DNA from: a virus
Taxonomy: Duplodnaviria; Caudoviricetes
DNA: 64,000 nt
Virus record (IMG/VR): IMGVR_UViG_3300020577_006271
Location: 64,001-128,000 of that record
Strand: one strand, 5' to 3'
The position numbers were made by a program, and so were the translations under genes. This document shows positions 1-64,000 of this stretch, piece by piece (within the stretch, counting starts at the first letter, position 1; every line of letters starts with the position of its first letter). The notes under the pieces were generated by a model. It saw nothing but the letters and a program-made list of their open reading frames with translations. It was not told where the DNA came from and made no database searches.

Positions 1-251
1 ATTGATGAAAATATTCTTCTTACCAATGGTAACGCAATGCCGTTCCATTCTTCAGAGCCAGCTTGAGTTGAGTTCATGTTTGCCTCACGCAACAATTGGT
101 GTGCCTGATTTTCTAATAATTGAGCGACGTTATTTGCTTGAGTTTCATCCAACCCTTCTAGCAAACCAACTCTACCCCATTTTGCAACATTTGCAGCTAC
201 TTCTTCTTTTCTTTTGTTGCTATTGTTGGTCATTAATGATTTTAAGTTCAT
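1..251 (-). CDS. Major capsid protein (T4 gp23-like), N-terminal part; runs off the window
   Basis: Not in the ORF track. Manual translation from ATG 251: MNLKSLMTNN...KWGRVGLLEGL...LLENQAHQLLRE...ALPLVRRIFS, the gp23 N-terminal pattern. Follows the scaffold gene; TAAGGA upstream. Confidence 0.9.
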   Translation of the reverse strand, partial: MNLKSLMTNNSNKRKEEVAANVAKWGRVGLLEGLDETQANNVAQLLENQAHQLLREANMNSTQAGSEEWNGIALPLVRRIFSS

Positions 252-270
252 TTTATTTTTCCTTATTTTT

Positions 271-1125
271 TTAAATAATTCCCGCTAACTTTTGTAAACG
301 GTTTCCCGCAACAATTGGTTGGGTTGTTTTCGTAATCGTTCTACTTGCAGAAGCATTTTCTTTTAATGCCTTCAAACCAGTTGTCTCCTTATATGATTCA
401 GTAAGAGTTGTATAAATCAATTTTGCTTCTTTAATAGTACTTGCTCTATCAAATGCCGATAACATTTTTGTTTGTTGATTTTCACTAAGTTTGAATTTTC
501 TGTTTAGATTGGTATAATATACCAATTTGGTGTTCAACAATGTTGTCTCAGTCAATCCAGTTCTTAAAATTTTTATTGCCTTGATAGCTTCTGCCAATTT
601 TAAGTTAGTCTTGTGTAAATCTGATTTCAAATTACGGTTTTCTTTTCGTAATTTATAAGATTCGGCCATTTCTGGTTCATCTTCTGCCATTTCTTCATCT
701 TCCATTTCTCGTAAAATTTCGTCCAACTCGTCGTCAGTTACTGCTACGTCATCAGTTCCATAATCAGCTGCTAATGGATCAACTGGAGCCGCTGCTACTG
801 GTGCTGCAGGAGCTACTGGAGCTACTGGTGCAGGTGCTGCTAACGGATCTTCTTCTTCTCCATCTAATTCACGTAGAATTGATTCTAATTCAAGGTCATC
901 AGTGTCTTCAAATTCAGTGTCTTCAAATTCGTTTTCTGTAACTGTTTCATCTGACATAATGTCATCATTTTCTAAAACTTCATCTTCAGCTTCTTCAGCC
1001 AATTTGCTAGAAATCATTCTTCGCAATGGAGCTTCAAAAGATTCTTCAAGAATTGTTTTTGCATTGGCGATAGCTGCTTTTTGAACTGCCCTAGCGTCTG
1101 CAATTGCTTCGTTTAATAAACTCAT
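271..1125 (-). CDS. Prohead core / scaffolding protein
   Basis: Acidic coiled coil with many L/I-x-E sites, C-terminal RLQKLAGI, directly upstream of MCP. Confidence 0.8.
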   Translation of the reverse strand: MSLLNEAIADARAVQKAAIANAKTILEESFEAPLRRMISSKLAEEAEDEVLENDDIMSDETVTENEFEDTEFEDTDDLELESILRELDGEEEDPLAAPAPVAPVAPAAPVAAAPVDPLAADYGTDDVAVTDDELDEILREMEDEEMAEDEPEMAESYKLRKENRNLKSDLHKTNLKLAEAIKAIKILRTGLTETTLLNTKLVYYTNLNRKFKLSENQQTKMLSAFDRASTIKEAKLIYTTLTESYKETTGLKALKENASASRTITKTTQPIVAGNRLQKLAGII

Positions 1126-1220
1126 TGTTATTCCTTTCGTAATACCTAAGTCTAATGGAGATGTGACTTAATAAGGATTGTATTTGTGATTGATCCGTTA
1201 TTCAAAACTGGATATTATTT

Positions 1221-1230
1221 ATATATAGTT
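1221..1230 (-). promoter_or_regulatory. Putative late promoter (WACTAWWTAW motif)
   Basis: AACTATATAT followed by AAATA, so it contains T4-type TATAAATA; intergenic upstream of scaffold-MCP; the motif recurs before many late genes. Confidence 0.6.
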
Positions 1231-1252
1231 ACAATTAATATAAAACAGTTGT

Positions 1253-2512
1253 TTAAAAATCAGTTTCGATATAAATTTTTGCAATTTCTAAATTATCGGC
1301 AGCAGCCACAGCTCCATTTCTTACTTCTGCTTTAAATGCCATTCCACCATTTGCGGCTGGAACATCGGTGTTATAACTTGTATCTAAAATAGTTGTATTA
1401 CTGTGCAGGTTTGTTATTTTAACATACAAAATTCCAGAATTTGGAGCCATAAACATAATAAGATCATAACCATGCGTTGTATTTCTAGCGGCGCCAATAC
1501 CTAAATCTACCTTGGTGGCGGTTCCCGAACCGTCATTACGCATAAAAAACCAATTGGTTAAAGATGCATCCGTTGAGTCATAACCCATGCCACACATATT
1601 ATACAATGCAGATGGTTCTCCAGCTAATGCAGTTGTAGAAGCACACAATCCTACAAATTTTTGGCCACCATTGAGGTTTATGTTCATTCCAAGTTGAGCC
1701 CTAAAAAAGAAACCACCAAACCCAGCAGCATTTCCTCTAAAATATTGAGCATAATTTGTTCGCATTCCTGATGTATTTCCAGCTGTCGTACTCGTCTGAA
1801 ATCTTTTTCTATATGTTGCTTGCCATCGGTTTGCTGATGCTATTGTTATTTGTGAAGACATTGTTGCTGCCGTTGTGAGTGTTCCGCCAATTATAATTGG
1901 GGCAGCCGTACCACTCGTTGGTGTGATTAGCATCACTGCGTTGCCATGTAATCCAACTTGTAATGCAGTGACTATTCCAGTTGGACCAATTATATTCGGA
2001 AGGATCCGGTTTGCAAACGATGCCCCATAAAGGATAATTCCATCGGAAGATGGAGGTGATGGGTCGGTAGTTGTAAGTAATTTTAGGTTATCTCCTTCGA
2101 TATTCACCTTACTTGCCCCAGCAAATGAACCTGCGTTGTTATATTGAACTTGATTAGATGATCCACCAGGACTTCCTCCACCAGGAGGCGCATGCCATAC
2201 CCCATCGCCACGTAAAAACCGATCAGAAGCACCATTAGGTGGCGGTACCAAACCCTTATTCGTGTCTGTGAATAAATTTAATAGTGATGTCACTTCCGTG
2301 AATGTAAGATCTTCCGGATTGCCGGTACCTGATGTCTTTCTACCTTTTAAAGTAGATGTAGGTACATCAGCCAATTTATTATTATCAACCGCATTATCTG
2401 CTATTGTTAATACGTCTGCCCCTGTGACATCGCCAGTATGGGTAGCGTTTGTGCCAGATTCAGCTGTAATACTACCTAAAACAACTACATCGGTATTGAA
2501 TGTTTGTGCCAT
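1253..2512 (-). CDS. Fibre-like virion protein with putative C-terminal beta/lectin-like domain
   Basis: Gly/Thr/Ala-rich; fibre motifs NATHTGDVTG..KLADV, FLRGDGVW, QVQYNNAGSFAG. Confidence 0.6.
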   Translation of the reverse strand: MAQTFNTDVVVLGSITAESGTNATHTGDVTGADVLTIADNAVDNNKLADVPTSTLKGRKTSGTGNPEDLTFTEVTSLLNLFTDTNKGLVPPPNGASDRFLRGDGVWHAPPGGGSPGGSSNQVQYNNAGSFAGASKVNIEGDNLKLLTTTDPSPPSSDGIILYGASFANRILPNIIGPTGIVTALQVGLHGNAVMLITPTSGTAAPIIIGGTLTTAATMSSQITIASANRWQATYRKRFQTSTTAGNTSGMRTNYAQYFRGNAAGFGGFFFRAQLGMNINLNGGQKFVGLCASTTALAGEPSALYNMCGMGYDSTDASLTNWFFMRNDGSGTATKVDLGIGAARNTTHGYDLIMFMAPNSGILYVKITNLHSNTTILDTSYNTDVPAANGGMAFKAEVRNGAVAAADNLEIAKIYIETDF

Positions 2513-2525
2513 GAAATATTTAAGT

Positions 2526-4154
2526 TTATCCTATAATTACAACGGTATATTGATTTGTGGTTGGGGCTACATTGAATTTAAACCTAGTCTGGGTAGTACT
2601 TAGGCATTCAATATCACACTCAACTTGTGCATATGGTGACCCTGTTTGATATATTTGCGTATTGTTAAATTGTTTTCCAATATTATGAGTGACGGTAATT
2701 GTGGTATTGGTACCATCACCAATAGCAGTTGTATATTTCACCGTTGACGTCAAGCCACCAGTTATACCCAAATATGTATTTAATTTAGCCGGAGTGATAA
2801 ATAATTTTGCTCCAGATCCACCTGTGCTAGCACCACTCGTTAACTCTGCAGAAGTAGCTTCTTCAACTAAACCTGAATCTGTCTCCGATGCCATAACTAT
2901 ATCAGGAATGTTTTTGTTAACAATAGTCCAATGAGTTAATAAAGTTGGTGAATCTTGTTTAGCAGTAATCATGTCACCAACTTGCACAGACTCAGAAAAG
3001 AAATCTCCTGCCACCGTAACAATATAAGTCCATCCATTCTTTATTCCTCCAATTGGAGTAGAATCCAAATTTGGAGAGTTGGTGGATGCGTCATATCCAC
3101 CTTTATTGATAAATCCACCAACAACTAGATTATCAGCGTATGTTTTTATTTCATCGATAGCTGTCTGAACATTCGTGGCAGTTAATCCGGAACTTATATT
3201 ATTAAATGGAACGTCAGCAGCCAATTGATCTGCGGTAGCTCCAGTTTCGATTCCATCTAATTTTGTTTTGTCGGATGCCGTCATTACTCCGGCCAATGAT
3301 GCCGTAGCGGCAGTCAACGATGCTGCTGAACCTGTAGACGAATTTATTGGGACCGTTGTTGATGTACGGGTTCCTTCTGATAAGTTAGTAGCTACATGTG
3401 GAGCCGTATTGGTAATTGTCAATGTTCCTGAAGTTGTTACCGGAGATCCAGTAACGGAAATTCCAGTTCCTGCTGTGGCAGCTACCGAAGTAACGGTTCC
3501 TGTATTAGCTGTTGCTCCGTCTGCAACATTTAACATTGCTCGAACTTGCGCAGGGGTTAAATCGGATGTAGATCCAGATCCAGCTGCATTACGACCTTTA
3601 ATAGTATTGGTTGCTACGTCAGCTAATTTAGCGTTGGTGACAACGCCTGCTGCGATCGTCAAGTTACTGGATCCAGTTACTTCTCCAGTATGGGTTGCAT
3701 TTGGAGCTGTATTAGTGATTGTAACTGTTCCCGAATTTGTTATTGGAGATCCAGTAACGGAAATTCCAGTTCCGCTATCAACTGAAACTGATGTTACTGT
3801 ACCTAAATTAGCAGTTGCGCCAGCAGCTATACCATCTAATTTTGTTTTGTCTGCTGCTGACATTACTCCAGCGGCTGACGTTGTTGCTGATGTAAGTGTA
3901 GCATCAGTTCCTGTCGAAGATATAACCGTTACCGTAGTGGCGTCTGCCGAGAAAGATAAATTACATTCTCCAGCACCCTGGTTACCTAAATTTAACCAGC
4001 TGGTACCGTTAAACCCATAGAAGGTTTGATCCGTACTGGAATAATAAATTTGTCCTGCTGTAGGACTTGTTGGCGCAGTTGTTAAAACTTGAATTACCGC
4101 ATTTAATAACTGAAATTTATTTAAGTTGATATCAACTAAGAAATTCTTTGACAT
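2526..4154 (-). CDS. Fibre-like virion protein with internal repeats
   Basis: Two GTVTSV..GTGISVTGSP..SGT.TITNTAP repeats, two AGVM.A.DKTKLDGI repeats, TATNVQTAIDEI motif. Confidence 0.7.
   Translation of the reverse strand: MSKNFLVDINLNKFQLLNAVIQVLTTAPTSPTAGQIYYSSTDQTFYGFNGTSWLNLGNQGAGECNLSFSADATTVTVISSTGTDATLTSATTSAAGVMSAADKTKLDGIAAGATANLGTVTSVSVDSGTGISVTGSPITNSGTVTITNTAPNATHTGEVTGSSNLTIAAGVVTNAKLADVATNTIKGRNAAGSGSTSDLTPAQVRAMLNVADGATANTGTVTSVAATAGTGISVTGSPVTTSGTLTITNTAPHVATNLSEGTRTSTTVPINSSTGSAASLTAATASLAGVMTASDKTKLDGIETGATADQLAADVPFNNISSGLTATNVQTAIDEIKTYADNLVVGGFINKGGYDASTNSPNLDSTPIGGIKNGWTYIVTVAGDFFSESVQVGDMITAKQDSPTLLTHWTIVNKNIPDIVMASETDSGLVEEATSAELTSGASTGGSGAKLFITPAKLNTYLGITGGLTSTVKYTTAIGDGTNTTITVTHNIGKQFNNTQIYQTGSPYAQVECDIECLSTTQTRFKFNVAPTTNQYTVVIIG
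3442..3773. repeat. 29-bp exact direct repeat within the fibre gene
   Basis: GGAGATCCAGTAACGGAAATTCCAGTTCC at 3442-3470 and 3745-3773. Confidence 0.9.
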
Positions 4155-4195
4155 ATTAATCCTTTAAAATATATTAAAATATATAGTTTTAAATC

Positions 4196-4537
4196 TTAGT
4201 TTAACGTTGCTGTGCCAGAGAATGCAGCACTAAAATTTAATTGAACTGTATTAGAATTTAAATATTGTATGTCTCCAATTATTTCAGATCCAGATGAATC
4301 TAATACATTGACACTTGGATACTTACCAAGATTGTGCTCTATTGTCCATACCTGTGCAGGAATATTCTGTTCGTGAAAATAATTTAAATCCGGGGACATA
4401 TTCATAGCTAATAACTCGGATGCATCATTACTGCTCATGAATAAATCAAACCCGGTGCCTGACTTAATAAAATACGCAGTATTTGAATCTAGATTGTTGG
4501 GCACCGCCAACTCTTTACTAATTTTTATTTTTGTCAT
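4196..4537 (-). CDS. Small fibre-associated virion protein
   Basis: WTIEHNLGKYPSV..D motif resembles the C-terminal ITVTHNIG module of the 542-aa fibre. Confidence 0.55.
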   Translation of the reverse strand: MTKIKISKELAVPNNLDSNTAYFIKSGTGFDLFMSSNDASELLAMNMSPDLNYFHEQNIPAQVWTIEHNLGKYPSVNVLDSSGSEIIGDIQYLNSNTVQLNFSAAFSGTATLN

Positions 4538-4753
4538 TTACCAAGCTGTGTTAATTGTTTCTATATAATTTGCCTCGATGCTATTTAACCGCGTTTCCAC
4601 CATTGGATTTTCTCCAATATATATCACATGATTCTCACCAACTAAAATATTCGCATTTTTTGTTTTAGATGTAAATTGAATGTGGCTTGATCCACTTGTC
4701 GTTATAACATTTAATTTCATCTTGGGAGTTGCTGTGGAAATGGTGTATTTCAT
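4538..4753 (-). CDS. Hypothetical protein
   Basis: Abutting/overlapping ORF in the late operon. Confidence 0.5.
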   Translation of the reverse strand: MKYTISTATPKMKLNVITTSGSSHIQFTSKTKNANILVGENHVIYIGENPMVETRLNSIEANYIETINTAW

Positions 4754-5055
4754 GTAACATAAATATTTAAATTAATCTTCAAACGAGTGCCTGCTATATT
4801 AGATTCACTAGATAGAACGCCGGTGTGATGTCCAGATCCTAATAGGGTTGTGTCTATTGTCCACACCAAATCTTTCCCTGAAATATCTAATCCACTACCA
4901 ACCTGATATATAAATTCTCCGGAATTGACATTCAATGTATAATTGGTATCAATTAATAATCCATCAATGTTAATAGTTAACGCCGTGAATTCCTGGTCGA
5001 CATACCAATCAATAACTGCCAACTGTCTATCATCGATTTCAATTACATTACTCAT
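4750..5055 (-). CDS. Hypothetical beta-rich protein
   Basis: ATGA-coupled ORF in the structural operon. Confidence 0.55.
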   Translation of the reverse strand: MSNVIEIDDRQLAVIDWYVDQEFTALTINIDGLLIDTNYTLNVNSGEFIYQVGSGLDISGKDLVWTIDTTLLGSGHHTGVLSSESNIAGTRLKINLNIYVT

Positions 5056-5459
5056 AAATCGTAATAGTTTTGTAATGTTTTCCCGATATCTTCATAAGCA
5101 GCGGTCAATCTTTGATTAATTTGAGCAGCTTCTATGATAGTCTTTTCAAAAACTTTAAAAGCCTCTTTCATTTGTTTCATATGTCGAGAAACAGTTATAT
5201 CGTCAAACCAACCATCAGTCTCTGTATGGGTTACTTCTTCAGCTGAATCTACAACATATCTAATAAATTCCAGGGCTGTTTTGTATTCGCCTATATTTTG
5301 TTTAAATAATGCTGAGTAAGCTTGGTATTTTCCAAGTGAATTTAGAAACTCCTGTTTGTCCACAGTGGCAACATTTTCACCAGCTGTTTGATTTGACGTG
5401 TCAAAGACGTCTTCTGTTAAGAGATCATTTAGCAAGTGTGTTAATTTATGTCTTTTCAT
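5052..5459 (-). CDS. Hypothetical head-associated protein
   Basis: Helical; N-terminal basic leader ending LLTE; in the head module. Confidence 0.55.
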   Translation of the reverse strand: MKRHKLTHLLNDLLTEDVFDTSNQTAGENVATVDKQEFLNSLGKYQAYSALFKQNIGEYKTALEFIRYVVDSAEEVTHTETDGWFDDITVSRHMKQMKEAFKVFEKTIIEAAQINQRLTAAYEDIGKTLQNYYDL

Positions 5460-5480
5460 TTTTCTCTCTTTAGAATTGAT

Positions 5481-6557
5481 TTAATAACGTTCATAACCAT
5501 TACTAATTTCATTTTTAATTATATCATAAGCGTATGATGTGTATTCTTCCAAATCCACTGTTTTTAATAATCTAGAATCTAATCCTAATAATGTTGAAAA
5601 ATCATAATAATTTCTCATTTTAGGAATGTCTTTTACCTTCCATCCATAATCAGACATATTATCTTTAATTTTTTCAATATTTTCATAAATGTAATCTTCT
5701 AAATCATTTATATGAAAATATTCATTTCCATCTGGATCAGTAGCTTCTTTTAATCTTCGTTTAGGTTTGATTGATTCATCTAGATCAAGTTCACGCTTGG
5801 CAGATTCAATCGCTGCATTATAATATAACCTCGTACCTTCATCTGATGTTGAATTTAAAGCCTTAGACAATTGTGCAATATCGTCATTTCCATCAAAATT
5901 AAATCTTTGAAGTGAATTAACATTTACCCTAAAAAAATCGGCTAACTGATTTGATGCATAATCTTTAACAGTTTTGAAGTAATCGTATTTGGATTCGTTT
6001 AATCTTCGTTTAGTTTTAATTGATTCCTTTAAAAATTTCTTAGCATATTCAGGTAAACGAATTGTTTTTTCAAACCATTTGTTTCCATGTTCTGAAGCTA
6101 ATATGTCGTAAACCAAATCCATCTTCGGCGTACCTTTATCCATTGAATCTATACGGTGATATGATTTTGCAATACTCAATAATCTAGATTTATCTAATGA
6201 TTTTAAATACATGAAATAAGCCTTTGCAGTAGGAGATGTAATACTATTGTCTTTAGCTTCGTTTAATTTCTTAGCTATTACACGTTTTACTATTCTTTCT
6301 ATTAATGTTTTCACTTTTGACTTTTTCGATTCGTTTAAATCTTCTATTTCAAAGTGATATCTTTCAAAAGAATTCATAATCTCTTTATCAATTGCACGTT
6401 CGTTCATATCTGCATCTTCTTGATTATTGCAATCAAACGATAGTTGTCTATATCTATAGTTTTTTTCATCTGGATAAAAGTCAGAAAAATTTTCAAAATG
6501 ATCTACTGCTTTTTCAAATTCATCATTTGATCCGAATATCAAATTTAATCTTACCAT
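5481..6557 (-). CDS. Putative internal head polyprotein
   Basis: Modules separated by LNES, KKLNEA, LKESIKTKRRLNES, LDESIKPKRRLKEA; next to the prohead protease. Confidence 0.55.
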   Translation of the reverse strand: MVRLNLIFGSNDEFEKAVDHFENFSDFYPDEKNYRYRQLSFDCNNQEDADMNERAIDKEIMNSFERYHFEIEDLNESKKSKVKTLIERIVKRVIAKKLNEAKDNSITSPTAKAYFMYLKSLDKSRLLSIAKSYHRIDSMDKGTPKMDLVYDILASEHGNKWFEKTIRLPEYAKKFLKESIKTKRRLNESKYDYFKTVKDYASNQLADFFRVNVNSLQRFNFDGNDDIAQLSKALNSTSDEGTRLYYNAAIESAKRELDLDESIKPKRRLKEATDPDGNEYFHINDLEDYIYENIEKIKDNMSDYGWKVKDIPKMRNYYDFSTLLGLDSRLLKTVDLEEYTSYAYDIIKNEISNGYERY

Positions 6558-6560
6558 GGT

Positions 6561-7187
6561 TTATTTTCCTTTTAAATATAAGCAGCAATTTCCGCTGAGC
6601 TCACATATTATGTCGCGTATAATTAATTCTGCTTCTTCATAAATATTTTGTTTACTGTTATTCACTGATTCGTTAACTGTTAAGAATGCTCCGTGAGTTG
6701 ATGGATTGGAAACGAAATCCCAGCAAACCAATTGGAAATCATCTTCTACCTGATCAGTATCTTCATTAATCTTTTTAACCGAACCCATTCCCCTTGAAGA
6801 AATACCAACGGTTAAATCAGCTTGAATTAATTCTTTGAGAATATTCCCCGATGGGGTATTAAGAATTTCAACCTTCCCCATTAAATCATCGCCTTCCCAC
6901 CAACATTCTCGGACGACATGCGATACATTTTTCAAATTAACAACTGATGACTCCGGGTGATCCAACTCTCCATAGGCTCTTTTTTCCGCTACTTCTTTAT
7001 TAAGATAGTTGTTTACTTCCCGTTCAAGAATAGCCCGTGGATAGATTCTTTGATTTTGATTTTTAGCGTTGGCCCGTTGCAATACACCAGTTACAACCAA
7101 TCGTTTTTGTCCGTCAGTTGTAATAGATTCACTTAGGTTCTTTCTAAGTTGAAATGGCATAGTATCAATTAAGTATGTTTTCTTCAT
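6561..7187 (-). CDS. Prohead core protease (T4 gp21-like)
   Basis: NQNQRIYP, GELDHP, VSH, ILNTPSG, GISSRGMGS, DFVSNPS motifs. Confidence 0.95.
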   Translation of the reverse strand: MKKTYLIDTMPFQLRKNLSESITTDGQKRLVVTGVLQRANAKNQNQRIYPRAILEREVNNYLNKEVAEKRAYGELDHPESSVVNLKNVSHVVRECWWEGDDLMGKVEILNTPSGNILKELIQADLTVGISSRGMGSVKKINEDTDQVEDDFQLVCWDFVSNPSTHGAFLTVNESVNNSKQNIYEEAELIIRDIICELSGNCCLYLKGK

Positions 7188-7213
7188 GTATAATCCAATA
7201 TCATTATTTATAG

Positions 7214-7417
7214 TTATTGCCTAAAAGTCTCCTTATATTTGGCAAGTTCTAAAATAGCTTTCCGCTTTCTTGATGGCTTAATAAATCCATCATTGATTTC
7301 TTTTAATCGTTGTATATTTCCCGAATTCGACAATTCCGTTTTCCATTGTCTTATTGCCCCGGATAATTTACCATCAATAACGTATGCCCCGATTCCAGGC
7401 ATTAAATTTGTTTTCAT
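7214..7417 (-). CDS. rpsU: Phage-encoded ribosomal protein bS21-like
   Basis: 67 aa, basic; AIRQWK..L..SG.IQRLK...FIKPSRKRK...AKY fits the bS21 pattern ALRRFK...G...ELR...F/YxKPS; position between portal and protease is typical of bS21-encoding large phages. Confidence 0.75.
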   Translation of the reverse strand: MKTNLMPGIGAYVIDGKLSGAIRQWKTELSNSGNIQRLKEINDGFIKPSRKRKAILELAKYKETFRQ

Positions 7418-7602
7418 TTATTGTAATTTAGTTGAATTTACCTTTAAGTTCTTTAAGATTAGTTTTAACCTTATCATGATTGCATTAATATTAGGTATTA
7501 CTTCTTGGTTGATCTTTACGCAAAGTTATTTTACCATCCGGAGCTACCCAAATTGTACCTATAGATAACCCATTTCCTGGGTATGTTAGTTTTGCGTTCA
7601 TT

Positions 7603-8421
7603 TTATCCTTGTATTTTGTGTATTAATTCGTGATATTTTAGAAGTGTTGAGACATGTTCGTCTTTCACAGTCTTACTGACAATAATATTATCTAACAGTG
7701 ATGCAGCTTCTTTAATTTTTATGTTAAGCCTCGAAGATGTTGTTGTATTTTCAAGTAATTTCTTTTTAATCTTAGTACATTCACTAAGAATAAATTTTCT
7801 AAATTCAATATTATCAGGACCAGTTAAAATATATTGGCTTAAAATTTGTTTTTGGGATTCGTGCAAATTCCCATATTTATCGTTAAATTTGTCGAACAAC
7901 AATTTAATTGCCAATGATCGAGTAGGTCTATCAATAGTTTCAAACAATGTTTTGGCTGAAGGTTTAACTTCAGTTTCCTTATTCAGATGTTCCAAAACAA
8001 TTTCTCTTGATTTTAGTTTTTCAAGTTGATTACCAAAATTCCGATTTTCAAATAAATAACACAAAGCACCGTTTAAACGGTAATTTTCTATTTTGTGTTG
8101 AAAAAATTCATCTAAGTTATAATTTGTCTTAATTTCTTTAATTAAATTATATCGCTGTTTCTGAATAGCAGCCTCGTCTAATTTAGAATATTCGGATAAC
8201 GCTAAATCAATTAAACGTGTTCCATTTAATTTTTGGGTGTTTTCACTGAATAATTTATAGAGCGAATATTCCTTACCTAATTCAGATGACGATTTAAAAT
8301 ATCGTTTAATTATCTGCAAGGATTTTGAATTCTGTTCTGTTAATATCTCACTGACTATTCGTCTCGACAATAGTTCAAAAATTAAACCGGTATTTTTAAA
8401 CTTTGAAATTTTTATCTTCAT
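7603..8421 (-). CDS. Head-module hypothetical protein
   Basis: SKFKNTGLIFELL N-terminus; helical; downstream of portal. Confidence 0.6.
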   Translation of the reverse strand: MKIKISKFKNTGLIFELLSRRIVSEILTEQNSKSLQIIKRYFKSSSELGKEYSLYKLFSENTQKLNGTRLIDLALSEYSKLDEAAIQKQRYNLIKEIKTNYNLDEFFQHKIENYRLNGALCYLFENRNFGNQLEKLKSREIVLEHLNKETEVKPSAKTLFETIDRPTRSLAIKLLFDKFNDKYGNLHESQKQILSQYILTGPDNIEFRKFILSECTKIKKKLLENTTTSSRLNIKIKEAASLLDNIIVSKTVKDEHVSTLLKYHELIHKIQG

Positions 8422-8433
8422 ATAATAATTAGT

Positions 8434-17554: not shown

Positions 17555-20500
17555 TTATATATATCGTATTAACGATTTATTATCATGTTTACTAATCGTC
17601 AATATATTATCAGCTACATCCTTAAGTGATTCTAAATGCGTTATGCACATTATGAAATCAAATTTATCTTTCAATTTGTCCAATAGCATATATACATTAG
17701 AAATTGAATTGGCATCTAATACCCCAAATCCTTCATCAATGGCAATGAAGTTTGGTCTCGCTAAGGATGTTACTTCAATTAATGCCACCCTAGAAGCTAC
17801 AGACACTAAGAATCTTTCCATTCCGGATGCTAATTCAACTGGCCATTTTTGGTCTCCATACACCAAGTGGCAATATATACTTTTTTCATCATTTGAAAAT
17901 TCAACTTGAAAATCACAAATTCCATGCAATAAATTATTAACTTCACTTTCAATTACCGGCATAATCTGCTTTAAAATATTGTATGGAATGCCATTTGATG
18001 ATACTGCATTAGCATAAGTTTGATACATCAATATTTCATTGGTTAATTTATTAAGTTCAATCTTATTATCGTTATTTTGTTTAAGTGATTCTTGTAATTT
18101 ACTAACATCAACTTTGAAATTAGTCATTAAAATTTCTAGTTTTTTTGACCGATCTTTCAAATCCTGGATTTGTTTTTCATTTTCTTCGATTATATTGCGT
18201 AAACGTATATTTTCGGTATATTGTTTTTCATTAGCGGTAAAGTCTCTTAATTCTTGTTCTACTCTAGCGATCGATGATTTCAATTCCTTAAATCTAAGTC
18301 TATACACTTCAACAGTCTGTTGGGCAGTTTGTAATTTAGATTCTATTAGCTGTTTATTATTAATTTTGTTGTGTAATTCTTTAAATTCACCAAGTATCAA
18401 TTTATACTCATTCATTTGATCTAACGAATTTACCAAATCAGCCGAAATTGAATTGAATTCGTTTACCAATTGTGGATATTTTTCTTTAGCGAGTTTTGCA
18501 GACTTAACAAAATCACTATTGCAACAAAATTCACAGTTTGGATCATATTCGTATGTTTCAAGAATTTGAATTTCTTTTTGATACGAAGTCATTTTATTTT
18601 TAATGGTGTTTAGCTTCGTTTCAGTTTCCTTTATCTTGGCAGTTAATGAAGTAGATTCAAATTTAATTTTTTTCTCTCTGTCATAATCAATTACAGTTGT
18701 TCCACATTTATCTATGTCTGAATTTAACTGTTTTATTGTGCTGTTTAAATCAGGAATTAACGTATTAACCAACACCGATAACTCATGTTCCATATCTTGT
18801 AATGAGTTTTCAATTTGGATCCTATTGCGAGTTGTTGGAATATCAACGATGGATAATAACGATGCTTTAATAATAGCATCTAACTCGGAAATCTGAGTGT
18901 GACATTCTGATACAGTAACTTCGTATTTGTTAATTAACTGCGTCTTTCTATTTATTTCACCTATAGTTTCAGATTCAGTTACTAAATTTACCTTGGTTGA
19001 TAAATTCGACACCACTGCTTGTTTATCTTTTATGATACCTTTAGCAAGCCAATTTAAATCGGTGAACAGCTTTAGATCCAAAAACGAATATAATAATTCT
19101 TTTCGTTCACGTTGTGTTTTAAATATAAAATTTCGGTTGTCGGTTTGTGTGCTTAAGGCGGTGAGCATGAAATCATCATACGATCCTAAATAAGAACGAA
19201 TAATTTTGTTCGTATCGTCTCGATCTTTTCCACGAAGTTGTTCGGATGATGAATAAAAATCAACGTTTACTCTAACCTTCCTGTCTTTATTGGCTGACCC
19301 CTGTCGTATAATGGTATATTCTTCATTATCAATTTCCAACCCGACTTTGACTACAAATGAATCGCTCTGATTGTTCAAAATCTCATCAGCTTTAAATGTC
19401 TTAGAACATTTATCGAACAAAGCAAATGATAATACTTCTAATAATGATGATTTTCCTGCTGCATTGGGTGCAAATATACCTTGAATTCCAGACATGTTTC
19501 TAAAGTCAACTGAATTATTAGATCCATATGAAAACATGTTGTCAAATTCCATATACAACAATTTCCAAGTCGTATTTCTGGCATTTTTATCTAGATTATT
19601 TAGTTGTGTGTTAACCGTTCGATTGATGTGCCTAATTCCATCAACAAAGTCGGTATCTTTATTATCAACAAATTCAGTAATCAATTGGTTTTGATATTCA
19701 ATATCTCTAACATTGCCAATCGACAAATCCGCTGTTTTTATATCGGAGTGATTGGTTAATTTTCGTAATGAATATTCTTTAAATACATGTTTAGATTTTA
19801 ACTTATCTAGAAATTGATGTATTATATCTAATTCAGTTTGACGATGTTTAACCTTAACTCTTAAATACTTAGGCAACAACGTGAAATATTCGGGATTAGT
19901 TACTAATTGGTTATCGTCGAATTCAAATGTCGCGTAAGCAATATCATTTTCAATTTCAACAAATTCATTTGTACCTGCGGCGATATTCCAAACTATTAAT
20001 CCATGGTGTTTAACAGTTTCTCCATAATTTTGTTGGATTAAACTCGACGAATACGCCATAGTTTTGGCCGGATTTAAATATTGCTGCTTATGAATGTCTC
20101 CAAACATTCCATAATCATAGCCCCGAAAGTTTTTGATCGTAACGGCATCATTTTCGATCACATGGTTTAAATCGGTGGTAGCACCCATAATTGCCCCGTG
20201 ATGTAATGCAATTTTAATATCAGATTTTGGCAAATCGGATGCTGGTGGCCATTGATCAATGGTATCAAATACTGAACAGACTCCAAAGGATATATTAGAA
20301 TCCGGTGTTAATTTATAAATTCCAGAATTTTTCCAATAATGTAAACGCCGATGTTTTAAATTTTCTACAATCGGAGACAAAGCATCAAGTCTAGAATTAT
20401 TATTTAAATTTGTGTCATGGTTACCACATATTAATATAGTTGGACATATATCAGCACATGATTTTAAGAATCTACCAACCATGTGTACCAATTCAGGGCT

Positions 20501-20671
20501 TAGATCGGTCTTTTGGTGGACAATATCTCCTGCTAAATAAATTACAGAGCCAGGAGTTTTATTATCCTTAATATATTTGTATAGACGTTTAAATACATTA
20601 TTGTATTCGGTATGTCTTTGGTAATTTCGGATATGTACATCCGATATATGAAATATTTTATCAATTATCAT
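17555..20671 (-). CDS. Mre11/SbcD-Rad50/SbcC (gp47-gp46) fusion nuclease-ATPase
   Basis: Phosphoesterase SDVH, GD, GNHD, GDIH; Walker A APNAAGKS; coiled coil with CEFC hook; ASGME signature; Walker B FIAIDE; ITH. Confidence 0.9.
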   Translation of the reverse strand: MIIDKIFHISDVHIRNYQRHTEYNNVFKRLYKYIKDNKTPGSVIYLAGDIVHQKTDLSPELVHMVGRFLKSCADICPTILICGNHDTNLNNNSRLDALSPIVENLKHRRLHYWKNSGIYKLTPDSNISFGVCSVFDTIDQWPPASDLPKSDIKIALHHGAIMGATTDLNHVIENDAVTIKNFRGYDYGMFGDIHKQQYLNPAKTMAYSSSLIQQNYGETVKHHGLIVWNIAAGTNEFVEIENDIAYATFEFDDNQLVTNPEYFTLLPKYLRVKVKHRQTELDIIHQFLDKLKSKHVFKEYSLRKLTNHSDIKTADLSIGNVRDIEYQNQLITEFVDNKDTDFVDGIRHINRTVNTQLNNLDKNARNTTWKLLYMEFDNMFSYGSNNSVDFRNMSGIQGIFAPNAAGKSSLLEVLSFALFDKCSKTFKADEILNNQSDSFVVKVGLEIDNEEYTIIRQGSANKDRKVRVNVDFYSSSEQLRGKDRDDTNKIIRSYLGSYDDFMLTALSTQTDNRNFIFKTQRERKELLYSFLDLKLFTDLNWLAKGIIKDKQAVVSNLSTKVNLVTESETIGEINRKTQLINKYEVTVSECHTQISELDAIIKASLLSIVDIPTTRNRIQIENSLQDMEHELSVLVNTLIPDLNSTIKQLNSDIDKCGTTVIDYDREKKIKFESTSLTAKIKETETKLNTIKNKMTSYQKEIQILETYEYDPNCEFCCNSDFVKSAKLAKEKYPQLVNEFNSISADLVNSLDQMNEYKLILGEFKELHNKINNKQLIESKLQTAQQTVEVYRLRFKELKSSIARVEQELRDFTANEKQYTENIRLRNIIEENEKQIQDLKDRSKKLEILMTNFKVDVSKLQESLKQNNDNKIELNKLTNEILMYQTYANAVSSNGIPYNILKQIMPVIESEVNNLLHGICDFQVEFSNDEKSIYCHLVYGDQKWPVELASGMERFLVSVASRVALIEVTSLARPNFIAIDEGFGVLDANSISNVYMLLDKLKDKFDFIMCITHLESLKDVADNILTISKHDNKSLIRYI

Positions 20672-21582
20672 ACAGTCATTTTCATTTTCACTTCTAAATC
20701 AAACAATTCGCCTTCCGAAATTGGCTTAGTTTCATTAATTAAATTCCAAGAATTTTCGTAACCTAATTTATTTATATCATATCCAGTAGGAATCTTAACG
20801 TGATATGATTTTATTCCAAATATATGCAGATATTTCAAATATTGTATTTGCATTTTTAATGCATCTGGATCTAAGCATAAATAAACATCTGATATTTCAT
20901 TATCTAGTATGTACATCTTCAATCTATTTGGCATTGATGATCCATACATAGGAGATCCGTTAAATCTAACTGTTATAGCATCAATAGCACCTTCGGTTAA
21001 TATCAATGGTATATTGTAGGATAATTGCATTTCGAAGCCCACTATATTCCTAGAAATTCGTTCATTAACAAACCGTTTATCTCCTAAATAACTCCTGGTT
21101 GTAAGAAAGTTTAAATGACCATCAGTGTCATAATTTGGGAAAATAAGCATTCCAGAATATTTTCCTGATTCCGAATATCCTATATTATATTTCAATAAAT
21201 CGAAATTTGTCAATTTACGTTCTTCTGTGGCATACTGATATGCTCGCTTCCAATAAACCGAATTCGATTTAATGTAAATTGGTTTAAAATCTTTTGGTAA
21301 TGAAATAGGTTTAGGTATATCTGATGTATCATGGTAGTATTTGTGTGATGGCACAATTGCATCATAGCGTTTATGTATAGCATCAGAAACATTTAACCGT
21401 CTTAATAATGTTTTAATCGATTTTCCACGGGTGTGACATATCCAACATGCCCAAGCACCTAATTCAGGATGTACCTCTAATTTTTGTTTGTAATGATTAC
21501 AGAATGGGCAATGGAATGCAAGGTTACCCTTTGACTTTTCCGTGTATTGCCCAAGAACATCTACTAAAATTTCAGTAATCAT
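20668..21582 (-). CDS. DNA primase (Zn-ribbon plus TOPRIM)
   Basis: CPFC..H and CWIC zinc ribbon; LTEGAIDA; CLDPDA; DIN. Confidence 0.9.
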   Translation of the reverse strand: MITEILVDVLGQYTEKSKGNLAFHCPFCNHYKQKLEVHPELGAWACWICHTRGKSIKTLLRRLNVSDAIHKRYDAIVPSHKYYHDTSDIPKPISLPKDFKPIYIKSNSVYWKRAYQYATEERKLTNFDLLKYNIGYSESGKYSGMLIFPNYDTDGHLNFLTTRSYLGDKRFVNERISRNIVGFEMQLSYNIPLILTEGAIDAITVRFNGSPMYGSSMPNRLKMYILDNEISDVYLCLDPDALKMQIQYLKYLHIFGIKSYHVKIPTGYDINKLGYENSWNLINETKPISEGELFDLEVKMKMTV

Positions 21583-21586
21583 TCAA

Positions 21587-21622
21587 CAATATACAAAAAA
21601 TAAATCAAATATCCAAATTTTT
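21587..21622 (-). promoter_or_regulatory. Bacteroidota-type early/middle promoter
   Basis: AAAAATTTGG...TTGTATATTG, TTTG-N20-TA spacing, 4 nt before the primase ATG. Confidence 0.7.
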
Positions 21623-21646
21623 ACTTGAATATTTTATATTCCCGAG

Positions 21647-21877
21647 CTACAATTTCTTAAATCCAGGTTTAACAACAATGGTATCACGTGGTACTATAAC
21701 TTCTAAATGTATTTTGATAATTATAGGTTGCCCATATGGAGTTCTGGTGAAATGTGTCGCTATGTATTCCCCATTCTCAGAAAATTTACCTAAGGTTATA
21801 CCATATTTAAGTGTATCCATCTGTCCAATACATAAACTGGACATAAATAATAAAACAAATATTATAATCTTTTTCAT
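21647..21877 (-). CDS. Small secreted protein
   Basis: Signal peptide MKKIIIFVLLFMSSLCIG. Confidence 0.5.
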   Translation of the reverse strand: MKKIIIFVLLFMSSLCIGQMDTLKYGITLGKFSENGEYIATHFTRTPYGQPIIIKIHLEVIVPRDTIVVKPGFKKL

Positions 21878-21885
21878 GATATATG

Positions 21886-22182
21886 TTAAAATGGTTCTGA
21901 ATTTAAATGGTTATCCAAAATAATGTCTAAAGCTGTGGAATAATTAGCATCTTCTAGAGCTCTAAGAGTTTCATTCGAAATTGAGTCTAGTCCGGCAGCC
22001 TTTAATGCCGCAATAAATTTAGGTTCAATTTTAAGTAAATCTACTCCAGATACCGATTTTGGTAAATATCTGGCAGATAATTTCTTCACAATAGCCATAA
22101 TTTTTAAAGCTGCATCTGGATATTCAGATGTTTCAGATATCCTGTTATTAGCAATGTTTTCTAATATTCGTTGTAGTTTCAT
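21886..22182 (-). CDS. Hypothetical protein, putative internal head protein
   Basis: Leader MKLQRILE...ISE; TAAGGA upstream. Confidence 0.5.
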   Translation of the reverse strand: MKLQRILENIANNRISETSEYPDAALKIMAIVKKLSARYLPKSVSGVDLLKIEPKFIAALKAAGLDSISNETLRALEDANYSTALDIILDNHLNSEPF

Positions 22183-22190
22183 AATAATCC

Positions 22191-22295
22191 TTAGTTAATA
22201 TTTAATAATTCTTTTAATTCTTTATAAACACCGTTTGGTATTTGAGCATTTTGTGCAAATTGTATTAAATCGTTATATATTTTTTCGTAATTCAT
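22191..22295 (-). pseudogene. Truncated HNH homing endonuclease remnant
   Basis: Manual translation MNYEKIYNDLIQFAQNAQIPNGVYKE.. resembles the N-terminus of MobE-like HNH enzymes but stops before the HHI motif. Confidence 0.5.
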
Positions 22296-22728
22296 ATAAT
22301 AATTCAGATTTGTTTGATATGTTAGAAAATTTGTTACTTCCGATAGATTCGTTGTAATAATAATCAGTTAATATAACATGATAATGATATTGGAAAAATA
22401 TTTCTAGGTAATTTACATGACTCTTGGTTTTCCCAAACATTAATATTTCAAATTTAAATTTGTCTTTACCGATATTTTTAATGTCTTCGTTTAAAACCTT
22501 TGATGAGCCAGTGTATTTAGCCCAATCCGATTCTTTGGTTATCACTTCTTTCCGTTTCCTTCCGGCAGCTTTTTGAACCTTGGTTAATGCCTTTCTTCTT
22601 ACGGAAATAGCATATTTTCTCCCGATGTACATTTTACCATTTTCTAAATTGGTAATTTTATAAATAAATCCAGCTACTCCTTGTGGCAGTTCTTCTATTG
22701 GTTCGTTATTGTAGGTCCAGTGACTCAT
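22273..22728 (-). CDS. GIY-YIG endonuclease (T4 EndoII/DenA-like)
   Basis: GFIYKITNLENGKMYIGRK, ESDWAKYTGSS, FKFEIL, YYNESI. Confidence 0.85.
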   Translation of the reverse strand: MSHWTYNNEPIEELPQGVAGFIYKITNLENGKMYIGRKYAISVRRKALTKVQKAAGRKRKEVITKESDWAKYTGSSKVLNEDIKNIGKDKFKFEILMFGKTKSHVNYLEIFFQYHYHVILTDYYYNESIGSNKFSNISNKSELLYELRKNI

Positions 22729-23066
22729 GATACTTTCTTTATATTTTTAGGTTCGAAAACTAAATAATCAGTTCTATCGGATTCTGGCAATATTACACCA
22801 TCATATCCATCAGCAATTAACTCGTCTATTGAATATTTATCATATTCATCCCATCCAGCTGGATTTTTAAGTGTTATTTCACGCTTCATTATATATTTTC
22901 CACCAGCTGCGCCTACTTCTCTATTCTTTAATGCTGTTACATTGTCAGTGAACCAGAACCCGTCCCAAGCATGATCTAATGAAAAATTATCAAATTTAGT
23001 ATCAGTTCCATGGTAAACAATATATTTATTTTCCCGTAATATGTCTTTGAATTTAATCATCCGCAC
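22725..23066 (-). CDS. ADP-ribosyltransferase-like domain protein with MIKFKDILRE leader
   Basis: VYHGT..KFD.F, GFWFTD, GYDGVI, YLVF.P.NIK pattern of ART-PolyVal-like domains. Confidence 0.65.
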   Translation of the reverse strand: MRMIKFKDILRENKYIVYHGTDTKFDNFSLDHAWDGFWFTDNVTALKNREVGAAGGKYIMKREITLKNPAGWDEYDKYSIDELIADGYDGVILPESDRTDYLVFEPKNIKKVS

Positions 23067-23544
23067 TCATTACCTTTAAAGGTGGATCAAATTTTGCGAC
23101 TATTCCTCCTACTGCAGAAAATGAAACATTTGAACCTTTGGCTTTTGCAAATTTAGTTAAATAATATTTGTATAAGGTATCTCTTCTGTTACCAGATTCA
23201 TCATCTTCCTTTTTCGGATCATATTTAATGTAAATTAATGCTTTTTCGTCATACTTTTTGGCATATCTCGTTAACCATTCTTGAGTTGCACCTAATACAA
23301 AAGACATAATTTTTAGTGCATTATTTTGATTAGTCATCTCTGTACTACCGTTAGCATAAAAATCAATAGATATAGCTATTTTATCAGATATATTTATCAA
23401 TAATCGGATGTCTACGAAATAGGTATCATTTAAATATTTAAACGAAGCAGTTCCGCCGTTTTCATTGATTGTGAATGTGCTTCCTGGAGCAATTTGGATA
23501 TTATCTCCAATTTCAGTTAATATGTCTTTAAATTTAATCATCAA
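23053..23544 (-). CDS. Hypothetical protein with MIKFKDILTE leader
   Basis: Shared leader; RRDTLY motif near the C-terminus. Confidence 0.6.
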   Translation of the reverse strand: MMIKFKDILTEIGDNIQIAPGSTFTINENGGTASFKYLNDTYFVDIRLLINISDKIAISIDFYANGSTEMTNQNNALKIMSFVLGATQEWLTRYAKKYDEKALIYIKYDPKKEDDESGNRRDTLYKYYLTKFAKAKGSNVSFSAVGGIVAKFDPPLKVMSADD

Positions 23545-23881
23545 ACCTCGTTTTATTTATCTCATCCCATAAACTATTATTTGGTAAGTTAGGGCCAAGT
23601 CCTGATGATAAATTTGAATTGAGTATAAAATCAGTGGCAATTTGTATTCCAACATATTTAATATCAGGCGATGCTTCCTTAAATGATACCATATCCGATT
23701 CTGTAAACTCATTCATATTTTTATTCACCAAAAATGTTGGTGTCGGATCTATAACGATATTATCGTCTTTAACTATCCATCCATGGTTAATAGCCGACGG
23801 GAAGTCTTTAATATCTATTAATAATTCGTTTTCATGTTTAAATTTTCCATGCAACAATTCAATTATACTAAATTTAATCAT
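23534..23881 (-). CDS. Hypothetical protein with truncated MIKF leader; possible transglutaminase-like fragment
   Basis: NHGWIV...VIDPT motif; no Cys in the protein. Confidence 0.45.
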   Translation of the reverse strand: MIKFSIIELLHGKFKHENELLIDIKDFPSAINHGWIVKDDNIVIDPTPTFLVNKNMNEFTESDMVSFKEASPDIKYVGIQIATDFILNSNLSSGLGPNLPNNSLWDEINKTRFDD

Positions 23882-24414
23882 ATATTATCAATTATAAAAT
23901 TCATTGTAGCATCTTTACCTTTCAAATCTTTCCAATGTCTAGAATTAATAAAAGTAGAATATAAACCATTCATATTAGCAATTGCTTCAGCTTCCCATGG
24001 TAGTTTCGTGTATGATATGTGATCTGATTTCATTAGCTTATTATAATCCCTAATGTTAATATATTCTTTACCTTTCCATATGATGGCGGTATAATCTTTA
24101 TTTGGCAGAAGTTCTTTTTTAGAAACCTGCTTAACATGAGTTAATTCATGTATCATAGCTTGTATAATGCGCCGATACGATTGATTTGGATTGAAATGTA
24201 AGTAAAATTTACCATTATTTACGGAGTTTGAATTTAATGATATATCACCAATCATTTCCGTTGCATCTTTTTTCTTTACTATAATCTTAGCATCAAATTC
24301 ATATCTATCCATCATAAACGAAACTACTGATTTAACCAGCATTGTTTCATATGGTTTCAATTTTAATGATGTACCAAAAAGGTCTTCAGTTAATATATCT
24401 TTAAATTTAATCAT
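23878..24414 (-). CDS. Zincin-like metallopeptidase with MIKFKDILTE leader
   Basis: MIHELTHVKQ (HExxH) and LPWEAEA. Confidence 0.75.
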   Translation of the reverse strand: MIKFKDILTEDLFGTSLKLKPYETMLVKSVVSFMMDRYEFDAKIIVKKKDATEMIGDISLNSNSVNNGKFYLHFNPNQSYRRIIQAMIHELTHVKQVSKKELLPNKDYTAIIWKGKEYINIRDYNKLMKSDHISYTKLPWEAEAIANMNGLYSTFINSRHWKDLKGKDATMNFIIDNI

Positions 24415-24433
24415 TTTTTCCTTATTTATTCCT

Positions 24434-25114
24434 TTAATCGTATTCTTCTAAATATTGAAAACAGTATTTTAAAAATTTTTTCCATGTGTCGTTTTGTTCT
24501 TCAGGATCGTAGAAATAATCCCAATACTTCCAAAAAGCATTAGATTCAGCAGCGTCGATTTTTGAATTTTTCGGATTTCTTAATAATTGTAAGACATCAT
24601 CTTTAGTGTAACCGTTGGACATTAAATCAACAATGGCTTCGTTTGCGTGTGCCATAATTTCATGAACATTACTTAAATACTCGGTATTATTTGTTGCGTC
24701 AGAAGATGGTTTCATTTTACCTCCAGATTTATCAAGTTGATTTACATGTGTCAATTCGTGGGTTAATATACCTTTAACAGTTCTAACAAATGTAACGTAA
24801 TAATATTGATCTAAAATATCTATTAGCTCGTCGAATACATATATTGTTATGTTTCCACCTGAATCAACTGAGCCTCCATATATACCTACATCTTGATAAG
24901 CTGGCGGATTACCGTCAATATCTCCCATAACAAATTCAACATTATATTCGTGAACAGCGTCGTTAAATAATTCAACTGCATCAATAGTAGATTCACATTC
25001 TAAAAATTTATCCTTTAATGGTATTAATTTTCCAGAAACGTGAGATGCAATAGATTTAATATCGGATTGATCACGTTCTAATATTAATTTTGCTATATCT
25101 TTAAATTTAATCAT
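24434..25114 (-). CDS. Zincin-like metallopeptidase with MIKFKDIAKLILE leader
   Basis: LTHELTHVNQ (HExxH) and YLSNVHEIMAHA. Confidence 0.7.
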   Translation of the reverse strand: MIKFKDIAKLILERDQSDIKSIASHVSGKLIPLKDKFLECESTIDAVELFNDAVHEYNVEFVMGDIDGNPPAYQDVGIYGGSVDSGGNITIYVFDELIDILDQYYYVTFVRTVKGILTHELTHVNQLDKSGGKMKPSSDATNNTEYLSNVHEIMAHANEAIVDLMSNGYTKDDVLQLLRNPKNSKIDAAESNAFWKYWDYFYDPEEQNDTWKKFLKYCFQYLEEYD

Positions 25115-25121
25115 TTTTTCC

Positions 25122-26684
25122 TTAGATTGACCATTGAATGTTAAATGTTATATTTACATCGTCTCTCATTTGCACCGGCTGGGCTAATTTTCCTATTACC
25201 AATAAGTTTCCATCTTTATCATATAATCCAATTGATGTAATATAAGGATTCAATAATCCACTCTGGAATTCTTCGATCATTATATCTGAATCATATGCTA
25301 CTCTGGCTGATGGATTCGTAGATAAATTAAATTCTCCTTTGCCAACTCTTACTGTGGCATCATATTCATAAATAGTATGTATCGATGTGAACTCCACAGC
25401 CGCGTTGTCAAAATAATTAAAATCAGAATGAAACCTAGATGACAATATAATCTGACCATTTTTATATATAACTTTTCCAACAATAGCATTATAATTATCT
25501 AAATACAATGCACGTGCTAAATTAATTAAATCGGAACTATTATTATATGGTAGTTTATTGAAAATTTCAATATTAGACAATGTAACATCGAATGGGGCTG
25601 ATCCGTAATCAACGTAATTACCAATAATTAAATCATAATCGTTAGCAGTATATTTAGTAAAATCAGTGGTAGACTGGTATAATTCTCCATTAATAAACAT
25701 TGCAATTTTAAAATTTTGTCCATCTGGAAATCTATATATTTGTACATCATATTCAGATGGCGCTCCTACTAACGGGTACGATATTTGTGTAACTGTCTTT
25801 CCATCCGACCGTTTAAATACCAAAGCCTGTTCATTATCTATTTCAACGTGAAACGGATAACAATTAGTATAAATTTCTTCAATCTCATCGTAAATCACTG
25901 TTTTGTCAATTGTATTCAAATCAACCGGCATTGTTTTAATGCCCTTTGAATTTTTGGTACGAATTTGATTGCAATTAATAAGTTTATATCCAGTATTCCA
26001 GCCATTAATTCCAAGCTTGAATTTAATTAAAAAACTGCCTTCTATTAAATTCATTTCTGGACGGTGTTTATAATGGATATAAGATTTTTGATGAATGGAC
26101 ATCCCATTCATAAAATTATTATATTTCTGAGAGTTAAAAATCTTAACATTATTAAATTTAACTGCTACATTCTTATAATTATATACTCCATTAATTAGGT
26201 TTTTGCCTTCAAAAGACCCCGTATAACCGCCTGCCGTAGCGTACAACGTAGCAAAATCCAGTTCTAATATACTTTTACACTTACGATTGAAATAATGTGT
26301 TAAATCACTTCTATTAGATTTGTACAAATTTCCCAATCCATCATCTATTAAGTCGAATCCATATTGAGTATTAATAATTTTTACCGATCCAGGTTTAATT
26401 GTCTCTCCAGCTTGCAAATATGGTATAGTTATTTCACTTGGTTGATAACTTAAATATTGGTCAATATAATGCTGGTGTTTCAGTGAGTGCCAAAATACTG
26501 ATTGGTAAACACCATTATCATTTATTGGGTCGTTCTCTGCCTGGATGGAGCCAACTGGAGTTGGATTAGGTGAATATAATCCGTGCATAACTGATATGTC
26601 AGTTAATTTATTATTCTTCAATACCGGAATACCATTTATTGAAAAATCTTCAGGTGGTATTCGTTTAAAGACCTTAGGTATCAT
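25122..26684 (-). CDS. Baseplate/tail structural protein (paralog 3)
   Basis: C-terminal FNLSTNPS...PYITSIGLYD.DGNLLVIGKLAQP shared with the two upstream genes. Confidence 0.7.
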   Translation of the reverse strand: MIPKVFKRIPPEDFSINGIPVLKNNKLTDISVMHGLYSPNPTPVGSIQAENDPINDNGVYQSVFWHSLKHQHYIDQYLSYQPSEITIPYLQAGETIKPGSVKIINTQYGFDLIDDGLGNLYKSNRSDLTHYFNRKCKSILELDFATLYATAGGYTGSFEGKNLINGVYNYKNVAVKFNNVKIFNSQKYNNFMNGMSIHQKSYIHYKHRPEMNLIEGSFLIKFKLGINGWNTGYKLINCNQIRTKNSKGIKTMPVDLNTIDKTVIYDEIEEIYTNCYPFHVEIDNEQALVFKRSDGKTVTQISYPLVGAPSEYDVQIYRFPDGQNFKIAMFINGELYQSTTDFTKYTANDYDLIIGNYVDYGSAPFDVTLSNIEIFNKLPYNNSSDLINLARALYLDNYNAIVGKVIYKNGQIILSSRFHSDFNYFDNAAVEFTSIHTIYEYDATVRVGKGEFNLSTNPSARVAYDSDIMIEEFQSGLLNPYITSIGLYDKDGNLLVIGKLAQPVQMRDDVNITFNIQWSI

Positions 26685-28444
26685 TATTGGCTAATTTTAA
26701 TATTAACGATTGCTTCTTCAGAAAAAGTCTTTAACATTGGTGCAGGAAATTTCCCAATAGCTAATAATTCCTTCTTAGAATTATATAATCCAATTGCAGT
26801 TGGATAAACTTTTGGGTTGTGTTTCATAAATGTCAATATCGATCCATCTAAATCAGTAATAAATGTCGGATTGTTTGAAAAATTAAATGAATAATTACTT
26901 ATGCGTGCAAACGAGTTGATAATATATTTATATTCACGACGTCTTGCTAAAAATCCGTAATTTTCATATAAATCATCCGTGATTATCATTCTAAACAATT
27001 TATACGCATTAAATCCATATGCATCATTGATTGACAAAAATGGATCTAATATATCTTCGGCATTAAGAATTAGCGTACCATGCTGTGGATATAAAATTCC
27101 AACCGGTGATGTGCCAGATAACAATACATATGATGGTAATATTTCACTTTGTTGTACTTGACCAAAATTAGTGTCCACAATTGCATTCGAAACAGTTGTT
27201 GGTAAAATTCCCAAATCAGCTGGTTGGAAATCATTAGGATCTAGAGCGTCACTGTCAATTGTGCTTAAATTTAATTTAATATTTCCCGGATCTAGTTGCG
27301 TCTTGTATAAATCTAAATTAAAATTAATAACCAATATATTATCTACTTCAACGCCATTAATAACAAATTTAGATTTTGGATTTCCTAATAATTTCGATGC
27401 ATATTGTGAATATATTGCTTTGGTCATTGACCTTCCAGGAGAATCTGATACTGTTCCAAGTCCATTCCATTGACCAAAGCAGATTCTAAATAATTTCGGA
27501 TTACACTTAACCGTTGTATTTTTCGCAAATTGATATACATCGAATGAAGTAGATAATTGTGTTAAATCAACGGTGCTACCTCCAGTACCGTCACAGTGAC
27601 TCCATAAATTTGATATTTTAGCTGTACCATCTGGCCATACAGTAGATGTTATATATTCAAGGTCCTTAAATGTCTCAATATTAGATGAATAAACACTGCC
27701 AGCCCCAACTAATGGAGTTTCTGGAGTGATAATATCAGGCTGTGGTGGAAATATTATCGGTGGAATTGTCGGAACGGTCTCCACCAAATAACATATCTGA
27801 CCATTTTTAGTAACATAGTAGTATCCATCGGGAGATTTTACTGAACTGTCGATTATTATCTTACCATTTACAGAATTTGGTATTCCATTTGGAAAATAAT
27901 ACTTAGCAATGTAAACATCAAACCCATCTAATTTATCATACGAAACATGTTGTACGAAACAAGTTAAATTATCAATATAATAGTTAGTACAGACTTGCTT
28001 GTATTTTCTACCAGTTGAAAAATTCTTAGATTCTACCATAATGGCACTGGTATAAGGATCTAACGACGATACTCTATCGGTTTCTGGCTTGGCAAGAAAA
28101 TTTTCCGCTTCAGCTTTAAACGTAAACGTGGTATCTCTAAGCTCTATACCATAATCAGATATATTAAGACATGGATTAACCGGTGGAGTTGGTGGTGGTG
28201 GAGTTGGTGTTGGATATTCTGGACCTTCCACTGGTATATACCATGGCGTCCACCAAGTATGACCCGACGAAAATGAAGTGGTTAACCAAGGAGTAGTTCC
28301 ACCATATTGCTGTTTTACTACATCTTCACCAAAATAATATATAGGAGATGCTCCAGTGTATGGTTCTACCTCTGTAAATTGACCTATTACCGAATCATAA
28401 TAATAAGGATAAAGGTTTGTATTTGTTGATACAATAAAACTCAT
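26684..28444 (-). CDS. Baseplate/tail structural protein (paralog 2)
   Basis: C-terminal FNFSNNPTF...YPTAIGLYNSKKELLAIGK; Pro-rich linker. Confidence 0.7.
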   Translation of the reverse strand: MSFIVSTNTNLYPYYYDSVIGQFTEVEPYTGASPIYYFGEDVVKQQYGGTTPWLTTSFSSGHTWWTPWYIPVEGPEYPTPTPPPPTPPVNPCLNISDYGIELRDTTFTFKAEAENFLAKPETDRVSSLDPYTSAIMVESKNFSTGRKYKQVCTNYYIDNLTCFVQHVSYDKLDGFDVYIAKYYFPNGIPNSVNGKIIIDSSVKSPDGYYYVTKNGQICYLVETVPTIPPIIFPPQPDIITPETPLVGAGSVYSSNIETFKDLEYITSTVWPDGTAKISNLWSHCDGTGGSTVDLTQLSTSFDVYQFAKNTTVKCNPKLFRICFGQWNGLGTVSDSPGRSMTKAIYSQYASKLLGNPKSKFVINGVEVDNILVINFNLDLYKTQLDPGNIKLNLSTIDSDALDPNDFQPADLGILPTTVSNAIVDTNFGQVQQSEILPSYVLLSGTSPVGILYPQHGTLILNAEDILDPFLSINDAYGFNAYKLFRMIITDDLYENYGFLARRREYKYIINSFARISNYSFNFSNNPTFITDLDGSILTFMKHNPKVYPTAIGLYNSKKELLAIGKFPAPMLKTFSEEAIVNIKISQ

Positions 28445-30090
28445 TAATATTCCAATTTAACTCGAACAACGGTTTCTTTTCCAAATGTTTTTTTGAATGG
28501 TTTACTTAGTTTTGCAACAGCAACCAGATCCTTCTTCTCATTATACAATCCAACAGTCGTAATCCATACATTTGGATTATTTATCATGATTGGATGCAAT
28601 AAATCACCCTGTGACCCTGTAACAAACGATGGATTATTTGAAAAATTGTATTCTGCATTTTTAACTCTACAAAAATATTGTGTAGATTTTACCCTTTCGG
28701 CTGACCTTGCTTGAAATCCAAGTGGATCTCCAGATAAATCAGTATATATTGCTGATCCAGACATTGATTTAAACAATTTCGCTGGATTGTCTCCGGCTAT
28801 TTCTCCGCCACCAGTTGAATTTGCTATGACTGTACCTAGAAATAAATTATTATCTAATTTTTTTGCATCTAATATGTAAACCCCAAGACGTTTATAGAAC
28901 AATCCATAAACTACGGGTGCTGCTGGAGATCCTGTAACATATACCCCACCGTTTATATTATAATTTTCTAATGATCCTGAAACAATATTATACACTTCAC
29001 CAGCTTGAGTTATTGTTGGGTCATTTAACCGGCTATCATCTATTAATGAAACCACTTGTTTAGTTCCTTTAACTACGACATTTGATCCAGTATATAGCCA
29101 AGCATCTCCAGTGTATCCATTGTTTGCGGTTTTATCAAAATTATAACCGGTTAATGTTTGTAGATTTAACTGCCAATTACCTTCATCAACAAAATCTTTA
29201 AATCTAGCACGGTTTACATTTATGACATAAATATTATCGGCAACTTCTCCACCAATAGTAAATGACTGGGATTGTCCGTGTAAACATAACATTCTGTATT
29301 GTCCATATATAGCTCTTGTTGGAGTGTCATCAGTTTGTACACCTTGGTCTTCCGATCCCGATCCATATTTTTGACCAAATGCTACAGAAAATTGTGGTTC
29401 TGCTAAGCAATCCGTTAGTGATCCAGTATTATAAACTTCTATATAATATTTTAGCTGACTAACTGTCTGGTTTGGATTTATATGCATCTCTAAGAGATTA
29501 CTCAACCCACCTGACCACATTGCACGAGTGACAATATCTTCTTGATTAGGTACAATGTCTCCGACTGTTAATTGTGTATATAACTGTCCAGACCCAAGTA
29601 TTCCACCAGGTGGTATGACCGGTGGAGTTGAAGGTAATGGAGTTTGATTATTTGGCGATATTGGAGTAAACGTTAATGGCGGATCTACAACTGGTCTTGG
29701 TGGAACTGCTGGATTAACGGTTGAAGGTACGTCGGTACGGGTTGGCTGTGACACGGTTGGACCTGTTCCAGAAGTGGTCACAGTACCAATTCTAAATAAT
29801 TGTCCACGATCCGATGCGACATAAATTGTTCCATTGGAGTCTCTGAAGGATGGAATGTTACCAATTACCGATGGCCATATATATTGGCTCATTGAAGCTA
29901 TCATCCCAGATGTAGTTGTACTATCCGTAGAAACTGCTGTTAGAATATATGCAGATTCTTCTAGTTTAGATATAATCGAAGCATCAATAACTGACTTCGC
30001 ATCAATACTAAAATTCTGACTACTCGTTCTTGAAGCTACAGATGCGATAGACTCGGTGGTTTTACCAAATGTATTATTTAAATTTATCAT
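28444..30090 (-). CDS. Baseplate/tail structural protein (paralog 1)
   Basis: C-terminal YNFSNNPSF...WITTVGLYNEKKDLVAVAKLSKP; Pro-rich linker. Confidence 0.7.
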   Translation of the reverse strand: MINLNNTFGKTTESIASVASRTSSQNFSIDAKSVIDASIISKLEESAYILTAVSTDSTTTSGMIASMSQYIWPSVIGNIPSFRDSNGTIYVASDRGQLFRIGTVTTSGTGPTVSQPTRTDVPSTVNPAVPPRPVVDPPLTFTPISPNNQTPLPSTPPVIPPGGILGSGQLYTQLTVGDIVPNQEDIVTRAMWSGGLSNLLEMHINPNQTVSQLKYYIEVYNTGSLTDCLAEPQFSVAFGQKYGSGSEDQGVQTDDTPTRAIYGQYRMLCLHGQSQSFTIGGEVADNIYVINVNRARFKDFVDEGNWQLNLQTLTGYNFDKTANNGYTGDAWLYTGSNVVVKGTKQVVSLIDDSRLNDPTITQAGEVYNIVSGSLENYNINGGVYVTGSPAAPVVYGLFYKRLGVYILDAKKLDNNLFLGTVIANSTGGGEIAGDNPAKLFKSMSGSAIYTDLSGDPLGFQARSAERVKSTQYFCRVKNAEYNFSNNPSFVTGSQGDLLHPIMINNPNVWITTVGLYNEKKDLVAVAKLSKPFKKTFGKETVVRVKLEY

Positions 30091-30101
30091 TTATCCTCTA
30101 A

Positions 30102-30761
30102 TTATTGAGTTAATCCAGCATTGAAATTAGCCGGTTGTTGTCTAACTGTAACATTAACAATCGTCTGACCACCTGTTTCGTTACCATATATTGTGATAGT
30201 GGCCGTTTTAGATGTTGTCAATTGCGGTTTTGCTGTTATTTTAAATGATTTGCCAATCAATCTAACTGATGTATCAGTATCGAATATTCCTGTTGCTGGT
30301 GGTACTATCATATCAGTTCCAATGGTAACTTCTTCTACTGTCATTAATACGGCATCAGAATCCGATAATACTGCTGTGTATCCATATGACTTATTTCCAT
30401 CTTGATAGTTCGGCGTATCTGGAATAATCATTGCGGATTGACCACTATCTAAAGTAATCGAATTATTTTGAACCACAACTTGTGGAATCCTGACGGATTT
30501 CTTAGGCAATGTAACCAGTTTAAACTTCATATTTTGCGTCTCGTCTGGAACTGCTTCCGTTATGGGCATGTTTTCAATGATAGCTCCGTAATATTCGGTA
30601 CCAAGTGGGTGGTCGGGATTAAAAAGACTATAATCTATTTCATCATCTGCCAAGGCGAAGAATGCAATATTAAAATTATCTTGCCCTTTAGCTAATAATT
30701 CACGACCTTTTTTGGTAAGTATGGCGTCGACGGTAATTTCGTCATTCTTAAGATATCCCAT
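30102..30761 (-). CDS. Tail/baseplate virion protein
   Basis: VDAILTKKGRELLA...FALADDEIDY motif. Confidence 0.7.
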   Translation of the reverse strand: MGYLKNDEITVDAILTKKGRELLAKGQDNFNIAFFALADDEIDYSLFNPDHPLGTEYYGAIIENMPITEAVPDETQNMKFKLVTLPKKSVRIPQVVVQNNSITLDSGQSAMIIPDTPNYQDGNKSYGYTAVLSDSDAVLMTVEEVTIGTDMIVPPATGIFDTDTSVRLIGKSFKITAKPQLTTSKTATITIYGNETGGQTIVNVTVRQQPANFNAGLTQ

Positions 30762-30791
30762 GTATTTTTCCTGTTAATTTAATATAATTAG

Positions 30792-33700
30792 TTAATTAAT
30801 TTTAATATTTGATTGGTTTTCTTGTGATACAGTTAAATAGGTTGGGTCAACGTCGAAATATTCTACAACGGGTCCTTTATCCAATGTATCATCCGATGGT
30901 ATATTCCATCCCGGGGATGATATTTTAGTACCAATAAATCGAATGTTATTTGTGACAGCGTATTCGTCATGTTGATAAGAAGTTTGTTCCAATGTATCAA
31001 ACTGTTTTTTATAATTAAGCATGTTATTTAATATTAGCATTTCTCGTTGGTACAATGTCTTATAATCGAATATATCAAATCCATATATTCTAAATACAGA
31101 GTCGGTTGTAATTCCATCGTTGATACGCAGTATTAAACTGATATCCAAAATATCATCAGATAAAGTAGTTAACTCTAGATAATAAGGAGCAACTATACGA
31201 TTTGGTCCCGGATTATTTAGCCTTAGACCAAAACCACCACTTCCTGATACTTCATTACCATTAAATTCAACTAAAGCTACGGCATTTCCTGGGATAGTGT
31301 TGGTTCCGTTCAGCCACTCAATATAAAATCTGCATATATATCTACCTGTAGGTAATGCAATACCATAAAATTTAACATCAGTTTCGATGTAAGTGAAAGC
31401 CGTTGGGTTCAATATTGAATCCACGACATTAATATATGTTTTAAATGGACGTTTATCCACATTGTTAATTTCCATTAAAGATGTTTCTGAATTTGTGATC
31501 ACATACTCCGCGCCAGAACCAACTTCAATTTCGTTTATATCATCAAAATATCGATATACAGAATATTCGACACGATTTTCATCCGTGTAATGTTTTATTT
31601 TTTTCTTATATCTGCAATCAATTCTAGGTTTATCAATCATTGTTTCCAGACCACCTATACCACCTATATTTATTTTTATTGGAGCCGGCTTTAACGATTC
31701 ATATAAAGTTGATAAAATTTCATAATTTAATTTCAGTAAAGTTTGCAATTCAGATGCAGTTATATTAATTTCAGTTGCATGCGTTATAGTGGTATATAAT
31801 GCAGATGCAGCTATTTCTAAGTCTGTGATATTAATAATATCAGCATCCAAATGTGATTCATCAGATTCTGGATTCTTTGATCTTAAATTATAATCTAAAT
31901 CAATATTATTAACTGTTATTTCTAAACGATTTAAAATCTTAGATTTATTTTTCTCAAGAACATGTGGCTCTATTAAGATACCAGCGATTAAATTTGCTGA
32001 ACCAGGAACTAATTGTTTGATCTGATCAAAGAATGTATAATCATATGCTGAAAGTAACCGTATAAACGCATTAATATCATTGCGTGTTTGATATTTTTTG
32101 AAATATAAATGGCGTAATCTATCTAAATCACTATATGAATCGTTAAATTCGTCCATTGGATTCCCAATTGAATTATTTAAATCTTGTCCATTGATATGAT
32201 TGAATACATCTCTATTTATCTGATCAGCTAATGAAAATACAATGGCCAAACGGTTCGTATCGGAGTTTGTAAAGGTATTTGTCAATGGCAAATGTTGATC
32301 AGATAAAACCGCCCCGTCAACTAAATTATCAGATATTCTAATTTTTTTAGAATATATGTTGTATCCTCCAATCATTGGAGAATCTATATAATAAGTTTCA
32401 ACATCATTGTCATAATTTAAATTTTGATCTACTGAACTAAATCCTGATAATGTTAATCCAGTTGTTTCAAAATAATTTCGATTTGGCTGCGATGATGTAT
32501 GTGTATCAACATGTGTAAATTTTTGTAAATCTAATCCAAATGGATAATATGAATTTAATGTGTTATATGGTCCATTAAAATCGTCTGTTGAATACGATCC
32601 GGGATTTAATACATGTTCACAAAATGTCTTATAAGAATAGGTGTCAAAATAATCCTTATAACCTTGAAACCATCCATTAAATTTAACCATTAATACATGT
32701 TCATAAGCATTATTTAACAACTCATTATTTCTAAATTCACCTTGAACTTCATGTTTAATATCACCAAATAGTGAATCACCTGCCATAGCAAGGTTATATC
32801 TAAATAATTGTTGATCGCTTAAATCTTTATAAATTCTAAAGGTATAAAATTCGTCAGTTGAGTATGGAATTAAATCAGATTCGTGAATCGTTTCTCCGGT
32901 AACCCAATTATTTATAGTAAATCGAAGCAATCTATGTTTATCATCAACATACGCAAAATTAATATTAATTTCATTAAAGAAATCGATGTTGCCTGGATCT
33001 GTGGATGTAAAGACACACAAATCACCTTCTTCGGGCATATTATGTTGAAATCTAAATTCGATAGTGTCGACAAATCTGTGTGGATAGGATATTTGGGATG
33101 TTGAAATTCCCCATATCCATATATTAGGGTCCACAGAAATGAATTCTAAAATTCCTGTCTCGGTTGTTGCAATGAAACTAATATTATAAACATTAGGCGT
33201 TGAACTAACATCGACGACTGTATTTTCCTGGTTAATTTCAACATTTAAAATTGCGTTGGATGGAGAATATGAATTGAATGTTACTTCATATCGTTTTCCA
33301 ATTTGTAATCCTGTTAATTTAGTCGATACATTTGTTTCAGATGAATTTAATATCAAGATTTTAGTGCCAACAAGAATGTTTTGCGCGTTACCACTTTCTG
33401 CATCTACTAATTCTGGAAATTCCCAACCTATTAATGAAATATCCCAACCCAACAATCCATTTCTAAAATCGCTGTTTGTAATTATTGTTTTGCAAGATGG
33501 TTCAATTAATTCTTGCCCACGTGAATATACAAAATCTAATTTTCGATCCATGTCCATACCCATATACAACTTATAATGGTATCTATCCTCAATGTGTATA
33601 GGAGTATCATTGAATTCTGTTCCACCATATTCTTTGGTAGATATTAAGGTAGACGGTATGCCATATATTGACATCAGTGCAGAAATTGAACGATATGTAC

Positions 33701-35189
33701 CCTTTGTCTTCAACAAATATGGCAAATTATTAATTATCCGCCTCCAAACTTGTTGACTCTGTGATTCGTGTGTTAGCATATTATCTACGCCCAATTCGTT
33801 GCCATTACTGTCAACTCCAAGCTTATAGAGCCAAAGATCAGTTAGGTTTCGATTATTGGCCAATTTCCATCCAAATGATTCTGCAATTGATGTCAATAAT
33901 TCTTTAGCAGGTCCACGATCTGGATGTTCATCCTTGTTATGGATTTCAGTTAACGCATTGGTATATAACCAAATATTATCAAAATGTTGACCAATCATTT
34001 CAATGAATAAAATATATTGTGAATTCCCATCGTCCATCAATACATGTTCGGGAATACTATACCATAGAGACCTGGTATTTTGTCGGTCGTATTCGTGTGC
34101 AAGTGTAATTAAATTGTTAAACCATGATATCGTAGTAGCATGAGTACTCGACAATAATGTAGTAGCATTGCCAATTAACTGTTTAGGCCATGGTTTAACT
34201 GGTCCTATAATATCATGAGTAAATATCTTCTCGTCAGTTTGGAAGTATAAATACCGTTCAAAAGCATCAAAATTTATGATAATCTTTTTTATTGAATCTT
34301 TATATTGTGTAACTGTATCTACTGATCCTGCTATAGAATTGATTTCATCTATTTTTGCATTAAATGTTTCAATTAATTTAATTTTTTCATAAAAAATATT
34401 TAATCTGCTTTCTGCCTTAGAATAAAATATATAATTTTGAAAATTAGTCCAATCAATATTTAATGTAACGGAATTATCTGAGTTAAACATCAAATCTATT
34501 ATATTTTGTGACGTCGTTTGGTCAGTTGCTAACAAATCTGTCCAACATTTAAATACAGACATTTCAGTGTCAGTTGAATCTGCATCAATATCAAATTTAG
34601 GACCTTTAATCTTTCGGCTTGGAGATATTGCCATTGGATTAAATATATTAACGGTCTCAAATATTTCAGAAGTATAATCTTGAACAATGTAAGCTGGCTC
34701 GCCATTATAAATTACATTTGTCTCAGTTTTAATGTAAGTATATAAATCATCGGATTTAATATTATTAATTCTATATATATAACCTGCAAATCTAAGACTA
34801 TAATTTGCATTAGGTAGTATGAGTTTTGCCGATAATTTATTTAACTTAAATTCAGTTTGATCCGGCGAAGTTTCTAATATGGTACAAGCTGCAATGAAAT
34901 TAAAAGTAGAAAATCCAAGCTTATAAGATCCATTGCTTATTGAGAATTTTTCAAATGTTGGTTTCAAATCGTATAAGATTTCACCAGATGATACATCCAA
35001 TTTATATGCAGGTGAATCATCCGAACCTATATAATCTCCACGGTTTGTAAATATATTAATATTTGTAAAAACCGAATCATCGGGGCTGAATTTAACATTA
35101 ACCCAATTACTATTTTTATAGTCAGTTGTTACTCCAGCTATTGATTCATTAAATCCTAGTATCGATTCATAATTTATGTATTGTTTCAT
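30792..35189 (-). CDS. Large baseplate wedge protein (gp7-like), 1465 aa
   Basis: MIGQHFDNIW, YLLKTKGTYRSISALMSIYG and IKQLVP motifs; downstream of the gp6/gp25 genes. Confidence 0.65.
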   Translation of the reverse strand: MKQYINYESILGFNESIAGVTTDYKNSNWVNVKFSPDDSVFTNINIFTNRGDYIGSDDSPAYKLDVSSGEILYDLKPTFEKFSISNGSYKLGFSTFNFIAACTILETSPDQTEFKLNKLSAKLILPNANYSLRFAGYIYRINNIKSDDLYTYIKTETNVIYNGEPAYIVQDYTSEIFETVNIFNPMAISPSRKIKGPKFDIDADSTDTEMSVFKCWTDLLATDQTTSQNIIDLMFNSDNSVTLNIDWTNFQNYIFYSKAESRLNIFYEKIKLIETFNAKIDEINSIAGSVDTVTQYKDSIKKIIINFDAFERYLYFQTDEKIFTHDIIGPVKPWPKQLIGNATTLLSSTHATTISWFNNLITLAHEYDRQNTRSLWYSIPEHVLMDDGNSQYILFIEMIGQHFDNIWLYTNALTEIHNKDEHPDRGPAKELLTSIAESFGWKLANNRNLTDLWLYKLGVDSNGNELGVDNMLTHESQSQQVWRRIINNLPYLLKTKGTYRSISALMSIYGIPSTLISTKEYGGTEFNDTPIHIEDRYHYKLYMGMDMDRKLDFVYSRGQELIEPSCKTIITNSDFRNGLLGWDISLIGWEFPELVDAESGNAQNILVGTKILILNSSETNVSTKLTGLQIGKRYEVTFNSYSPSNAILNVEINQENTVVDVSSTPNVYNISFIATTETGILEFISVDPNIWIWGISTSQISYPHRFVDTIEFRFQHNMPEEGDLCVFTSTDPGNIDFFNEININFAYVDDKHRLLRFTINNWVTGETIHESDLIPYSTDEFYTFRIYKDLSDQQLFRYNLAMAGDSLFGDIKHEVQGEFRNNELLNNAYEHVLMVKFNGWFQGYKDYFDTYSYKTFCEHVLNPGSYSTDDFNGPYNTLNSYYPFGLDLQKFTHVDTHTSSQPNRNYFETTGLTLSGFSSVDQNLNYDNDVETYYIDSPMIGGYNIYSKKIRISDNLVDGAVLSDQHLPLTNTFTNSDTNRLAIVFSLADQINRDVFNHINGQDLNNSIGNPMDEFNDSYSDLDRLRHLYFKKYQTRNDINAFIRLLSAYDYTFFDQIKQLVPGSANLIAGILIEPHVLEKNKSKILNRLEITVNNIDLDYNLRSKNPESDESHLDADIINITDLEIAASALYTTITHATEINITASELQTLLKLNYEILSTLYESLKPAPIKINIGGIGGLETMIDKPRIDCRYKKKIKHYTDENRVEYSVYRYFDDINEIEVGSGAEYVITNSETSLMEINNVDKRPFKTYINVVDSILNPTAFTYIETDVKFYGIALPTGRYICRFYIEWLNGTNTIPGNAVALVEFNGNEVSGSGGFGLRLNNPGPNRIVAPYYLELTTLSDDILDISLILRINDGITTDSVFRIYGFDIFDYKTLYQREMLILNNMLNYKKQFDTLEQTSYQHDEYAVTNNIRFIGTKISSPGWNIPSDDTLDKGPVVEYFDVDPTYLTVSQENQSNIKIN

Positions 35190-35989
35190 GTAGTTGTCAT
35201 TTTATATTCATATTCTGCTTGAGTTGCTTCAGCTTCTGCCTTTGAAGCTTCGGCTTCGGCAATTGCTGCTTCCGATGCGGCTTTGGATGCTTCCGCGGTT
35301 GCCTTTGCAGCTTCAGCTTCTGCCTTTGAAGATTGAGCATCAGCTATAGCAACGTCCATAACACTATTTATTTGTTCTAATGAATCATTTAATAATGAAT
35401 CAGCTGATGCTGCTGTACTGGACAACTCAGCATACTGTTCAGATATTGTCGTTAATTCCATATCTGGTGTCCATTCATTCTCCTTAGATTCAAGTTTCGG
35501 CGGTGTTGATCCACCTCCACCTCCACCACTTGAAGCTTTTTTTACATCATCCTTAATCTTTATTTTCGATGACAGTGTGACAGCAATAGGATTCTCAAGT
35601 GTTCCGTTTTTAAACGCAATAATATCAACTATTTCAGAATCTTCTAATCTTTTAATATTATCACGTGTCAATCCACGTTTAAATAACAGTACATCTAATG
35701 TCTTAGCATTTGGAATTTCAACCGGTATTGAATTTTCTATAATATATGTTACATTATTATCATTAATGGCTGTAAATATATCTCCTTCGGATAATATATA
35801 AGGTTCATATATAGAAACAGTTGCGTCTGTAAAGAATATGAAAGCTTTAGGTTGATTAGGTTCAAAGGTCATTTCATAGTTTATCTGACATTTGGTTTTT
35901 CCATTTTCATAAGACAAAAAATTACTATAATTCCGTTGCATAATATCATCGGAAATAATTAGTTGGTGTGTATCTGTTGTATATTTCAC
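35186..35989 (-). CDS. Hypothetical virion protein with Ala/Glu-rich coiled coil
   Basis: Poly-Gly linker and SKAEAEA repeats. Confidence 0.55.
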   Translation of the reverse strand: MKYTTDTHQLIISDDIMQRNYSNFLSYENGKTKCQINYEMTFEPNQPKAFIFFTDATVSIYEPYILSEGDIFTAINDNNVTYIIENSIPVEIPNAKTLDVLLFKRGLTRDNIKRLEDSEIVDIIAFKNGTLENPIAVTLSSKIKIKDDVKKASSGGGGGGSTPPKLESKENEWTPDMELTTISEQYAELSSTAASADSLLNDSLEQINSVMDVAIADAQSSKAEAEAAKATAEASKAASEAAIAEAEASKAEAEATQAEYEYKMTTT

Positions 35990-37008
35990 TGAATTAAGAA
36001 ATTTAAATTATTATCGTAAATAAAATTGTCTTCATTGTATGTAATTCGTATTTGAATTGTATAATAGCGGTTAGGTATAATATTAGAAGTATCAAATTTA
36101 ATTACATATCCCATATTAGTTTTTTGAAGCCTCGTACCTATTTCGTTGAATGGCACCACTACCTTGCCTGTGACAGAATCAACAATCTGAAAGAATGCTG
36201 TAATATTATATTCTGCAGGATTAAGTAGTGTCGAATTATAAGTTTTCGTGTCGACTAACTTAGTACATTTGACCTTAAATAAGACAGTATCTAACCCAGA
36301 TTGGTATCGTGGCTTAATATTTTGAACTGTTATATCATAATTCAACGGATCGAATTGCATTGTTGGATTAAATGGTCCTGTATATACTGCATCTGCATAG
36401 TATGATATCAGAGATGGTTCATAAATGCTCTGGGTGTCCGATCCGTAAAAGCGTATTTCATACTTAGTTGAATCGTTGTCTTCATCGGCAAACGAAATCG
36501 CCAATCCTTTCCATTCTTCTGGATGTTCTATACCATAATTAATTAAATTTGATATATCAACATTAATTATATCGTCCGTTGACTGAATAGTATGCAATAA
36601 TGAATCTGCAGCAGATAAATATGGATTAGACCATATGGTACTACCTGTTGATATCCACGTTGCTCCTGAATTTACATGTGGAAAATCATTACGATTACCA
36701 AATCCTTCTTGCCAAACATCTAAAATTCGAGAAATTTTAATGTCAATTTGCTTTGACGTTAATTCAGTCATATTTGAAACATGCATAATCAATCTATGTT
36801 CACCTACAGATAGATTTGATATGTCAATATCTAATAAAATCCGTGATACCGAAGTAGTAGGCCATTCTTGGAATTCAAAACCTTGAGTAGGTATGATATC
36901 TCCAACCCGGTACTTAATTAATTCTAATTGTGGATCATTCCCCGCATTTAATTCGGGTAAATGTTGATAAATTGTAGTGTCTTTTGAAATTTTGCTAATA
37001 TTAAACAT
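35986..37008 (-). CDS. Virion structural protein (DNRLRE-like beta domain)
   Basis: KDTTIY..N.G.D..LE, SRILL, WQEG.G, GATW, FYGSDT motifs. Confidence 0.55.
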   Translation of the reverse strand: MFNISKISKDTTIYQHLPELNAGNDPQLELIKYRVGDIIPTQGFEFQEWPTTSVSRILLDIDISNLSVGEHRLIMHVSNMTELTSKQIDIKISRILDVWQEGFGNRNDFPHVNSGATWISTGSTIWSNPYLSAADSLLHTIQSTDDIINVDISNLINYGIEHPEEWKGLAISFADEDNDSTKYEIRFYGSDTQSIYEPSLISYYADAVYTGPFNPTMQFDPLNYDITVQNIKPRYQSGLDTVLFKVKCTKLVDTKTYNSTLLNPAEYNITAFFQIVDSVTGKVVVPFNEIGTRLQKTNMGYVIKFDTSNIIPNRYYTIQIRITYNEDNFIYDNNLNFLIQ

Positions 37009-37055
37009 TCAGTCCTTGTTTTGGCACACCTGTCTAATAAATAGTTTTTTGGGAG

Positions 37056-37087
37056 ATAAAAAAAGAGTAACTTTTGGTTACTCTTAT
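37056..37087 (-). terminator. Intrinsic terminator, cassette A
   Basis: AAGAGTAAC/GTTACTCTT stem followed by a T-run on the minus strand. Confidence 0.8.
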
Positions 37088-37142
37088 TTATTGTTTAAAT
37101 GCAACATGGATCAATTAATATGGAGATCCGGTTGTCGGTATA

Positions 37143-37506
37143 TTAGCTGTCTATTTTAAATTGTAATTTATTTCCTGATCTTCTAATATCTATCAACTTA
37201 CTATACGTCCATTGCCATTTATTAATTTTCTTCTTAAATATGTCCATAAATGCAGACATCATATTAGTCTTTGAATCTTCATCATAATCAATCATATTTA
37301 GGTTGTCGATAAGCTTATTAATTTCAACATTCAAAATTCATATCATATTTACTTCCACGCAATTCTTTGTAACGGGAAATTAAATAATTATCATCAGCAT
37401 CACTAAAATCCGGATTTCTCTGAGAGTCCGAATATCCGACTTCGTTGATTTTCTTAATTTTTCGATCAACAATGGTTTCTACGATTTGCCTTAATTTTGT
37501 GCTCAT
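37143..37506 (-). pseudogene. Cassette A gene with MSTKLRQIVETIVDRK leader, apparently split by a 1-nt frameshift
   Basis: ORFs 37324-37506 and 37143-37334 join in frame if one T is removed from ATG AAT TTT GAA (giving MNLNVEINK). Confidence 0.5.
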
Positions 37507-37595
37507 TTTGTTTTTTTTTTGTGACCTAATTTATACCACAAATATAAATGATTTTATTTAATAAATAGTTTAATTTTTGAAAAATTAACTTTTCT

Positions 37596-39434
37596 TTAAA
37601 TATTTATCGTTTTTCCTTTGATATCTCTATCAGGAAATTTAATTTCGAAAATTGATGGATCTAACGACGGATAAACAACTCCGTCGCGTGTTGCTGTTTT
37701 GATATCATAAATAACATCAGAATATCCTTTAGATATATCGTTTAAATTATAGATATCAATTTTCGAAACAGTTTGCACACCATCTATTTTGTCTAATTCT
37801 GTATATAATTTCGATAGTATTATAGGTTCATTGATTTGCAGTGTATCTTGCGACAATAATTCTTTTAGTCGCGCTATACATCTAAGAATTATTTCATTTG
37901 AATTATACGATGGACGGCAAATAATCTCAAAATCAATTCCAATATTAATAATATACGGATCCATAATCTCAATTGCATCAGTTAACAATCTATAATTAGA
38001 AAGGTATTTTGCAATGTTGTTTTTCAATGCTGGATTGGCATAATTAAAGGTTCCATCATCAGCAGACGATAATATATATAAATTTAATATATTCGTGTTC
38101 TTAAAATTATTTTCAATATAACATTTAGCTATTGAACCATATTTAGAAGGCATTGAATATATACGAAGAATATAATCCGCCTTAGTTACCGCCCGATTTT
38201 GTGCAGCAAATGTAGCTATAGCTTCATTCTTGATTAAATCTAAATTTTTATAATTTTGACCACCAAATGCTGGGTATTCATTGTTTATTTTTATACCCCT
38301 ATCTATAGAATTTAATAATTCATCCACCGTTGCTGGGTTTAACCCACTAATCATGGAATATATTTCCATATTGTCGATAATCGTCAATGAATCGGCAGGA
38401 ATATTATCCGTAATTCCGTCAGAAACCAAATATTTTACAGTCAATGTAGTATTTGATGGAGCTGATCCGTAGGTTTTCGTGTTAATAAAATTAACTGGAT
38501 CCAACATCGTCTCCGAAAAACGTCTATAGTAATCAATACCCAGTCCAACATTAAAGGGATTAGGTACTATTTCTTCATCTGACTCCAACCCAAGACCTGA
38601 TCCAAATTGTATCTCTAATTTATTGTCTTTTCTGACTCTAGTTATATACCGTCGATCAGTTTTAAGATAGGTTAACAAATATGGCACTGAATCTTTATAT
38701 TGATGTAGTGTAGATGAAGCATATTCGTCATTAAGTTTATCAGATGGAACTAAATCTTGGGACAAATAATCAACTTCATACCATGATTCATTATCAGAAT
38801 CAATGACTGATATAATTCTAGATACATTAATATCATCTAAGACTATTTTATCGTACCGTTTCGGAGATTCGAAATCAAAAGTTGCTGTTCGTATTTCCCC
38901 AGCTATAGCTCTGACTTTTTTTGATAATACAAAATAAGTTATTTCTCCGGTATTAGATATTTCATACACGGATATTTCTGTTGGATCAGCTGTATTGTTA
39001 ACCGAAAAATTTAATGAATCTATTGTATAAAATTTTCTACCGTCTTTAGTTGACAATTGCATTCCAGATTTAATATGAAAGGCATAATCCATATTTGGTT
39101 TATATGTGTTATCTTCGAATATAGCAGGAACTAATTGTAAGACGGTTACAATACATTGTGCGGGTACAACATTTGTTGGTTTATATCCATAATTCTGTGC
39201 AAGATTAAATATATTCTTACGTTCACTTGCTAAATTTATAAAAGATTCTTGTAACTGGTGGTCACCATATATGGACAAAACATCCCCCACGAATGCAGCC
39301 ATTTCGACAAACATTAAGGCAGGAGAAGACTCGTTAAAATCCTTATAAGTATCTGGAAAATAATTCTTCGCATAATTTATTAATGCTTCCCTGAATTGTC
39401 CAAAATCTTTATTTAAATATTTGACCTTACTCAT
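37596..39434 (-). CDS. Baseplate wedge subunit (T4 gp6 / baseplate J-like)
   Basis: YLNKDF...YFPDTYKDFNESS, IQFGSG, AQNRAVTKADY. Confidence 0.9.
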   Translation of the reverse strand: MSKVKYLNKDFGQFREALINYAKNYFPDTYKDFNESSPALMFVEMAAFVGDVLSIYGDHQLQESFINLASERKNIFNLAQNYGYKPTNVVPAQCIVTVLQLVPAIFEDNTYKPNMDYAFHIKSGMQLSTKDGRKFYTIDSLNFSVNNTADPTEISVYEISNTGEITYFVLSKKVRAIAGEIRTATFDFESPKRYDKIVLDDINVSRIISVIDSDNESWYEVDYLSQDLVPSDKLNDEYASSTLHQYKDSVPYLLTYLKTDRRYITRVRKDNKLEIQFGSGLGLESDEEIVPNPFNVGLGIDYYRRFSETMLDPVNFINTKTYGSAPSNTTLTVKYLVSDGITDNIPADSLTIIDNMEIYSMISGLNPATVDELLNSIDRGIKINNEYPAFGGQNYKNLDLIKNEAIATFAAQNRAVTKADYILRIYSMPSKYGSIAKCYIENNFKNTNILNLYILSSADDGTFNYANPALKNNIAKYLSNYRLLTDAIEIMDPYIINIGIDFEIICRPSYNSNEIILRCIARLKELLSQDTLQINEPIILSKLYTELDKIDGVQTVSKIDIYNLNDISKGYSDVIYDIKTATRDGVVYPSLDPSIFEIKFPDRDIKGKTINI

Positions 39435-39867
39435 TTATAAATCCCGGCTTGTCATTGTTATTAAAGATTGTCAATATTTTATTCGCCCCGTATTCCGATG
39501 TTGAATATTCAATTCGAATGCCAATTGAATTAACCAAATCGTTAACAACATTAGATATTGAAATTTCGTATATTGTTATATATGGTAACCATTGTGACGC
39601 TTGGGTTCTTATGACTGTATCTATCTCTGAGATTAGTTCAGTTGTGTTATTTTCGAATAAATAGTATTGTAATCCAATACCGAACTCAGGCTGCATATAA
39701 CGTTCGCCTTGTTTAGTTAATAACAAATTGACGAAATTAGAGATAGATTGTTCTTCTGTCGTGAATGACATATTGAAGACACCTCGACCATTTTTAGAAT
39801 TCATAGGCAATTTTATTCCTATTAAACCGCGGGTTTTATCTTCTGGATATGATTTGAAATTTACCAT
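39427..39867 (-). CDS. Baseplate wedge subunit gp25-like (intact copy)
   Basis: NLLLTKQGERYMQPEFG...LFE...WLPYI; start moved to ATG 39867 because the ORF track uses a TTG upstream of the promoter motif. Confidence 0.9.
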   Translation of the reverse strand: MVNFKSYPEDKTRGLIGIKLPMNSKNGRGVFNMSFTTEEQSISNFVNLLLTKQGERYMQPEFGIGLQYYLFENNTTELISEIDTVIRTQASQWLPYITIYEISISNVVNDLVNSIGIRIEYSTSEYGANKILTIFNNNDKPGFINE

Positions 39868-39890
39868 AATATAATTAGTAAATACCAATC

Positions 39891-39922
39891 ATAAAAAAAG
39901 AGTAACTTTTGATTACTCTTAT
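39891..39922 (-). terminator. Intrinsic terminator, cassette B
   Basis: Near-identical to the 37056-37087 terminator. Confidence 0.8.
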
Positions 39923-39964
39923 ATTTGTTTAATTTTGAATGAATATGGTTCTTGGCGCCTTGAA

Positions 39965-40420
39965 TTAAACCATCCAAGATCTTGGCAGTGCAATATATTC
40001 GCCTAACTTCCAAGATCTTATGAATAGTTCATCTTTTCCTAACTCTTTAATTTTCTCAATATCAAATTGTTTAATTAATTCAGCTAATTCTACATCAAGA
40101 TCAAATATTTTTGTAAATTCCTGATGACTGCGTATTCTGGCAATTGCATCATCAACGGGTCTATTGAGATTTTCAAAGTTGCTTGCTATATTTTCGAGAT
40201 TACTGTCTATGTGTCTATCAAGAGCTTTCCACATTTTGCTGAAAGTTTCATTAGACTTATTTATCCCAGCTATAGCTAATTTCGTGATATTACTTCTTTG
40301 TTTTGCGCCACGATATTGACTTTTACCGATTGCTGATTGATATGTATCCGGACTTAATTCTGTTAGTCTAAGTTTTCTATCAACTATTGTTTCTATGATT
40401 TGTCTTAATTTTGTACTCAT
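39965..40420 (-). CDS. Cassette B gene with MSTKLRQIIETIVDRKLRLTE leader
   Basis: Leader shared with cassette A, unrelated downstream; ELSPDTY.SA follows the LTE site. Confidence 0.65.
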   Translation of the reverse strand: MSTKLRQIIETIVDRKLRLTELSPDTYQSAIGKSQYRGAKQRSNITKLAIAGINKSNETFSKMWKALDRHIDSNLENIASNFENLNRPVDDAIARIRSHQEFTKIFDLDVELAELIKQFDIEKIKELGKDELFIRSWKLGEYIALPRSWMV

Positions 40421-40511
40421 CTTGTTTTTTTTTGGTTATACAATTAATATCACAAATGTAAATGATTTGTATTAATAATTAGTTAGTTCTTGAAAATTTA
40501 ACATTTTTTTA

Positions 40512-40970
40512 TTATCTAACCGGCCTACCCTGCATCTTTTTGACTACATCACTGTAATCTCGAGTAACCGCTTCCATTATTGAATCAGGTAATTCATCTA
40601 CTTGATCGAGTATAGATTCGCCCATACCAATAGTATGCCCTTCGGATAGCGCTATATCATTTTTGATATTAATTTCATAAATAGTGATGTATGGCAACCA
40701 TATTGCAGCTTGAAGTCTAATGACAGTATCAATTTCTGATAATAATTCTACAGTATTCTGTTCAAACAAATACCAAGGGAGACCCACGCCGAATTCAGGC
40801 TGCATGAATCTTTCACCTTGTTTAGTCATCAATAAATTTACAAAGTTAGAAACCGATTGCTCTTCTGTATTGTATGACATATTGAAAAATTCACGTGATG
40901 TTTTGGAGTTCATTGGCAATTTAATACCAATTGTACCACCGAACCTATCTGCTGGATATGATTTATACAT
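40512..40970 (-). CDS. Second gp25-like copy with foreign C-terminus (chimeric)
   Basis: Close paralog of 39427-39867 up to HTIG, then 37 aa resembling the end of gene 40996-41340. Confidence 0.75.
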   Translation of the reverse strand: MYKSYPADRFGGTIGIKLPMNSKTSREFFNMSYNTEEQSVSNFVNLLMTKQGERFMQPEFGVGLPWYLFEQNTVELLSEIDTVIRLQAAIWLPYITIYEINIKNDIALSEGHTIGMGESILDQVDELPDSIMEAVTRDYSDVVKKMQGRPVR

Positions 40971-40995
40971 TATATTAAATAGTTTAGGCCTTTAA

Positions 40996-41340
40996 CTATT
41001 TAACTGGAATCTTTGCCATGCTTTTAATTAAGTTAGAATAATCCTTAGTAAATGCATTATTTAAAGATTTCACAATCTTTTGTTCTGCTGGCGTAGCATC
41101 TTCATTAATTGTAATTAGTTCATTTTCTGCAGCCTGATGCTTATTAAGTTGGTCATGATCAACTATAGAATTAAGCCACTCTAATGTATTTTCTTTTTTA
41201 ATTGGGATTGGTGTTGGACTGACTGATTTTATGGGTGGCGTATTTACTTTTCTAATCTCTTTAATAAGAAATGGTATATAACGTTTAAATTCCGCTTGCA
41301 CCACTGTTTGTATCATTGATTTCAAATCTTCAGGTGTCAT
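40996..41340 (-). CDS. Hypothetical protein
   Basis: C-terminal AFTKDYSNLIK motif; between hub and gp25. Confidence 0.6.
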   Translation of the reverse strand: MTPEDLKSMIQTVVQAEFKRYIPFLIKEIRKVNTPPIKSVSPTPIPIKKENTLEWLNSIVDHDQLNKHQAAENELITINEDATPAEQKIVKSLNNAFTKDYSNLIKSMAKIPVK

Positions 41341-41342
41341 AA

Positions 41343-42419
41343 TTATGGTTTTTTAAATTTAGTTGTAAAAGTTGTTTTGTGTAATTTAGTCACATCGGCA
41401 ACATTTGTTGCAGTTGATGTAGGTCCCATAGACGTTAAAAATTGTTTAGATCCGGTTGCCCATTGCCATAGTATTTTTGCCATGTCATCAATATAATCCA
41501 TTAGGTCATCGACCTGAACTTTATATTTGTTAGTTTGAAATAGAACTTTTTCTGATGTTAACATCGCTTCTTCTTTAGCAATTAACATTAATTTGTTGCT
41601 TTTCGCATTTAGTATGACTCGATCTGCATTTAACACTATTTGTGATCCATTATTCCAAGTAGCTGCTGTTTTAGCGTCCGTATTTTTCATGAATCCAGCC
41701 TTAAACTTTTGCAGTTTTTGCGTACTGGTCAGATATATGGACGATTCGTCTTTCGCCAGGTCTTCTATAGTGTACTTATTAGTAAATGATTTAGATATCG
41801 ATAATGCTGAGTCTAGTCGGTTTGCCGAATCAGTTGGTTTAATAACTCTAACGATTATCAATGGATCTCCATTAGCTTTACCGGCCCAGTTTGGTGCTTT
41901 ATCATAAACAGATTTATCAGATTCAATTGATGTACCAAATCTAATAGATTGTCCAAATCTACCTTCGAAAATTTGGTCGCCTTCGAAGGGTTGAATATTA
42001 TAAGTTTGTTTAATATCTTTTGATTTCACATAATTATAACCAATTTCTTTTTTATCTGCTTTAACCGTTGGAACTTTAGAATCATAATGATTAGATCGTT
42101 CCCATAATTTTGGAAATTGGTGTAGTGATGCATCATCGGTAGAATTATACGGATCTATGTACATATAACCAGACGATGTTACTGAAGAAGCACTACGATC
42201 ATGAACTGGTACTTGACATACCATAACATGTTCGCCTATAAATGGAATTCTGCGGCTGAAGCCAGCGGGACGTGCATAAAAGTTTTTAACTTGTCCTGAT
42301 GTTGAGTTTGAATTCTGTCTAACTAGAATAGATCCTAATGGAAGTATATTTCCTTTATCATCTTTTTGACCAGCTTTAAAAGCGGTTTTTGTTTCTATGA
42401 CTTCGCAAGAAAAATACAT
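41343..42419 (-). CDS. Baseplate hub / gp5-like spike protein
   Basis: P.IGEHV, PFEGDQIFEGRFGQSIRFG, SSIYLTS, QIVLNADRVILNAK. Confidence 0.7.
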   Translation of the reverse strand: MYFSCEVIETKTAFKAGQKDDKGNILPLGSILVRQNSNSTSGQVKNFYARPAGFSRRIPFIGEHVMVCQVPVHDRSASSVTSSGYMYIDPYNSTDDASLHQFPKLWERSNHYDSKVPTVKADKKEIGYNYVKSKDIKQTYNIQPFEGDQIFEGRFGQSIRFGTSIESDKSVYDKAPNWAGKANGDPLIIVRVIKPTDSANRLDSALSISKSFTNKYTIEDLAKDESSIYLTSTQKLQKFKAGFMKNTDAKTAATWNNGSQIVLNADRVILNAKSNKLMLIAKEEAMLTSEKVLFQTNKYKVQVDDLMDYIDDMAKILWQWATGSKQFLTSMGPTSTATNVADVTKLHKTTFTTKFKKP

Positions 42420-42751
42420 TATATACCTTCATTAGTTTTAAATGAACTAAGTAATTCTACCAGTTCATTATGTGGGACATCAGTGTCTAATTTAGAATCT
42501 GGCGATTTAGGAACTTCAATAGTTCTTTGGATAATTTTAGTTAACTCGATTAATAGCTGAGTGTTTCTGATCTTATTCCCTAACATGGCTCCAATCATTG
42601 GTGCTAAGACAGCCGCATCAGACGCATCCTTGACTAATACTGTTAATTGTTCAATAATATCAGAAATTTCCGATGCATTTATTGATTGTGCAGCATAAAT
42701 TTCTTCATATAAATTTTCAATTGTTTTTCCTTTAAAGATCTGCTTTTTCAT
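42419..42751 (-). CDS. Hypothetical helical protein
   Basis: ORF overlapping the 3' end of the sigma gene. Confidence 0.55.
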   Translation of the reverse strand: MKKQIFKGKTIENLYEEIYAAQSINASEISDIIEQLTVLVKDASDAAVLAPMIGAMLGNKIRNTQLLIELTKIIQRTIEVPKSPDSKLDTDVPHNELVELLSSFKTNEGI

Positions 42752-43442
42752 ATTCTCCTGTCAATTGAAACGTTTTTAAGTTTTCCAAATAATGTTGTTT
42801 TAAAACTGACATTATTTTTGTGATCGGTTGTGTTTTGTTTTCGAGACCAGTTTGTTCTCTTAAATAAATATAAAATAGCTTTTTATTATCTATATCCAAT
42901 CCGGAATTAAATATATTTACAAAAGATGCGGCTATTGCCCGTTCACGTTTTGATTTAAATAGACAATCTATCTTGTTTTCTAAATCATTTATCCAAGATC
43001 TATTAAATTCAATCTTATCATCAACGTAATCTCCACCAGTGACTTCAACCATAATATTTCTATTAGGATCAACCAAATCTAAATTACCCACTTCAATTTG
43101 TGACTTCATTAAATCCTTCGACCGTTTAAATAAATAGTTTCTGGCCACAATTGTAAAATAACTAAAGGCTTTCGATCCAGTTTCTGGCCTATATTTACCC
43201 AATTGTTCAAATAGATATGTGACTGTATCAGCTTTTAGATCTGCATAGTTACTTTCATAATTATAAAATTTCCATTTATGAATTATGTTCTCAACCAATT
43301 TATTAAGGGCTGGATAGATGATTCGATAAAATATAATATCTCGGTGTTGTTTGTCATCGCTGTTATTAAATTCTAAAATTGCATCGTTTACTTCTTGGTC
43401 AAAATAGTTTTTTCCTTTACCCGGTTTTCTTCCTCGTGGCAT
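42732..43442 (-). CDS. Late-transcription sigma factor (gp55-like)
   Basis: NYF..E...AI, KLVENII, KY...GSKAFSYFTIVARNYL sigma region-2 pattern. Confidence 0.7.
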   Translation of the reverse strand: MPRGRKPGKGKNYFDQEVNDAILEFNNSDDKQHRDIIFYRIIYPALNKLVENIIHKWKFYNYESNYADLKADTVTYLFEQLGKYRPETGSKAFSYFTIVARNYLFKRSKDLMKSQIEVGNLDLVDPNRNIMVEVTGGDYVDDKIEFNRSWINDLENKIDCLFKSKRERAIAASFVNIFNSGLDIDNKKLFYIYLREQTGLENKTQPITKIMSVLKQHYLENLKTFQLTGEYEKADL

Positions 43443-43454
43443 GTAGTTTAGTAG

Positions 43455-43739
43455 TTAGTCTTGTATAGTTATTTTAAATAGGTTTTCTACCTGTGTGTGT
43501 AAATCTACATATAATTTCCAGGCAATTCCAACCTGGTCTTCACTTTTAAATGATCCCTTTTTATCGATGGCTATAATATTACTGTAGATAGAGTTGAATA
43601 TTTTATAGAATTCAACATATTCTTGCTTCATTCTAAATTCGCCTTCAATAATTAATTTCTCTGCTTGGCGTAGTTTCCTATATAAATTTATTATCACATA
43701 AAATGATAGTAATAGAATAAACAATAGTAAATAAATCAT
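43455..43739 (-). CDS. Small membrane protein
   Basis: N-terminal TM helix; D.KGSFKSEDQVG motif. Confidence 0.55.
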   Translation of the reverse strand: MIYLLLFILLLSFYVIINLYRKLRQAEKLIIEGEFRMKQEYVEFYKIFNSIYSNIIAIDKKGSFKSEDQVGIAWKLYVDLHTQVENLFKITIQD

Positions 43740-44503
43740 AGATTGTCGAAATTTAACGGAGTAGTTTCTTTAGTAATTGGATTGTCAATGGTGTTTTTTA
43801 TTTTTCGTAAGTTTTCCCATTCTGGAAGTGATGATAGATTAAATTTACCTGTTGCTTGAGCCCATCTTTCAAATTCAAATCTACTGGCCATCATATCTGC
43901 GTGATGCATAATTATTGGCAACGTTGATTTCATTTTAGAATCAATATTAAATCCTGTATAATAGGACTTGTTGGCGTCATCATATACACCGTCGTGTATT
44001 TTGATAGTTAGATATTCATTAAGTGACATATCTATGCCGTAACGATGTAATATATACATGGTAGTGTCTGATATAGTTACATGTGGTAGGTTGCCATTAT
44101 TTTCATATAATTTTCCTTGATTTTTAACATGCCAGTCACTCTTATTAAGAATATATTTATCTAAATTATCTCCAGGTAAACCTAGTTTCCCTAAATCATG
44201 ATTTAAAGCTGAGAATATTAACTCTTCTTCGGTAAAATTATCTAAATACATTCCAGCCATTTTCCATAATTTGTAAGTTGCCTTAGCAAATTTAACCACC
44301 CTAAGAATATGATCACAATATCCACCTGGAAAGGCATTATGGAAATAATCATAACTACTTGCTGGAGCTGTTTTAAGCCTGACTGAATAATCATCGTATA
44401 ATTTGTTCAATCTAGCAGTACGTTCTCCAGTAAATTGGGTATTGATTATATCCCTGAATTCATTATAGTTTGACCTGACTTGATCTATGGTTAAAATATC
44501 CAT
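43736..44503 (-). CDS. HD-domain phosphohydrolase
   Basis: APAS..FHNAFPGGYCDH, LNHDLGK, HDG, HHADMMAS. Confidence 0.85.
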   Translation of the reverse strand: MDILTIDQVRSNYNEFRDIINTQFTGERTARLNKLYDDYSVRLKTAPASSYDYFHNAFPGGYCDHILRVVKFAKATYKLWKMAGMYLDNFTEEELIFSALNHDLGKLGLPGDNLDKYILNKSDWHVKNQGKLYENNGNLPHVTISDTTMYILHRYGIDMSLNEYLTIKIHDGVYDDANKSYYTGFNIDSKMKSTLPIIMHHADMMASRFEFERWAQATGKFNLSSLPEWENLRKIKNTIDNPITKETTPLNFDNL

Positions 44504-44544
44504 TATTGTTTTATATTATTTAAATTAAATGTAAGTAAATTATT

Positions 44545-45618
44545 TCACTTAACCAAATTTTTGAACTTATTTTTTAAAATTATTTTATCAGACAATTCTT
44601 GCGACTGATTTATTTTTCTTTCTGGAAGTTTAAAGTCTTCAATTAATTGATCTATGGTTTTAGTTTCTTCTAGATTATTAGGTAGAGTTTCAGCAACATT
44701 ATCTGTTTCCATTGGCATAATATTTTCTTCTGTTGGTGTAATTTGTATTTCAGACTCTTCATTAGATGGCTCGACATGTGTTATTATTGAGTCTGTACTT
44801 AAATTTCTTTGATTAATTTTTAAGATTTCAATTCCTAAAATTAATAATGCTATAGCTAATGGATCAAAGACAAACACGATAATCAATATTAAATAGTTGA
44901 CAATAATATCAATATCCTGATTAGATATTTTTGCAATATACTTTAAAGGTCCTATATCTGCTACTGAATTTGAGTTTAGGCTCAAAGCATGTTTATTATT
45001 GCTAATTTTTTGTATTGAGTCATTAATAACACTTATTTTTGAATCAATATCATTAATCTTTTCATTATATTTAACTATTTGATTATTAATTATTTGCTGA
45101 GATTTTAAATCATTTTTAATAATTAATTGTCCTGTCTTTTTATCAACTGTTTGATTAACTGTATTAATATTTTTAGTTAAATTTTCTAAATTTTTTATTA
45201 TTCCATTTTTTTCATTTTCTTTAGAATCAATAATTTTTTGATAAGATTCAAGTTTTTTATCAAAGATTAAAATTTCAGATTCATATATACTGTTTTTTAC
45301 ATACACATTTTGATATGCTGCTGATAAGAAACCATATATTCCCATTGAAGTAATCAGCATCAGTATTATTGTTGCTGGAACTAAGTAAATTCTTAATTTT
45401 AATGTTATGTCCTTCCAGAAAACCTTTAATGTTGCTGTTATAACCAATTTTGCCAATTCCAAAGTGGATGCCATTATGATAACAGCTATAGCAGCACCTG
45501 AAAACAGTTTGCTTAAACCAATTATAGAATAAAATGCAGCAGTAATACTGACTATAATTCCTATTAATATTATTAATATTCCATAATTTTTATAATTTAT
45601 TTTATATTTTTCTTTCAT
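44545..45618 (-). CDS. Multi-pass membrane protein with coiled coil
   Basis: Three N-terminal TMs, ITSMGIYGFLS, GPLKYIA, IVFVFDPLAI. Confidence 0.75.
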   Translation of the reverse strand: MKEKYKINYKNYGILIILIGIIVSITAAFYSIIGLSKLFSGAAIAVIIMASTLELAKLVITATLKVFWKDITLKLRIYLVPATIILMLITSMGIYGFLSAAYQNVYVKNSIYESEILIFDKKLESYQKIIDSKENEKNGIIKNLENLTKNINTVNQTVDKKTGQLIIKNDLKSQQIINNQIVKYNEKINDIDSKISVINDSIQKISNNKHALSLNSNSVADIGPLKYIAKISNQDIDIIVNYLILIIVFVFDPLAIALLILGIEILKINQRNLSTDSIITHVEPSNEESEIQITPTEENIMPMETDNVAETLPNNLEETKTIDQLIEDFKLPERKINQSQELSDKIILKNKFKNLVK

Positions 45619-45656
45619 TTTTATAATTTATTTTTATAATTTATTTTTATAATTTA
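45618..45656. repeat. AT-only 13-bp tandem repeat x3
   Basis: TTTTTATAATTTA at 45618, 45631 and 45644; another exact copy at 45587. Confidence 0.85.
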
Positions 45657-45691
45657 TTTTATTAAATTTAAACTATATTTTCAGTCATTGT

Positions 45692-45727
45692 TGAAGTTAC
45701 AACTTTTTTTTCACATTTCCAAATTTT
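45692..45727 (-). promoter_or_regulatory. Bacteroidota-type early/middle promoter
   Basis: AAAATTTGGAAATGTGAAAAAAAAGTTGTAACTTC, TTTG-N20-TA; upstream half matches the promoter at 59316. Confidence 0.6.
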
Positions 45728-45848
45728 TTCGAATTTATTTTTGAAAATATTTAAAAAATCTAACAGAATGATAGATCTATTAGAAGATATCTATTAATAT
45801 ATGATTTAATTTAGATAATATCTATTGTCAGATGATAAGTAAAATCAT

Positions 45849-45872
45849 AAAAAAAGCCTTATAATAAGGCTT
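45849..45872 (-). terminator. Intrinsic terminator
   Basis: AAGCCTTAT-A-ATAAGGCTT inverted repeat with minus-strand T-run, just after gene 45889-46203. Confidence 0.8.
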
Positions 45873-45888
45873 AATTTTAGACAAAGAT

Positions 45889-46203
45889 TTAAATTCCTAA
45901 TTTTTCCCGTTTCCGCTGATTGTTATATGCAGTTTCAATAGTTTCTGCCAGTCTTAAATATTCAGGTCCGGTTAGTTCAATCCCATCTTTCCATTCATAA
46001 TTTAATTTAGTATTAATACCACTTGGTTTGTTTTCGAAATATAATTCTTTTAATTCCTTAGAAGAAATCATAAATGTATTTTTACCAATAGTCAGTTTAC
46101 CTTTGCCGTTTAAATCAACGTATTCAATTGTATGAAACAATGGTCCAAAATGCTGAGTTTTCTTTGGATTAATAGCATAGTTAAGATTAACACTCATTTT
46201 CAA
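45889..46203 (-). CDS. Hypothetical protein
   Basis: ORF followed by a terminator. Confidence 0.55.
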   Translation of the reverse strand: MKMSVNLNYAINPKKTQHFGPLFHTIEYVDLNGKGKLTIGKNTFMISSKELKELYFENKPSGINTKLNYEWKDGIELTGPEYLRLAETIETAYNNQRKREKLGI

Positions 46204-46732
46204 TGATTATTTTGATGTAATTTAATGATTTATTAAAATTGATAGAAAAATTCAAATTATAATGTTTTAAATGATCTATCAGTTCTGTATAGTTTTGTGA
46301 TTCTTTAATCAATATAATTAGTTTTCCAGAATTTGTAAATTTAATTAATTTAGGTATTAATATCGTATAAGGCTCATTAAATTTTTCATAATCTGAATCG
46401 ATGAATATTGTATAATCGTGATTGATGTTGATAATTTCATCTTGATTTAACAAACATTCGTTATATGCAGGATATTTTTGTTTAGCTAAATCGTTATATC
46501 CCGTCTCCCTTGAGTTTATACCATGGTAGTTAATACTTTTATTATTAACCACACAAAAGTGCTTTAAATCTAACCTTAGGCAGTTTAAATCTAATAATTT
46601 ACAGTTATCAACATTAACCAATGCAAATTTATATAATGAATCCATAGCAAAATTAGATTCAAACCCAATATATTGTGAATCTGATAATTGATAGTCTGTT
46701 AATTTTACGCTAAACTCTGAAAGTCTTTTCAT
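46187..46732 (-). CDS. Hypothetical protein (possibly degenerate methyltransferase fold)
   Basis: KLLDLNC...YHGIN weakly recalls SAM motifs I/II but lacks the glycines. Confidence 0.45.
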   Translation of the reverse strand: MKRLSEFSVKLTDYQLSDSQYIGFESNFAMDSLYKFALVNVDNCKLLDLNCLRLDLKHFCVVNNKSINYHGINSRETGYNDLAKQKYPAYNECLLNQDEIININHDYTIFIDSDYEKFNEPYTILIPKLIKFTNSGKLIILIKESQNYTELIDHLKHYNLNFSINFNKSLNYIKIIIENEC

Positions 46733-47692
46733 TTACAATTTTTTAAGTTCTGCCATCAAGACTGGATGTGGATAAACATCTACTTTATCTAATCTTACAT
46801 TTGTATGTGACCAAATTCCACCTAATGAACTTCCATCGCGACATAGTGCAGAATTTAATTCTAACGCATCCCACGGATCTTTAGATTTTAATAAATAAGG
46901 TAGGCCTTTCTTAATATCAATATTTTCAGATTTTCCTATATCAATTATTAATTTAATTAATGAATCTATTTGTGCTTGAGAATAAGCATGCCAGTGTTTA
47001 AATCCCCTAAATGCTTTTGAAAGGGTTATAACCTGAGATTTATCAACTTCAGTATTAACATAGGTATAAAATTTACCACTTTTTTCAGTTAACTGTCCAA
47101 ATGAACATAACTCAATTGATATAGATTCAGTGGTTAGATTACTTGGTAAATTTCCACCTAGATGGTAGGCATGGTTTTTATGGTCAATTGCTTTTACAAT
47201 TTCTCCATCATGGCGTCTGTCTCCAGTTTTTGCATTAATTCCCCCGATGACATAATGCGTGCCAATGGCACCCCGTGTGTCTTTATTCCAATCATCAACT
47301 ACTGCATACGGATTACTCCATCCTGCAGTATGGTGAATGAATATTAATTTCTTTTTATTAGTCTGATTTATGTATTGCCCAGAATTTAATTTATAATCTT
47401 TAATTTTACTGAATAATTCCATATAATCTGTGGTTATGTTTGGTATAATGACCACTTTATCCTCAATATAATTAGTTGGGGTCGCCGACTTAATGATATT
47501 CTCCGGCTCAGTTAATTCTATTCCGGTTCGTTTTTCTAAACGAGTTAAGGTTGAATCATCGATTATTCCAGATGGAAACAATCCACTTGTCAGTTGGAAA
47601 TTTTTAAGTGCTGCTTTGGTAAATTTATCTAAAAATCCAGTCTGTGTGACTTTTAAAGCTTCTTGAACTTTGTTAATTGAAAATTTTCTCAT
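46733..47692 (-). CDS. Endolysin: PG-binding domain plus N-acetylmuramoyl-L-alanine amidase (Amidase_2)
   Basis: VQEAL..TG..D..TKAALKNFQ PG-binding module; IFIHHTAG, HYVIG, AYH, SIEL, HTNVR.DK.D. Start reset to ATG 47692 (ATGA overlap with the upstream stop). Confidence 0.9.
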   Translation of the reverse strand: MRKFSINKVQEALKVTQTGFLDKFTKAALKNFQLTSGLFPSGIIDDSTLTRLEKRTGIELTEPENIIKSATPTNYIEDKVVIIPNITTDYMELFSKIKDYKLNSGQYINQTNKKKLIFIHHTAGWSNPYAVVDDWNKDTRGAIGTHYVIGGINAKTGDRRHDGEIVKAIDHKNHAYHLGGNLPSNLTTESISIELCSFGQLTEKSGKFYTYVNTEVDKSQVITLSKAFRGFKHWHAYSQAQIDSLIKLIIDIGKSENIDIKKGLPYLLKSKDPWDALELNSALCRDGSSLGGIWSHTNVRLDKVDVYPHPVLMAELKKL

Positions 47693-48183
47693 GGTGTGGT
47701 TTTTAGTGAAGCGGAAGACCAAGGAATAGTAACGCCTGTATAATAATTTGTATAGGTCCCTGTCATGGTTACCATATGCACGGCCACAACTCCTTGAAGA
47801 ATCGAAAGCCAAATATCAATATTATTATTTTCAACAACCGGAGGACCCTTAAAGACTCCAGTATTTGATATTATTACAGTGCCAAGCGATCCAACAATTG
47901 TTAATCCTGACCAGTAAGCTTTGATATATGGCGCAATATCATTAAAAAAATTGACACGCCTGTCACTTAATTTATTTTTTCTTAATATTGCTTCAATGCC
48001 CGAACGCAATACCGGAACTTTAACTGAAGATCCAATTACTTTGCCACCACCTGTAATGATATCGAAATGTCTTAAAACAAGTTTATCGTATGCAGAAGCT
48101 AATACACGAGCAACCTTTCGATCATCGTCATGTTGTTTAAATAATTTTAATTTTAATTCACTTTTAAATAATTGGTAAGACAT
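47689..48183 (-). CDS. Hypothetical (probably virion) protein
   Basis: Coupled ORF; AYW.G and C-terminal PW motifs. Confidence 0.5.
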   Translation of the reverse strand: MSYQLFKSELKLKLFKQHDDDRKVARVLASAYDKLVLRHFDIITGGGKVIGSSVKVPVLRSGIEAILRKNKLSDRRVNFFNDIAPYIKAYWSGLTIVGSLGTVIISNTGVFKGPPVVENNNIDIWLSILQGVVAVHMVTMTGTYTNYYTGVTIPWSSASLKTTP

Positions 48184-48863
48184 TATATTAAATCATAAAA
48201 CGCAAACGGAATAACACTAATTAAATCAGCTGATATATCAATATTTTTTGCAGTATGTATTCCTTCAGTGAAATATGATTGGTTACTCATTGTACATCCA
48301 GTCACTTCGGCTGTTCCACCTATCATAGCGGTATCTTTAAGAATACAGTTCGTTACCTTGGCGTCTTTAATGATATACACACCATCAGTCAGCAAACTAT
48401 TTTTTACTTTCGCGTTTCCGAAAACCATTGCCGAATTAAATATTTTTGTTGATGTTACATTGGCATGACCTTTAACGATTGCTAAATCTGCAATCCACGA
48501 ATCATCGACTACTGCATTGTCGAAAACTGTAGCATATCCACTTAGGTATGAATTTGATACCGTAGAGTTGCCAAATACTTTGGCTTGGTCAACAATCACT
48601 GCGTTGGTAACTTTTGCATTTCCCCAAACTTTTGCATTTCCTTCTACCCAGCTGTTACCTTCAAGATTATCTAATGATTCTACATATCCGCCAATTGTAT
48701 GTTTTTCGATAAATACATTCGTCCATTCGTGTAGAACATTAATTTTATTCGGAACTGGTATTCGTATATTGATAGCTTTTGTGGATATTATCCGATAAAG
48801 CTTGATTGATTTATCGTTTTGTTTAATTGTAATTGAATCGTGCTCTAATAGTGCAATTTGCAT
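48183..48863 (-). CDS. Beta-helix repeat protein
   Basis: LYRI..GGYVES..NL then GNAKV/DNAVV/GHANV repeats. Confidence 0.7.
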   Translation of the reverse strand: MQIALLEHDSITIKQNDKSIKLYRIISTKAINIRIPVPNKINVLHEWTNVFIEKHTIGGYVESLDNLEGNSWVEGNAKVWGNAKVTNAVIVDQAKVFGNSTVSNSYLSGYATVFDNAVVDDSWIADLAIVKGHANVTSTKIFNSAMVFGNAKVKNSLLTDGVYIIKDAKVTNCILKDTAMIGGTAEVTGCTMSNQSYFTEGIHTAKNIDISADLISVIPFAFYDLI

Positions 48864-48884
48864 TTTTATATTTTTTAGTCTAAA

Positions 48885-48894
48885 ATAATTAGTT
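48885..48894 (-). promoter_or_regulatory. Putative late promoter at the strand switch
   Basis: AACTAATTAT upstream of the first minus-strand gene. Confidence 0.6.
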
Positions 48895-48895
48895 T

Positions 48896-48932
48896 AAAAT
48901 TTGGTTATCTCAATATTTTTGTGTATATTAAG
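48896..48932 (+). promoter_or_regulatory. Bacteroidota-type early/middle promoter
   Basis: AAAATTTGG...TGTATATTA, TTTG-N20-TA. Confidence 0.65.
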
Positions 48933-48948
48933 TTCAAAATTAAAAAAC

Positions 48949-49491
48949 ATGACATATAAACATTTAATGGTTGACATAGAAACATTAGGAACCACCACAG
49001 AAGCAGCAATGCTATCTATTGGAATTGTTCCATTTAATTCAATATTAGATATAGGACCAAAAGTTTTGTACGAGATATGTCTAAAGGATGCACTTCAATT
49101 TGGAAAGCTTTCTAGTGAAACATTACAGTGGTGGACTAATCAACCACCAGAACAATACAAAAAATTAATTACTTCAGGTAATTTAAAGACATTAGATGCT
49201 TTAAAGGGCCTTCAAGGTATTTGTGATTATCTAATGGTAGATGGATTTAAAATTTGGGCAAACGGTCCTGATTTTGACTTGGAAATAATTGAACATAAAA
49301 TGAGCCAATTAAATATTACTCCACCGTGGACTCCATGGAATCAAAGATGTGTTCGCACTATTAAGGCAATTGATCCAACTTTAGCTAAATCATTTATTAA
49401 TCTAGAAAAACATGACCCAGTCCAAGATTGTTTAGTTCAAATTAATCAAGTTTGCGCTATTAATGAAAAATACAAATTGAATTTAATTTAA
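48949..49491 (+). CDS. 3'-5' exonuclease, DEDD family (Rv2179c/DUF5051-like)
   Basis: HLMVDIETLG, TLQWW, IWANGPDFD, RCVRT, HDPVQDC; start set at ATG 48949. Confidence 0.85.
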   Translation: MTYKHLMVDIETLGTTTEAAMLSIGIVPFNSILDIGPKVLYEICLKDALQFGKLSSETLQWWTNQPPEQYKKLITSGNLKTLDALKGLQGICDYLMVDGFKIWANGPDFDLEIIEHKMSQLNITPPWTPWNQRCVRTIKAIDPTLAKSFINLEKHDPVQDCLVQINQVCAINEKYKLNLI

Positions 49492-49563
49492 ATAAATGTT
49501 AATTTTTTAAAAATGTAACTTTCATTAATTTAATTGTTGTATGTTTGTTGAAAATTTTTTAAA

Positions 49564-49854
49564 ATGAATTGGCGAAAAATTTTCTGTACATGTGCATTAT
49601 CTTTAGTGATATTAACATCATGCCATAAATATGATGGACCAACAATTACGAAATATTTTGTAATATATTATGAGAATCATGTTGATACCATACAAGTCAC
49701 CGGGGCAAGAATTGACACTAGAATAAGAGGATTCTTATCTGAAATTCGCAGATATCCTAGATCAGTTGATTCATGCTGTAAACAGTATGATGTAATTATA
49801 GTGACACGTGGTGAAATTAGAGAAATTAATAAACAAGATATATGGCCAGAGTGA
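49564..49854 (+). CDS. Putative lipoprotein
   Basis: Signal peptide with LTSC lipobox. Confidence 0.6.
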   Translation: MNWRKIFCTCALSLVILTSCHKYDGPTITKYFVIYYENHVDTIQVTGARIDTRIRGFLSEIRRYPRSVDSCCKQYDVIIVTRGEIREINKQDIWPE

Positions 49855-50303
49855 ACGTGGGTATTGATCCTAAGTGTATGACTGACCAACATCTTCTTGC
49901 CGAGTCAGTAGAAATAACCATGATAACTGGGCATTTAAGATCGCAAGGATATAAAATTAAGGGAAATATTCCAATGAAATTTTCATTAGGAAAAGGTCAC
50001 GTGACATTTTTTAAAAATAAATTAACGTATTTGCAAAATAGATTATATGAAGTTAATTGTGAGCTGTTAAGACGGGGATTTAACCCGTCTACTAATATTA
50101 ATTTATCTGAATTCCCTAATCAATTGATAAATGACTGGAAGCCAAAGGTAGAAGATTCACATCTTGTTAGGATTAGAATGGTTGATAGAATAGTAAATCC
50201 GTTAAAGGCAACTAATAATTTTCATAAATTTAAACGGTCTGAAATTTATAATATGCAAGATTTCACTAATAATATTTTAACACATAAATTAAATTTTGTT
50301 TGA
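49842..50303 (+). CDS. denV: Pyrimidine-dimer DNA glycosylase / endonuclease V
   Basis: ARVN..DQHLLAE..EI, FSLGKGHVTFF.NKL.YL..R....EL..RGF. Confidence 0.9.
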   Translation: MARVNVGIDPKCMTDQHLLAESVEITMITGHLRSQGYKIKGNIPMKFSLGKGHVTFFKNKLTYLQNRLYEVNCELLRRGFNPSTNINLSEFPNQLINDWKPKVEDSHLVRIRMVDRIVNPLKATNNFHKFKRSEIYNMQDFTNNILTHKLNFV

Positions 50304-50705
50304 ATGAAAATGCAAACATTAACAAGATTACAATTAATAACACTTTACACCCAATTTAATTGTAATTTATGGAGATCTGAAATAAAGACATTATTATCTG
50401 CAGATCCGTTGGCAACCGATGACACCGATATAGTAATACCACAGGCATTAATTGTTAAATTAAAACAGAAGGGTTTAAGTGTACAATTAGATGCAGTAAT
50501 GAAAATGGGAATAGAATTAGATGATGATCACACAATTATACCTGACGACGGTCAAACAATTCGTTTCCATGGTGCTCTACTGATTGGACGGAGAATCAAA
50601 GGCATATATGTAGGCAAATCCTTTTTCCTGTCAGAAGACTTTAATTGGGAAATAAAGGAAGATGATGAAGGTGCAATGTGTCTAATACCAACTAAAAAGA
50701 AATGA
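50304..50705 (+). CDS. Hypothetical protein
   Basis: Abutting ORF. Confidence 0.55.
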   Translation: MKMQTLTRLQLITLYTQFNCNLWRSEIKTLLSADPLATDDTDIVIPQALIVKLKQKGLSVQLDAVMKMGIELDDDHTIIPDDGQTIRFHGALLIGRRIKGIYVGKSFFLSEDFNWEIKEDDEGAMCLIPTKKK

Positions 50706-50968
50706 GGGTTTTAATATTTTTATCGTTAATGTTTGTAATTGCATGTGGTCAAAAACGTGCATGTACAAAAGATGCTTACCATTGTGAAACGTTCGTGGTA
50801 TATTATCCCGATGAATATGATACATTGACTGTTAACTGCTGTGAAGCTTGGACACAATCCATTCATGGTATAACCCACATAATGTATCGAGATAGTCTTG
50901 GCAAGATAGAGACTTTATATTCATCAATATCCACACCTGTTAAATCAATCAACTGTAATGATAACTAA
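50702..50968 (+). CDS. Putative lipoprotein
   Basis: Signal peptide with VIAC lipobox; FVVYY..YDTL.V resembles 49564-49854. Confidence 0.6.
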   Translation: MRVLIFLSLMFVIACGQKRACTKDAYHCETFVVYYPDEYDTLTVNCCEAWTQSIHGITHIMYRDSLGKIETLYSSISTPVKSINCNDN

Positions 50969-51028
50969 AATTAATCTAGACCAAGTTACTTCAATTAATA
51001 TCATCATACGGGGTGCTTTCCTTCAAAC

Positions 51029-51214
51029 ATGGACGTAATTTGCAAGGATGAATTTTTGTACATAGATTCAAATGTTGTATATTATTTGCCACATATAGAA
51101 TTTAGATTATCTGATGGAACTATACGCACTCAATACTTCAACACGTCCAATGAATTGGATCTTTTTCTACAATCTGAACAAATGGTGAAAATTAATTGGT
51201 TAACACTTAACTAA
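51029..51214 (+). CDS. Hypothetical protein
   Basis: Short ORF on the coding strand; start uncertain. Confidence 0.35.
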   Translation: MDVICKDEFLYIDSNVVYYLPHIEFRLSDGTIRTQYFNTSNELDLFLQSEQMVKINWLTLN

Positions 51215-51237
51215 TAATTTTTTAAAAATAATCATTG

Positions 51238-51273
51238 AAAAATTTGGTTATTTGAAATATTTTTTGTATATTG
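51238..51273 (+). promoter_or_regulatory. Bacteroidota-type early/middle promoter for the modification operon
   Basis: AAAAATTTGG...TTGTATATTG, TTTG-N20-TA. Confidence 0.7.
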
Positions 51274-51426
51274 TATAAAAATTAGGTTTTCAAGGAAACG
51301 TTGGGTTAAATTCGATGTGGATTATTGGCATATTTACTAAAGAACAATTATGCAACATCCATGATATCATTGTATATAGGATTTCGTGTTATGATAATAT
51401 ACAAACAAAATTAAATTTAATTTTAA

Positions 51427-52014
51427 ATGAAGCAACTAGAAAAAGAAAAGATAATCAATAAAGCAGCTAAAGAATATGCCAAATTCATGGATGTGTTATT
51501 ACCTGACTGGAAAGAAGATAAAAATATGGTTGATACTCCAATGCGAGTCTCCCGTGCATTTGTTGAAGATATATTCTCGGGATTATATGATGACAATTTT
51601 AAAATCACAGCCTTTCCAAATGATGGTTATGATGGATTGGTGATGCAATGTAATATACCAGTCAAGAGTATATGCTCACACCACCACCAGATAATCGATG
51701 GCATAGCTCATGTCGCATATATACCCGGCGATACAGTAATAGGATTATCCAAATTAAATAGAACGGTTGATTATTTTGCCAGGAGACCACAATTACAAGA
51801 AACATTAACTATTCAAATTCATGATTTTATAAGCAATATTTGTATAGGAAATGCTGGTGTAGCTGTAATTATTAAAGCGAAGCATGCATGTTGTTCACAC
51901 CGAGGGATCAAACACGATTCTGATATGCAAACGATTAAAATATCAGGTGCATTTAAAGATGATTCCAAAGTTAGAGAAGAATTTTACAGCTTGATTCAAA
52001 ATGCTAAAAGGTAA
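51427..52014 (+). CDS. folE: GTP cyclohydrolase I
   Basis: DTPMRV, SICSHH, G.AHVAYIP, IGLSKLNR, RRPQLQE, H.C..HRG. Confidence 0.95.
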   Translation: MKQLEKEKIINKAAKEYAKFMDVLLPDWKEDKNMVDTPMRVSRAFVEDIFSGLYDDNFKITAFPNDGYDGLVMQCNIPVKSICSHHHQIIDGIAHVAYIPGDTVIGLSKLNRTVDYFARRPQLQETLTIQIHDFISNICIGNAGVAVIIKAKHACCSHRGIKHDSDMQTIKISGAFKDDSKVREEFYSLIQNAKR

Positions 52015-52021
52015 TACGACA

Positions 52022-52108
52022 ATGATGACATCCAAAATATCAGGGGCTTTTAAGACACAACCTGAAGTCAGGGAAGAATTTTATAATTTTATTAAAAGAT
52101 TGAAATGA
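52022..52108 (+). pseudogene. Orphan C-terminus of a second folE allele
   Basis: MMTSKISGAFKTQPEVREEFYNFIKRLK versus the folE end MQTIKISGAFKDDSKVREEFYSLIQNAKR; its TGA overlaps the ino1 ATG. Confidence 0.85.
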
Positions 52109-53265
52109 TAAATGTAGGAATAATTGGATTAGGCAACTGCGCAAGTTCACTAATCCAAGGCATAGAATATTATACAATGTATCCAGAAAAACTTTCCGGA
52201 TTAATGATGAAAGATATTGGTGGGTATTTACCAAAGGATATTAATGTTGTAGCGGCATTTGATATTGATAGTCGTAAGATTGGAAAACCAATCAAAGATG
52301 CAATTTGGGAGAAGCCTAATTGTACTATACAACTTTACAAAGATGTTAAAAACATGACTGTAATTGAAAAAGCTCCGGTTTTAGATGGTTATGCTAATAT
52401 TATGGATGCATATCCGGAGTCAGATAGATTCTTAGTAACAGAAGAACTAAGAAATAATACAGATTTGGGCCGTAGTATAGCATTGGATACAGATTATATC
52501 TTGGGTTTAAAAACAAGAATTATACATGTATTAAAAGAAAATAATGTAACCATATTAATTAACTATTTACCGGTTGGGTCACAAATAGCAACTGAATGGT
52601 GGGCCGAAATCTGCTTAGAAACGGGTATATCTTTTTTAAACTGTATTCCGGTTTTTATAGCATCTAATCCAGTTTGGGATCAAAAATTCAAAGACAAAAA
52701 CATTCCAATTATTGGAGATGATATGAAAAGTGAATTCGGTGCATCGATAGTATCACAAATTTTGCAAGAATTAGCTTTTGCGCGTGGACATCACGTTAAG
52801 TGTCATATTCAACGAAATATTGGAGGTAATACAGATTTTTTAAATATGGAAGATAAATCCAGATTAAAATCTAAAAAAATATCAAAGGAAAATGTTATAA
52901 GATCCCAAAATGACATTCGTGGTATTTCAACCGAAAACACTTTTTTACATGCCGGACCTTCGGAATATATTTCGTATTTTAAAGATAATAAAGTTGCTAA
53001 TTTTCACATAGAATTGGAAGGATTTATGGGTAGCCCAGTAATTTTAGATGCTCAATTATCAGTTCAAGATTCTCCAAATTCTGCTGGAGTAGTAATCGAT
53101 GCTATTAGATATTTATCCGTGGCTCGAGAAATGGGTTTAAAGGGCTCATTAAAAGGCGCCAGCGCTTGGACGCAAAAAACCCCTCCAATTCAAATGACAA
53201 GCGAGCAAGCGCAAAAAGAATGCCAAACATTAGCTAATAGAGATAAAAGCTTTTTTACAAAATGA
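52105..53265 (+). CDS. ino1: myo-Inositol-1-phosphate synthase
   Basis: GLGNCASSLIQG, VAAFDID.RK.G, NYLPVGS, NCIPVFIAS, GDDMKS, NIGGNTDFLNM, SKKISK, DSPNSAGVVIDAIR. Confidence 0.95.
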   Translation: MINVGIIGLGNCASSLIQGIEYYTMYPEKLSGLMMKDIGGYLPKDINVVAAFDIDSRKIGKPIKDAIWEKPNCTIQLYKDVKNMTVIEKAPVLDGYANIMDAYPESDRFLVTEELRNNTDLGRSIALDTDYILGLKTRIIHVLKENNVTILINYLPVGSQIATEWWAEICLETGISFLNCIPVFIASNPVWDQKFKDKNIPIIGDDMKSEFGASIVSQILQELAFARGHHVKCHIQRNIGGNTDFLNMEDKSRLKSKKISKENVIRSQNDIRGISTENTFLHAGPSEYISYFKDNKVANFHIELEGFMGSPVILDAQLSVQDSPNSAGVVIDAIRYLSVAREMGLKGSLKGASAWTQKTPPIQMTSEQAQKECQTLANRDKSFFTK

Positions 53266-53885
53266 TCAAGATAGATTCGAATATAAACATGAGAGAATAT
53301 GGATCGCATTATTTTAATGGATTTTTAGATTTTCTTATGTTTGTTAATAAAAATATAAGAACTTGTAACACCATTATCGAAATAGGATCATTTAAAGGAG
53401 AATATAGTTCATTAATCTTGAAGCATATTCATGGTAATCCAATATTATATTGTGTTGATCCATGGAATGACATGCCGGATAATTCGGATATTTTACAAGG
53501 CATAAATTTTTCAAATATAGAAAAGATTTTTGACGAGACATTAATTAGTTTTAACAATTTTAAGAAAATAAAATCCACATCAGACGAATTTATTCAAAGT
53601 AATACAATTAATTCGGTTGATTTGGTTTATATAGATGGATTACACACTTATGATCAAGTTAAAAGGGATATAGAAAACTATTTACCATTAATTAAATCCG
53701 GTGGAATTTTAGCAGGTCACGATTATCATATACCAATACCGCATGAAGAATATCCCTTTTATTATGACATCGATAAACAACAAAAAATACGACATCAAGT
53801 TGGATTAGCAGTCGATGAACTTTTATTAAAAGATTATAAAATTTATACATTCGAAGATACATCATGGGCAATAATAAAAAAATAA
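53262..53885 (+). CDS. Class I SAM-dependent methyltransferase (Methyltransf_24-like)
   Basis: IEIGSFKG.S, YCVDPW, DLVYIDGLHTY..V..DI, GGILAGHDY. Confidence 0.9.
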   Translation: MIKIDSNINMREYGSHYFNGFLDFLMFVNKNIRTCNTIIEIGSFKGEYSSLILKHIHGNPILYCVDPWNDMPDNSDILQGINFSNIEKIFDETLISFNNFKKIKSTSDEFIQSNTINSVDLVYIDGLHTYDQVKRDIENYLPLIKSGGILAGHDYHIPIPHEEYPFYYDIDKQQKIRHQVGLAVDELLLKDYKIYTFEDTSWAIIKK

Positions 53886-54691
53886 TCATTTTATATAGTG
53901 GCGGATTAGATTCATTTATATTATATCATTGGACTAAACAAAAATATCCAAGTTACGAAATTAAATGTATTTATTATGATTATGGAAATCCTGTTTGCCA
54001 AACTGAAATTTCTAAATTACCTGAATTTGTAATAGTTAAAAATATAGAGTGGTTCGACAATTCAGCAGAAAAATTAGTTGGCAAAAAAACAGAAAATCAT
54101 AAAGGAAACATTTACATTCCAGGTAGAAATATGGTCTTCGCTGTGTTGGCAGCTGCACAAGAATTACCAGATTATATTTTTATGGGTGGACTGTATGAAG
54201 AAGCACACCAGGCAGCAACAGACAAGAATGTTGAATTCATACATAAATTTAATGAATTAGTGAATTATGTATTATCTCCGTTTAAAGATAAAATTTTATT
54301 AGTATTCCCATTTGTCGACGAATCATACACTAAATCAATGGTAATAGATTGGGCGTTAACTAATGGGATAAGCCCTGATATATTAGGAAAATTATACAGC
54401 TGCTTTAATTATTCGGAAAATGGATTACCTTGTGGAGAATGCCATTCTTGTATGCGTAGTTTTTCTTTCTTTTACAAAAAAGGAATCCCAATTAAATTTA
54501 ATCGACACCCATTTTTTGAATCGAATTTTGGTATTAATTATTTACAACGATCAATCCAAATGTTAGAAGCATCACATTATGACCGAATTTTACTTCAAGA
54601 TTTAGATTATGGTGCAATTAAATCATTTTTAATTGATTACAATATTGATCAATTATTAGTTGATAGAATTGATAAATTTTTAGAAATATGA
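53864..54691 (+). CDS. queC: QueC-like 7-cyano-7-deazaguanine synthase
   Basis: PP-loop LYSGGLDS, YDYG, YIPGRN, SC...PCGECHSC. Confidence 0.85.
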   Translation: MGNNKKIIILYSGGLDSFILYHWTKQKYPSYEIKCIYYDYGNPVCQTEISKLPEFVIVKNIEWFDNSAEKLVGKKTENHKGNIYIPGRNMVFAVLAAAQELPDYIFMGGLYEEAHQAATDKNVEFIHKFNELVNYVLSPFKDKILLVFPFVDESYTKSMVIDWALTNGISPDILGKLYSCFNYSENGLPCGECHSCMRSFSFFYKKGIPIKFNRHPFFESNFGINYLQRSIQMLEASHYDRILLQDLDYGAIKSFLIDYNIDQLLVDRIDKFLEI

Positions 54692-55029
54692 ATATTGGCT
54701 TTGATTTCGATGGAACAATAACTAAAAATCCATGGTTATTTAAACAATTAATTGACATGTTTAGATCAGTTAATGGTGTCAATACCGTATATATTATTTC
54801 TGGAACATCCGACAACGACAGATATAAATTATTAAATGAATTAAAATCTTTTAATATTACGGTAAATCCAGAAAATATTATTACTAAGCCAGAATCGGGA
54901 AATATTTCCGATGTAACAATGTGGAAATATAATTTAGTAGACGAATTAAAAATTCGATTATATATCGAAAATCGAGAAGAAACAGCAATAAAACTATCAG
55001 AATTATGCACAATTTTTAAAATTATTTAA
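54688..55029 (+). CDS. Small capless HAD-superfamily phosphatase
   Basis: IGFDFDGTI motif I, IISG motif II, motif III Lys, YIEN motif IV. Confidence 0.75.
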   Translation: MNIGFDFDGTITKNPWLFKQLIDMFRSVNGVNTVYIISGTSDNDRYKLLNELKSFNITVNPENIITKPESGNISDVTMWKYNLVDELKIRLYIENREETAIKLSELCTIFKII

Positions 55030-56234
55030 TGAAAAATTTTACATTTATCCCATCCATTTCGGCTGGATACTTATATAACGGAATTGTTACTGATAAAACA
55101 TTCTTGAATGGGATGCCTTACGATTATTATAATTACGAAGGAAAATTTAATTACCCATATTTTCTTATAACTGCAGGAAATTTTTACAAAAAAGATGTTT
55201 ACGAAAAATCGAAATTCTTCAAGAATGAGAACGTTGAAATATTTGGCGACTCGGGTGGATATCAAATAGCAACTGGGACATTAAAATGGAATAAGGATAT
55301 ACGGCATACAATAATGACTTGGCTGGAAAGAAATTCAACCGTTGCCGCAAATCTTGATATACCACCAAGATCAAAATTATTTTCAACGACGGACGCAAGA
55401 GAAATATCGTATGACAATTTCAAGTATTTTCATGAAAATCAGTCGGGTAAAACTAAATTTTTGAATGTGTTACAAGGTAAAGATTTAATTTCATATTCAT
55501 CCTGGTATAATATGGTTAAAGAATTTACTGACTTTGAAGGATGGTGCATTGGCAACGTATCTACTATATCAAACATTATTACGTCAATATATGTGTTACT
55601 GAAGAACAAAGAGCATCTAAGATCTAAGGTAATACATTTTCTTGGTGCATCTAGTCCGGATTCATTTGTAATTATGTCACATTTTCAAAATGCGTTAAAC
55701 AATGTTGGATTAGACGTACAAATATTTTCCGATTCGTCAAGTCCTAACTCAGCAAGATTTGGATATTACTATACTGACATTGATTATAAGACTTTAGCCT
55801 GGAGGAATTTTCATATTCCATACATACGAGAAGAAAATATCGAAAATTTAGACAAATATAAATCAGAAATTTATAAATCAGATTCAAATTCGATATTGCC
55901 ATTGTACACAGATTTCGACAAAGAAATATTTATAAATTTATTCAACCACCAAGATTTACTTGATTATAATTCTAGATTTTGTAGTGCCTTAATATTAAGA
56001 AATATTCATGTCTATAAAGCACAAGTGGAAATTATCAATGAATTTGTCAAAGCTCCCGAATATTATAGAAAACATATTTTTCCAGAGAGTATTGCTAAAT
56101 TAGGGTCAATGATAAACGAAATGGTAGAATCAACATCATCACAAATGATTGACTCAATATATAATAAATATTCTCCAATACTCAACAAATATAAAAGCTC
56201 AACCACGGCTGGAACCAATCAACAACTGTTTTAA
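55029..56234 (+). CDS. dpdA: TGT-family transglycosylase, probably DNA 7-deazaguanine inserting (DpdA-like)
   Basis: GDSGGYQ, NLDIPP, NVLQG, GWCIG, IHFLG, SDSSS; between queC and polB. Confidence 0.75.
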   Translation: MKNFTFIPSISAGYLYNGIVTDKTFLNGMPYDYYNYEGKFNYPYFLITAGNFYKKDVYEKSKFFKNENVEIFGDSGGYQIATGTLKWNKDIRHTIMTWLERNSTVAANLDIPPRSKLFSTTDAREISYDNFKYFHENQSGKTKFLNVLQGKDLISYSSWYNMVKEFTDFEGWCIGNVSTISNIITSIYVLLKNKEHLRSKVIHFLGASSPDSFVIMSHFQNALNNVGLDVQIFSDSSSPNSARFGYYYTDIDYKTLAWRNFHIPYIREENIENLDKYKSEIYKSDSNSILPLYTDFDKEIFINLFNHQDLLDYNSRFCSALILRNIHVYKAQVEIINEFVKAPEYYRKHIFPESIAKLGSMINEMVESTSSQMIDSIYNKYSPILNKYKSSTTAGTNQQLF

Positions 56235-56235
56235 T

Positions 56236-58071
56236 ATGTATAGCAGAATCCATTACGATCGTAATAAAAACCTAATTCATTTATGGGATGATGTAAACGG
56301 GTATTCGAATTTTGAATATCAGCCATATGCATATATCAGCGATGTTAACGGTGATAAAAAGACAATGTCTGGCATTCCAGTAAAACGCACCACTCGGTGG
56401 AATTCTACCGCTGAAGAGTTAGGTATTATATTTGAGGCAGACGTTCAACCAGAGATGCGTACATTAATTGACTTATATGGAAATTCAGATGAAATTTCAA
56501 AACGATTAATCCTTTACGCTGACATTGAGGTTAGAAAAAATGAAAAATATTCAACGGTTGCTGAAGCTGCGAATGAAATCAATGCAATAACTTATATCAC
56601 TAATGAAACTGATATTTATACAGTTTTACTCTTGGATGAAAATAGTGCACCGAGAAACTATAGAACAACGGTACAAATTCCAAAAACAGAAATATTTGTA
56701 GAATGCAATATTAAAGTTTTTAATTCCGAAACAACGCTTTTAAAAGCATTTTTAAAGGATTTAAGAGAAATTGATCCTGTAATATTTACTGGCTGGAATA
56801 CGGATCAATATGACATTCCGTATTTGCACAACCGTATTGAAAAGGTTTTAGGTTATGAATATAAATTATTACTAAGTCCAATATCAATAGTTAGAACCAA
56901 CGAATATGCAGGGAAAACTGAAATTAAAATAGCTGGGTTATATAATTTAGATTATTTAGATTTATACAAGAAATTCACTTATTCAGAAGAACCATCATAT
57001 AAATTAGATTCGATTGCTATTAAAGAATTGGGAATTGGTAAGGTTGAATATGAAGGATCGCTGGATGATTTATGGCGGCAAAATCCAGATAAATTTATTA
57101 GTTATGCAGTGATTGATGTCTGGTTAATAAAACAACTTGACAAAAAATTAGATTTCATCGACATTGCTTGTGGTATTTGCCATAAAGGGCATGTACCATA
57201 CTCGGACATTCAATTTACATCTAAATACCTTGAAGGTGCGTTGTTAACACATTTGCATAGAAATAATTTAGTTGCAATTTCAACAGAGAAAACTAAACAT
57301 CATGATACTGCTGAAGGTGCGTATGTCAAAGAACCAATTCCAGGAATTTATCGTTGGATTTATGATTTAGACTTGACGTCATTATACCCTTGGAATATTA
57401 TAAACTTAAATATTTCCCCAGAAACTAAATTTGGATTTATTGTAGACTGGAATCAGGAGAAGTTTTTAAAGGATATAGACCGTTCATGGAAATTGCTTAA
57501 AAAGGTAGATACATCAACGTATAAATTTTTCAAAGATCTTGATGAAATTAATGAAAATGAATTCAATTTTGCCACAACAATAGAATTCAAACAATTTATA
57601 ATTGATAATAATTTATCGATTTCATCATCTGGTATTTTATATTCATTGGATACCCCTGGATTGATTCCAACTGTTTTGAAAATTTGGTTTGCGGAACGGA
57701 CAGAATATTCAAATCTTATGAAGGAATATGGACTATCTGGAGATTCAGAAACGGAACGATATTATGATAAAAAACAATTAGTTACAAAAATTCTGTTAAA
57801 TTCGCTATATGGTGTATTGTTGTTACCAACATTTCGTTTCTATGATCGTCAAAATGGGGAAAGCGTGACAACTGTTGGACAGTCTGTGATAAAATGGGCA
57901 ACCGCAATAGCAGATAAGTTTTATCACAAAGAATTAGCAGAATTTAATTGTATTTATCGACTTGAAATGGAAAACGGTACGGTTAAAAGTTTACATGGAT
58001 TCGATTTGATAAATACAAATTCTGGGAAAAAATATGTTTTCCAATTAACTCCTGATGATGAATTAATATAA
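56236..58071 (+). CDS. Family B DNA polymerase, N-terminal subunit (exonuclease, motifs A and B)
   Basis: ADIE, TGWN...YDIPY, SYKLD, DLDLTSLYP, NISPET, KILLNSLYG; start set at ATG 56236. Confidence 0.95.
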   Translation: MYSRIHYDRNKNLIHLWDDVNGYSNFEYQPYAYISDVNGDKKTMSGIPVKRTTRWNSTAEELGIIFEADVQPEMRTLIDLYGNSDEISKRLILYADIEVRKNEKYSTVAEAANEINAITYITNETDIYTVLLLDENSAPRNYRTTVQIPKTEIFVECNIKVFNSETTLLKAFLKDLREIDPVIFTGWNTDQYDIPYLHNRIEKVLGYEYKLLLSPISIVRTNEYAGKTEIKIAGLYNLDYLDLYKKFTYSEEPSYKLDSIAIKELGIGKVEYEGSLDDLWRQNPDKFISYAVIDVWLIKQLDKKLDFIDIACGICHKGHVPYSDIQFTSKYLEGALLTHLHRNNLVAISTEKTKHHDTAEGAYVKEPIPGIYRWIYDLDLTSLYPWNIINLNISPETKFGFIVDWNQEKFLKDIDRSWKLLKKVDTSTYKFFKDLDEINENEFNFATTIEFKQFIIDNNLSISSSGILYSLDTPGLIPTVLKIWFAERTEYSNLMKEYGLSGDSETERYYDKKQLVTKILLNSLYGVLLLPTFRFYDRQNGESVTTVGQSVIKWATAIADKFYHKELAEFNCIYRLEMENGTVKSLHGFDLINTNSGKKYVFQLTPDDELI

Positions 58072-58073
58072 AT

Positions 58074-58373
58074 ATGAAAGTTGAAAAAACCAAAGAAAGC
58101 GTAATATTAGAAATTCTTTTTGACGCTGGAGTCAAATTTGACAAAAATGATTTTGATCTATATAAAACCATATTCGATAATGGTTATTATTTTAAAACTT
58201 TATTAATGGAACAAACGTTATCAAAATTATTAAGATTCAAGGAAGAAATTCTAGAACAAAGAAAAATGTTAACCGAACCAAGACCAGGAATATACTTAAA
58301 ATATAATAACAGATTAGGTTGGAAAATTGTAATATATTGGTATAATAATAACATAGAAACAATTAATACATGA
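58074..58373 (+). CDS. Hypothetical protein inserted between the polB halves
   Basis: 99-aa ORF, ATGA-coupled to polB-C; no nuclease motif recognised. Confidence 0.6.
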   Translation: MKVEKTKESVILEILFDAGVKFDKNDFDLYKTIFDNGYYFKTLLMEQTLSKLLRFKEEILEQRKMLTEPRPGIYLKYNNRLGWKIVIYWYNNNIETINT

Positions 58374-59317
58374 AAATAAAAAGTATCAAGTCGTTGACAA
58401 TCAATACGGAACATATTATATCTTTTTCTATATATACTGATACTGACAGTATATTCTATCCATTGGAACCATTAATGATAGCTAGATATGGGAAACAAAA
58501 TTTCACTGACGAAGAGTTTATAGAAAAAGGGTTACCCTTAATTAATGAAATCCAAAATTATATTAATAAATCATATGATGTATATGCTAAACGATATCAT
58601 AATGTATCTACCCATGGGTGGAATTTGAAACAAGAATTGTTGGCAAGAAGAGGATTCTGGTCGGGAAAGGTAGAAAAACCAAAAAAAGGGCAACTTCCAA
58701 ATTCTATATCTACTGTTACTGGTGTTAAAAAACGCTATGCGCAGTGGATTGTAAATAAAAAGGGGGTTCCTAAAAATTACATGGATGTCAAGGGCCTTGA
58801 ATCAGTTAGATCCAATTATCCTAAAATTTTTAGATCTAAACTTGCCCAGATATTTGAAAAATTATTACATGACTGCACTGAAGACGAAATGAATAATTTT
58901 CTTAGGTCATTTAAAAAACAAATTAAAGAAATTGATATGTGGGATATTATGATCCCAACTTCAGTTAATTCAGTCGAAGATTATTCAACCGGGGTTTTTG
59001 GTTCATATGGAAAAAAGACTCCAGCTCATGTTAAGGCAGCATTAAATTATAATTCTGTCATTGATTTACTAAAATTGGAAGTACCTAAATTAACCGATGG
59101 TGATAAAATATTATGGTGTTATTTAACAAATAATCCATATTATTTTGATGCTATAGCAATTTCAAGAGAATCAAATCCTCCAGAATTAATAAATTTTGTC
59201 GAAAAACACATTGATCGAAATGCTGTCTTTGAAAATTTATTCTTAAATAAAGTTCAGGGTTATTATTCGTCAATTGGATGGGGAAAAATTCAAATTAATT
59301 CAAACTTTTTCTTCTAA
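58370..59317 (+). CDS. Family B DNA polymerase, C-terminal subunit (motif C, thumb)
   Basis: YTDTDS, KQE, KKRYA, KGLESVRS, TPAHVKAALNYN, GDKI. Confidence 0.95.
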   Translation: MKIKSIKSLTINTEHIISFSIYTDTDSIFYPLEPLMIARYGKQNFTDEEFIEKGLPLINEIQNYINKSYDVYAKRYHNVSTHGWNLKQELLARRGFWSGKVEKPKKGQLPNSISTVTGVKKRYAQWIVNKKGVPKNYMDVKGLESVRSNYPKIFRSKLAQIFEKLLHDCTEDEMNNFLRSFKKQIKEIDMWDIMIPTSVNSVEDYSTGVFGSYGKKTPAHVKAALNYNSVIDLLKLEVPKLTDGDKILWCYLTNNPYYFDAIAISRESNPPELINFVEKHIDRNAVFENLFLNKVQGYYSSIGWGKIQINSNFFF

Positions 59318-59351
59318 AAATTTGGAAATGTGAAAAAAATTTTGTATATTG
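59316..59351 (+). promoter_or_regulatory. Bacteroidota-type early/middle promoter
   Basis: AAAAATTTGGAAATGTGAAAAAAATTTTGTATATTG, TTTG-N20-TA. Confidence 0.7.
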
Positions 59352-59367
59352 TATAAACATTAAAAAA

Positions 59368-60099
59368 ATGCTAAAAGATAATATTTTAAATTTCATAAAC
59401 AAATATAATCTCGACTCAAGTAGCAGTCGGGGAGATACACCGGTGATAATAACTGCTTCTGATTCTAAATTAGCAGTACAATTTAAATCTGAAGATGCAA
59501 CTATTTTAGGCAAGATCGTCGCCCAAAACATTGATTTGCCTGATGGGAAATACGGGGTGTTCAATACTAGCACACTGCTTGCATTATGTAAATTGATGCA
59601 AAATGAATTTGACATTAATGTATTGCACGAAGGTGATGCTGCAAATATACCAACCAAATTGATATTATCTGATAGTTCATATCGTGCAGAATTTATATTA
59701 GCAGATTTAGATATTATACCTTCAGCCGAATCAAGGTTGTTAGCTCCAGAATATGATGTAGTGATTGAAATTACACCATCTATTATAGACAGATACGTCA
59801 AATCATTAGCTGCCTTGCCCGCTCAATTTGTAGCATTCCGTTCCAAAAAAGGAAGATTGGAATTAATAATTAACTATTCCAGCCAAACATCTAATACGAT
59901 TATTTTAGATTTAGGTCCAGACAATTCCAATGCGTTGATTGCGCCATTAGTATTTAATGCTTCCCGGTTAAAGGATATATTGTTAGCTAATAAAGATTTA
60001 ATTGATGGTAAGATATCCTTCTGCCAAAATTTTGCAGAGCTGATTTTTAAAAGTGAAACCATAATGGCAAAATATTACATTTCATCGATAATTGATTAA
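59368..60099 (+). CDS. Sliding clamp (gp45-like)
   Basis: 243 aa, alternating beta/alpha, GVFNTSTL and LADL.II motifs; between polB and clamp loader. Confidence 0.7.
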   Translation: MLKDNILNFINKYNLDSSSSRGDTPVIITASDSKLAVQFKSEDATILGKIVAQNIDLPDGKYGVFNTSTLLALCKLMQNEFDINVLHEGDAANIPTKLILSDSSYRAEFILADLDIIPSAESRLLAPEYDVVIEITPSIIDRYVKSLAALPAQFVAFRSKKGRLELIINYSSQTSNTIILDLGPDNSNALIAPLVFNASRLKDILLANKDLIDGKISFCQNFAELIFKSETIMAKYYISSIID

Positions 60100-60862
60100 C
60101 ATGAATACTAAAATAGAAGAAATCTTAGCTGAATCAGCAGCGTATGGGATGCGTAATGATGTTATTTCGTTAGCAATAAATTTGTCTAATGTTTATAAAA
60201 ATTTCATGAAAACTAATTTTCCATCAAATGCAATATCTGAAAATTCCGAATCTTTTTACGAATTGGCTTATGATCTCCTAATAGGCGAAGAAGATGAATC
60301 TAATGAATTCGCAGTGCATGATCATGACAGTAATATTAAACCATACGGAAATGAATTAAATCTGTATTGTGGTCCAGAAGAATATCTAGAACGTCTGGAT
60401 TTTGTTGCCACTGAAATTTCAATGAAAGATGAAAGTATGAATTGGAAACAAGCTCAAACTGGTAAACCGTTGTTTGAGAATGTATTTATACTCACCGACG
60501 TTTGGTCTATGTTCACTTATTATGAACTATGTATATCAATGAATTTGTATGATTCTCCTAGACTAATCATTGCACCTGATTTGATTACTAATCTACCTGA
60601 AATACCAGCCGGTTCTAACATATATGTTTTGTCATATCACAGGACCGATAAAAGTATAGGAATCATCGATGAATTATTAAAATTTGGAATACATCCTTCG
60701 GACATAACCAGTATAGAAGTTTTGGGCCAACACACCATGACTCCATGCCAAACTATACCTTTGATTGCTATAACAGACAATAATATACTAATTGATTGCT
60801 ATGGATTAGGGAAACCAACTAAAGATGGAAAATACTCAGAAACATTAGGTATTTATTATTAA
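60092..60862 (+). CDS. Hypothetical protein (possible degenerate phosphoribosyltransferase C-terminus)
   Basis: C-terminal CYGL recalls the PRTase GYGLD motif; no canonical PRPP loop. Confidence 0.45.
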   Translation: MINMNTKIEEILAESAAYGMRNDVISLAINLSNVYKNFMKTNFPSNAISENSESFYELAYDLLIGEEDESNEFAVHDHDSNIKPYGNELNLYCGPEEYLERLDFVATEISMKDESMNWKQAQTGKPLFENVFILTDVWSMFTYYELCISMNLYDSPRLIIAPDLITNLPEIPAGSNIYVLSYHRTDKSIGIIDELLKFGIHPSDITSIEVLGQHTMTPCQTIPLIAITDNNILIDCYGLGKPTKDGKYSETLGIYY

Positions 60863-60882
60863 TTTTTTAAAACAATTTCAAA

Positions 60883-61050
60883 ATGGAATTTATTTATCAT
60901 GCTCTTGGTATATGTGGAGAATCACATGCCAATATTTATCACTTTTTAGCTGTTGGAGGTTTAATTTATGCGATTCAAAAGATCAATTTTATACGACGTC
61001 GAAAGAAAGAAGGACAAGTTTACGAATCTGATGTATGTGTCAATACATAA
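60883..61050 (+). CDS. Small membrane protein with H..G.CGE.H motif
   Basis: Below the ORF-track cutoff: MEFIYHALGICGESHANIYHFLAVGGLIYAIQKINFIRRRKK..., A-rich leader. Confidence 0.55.
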   Translation: MEFIYHALGICGESHANIYHFLAVGGLIYAIQKINFIRRRKKEGQVYESDVCVNT

Positions 61051-61180
61051 TAACGATTATGTATTTGTACAATTTAATGATCAGCTTAAATCGGAGTCGA
61101 TAGTTAGATTAAACCGCCACGGTATTATATCAGCAAAATTGTCTTCACAACAATTTCAAATTTTAAAATTTAAAAAATGA
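60968..61180 (+). CDS. Hypothetical protein
   Basis: ATGA-coupled to queD. Confidence 0.45.
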   Translation: MRFKRSILYDVERKKDKFTNLMYVSIHNNDYVFVQFNDQLKSESIVRLNRHGIISAKLSSQQFQILKFKK

Positions 61181-61608
61181 CATATACAATTTCAAAAACA
61201 TTTTTGGGCTATCCATTCGCCCATCGCCAGCCTAAACATGACGGACACTGTTCTTTAATTCATGGACATAACTGGGACTTCACCATTGAGTTATCGGCTC
61301 CCGAAGGACAACTCGACGAAAATGATTTCGTTTATGATTTCGGCAAATTTGCTTGGTTGAAAACTTGGTTCACGGATATGTTTGACCATACATGTGTAAT
61401 TAATGCGACTGACCCTCTAATTGAAAAATTTACTACAATGAATTCTGAAGGTCTAATTAATTTGAAAATTGTTCCGTCTGCATCAGCTGAAGGATTAGCA
61501 AAACTGATTTATGACCATATATCTAAGCAAGATTTAGGTACAGATGTTACATTAGTATCGGTTACAGTTCATGAGGATTATAAAAACCAAGCTAAATATT
61601 CAATTTAA
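61177..61608 (+). CDS. queD: 6-carboxy-5,6,7,8-tetrahydropterin synthase
   Basis: AHRQ..H.GHC..IHGHNW, VYDFG, FDH, SAEGLA. Confidence 0.9.
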   Translation: MTYTISKTFLGYPFAHRQPKHDGHCSLIHGHNWDFTIELSAPEGQLDENDFVYDFGKFAWLKTWFTDMFDHTCVINATDPLIEKFTTMNSEGLINLKIVPSASAEGLAKLIYDHISKQDLGTDVTLVSVTVHEDYKNQAKYSI

Positions 61609-61664
61609 CACGTCAAATCTCGACGGTAGTCAATTTAAATTAAATAAACATACAAATACATATC

Positions 61665-61871
61665 ATGTCAGATCAAGCCTTTTATAACGTTAGAACTCAA
61701 CGAGAAGTTGAACAACCAAATGGTAAAATCAAAAAAGTTTCGGAACAATATCTGGTTAAAGCGGTATCTGTAACAGATGCCGAAGCTACAATAACAAACC
61801 ATTTGAAAGATGAACCATTTGACTGGTTTGTAAAATCAGTATCGGAGACCAAAATTCTAGAAGTTGTATAA
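61665..61871 (+). CDS. DUF4494-like protein
   Basis: NGKIKKVSEQYLVKAVSVTDAEA...VSETKILEV, a Bacteroidota-associated pattern. Confidence 0.7.
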   Translation: MSDQAFYNVRTQREVEQPNGKIKKVSEQYLVKAVSVTDAEATITNHLKDEPFDWFVKSVSETKILEVV

Positions 61872-62937
61872 ACGCAACACCATTTATTTTATTGATAACC
61901 AAGTTCCAATAAGTAGGATCAATTCTGAGTGGCAGTTAATAAGTGCCATATTATATGAGATCTTTAAAAATATTGGACTTGGTGTCAAAATAATTAGTAA
62001 TGAGTATAATGTACAATCGTTAGATTATGCTCAGCGTATAATTTATTCTGCTGAGATTAATAAAAAGTTATTTGATCTTATCGGATTTATTAAGCACCGT
62101 GATATATTAATATTTACCGACGCTAGATCTTCTTTGATTCATGATGTCTATGAATATTTCATCCTTAAGGGGATTAGACCATATATTATTGGAATCTGGC
62201 ATGACGGATATTGGAATGGAAGTTCCATCTATAAAAAAATGTACCAAAAACGAAATATTTCATATTCGCCAATTGAATATGAACGAATGTTGGCAAAGAT
62301 ATTTGATTTAAATCTAATCACAAACCCAGTACAATATTCGTATTTCAAAACCCAGGTTTCAGCTAAATCAAAATTTGTCAATTTGCCATTTGCCTTGTTA
62401 AAGGATGCGTACGCAGTAACGGAATTATCAGATATATATTCCACGAAACTGGATACAATCTTAATTAACAGCAACGATATATTAGGCAAGGATACGGTAC
62501 TGAAAAACAAGTATGATATCATGGTCAAGGAATTATCAGAATTTGATATTTTTGATATATCCGTCATAAAGACGCATAATTTAAAGGTCAATCTTCCTGC
62601 CTTTGGCAAAAGTAAAATTATGATAAATCTAAATTCAATGACAACTTCTCCGGTAGAAATATTTCATTGTCTCCAATTAGGAATTTTAACAATTACTGTC
62701 GAAAATAAATATTTAACAGATATTGGATATCCTGAAGAATTGTTGTTAGAAAAACATGAAGTTAATACCGAGAAATTATATAAATTTATTCGGTATTGCA
62801 GCACAATCAACGAAAAGTTGCAAATTGCCAACGAACGTTATACAGAATTGTTAGAACAAACTAAACAAATATTAGAGCCTGAATATTCAGCCGAACCATT
62901 TTTAAAATTAATCAAAAATGTCAAAAATAGAAAATGA
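61864..62937 (+). CDS. Putative divergent glycosyltransferase (GT-B-like)
   Basis: Size, DILIFTDA, GIWH.G and a C-terminal EIF..LQLG..TI segment; near queD. Weak call. Confidence 0.4.
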   Translation: MYKRNTIYFIDNQVPISRINSEWQLISAILYEIFKNIGLGVKIISNEYNVQSLDYAQRIIYSAEINKKLFDLIGFIKHRDILIFTDARSSLIHDVYEYFILKGIRPYIIGIWHDGYWNGSSIYKKMYQKRNISYSPIEYERMLAKIFDLNLITNPVQYSYFKTQVSAKSKFVNLPFALLKDAYAVTELSDIYSTKLDTILINSNDILGKDTVLKNKYDIMVKELSEFDIFDISVIKTHNLKVNLPAFGKSKIMINLNSMTTSPVEIFHCLQLGILTITVENKYLTDIGYPEELLLEKHEVNTEKLYKFIRYCSTINEKLQIANERYTELLEQTKQILEPEYSAEPFLKLIKNVKNRK

Positions 62938-63856
62938 TTGGTGGGCGGAAAAATATCGCCCCAAAACAATTGAAGAATATTCAGGTAATACTGAAGTGGT
63001 AGATTATTTTAATCATTGCATTAGTACCAATACATTAAACCACTTGCTTTTATATAATGCAAAATCTGGAACGGGTAAAACTTCAGCAGCCAAAATATTA
63101 GCAAATTCATTAGATTCAGATGTAATGTACATTAATGCTTCTGATGAAAACTCTGTCGACACTGTCAGAGATAGAATAAAAACTTTTGCTTCAGCAAATT
63201 CGTTTAAAAGATGGAAGATTATTATATTAGATGAATTTTCATATTTTACACCAAATGCTCAAAGTGCCTTGAATGCCATAATGGAAACATTTAGTAAATC
63301 AACACGGTTTATTCTAACTTGTAATTATGTTGAGAAGGTCCTCCCGTCAATACAGAGCAGATGTACATGTTTCCATTTAGAATCGCCATCAAAACCATTG
63401 ATTGCAAAACGCATAGTGCATATTCTTAAAACTGAAGGGATAACTTTTAAACCAGAAGATGTTGCTACCATGGTCAATCGAAATTATCCGGACCAACGGA
63501 GTATCATTAATGAAGTGCAGCGGGCAGCAATAACTGGAAGTTTGATAGTACCAACATCAACAGCATTGAATTCGGATTCATACATGTCTAAATTATTAGA
63601 CGTTTTATTAGAGACTAAAAAATCTAAGAAGGAAACATTTACATCGTGCCGACAAATAATAGCCGATTCAAAAGTTCGAACCTTTGAAGATTTATATCGT
63701 TTTCTTTATGATAATTCAGAAAAATTATCTCCAACTAACCAGGCAGCACTAATCTTAGAAATTTCAACTTATGCACAGCGTGACACGCAGGTGCTAGATA
63801 AAGAAATAAACGCCATGGCGCTTTTAATCCAAATTATAAACTTAATTAAATCATAA
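62918..63856 (+). CDS. Clamp loader ATPase (gp44 / RFC small subunit-like)
   Basis: WAEKYRP, GTGKTS, INASDE, IILDE, AQSAL, FILTCN, SRC. Confidence 0.95.
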   Translation: MSKIENDWWAEKYRPKTIEEYSGNTEVVDYFNHCISTNTLNHLLLYNAKSGTGKTSAAKILANSLDSDVMYINASDENSVDTVRDRIKTFASANSFKRWKIIILDEFSYFTPNAQSALNAIMETFSKSTRFILTCNYVEKVLPSIQSRCTCFHLESPSKPLIAKRIVHILKTEGITFKPEDVATMVNRNYPDQRSIINEVQRAAITGSLIVPTSTALNSDSYMSKLLDVLLETKKSKKETFTSCRQIIADSKVRTFEDLYRFLYDNSEKLSPTNQAALILEISTYAQRDTQVLDKEINAMALLIQIINLIKS

Positions 63857-64000
63857 TGTCAGAATTAAACCCAATGTTACTCAAGGGATCGGAACGCCTT
63901 AGTTGTCAATCCTGTTCAGGTATATTTTTTAATCAATATTTGGTATTTCAAAAGATTTCAAAGTTTAAAGTTGGCGCACCTACGGATGTCATTGTACCTA
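63856..64000 (+). CDS. Zn-ribbon-like protein, partial
   Basis: MSELNPMLLKGSERLSCQSCSGIFF..., open to the window end. Confidence 0.5.
   Translation, partial: MSELNPMLLKGSERLSCQSCSGIFFNQYLVFQKISKFKVGAPTDVIVP

What the first reader, a model, noticed from the sequence alone, without database searches (positions are those of the whole stretch)
57949..58432. Split PolB whose new termini look like the non-catalytic middle of a split intein (possible Hint-derived docking clasp)
Seen: polB is broken between motif B and motif C. The N-half ends with about 40 non-polymerase residues, CIYRLEMENGTVKSLHGFDLINTNSGKKYVFQLTPDDELI. The C-half begins MKIKSIKSL, 12 residues before YTDTDS. Established: split-intein N-fragments end in a pattern like vY.l..enG..i..TxxH...t..G......L...D.l, C-fragments begin MkI.si..l, and these oppositely charged parts drive association. 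Here TxxH is replaced by HGFD, block A, block F and the terminal HN are absent, and the break is not at the usual D|TDS site. Inference: splicing is impossible, but one Hint lobe was kept as a heterodimerisation module holding a two-subunit polymerase together.
Basis: partly seen in the sequence, partly recalled or inferred. Interest (0 to 1): 0.8.

Follow-up and report, generated by a model that had tools for sequence, protein, structure and literature searches.

The report
Dead half-intein clasp on split polymerase
This phage makes its DNA polymerase as two proteins, and the two broken ends carry the shrunken, splicing-dead middle part of a split intein that most likely only clips the halves together, which gives sequence evidence for an origin of such 'tails' that was proposed in 2011 but not shown.

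Summary
The T4-type polB (gp43) is broken in the loop before the motif C strand. The N-half (56236-58071) ends in a 39-residue tail. The C-half (58370-59317) starts with MKIKSIK plus a short linker. An orphan 99-codon ORF between them is a relic of a Vsr-like homing endonuclease gene.

The Hint reading first looked unsupported: Pfam, PDB, a 1.84-billion-protein profile search and the relatives' own PolB intein gave nothing. A motif scan of viral contigs then found real split inteins in phage helicase genes. Their N-fragment ends match the tail without gaps (16-18 of 38-39 identical; hhalign probability 96.9, E 1.3e-10). Their C-fragments start MKIKAMR or MKLIKRT.

Only intein positions 57-94 and IntC 1-11 survive. 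Blocks A, B, F and G are gone, so splicing is excluded.

The tail and head are conserved, persist after endonuclease loss, occur in at least three polB lineages, and lie in the predicted interface. Docking is inferred, not shown.

Element-derived tails on fragmented genes are known (NrdA, gene 39/60). The scan noted similar dead half-intein clasps on other DNA.

The parts
56236..58071 (+). PolB (gp43) N-half, 611 aa from ATG 56236 (the ORF is open from TTG 56149): N-terminal and exonuclease domains, motif A, fingers with motif B, and the palm helix up to about residue 567
   Evidence: identical to P0001; RB69 gp43 4 to about 590, Z 27
57952..58068 (+). Tail, residues 573-611. It is homologous to positions 57-94 of a split-intein N-fragment (the strand YELEMEDG through DEIV). 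HGFD stands where block B TGNH should be.
   Evidence: AF2 gives four short strands (573-577, 583-587, 591-594, 597-600) with pLDDT about 76-82.
58074..58373 (+). ORF99, an orphan. Its last 18 residues are 78% identical to the C-terminus of a MucR-zinc-finger/DUF559 (Vsr-like) homing endonuclease that sits just upstream of the C-half in locus L004. Read as a relic of that gene.
58319..58346 (+). Promoter-like site (TTGGAA, 16 nt, TATAAT with TG) inside the 54 nt shared with L004, just upstream of the C-half start. A possible element-borne promoter for the C-half.
   Evidence: This is a consensus match only; the count in the region is not above shuffles.
58063..58409 (.). Polymorphic cassette. 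Near-identical phages in other samples depart from the window at 58062 and rejoin at 58410, with about 1.3 kb (a GIY-YIG endonuclease gene and a different head and linker) in place of these 347 bases.
58370..58402 (+). Head, residues 1-11 (MKIKSIKSLTI). It aligns to the first 11 residues of the split-intein C-fragment. M1 K2 I3 K4 I6 are invariant in the clade.
   Evidence: AF2 gives a strand at 2-9.
58403..58420 (+). Variable linker, residues 12-17, between the head and the polymerase
58421..58450 (+). Motif C strand and catalytic YTDTDS, residues 18-27, supplied by the C-half
58370..59317 (+). PolB C-half, 315 aa: motif C, KKRY region and thumb

Best explanation
This is a 'fractured' T4-type polB. 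A free-standing homing-endonuclease cassette sits in the loop before the motif C strand, so the polymerase is made as two chains. The N-half carries exonuclease, motif A and motif B. The C-half carries motif C and the thumb.

The cassette brought, or left behind, the two pieces of a split intein that flank its split site. One piece is the last 38 residues or so of the N-fragment, now the tail of the N-half. The other is the first 11 residues or so of the C-fragment, now the head of the C-half. Together they correspond to about one pseudo-symmetric unit of the HINT fold.

All catalytic parts are gone: the block A nucleophile, TxxH, blocks F and G, and the terminal Asn with its +1 nucleophile. 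No peptide bond can therefore be made.

The acidic strand YEIEFEDG and the basic strand MKIKSIK are the strands that start fragment 'capture' in real split inteins. Here they most likely act as a non-covalent clasp that helps the two halves rebuild the palm. In this window the endonuclease itself has decayed to a 99-codon relic.

Shown: the split, the homology, the loss of catalytic blocks, the conservation and the cassette polymorphism. Inferred: the docking function and the route of origin.
For: Split and context.

Conservation of the tail and head:
- They are conserved across the split clade and absent from unsplit relatives.
- A tail-profile search of 1.84 billion proteins found no unsplit PolB carrying the tail.

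Homology to real split inteins:
- BLASTP gives 17/39, 16/39 and 18/38 identities without gaps, with E 2e-7, 4e-8 and 1e-9 per pair.
- Outside the 8-residue seed motif, the fixed-register score is 41-48. The maximum over 80,230 natural 30-residue windows is 31.
- hhalign of the tail profile against the L024+L025 intein gives probability 96.9 and E 1.3e-10, with tail 1-38 on intein 57-94. Tail plus head aligns across the split site.
- The comparators are true inteins. They reach 35.5 and 32.1 bits on Pfam Hint (cut-off 29.7), their C-parts match Intein_splicing 122-155, and L024 matches solved inteins.
- All hits sit at the very end of N-parts of other fractured genes, whose C-parts start MK[IL].

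Selection:
- MKIKSIK is kept through synonymous changes, including AGT/TCA for Ser.
- pN/pS of the tail is 0.23-0.60.
- The tail and head are retained where the endonuclease gene is lost (this window, and L029).

Mobility:
- The tail type needs at least 4 changes on the N-extein tree.
- The inserts vary.
- The cassette polymorphism has fixed break points in other samples.

Co-fold:
- ipSAE is 0.83 against 0.01 for the best of 3 controls. That mark was reached by 58 of 80 solved complexes and 2 of 110 mismatched pairs.
- The runs agree in at least 94% of contacts and the partner's pLDDT is at least 85.
- The interface lists tail residues 569-581, 585, 587-589, 593, 595-597, 599-606 and 608-611, and C-half residues 1-39.
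- Halves of a split gene can pass by likeness to solved PolB structures.

Literature:
- In gp41-1 the charge network lies between the strand at the C-end of IntN and the first strand of IntC, and residues 60-110 form one C2 unit (10.1101/546465).
- Tails are essential in Aeh1 NrdA (PMC3045599).
Against: - Standard library searches do not see Hint in the tail. Pfam at E up to 10 gives only weak Tudor_2. The PDB profile search is led by the KDM4A Tudor motif YEVNFDDGS.
- The PolB-c (Aes123-type) intein of related phages gives no local hhalign signal.
- The head alone is weak: hhalign P 0.052, and it is not above decoys against the PolB intein.
- A 32-37-bit match would not be significant against all of IMG/VR without the fixed register and the shared context.
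- Fractures at the same loop exist with no tail or head (L016, and the tail-less N-half end in L017). A clasp may therefore not be strictly needed.
- In Aeh1 NrdA the tails were not needed for heterodimer formation, only for activity (PMC3045599).
- No coordinates of the co-fold were available, so direct tail-to-head pairing and a Hint-like topology were not checked.
Confidence: 0.7

Rival explanations
1. The tail and head are intein-derived but are now passengers without function. They would be leftovers of the cassette's origin that persist only because they carry the stop, the start and the expression signals. The halves would assemble through the polymerase body alone.
For: Fractures without extensions occur at the same loop with the same GIY-YIG endonuclease family (L016; also the tail-less N-half end in L017). 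The end of the tail varies in length among members. pN/pS of the tail is higher than that of the polymerase body.
Against: MKIK.I is invariant at 36-43% overall identity and is kept through synonymous changes. pN/pS of the tail is below 1 in all six pairs. The tail is predicted to fold (pLDDT about 80) and to lie in the interface. The tail and head are kept after the endonuclease gene is lost.
Confidence: 0.2
2. There is no Hint ancestry. The tail would be an unrelated small beta-meander (SH3- or Tudor-like Y.V.F.DG hairpin), or a decayed duplicate of the polymerase's own motif C segment, and the match to split inteins would be convergence.
For: The best library hits are Tudor motifs. MAFFT aligns YEIEMEDGS with YCIYGDTDS at the same distance from the preceding helix, and DDELI with TDEELI. 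The atlas feature search of the tail lists PolB fragments at 0.81, a level that a third of shuffled proteins reach.
Against: The motif C duplicate idea scores no better than shuffles or decoys. The Tudor match covers only 9-11 residues. The intein match runs the full 38-39 residues without gaps, ends at the same place relative to the stop, and comes with the same MK[IL] start on the partner.
Confidence: 0.06
3. The two halves are joined after all, by an unrecognised RNA or protein splicing step or by recoding across the 300-base gap.
For: Relatives use true split inteins nine residues downstream. A related sub-clade has a candidate translational hop in motif C.
Against: No ribozyme family was found. 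The three ORFs lie in three frames with proper stops and starts. There is no conserved nucleophile at the start of the tail, no TxxH, no block F or G, and no terminal Asn followed by Ser, Thr or Cys. The inserts range from 0 to about 3.3 kb among relatives.
Confidence: 0.03

Closest known systems
Fractured genes: split intein halves with a free-standing homing endonuclease gene between them (Dassa et al. 2009, PMC2677866). This includes the Aes123 PolB1 split intein with a VSR endonuclease (GenBank JN377899; PMC11923092).
   Same: A replication gene of a T4-like phage is broken into adjacent N and C genes. GIY-YIG or Vsr-like endonuclease genes lie between them in relatives. The new termini are homologous to split-intein parts. 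Related phages carry the true PolB split intein at DTD|S.
   Different: Only about 49 of about 145 intein positions remain and every catalytic block is missing, so the product stays in two chains. The break is nine residues upstream of the intein site, in a loop. The remnant comes from another intein family (helicase type), not the PolB-c intein.
Aeh1 NrdA-a/NrdA-b: tails created by the mobE insertion act as interaction domains (Crona et al. 2011, PMC3045599)
   Same: An endonuclease-fragmented essential enzyme carries a C-terminal tail and an N-terminal tail that unsplit homologues lack. A charge-based interaction was proposed. The authors speculated that the tails might be remnants of a degenerate split intein.
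   Different: There the origin was speculation with no sequence evidence, and the function was tested biochemically. Here the intein origin has sequence support and the function is untested.
MobA element of T4 genes 39/60 with element-encoded CTE and NTE (Manning and Atkins, bioRxiv 10.1101/2022.08.31.505936)
   Same: A mobile endonuclease element always adds an in-frame C-terminal extension to ORF1 and an N-terminal extension to ORF2. The extensions are kept after the endonuclease is lost. The endonuclease can be replaced by GIY-YIG or VSR types. There were multiple independent insertions.
   Different: No Hint homology is reported for the CTE and NTE. That element carries a 50-nt bypass cassette, which this window does not. 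A related sub-clade here has a 5-nt insert in motif C.
Split gp43 of Aeromonas phages 25 and 44RR (Petrov, Ratnayaka and Karam 2010, as cited in PMC2988022)
   Same: A T4-type PolB is encoded as two cistrons, with a seg-like endonuclease gene in one case. The two products co-purify and are active.
   Different: The break point is different (upstream of motif B, as in the Aes123 gp43A/B1 record). No intein-derived termini are described.
Natural split inteins gp41-1 and Npu DnaE ('capture and collapse')
   Same: The retained strands are the ones that carry the inter-fragment charge network. The polarity is acidic on the N side and basic on the C side, as in Npu DnaE and in the L024 and L025 inteins.
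   Different: There is no first HINT unit and no catalytic blocks, so at most a 'capture' step without splicing.

Membership tests
Hint/intein superfamily (by descent) | Significant sequence similarity to a bona fide Hint domain | tested here: met
   hhalign of the tails against the L024+L025 split intein gives probability 96.9 and E 1.3e-10 over 38 columns. BLASTP gives 41-47% identity without gaps. The fixed-register score outside the seed motif exceeds all 80,230 decoy windows. The comparators pass the Pfam Hint cut-off.
Hint/intein superfamily (by descent) | Direct match to the Pfam Hint, Hint_2 or Intein_splicing models | tested here: not met
   No such family appears at E up to 1 for the window tail or at E up to 10 for eight tails. 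The fragment is only 38-40 residues long.
Functional (splicing) split intein | Block A with a Cys, Ser or Ala nucleophile at intein position 1 | tested here: not met
   The tail starts at intein position 56-57, and positions 1-55 are absent. The residue at the polymerase/tail junction varies among K, N, C, G, R and S.
Functional (splicing) split intein | Block B TxxH | tested here: not met
   TGNH of L024 and L025 aligns with HGFD. The clade shows HGFD, NGFD, NWNE and NGSD.
Functional (splicing) split intein | Blocks F and G with a terminal Asn followed by Ser, Thr or Cys | tested here: not met
   The head covers only IntC 1-11. A 5-8-residue variable linker then joins the motif C strand. IntC 12-35 is absent.
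Fractured gene in the sense of Dassa et al. 2009 | A conserved enzyme gene broken into adjacent parts with a free-standing endonuclease gene between them | tested here: met
   GIY-YIG/NUMOD3 and MucR-ZnF/DUF559 genes lie between the halves in L001, L002, L004, L005, L006 and L013. This window keeps only a relic.
Endonuclease-fragmented gene with element-derived interaction tails (NrdA-a/b, gene 39/60 type) | C- and N-terminal extensions absent from unsplit homologues, conserved among split alleles, and travelling with the insert | tested here: met
   The tail type is polyphyletic on the N-extein tree. The head changes together with the cassette in near-identical phages.
Endonuclease-fragmented gene with element-derived interaction tails (NrdA-a/b, gene 39/60 type) | Tails required for assembly or activity | not testable with these tools
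   Only a co-fold was possible: ipSAE 0.83 against 0.01 for the best control, with the tail and head in the interface.
Family B DNA polymerase, T4 gp43 type | Exonuclease domain and motifs A and B, then motif C (DTD) and the thumb | tested here: met
   Pfam; RB69 gp43 at Z 27; tblastn to gp43 of many T4-like phages; YTDTDS intact in the C-half.

The most novel reading that the evidence does not exclude
The tail, endonuclease and head form one portable cassette: a splicing-dead half-HINT 'clasp' that travels with free-standing homing endonucleases. It would let them invade essential genes at sites where no intein or intron could sit, because the docking peptides, stop, promoter and start arrive ready-made. 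The same degenerate module (AGFR in place of TxxH; head MKIRSIKP) at the break of a gp41/DnaB-type helicase gene (L019-L023) and its spread over at least three polB lineages would be traces of this. It would be a third way, beside RNA and protein splicing, for mobile elements to neutralise gene disruption, and it would have evolved from protein splicing.
Probability: 0.4. Interest if true: 0.85.

Novelty: new variant of a known kind. Interest (0 to 1): 0.72.

Why it matters
How the pieces of endonuclease-fragmented phage enzymes find each other is an open question. [quoted passage not shown] In 2011 Crona et al. showed that such tails are essential in NrdA and guessed that they might be degenerate inteins, but had no sequence evidence.

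This case supplies that evidence for a replicative polymerase. The tails are one HINT unit of a known split-intein family with all chemistry removed. That makes the idea testable in three ways:
- delete or swap the clasp;
- graft it onto reporters;
- compare it with the fractures at the same loop that lack a tail.

It also shows protein splicing decaying into plain non-covalent assembly. It offers a very small (about 38 + 11 residues), naturally evolved, non-splicing heterodimerisation pair as a possible protein-engineering tool.

Tried and rejected
1. Group I intron or other RNA: the Rfam evalue scan of 55500-60500 gave only two chance-level hits.

2. Nucleotide search of the phage collection found only a 119-base PolB match. 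A tblastn of the 44-aa tail against phage records found nothing.

3. hhalign (local) of the tails, the heads, and tail plus head against the relatives' PolB-c split intein was not above column shuffles: 15, 40 and 16 of 100 reached the observed score. This was the wrong intein family. Global hhalign, mean pairwise scores and decoy tests gave only a weak signal for its block B region. The head against its IntC gave none.

4. The idea that the tail is a decayed duplicate of the motif C segment: MAFFT aligns them in order, but there is no support in hhalign local or global mode, in pairwise scores or in decoys.

5. A profile search of 1.84 billion proteins with the tail returned only its own family plus repeat proteins. 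A 32-37-bit relative cannot surface at that database size.

6. The PDB profile search and Pfam gave Tudor-type short-motif hits, judged to be a shared hairpin motif.

7. The atlas feature search of the tail gave PolB fragments at 0.81, which is not informative.

8. ORF99 has no relatives of similar length. PHROGs gave only a weak hit of unknown function.

9. Fold search with the whole N-half model returned only PolB chains and did not cover the tail.

The second, with A6, added one polB locus (L029) and re-found L019-type loci.

11. L019 C-part residues 1-152 had no PDB match. Its architecture stays unresolved.

12. Laid contigs: ORF99 (58074-58311) had no cover in the four runs laid. This says nothing about absence. 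The one RNA-library contig shows presence, not transcription.
Full report
WHAT IS THERE

Three tightly packed ORFs on the + strand cover the finding.
- The PolB N-half ends at 58071. The ORF is open from TTG 56149, and ATG 56236 gives the 611-aa product that public gene calls also use (P0001).
- A 99-codon ORF runs 58074-58373. It starts two bases after the N-half stop.
- The PolB C-half runs 58370-59317. Its ATG overlaps the ORF99 stop (ATGA).

Pfam puts DNA_pol_B_exo1 and profile positions 14-203 of DNA_pol_B in the N-half, and positions 280-390 in the C-half. The AF2 model of the N-half matches RB69 gp43 residues 4 to about 590 at Z 27. The C-half aligns to gp43 of hundreds of T4-like phages from about residue 11-22 onwards.

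The break lies after the palm helix that follows motif B and before the strand that leads into YTDTDS. No ribozyme family is present. The neighbours are a 7-deazaguanine operon upstream and the sliding clamp downstream. The same order is seen in all relatives fetched.

THE TAIL AND HEAD ARE REAL, CONSERVED FEATURES

About a dozen split N-halves from other metagenomes (49-75% identical overall) end in the same tail. Its consensus is YEIEFEDGS.K..HGFD.I.T..GKKYVF.L...DELI. Their C-halves start MKIK.I, followed by a variable linker and then F.IYTDTDS.

About fifty unsplit relatives go straight from the helix to the motif C strand. A profile search of 1.84 billion proteins found the tail only in this family and never inside an unsplit PolB.

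M1 K2 I3 K4 I6 are invariant in C-halves that are otherwise 36-43% identical. Between the window and a near-identical phage (L001), codons 2-7 differ at four codons, all synonymous, including AGT against TCA for Ser. Six of the next eight codons change the residue. pN/pS of the tail is 0.23-0.60, against 0.07-0.31 for the 60 codons before it.

THE GENE IS FRACTURED BY A HOMING-ENDONUCLEASE CASSETTE

In relatives the halves are separated by one to five genes. These include:
- a SegE-like GIY-YIG/NUMOD3 endonuclease gene right after the tail;
- often a MucR-zinc-finger/DUF559 (Vsr-like) endonuclease gene that overlaps the C-half start.

ORF99 has no relatives of its own length. Its last 18 residues are 78% identical to the end of that Vsr-like protein in L004. 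The 54 nt that encode them are shared with L004 and hold a promoter-like site. ORF99 is therefore read as a relic.

Contigs from three other studies follow the window to 58062 and rejoin at 58410, with 1321 other letters in between. L001 shows that this alternative insert is a GIY-YIG gene plus a 60-codon ORF.

On a tree of the N-extein, the tail type falls in at least three places with unsplit sisters; the well-supported branches force at least 4 changes (a quick IQ-TREE search with SH-aLRT support only). The cassette therefore moves, or is co-converted, between polB alleles.

The loop is a hot spot:
- L016 carries a fracture at the same place with a GIY-YIG gene and no tail or head.
- The N-half of L017 ends at the same place without a tail and is followed by a Vsr-like gene, after which the contig ends.
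- Other relatives carry the cysteine-less PolB split intein at DTD|S with a Vsr-like gene between the parts. This is the arrangement annotated for Aeromonas phage Aes123 and for PA5oct.

IS IT HINT-DERIVED?

The first tests said no.
- Pfam gave no Hint or intein family at E up to 10, only weak Tudor_2.
- The PDB profile search was led by the KDM4A Tudor motif.
- Local hhalign against the relatives' own PolB intein was no better than shuffled columns.
- The alternative that the tail is a decayed copy of the motif C segment, suggested by a MAFFT alignment, also failed every test.
- Only global alignments and decoy rankings hinted at the block B region of that intein.

The turn came from scanning viral contigs for the tail's 8-residue motif. 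Apart from the window's own lineage, all ten confirmed hits (three groups) are the very ends of N-parts of other fractured genes.

In L024 and L025-L028 (DEAD/ResIII helicases) the N-part carries a complete IntN. It starts CFAAGT or CIAGSS right after DE-C and ends ...MYELEMEDGTFLHVTGNHKVKTTSGWKQVQDLSTNDEIV... The C-part starts MKIKAMRIIEKP... or MKLIKRTLIEKP... and runs on through blocks F and G to N|C.

These comparators are bona fide inteins. They reach 35.5 and 32.1 bits on Pfam Hint (cut-off 29.7). Their C-parts match Intein_splicing 122-155. L024 IntN matches solved BIL, DnaB, RecA and DnaE inteins.

The window tail aligns to them without a gap over 39 residues, with 17 and 16 identities (E 2e-7 and 4e-8 for the single comparisons). 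TGNH lies exactly over HGFD.

Because the candidates were chosen by the motif, I scored only the 30 residues outside it, in the fixed register. The scores are 41-48. Among 80,230 natural windows from this and related phages the mean is -28, the sd is 12 and the maximum is 31.

Profile against profile, the tails match intein positions 57-94 with probability 96.9 and E 1.3e-10. Tail plus head aligns across the split site, with the head on IntC 1-11. The head alone is weak (P 0.052).

By the description of the gp41-1 structure, residues 60-110 form the second pseudo-C2 unit of the HINT fold. The inter-fragment charge network lies between the strand at the C-end of IntN and the first strand of IntC (10.1101/546465). 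These are the parts retained here, with the same polarity as in L024 and L025: acidic on the N side and basic on the C side.

WHAT IS MISSING

Intein positions 1-55 (block A and the first unit), TxxH, and IntC 12-35 (blocks F and G, with the terminal Asn and the +1 nucleophile) are all absent. The junction residues are not conserved. Protein splicing is excluded on sequence grounds.

HOW IT LIKELY WORKS

The two chains must rebuild the palm. The C-half supplies the motif C hairpin next to the motif A strands of the N-half.

A co-fold of N-half residues 340-611 with the C-half scored ipSAE 0.83, against 0.01 for the best of three controls. That mark was reached by 58 of 80 solved complexes and 2 of 110 mismatched pairs. 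The runs agree in at least 94% of contacts and the partner's pLDDT is at least 85. The confident interface lists nearly the whole tail and C-half residues 1-39.

Halves of a split gene can pass by likeness to solved PolB structures, and no coordinates were returned. The co-fold therefore supports docking but does not show it.

AF2 on the single chains gives the tail four short strands at pLDDT about 80, and the head a strand at 2-9.

My reading is that the clasp keeps the 'capture' step of split-intein assembly (PMC11766414) without collapse or chemistry. It raises the affinity or the correct register of the two halves.

Two facts caution that the clasp may tune assembly rather than be required for it. 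Tail-less fractures exist at the same loop (L016, L017). In Aeh1 NrdA the tails were needed for activity but not for heterodimer formation (PMC3045599).

ORIGIN (INFERENCE)

The remnant resembles a helicase intein family, not the PolB-c intein nine residues downstream, and it sits in a loop. The simplest route is therefore that an endonuclease residing at the split site of such an intein moved to polB. It would have carried its flanks with it: about 39 codons plus the stop on one side, and the start plus about 11 codons on the other. This is comparable to the MobA element, which always adds a C-terminal and an N-terminal extension (10.1101/2022.08.31.505936).

L019-L023 fit a portable cassette. 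There the same degenerate module (AGFR, head MKIRSIKP, and a Vsr-like gene between) sits at the break of a gp41/DnaB-type helicase gene. L019's N-part end matches intein positions 46-96 at probability 96.5. Its C-part, which also ends an intein-like stretch in HN|S, was not resolved.

COMPARISON AND NOVELTY

Several things are already known:
- split gp43 and endonuclease-fractured genes (PMC2677866, PMC2988022);
- tails as interaction domains, shown for NrdA, where a degenerate-intein origin was suggested without evidence (PMC3045599);
- conserved extensions of the MobA element.

What is new here is sequence-level evidence that such tails are one HINT unit of an identifiable split-intein family. 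It occurs in a replicative PolB, at a non-intein site, and is spread across lineages.

Earlier notes of this scan report similar 'dead half-intein clasps' on other DNA (dnaE, polA and a three-piece PolB). I did not test those.

I rate this a new variant of a known kind, with interest 0.72.

Noticed in passing
L006:6640-6720 (same in L007) and L029:3614-3700: In the P0007/P0012 sub-clade the C-half has a 5-nt insert inside motif C, between the codons for T and D of YTDTDS. L006 reads ACG TGA CA GAT TCC and L029 reads ACC TGA CT GAC TCT. Removing the 5 nt restores YTDTDSIF. Both read as a Thr codon, then UGA, then a second Thr codon that starts 5 nt after the first (ACG to ACA; ACC to ACT). That is the signature of a peptidyl-tRNA hop over a stop. 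The third bases differ but both codons stay Thr. It may protect the site from the endonuclease, like the gene 60 bypass. It could instead mean a three-piece or dead polymerase.
   Followed up: partly
L029:3600-3620: In this relative the N-half stop overlaps the head ATG (GTATGA) and no gene lies between the halves. The half-intein is interrupted only by a stop/start at the canonical endonuclease insertion site.
   Followed up: partly
L019:3320-6341 (also L020-L023, L030, L031): A gp41/DnaB-type helicase gene is broken right after the Walker A GTNVGK. The N-part ends in the same TxxH-less tail (LYELEMEDGTVRQLAGFRKV...EEDEI), a DUF559 Vsr-like endonuclease gene follows, and the C-part starts MKIRSIKP. 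About 135 further non-helicase residues then end in ...LVSHN|S before the helicase resumes. This may be the clasp cassette inserted into a host intein, or an odd split intein. It was not resolved.
   Followed up: partly
L016:3560-4620 and L017:6600-6973: The same polB loop is fractured by a GIY-YIG gene (L016) with no tail and only MTKNNA before the motif C strand. In L017 the N-half also ends there without a tail and a Vsr-like gene follows, but the contig ends before any C-half. L016 is a natural control for what the clasp adds.
   Followed up: partly
P0010 (nested in the tail clade): A 651-aa product follows PolB up to just after motif B (…LLLPTFR) and then continues with about 190 unrelated residues. 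This is another rearrangement in the same stretch of the gene.
   Followed up: no
window 51238-56234 and 61177-62937: A 7-deazaguanine cluster (folE, queC, a DpdA/TGT-like gene, queD) flanks polB here and in all relatives fetched, in some with an inositol-1-phosphate synthase gene. Earlier readers of this genome noted it.
   Followed up: no
That would be a second fractured gene in this phage. I did not check it.
   Followed up: no
window 57700-58700, by public runs: Near-identical sequence occurs in wastewater, activated-sludge, bioreactor, river and freshwater metagenomes from about a dozen studies. Only one run holds the whole stretch with this particular insert.
   Followed up: partly
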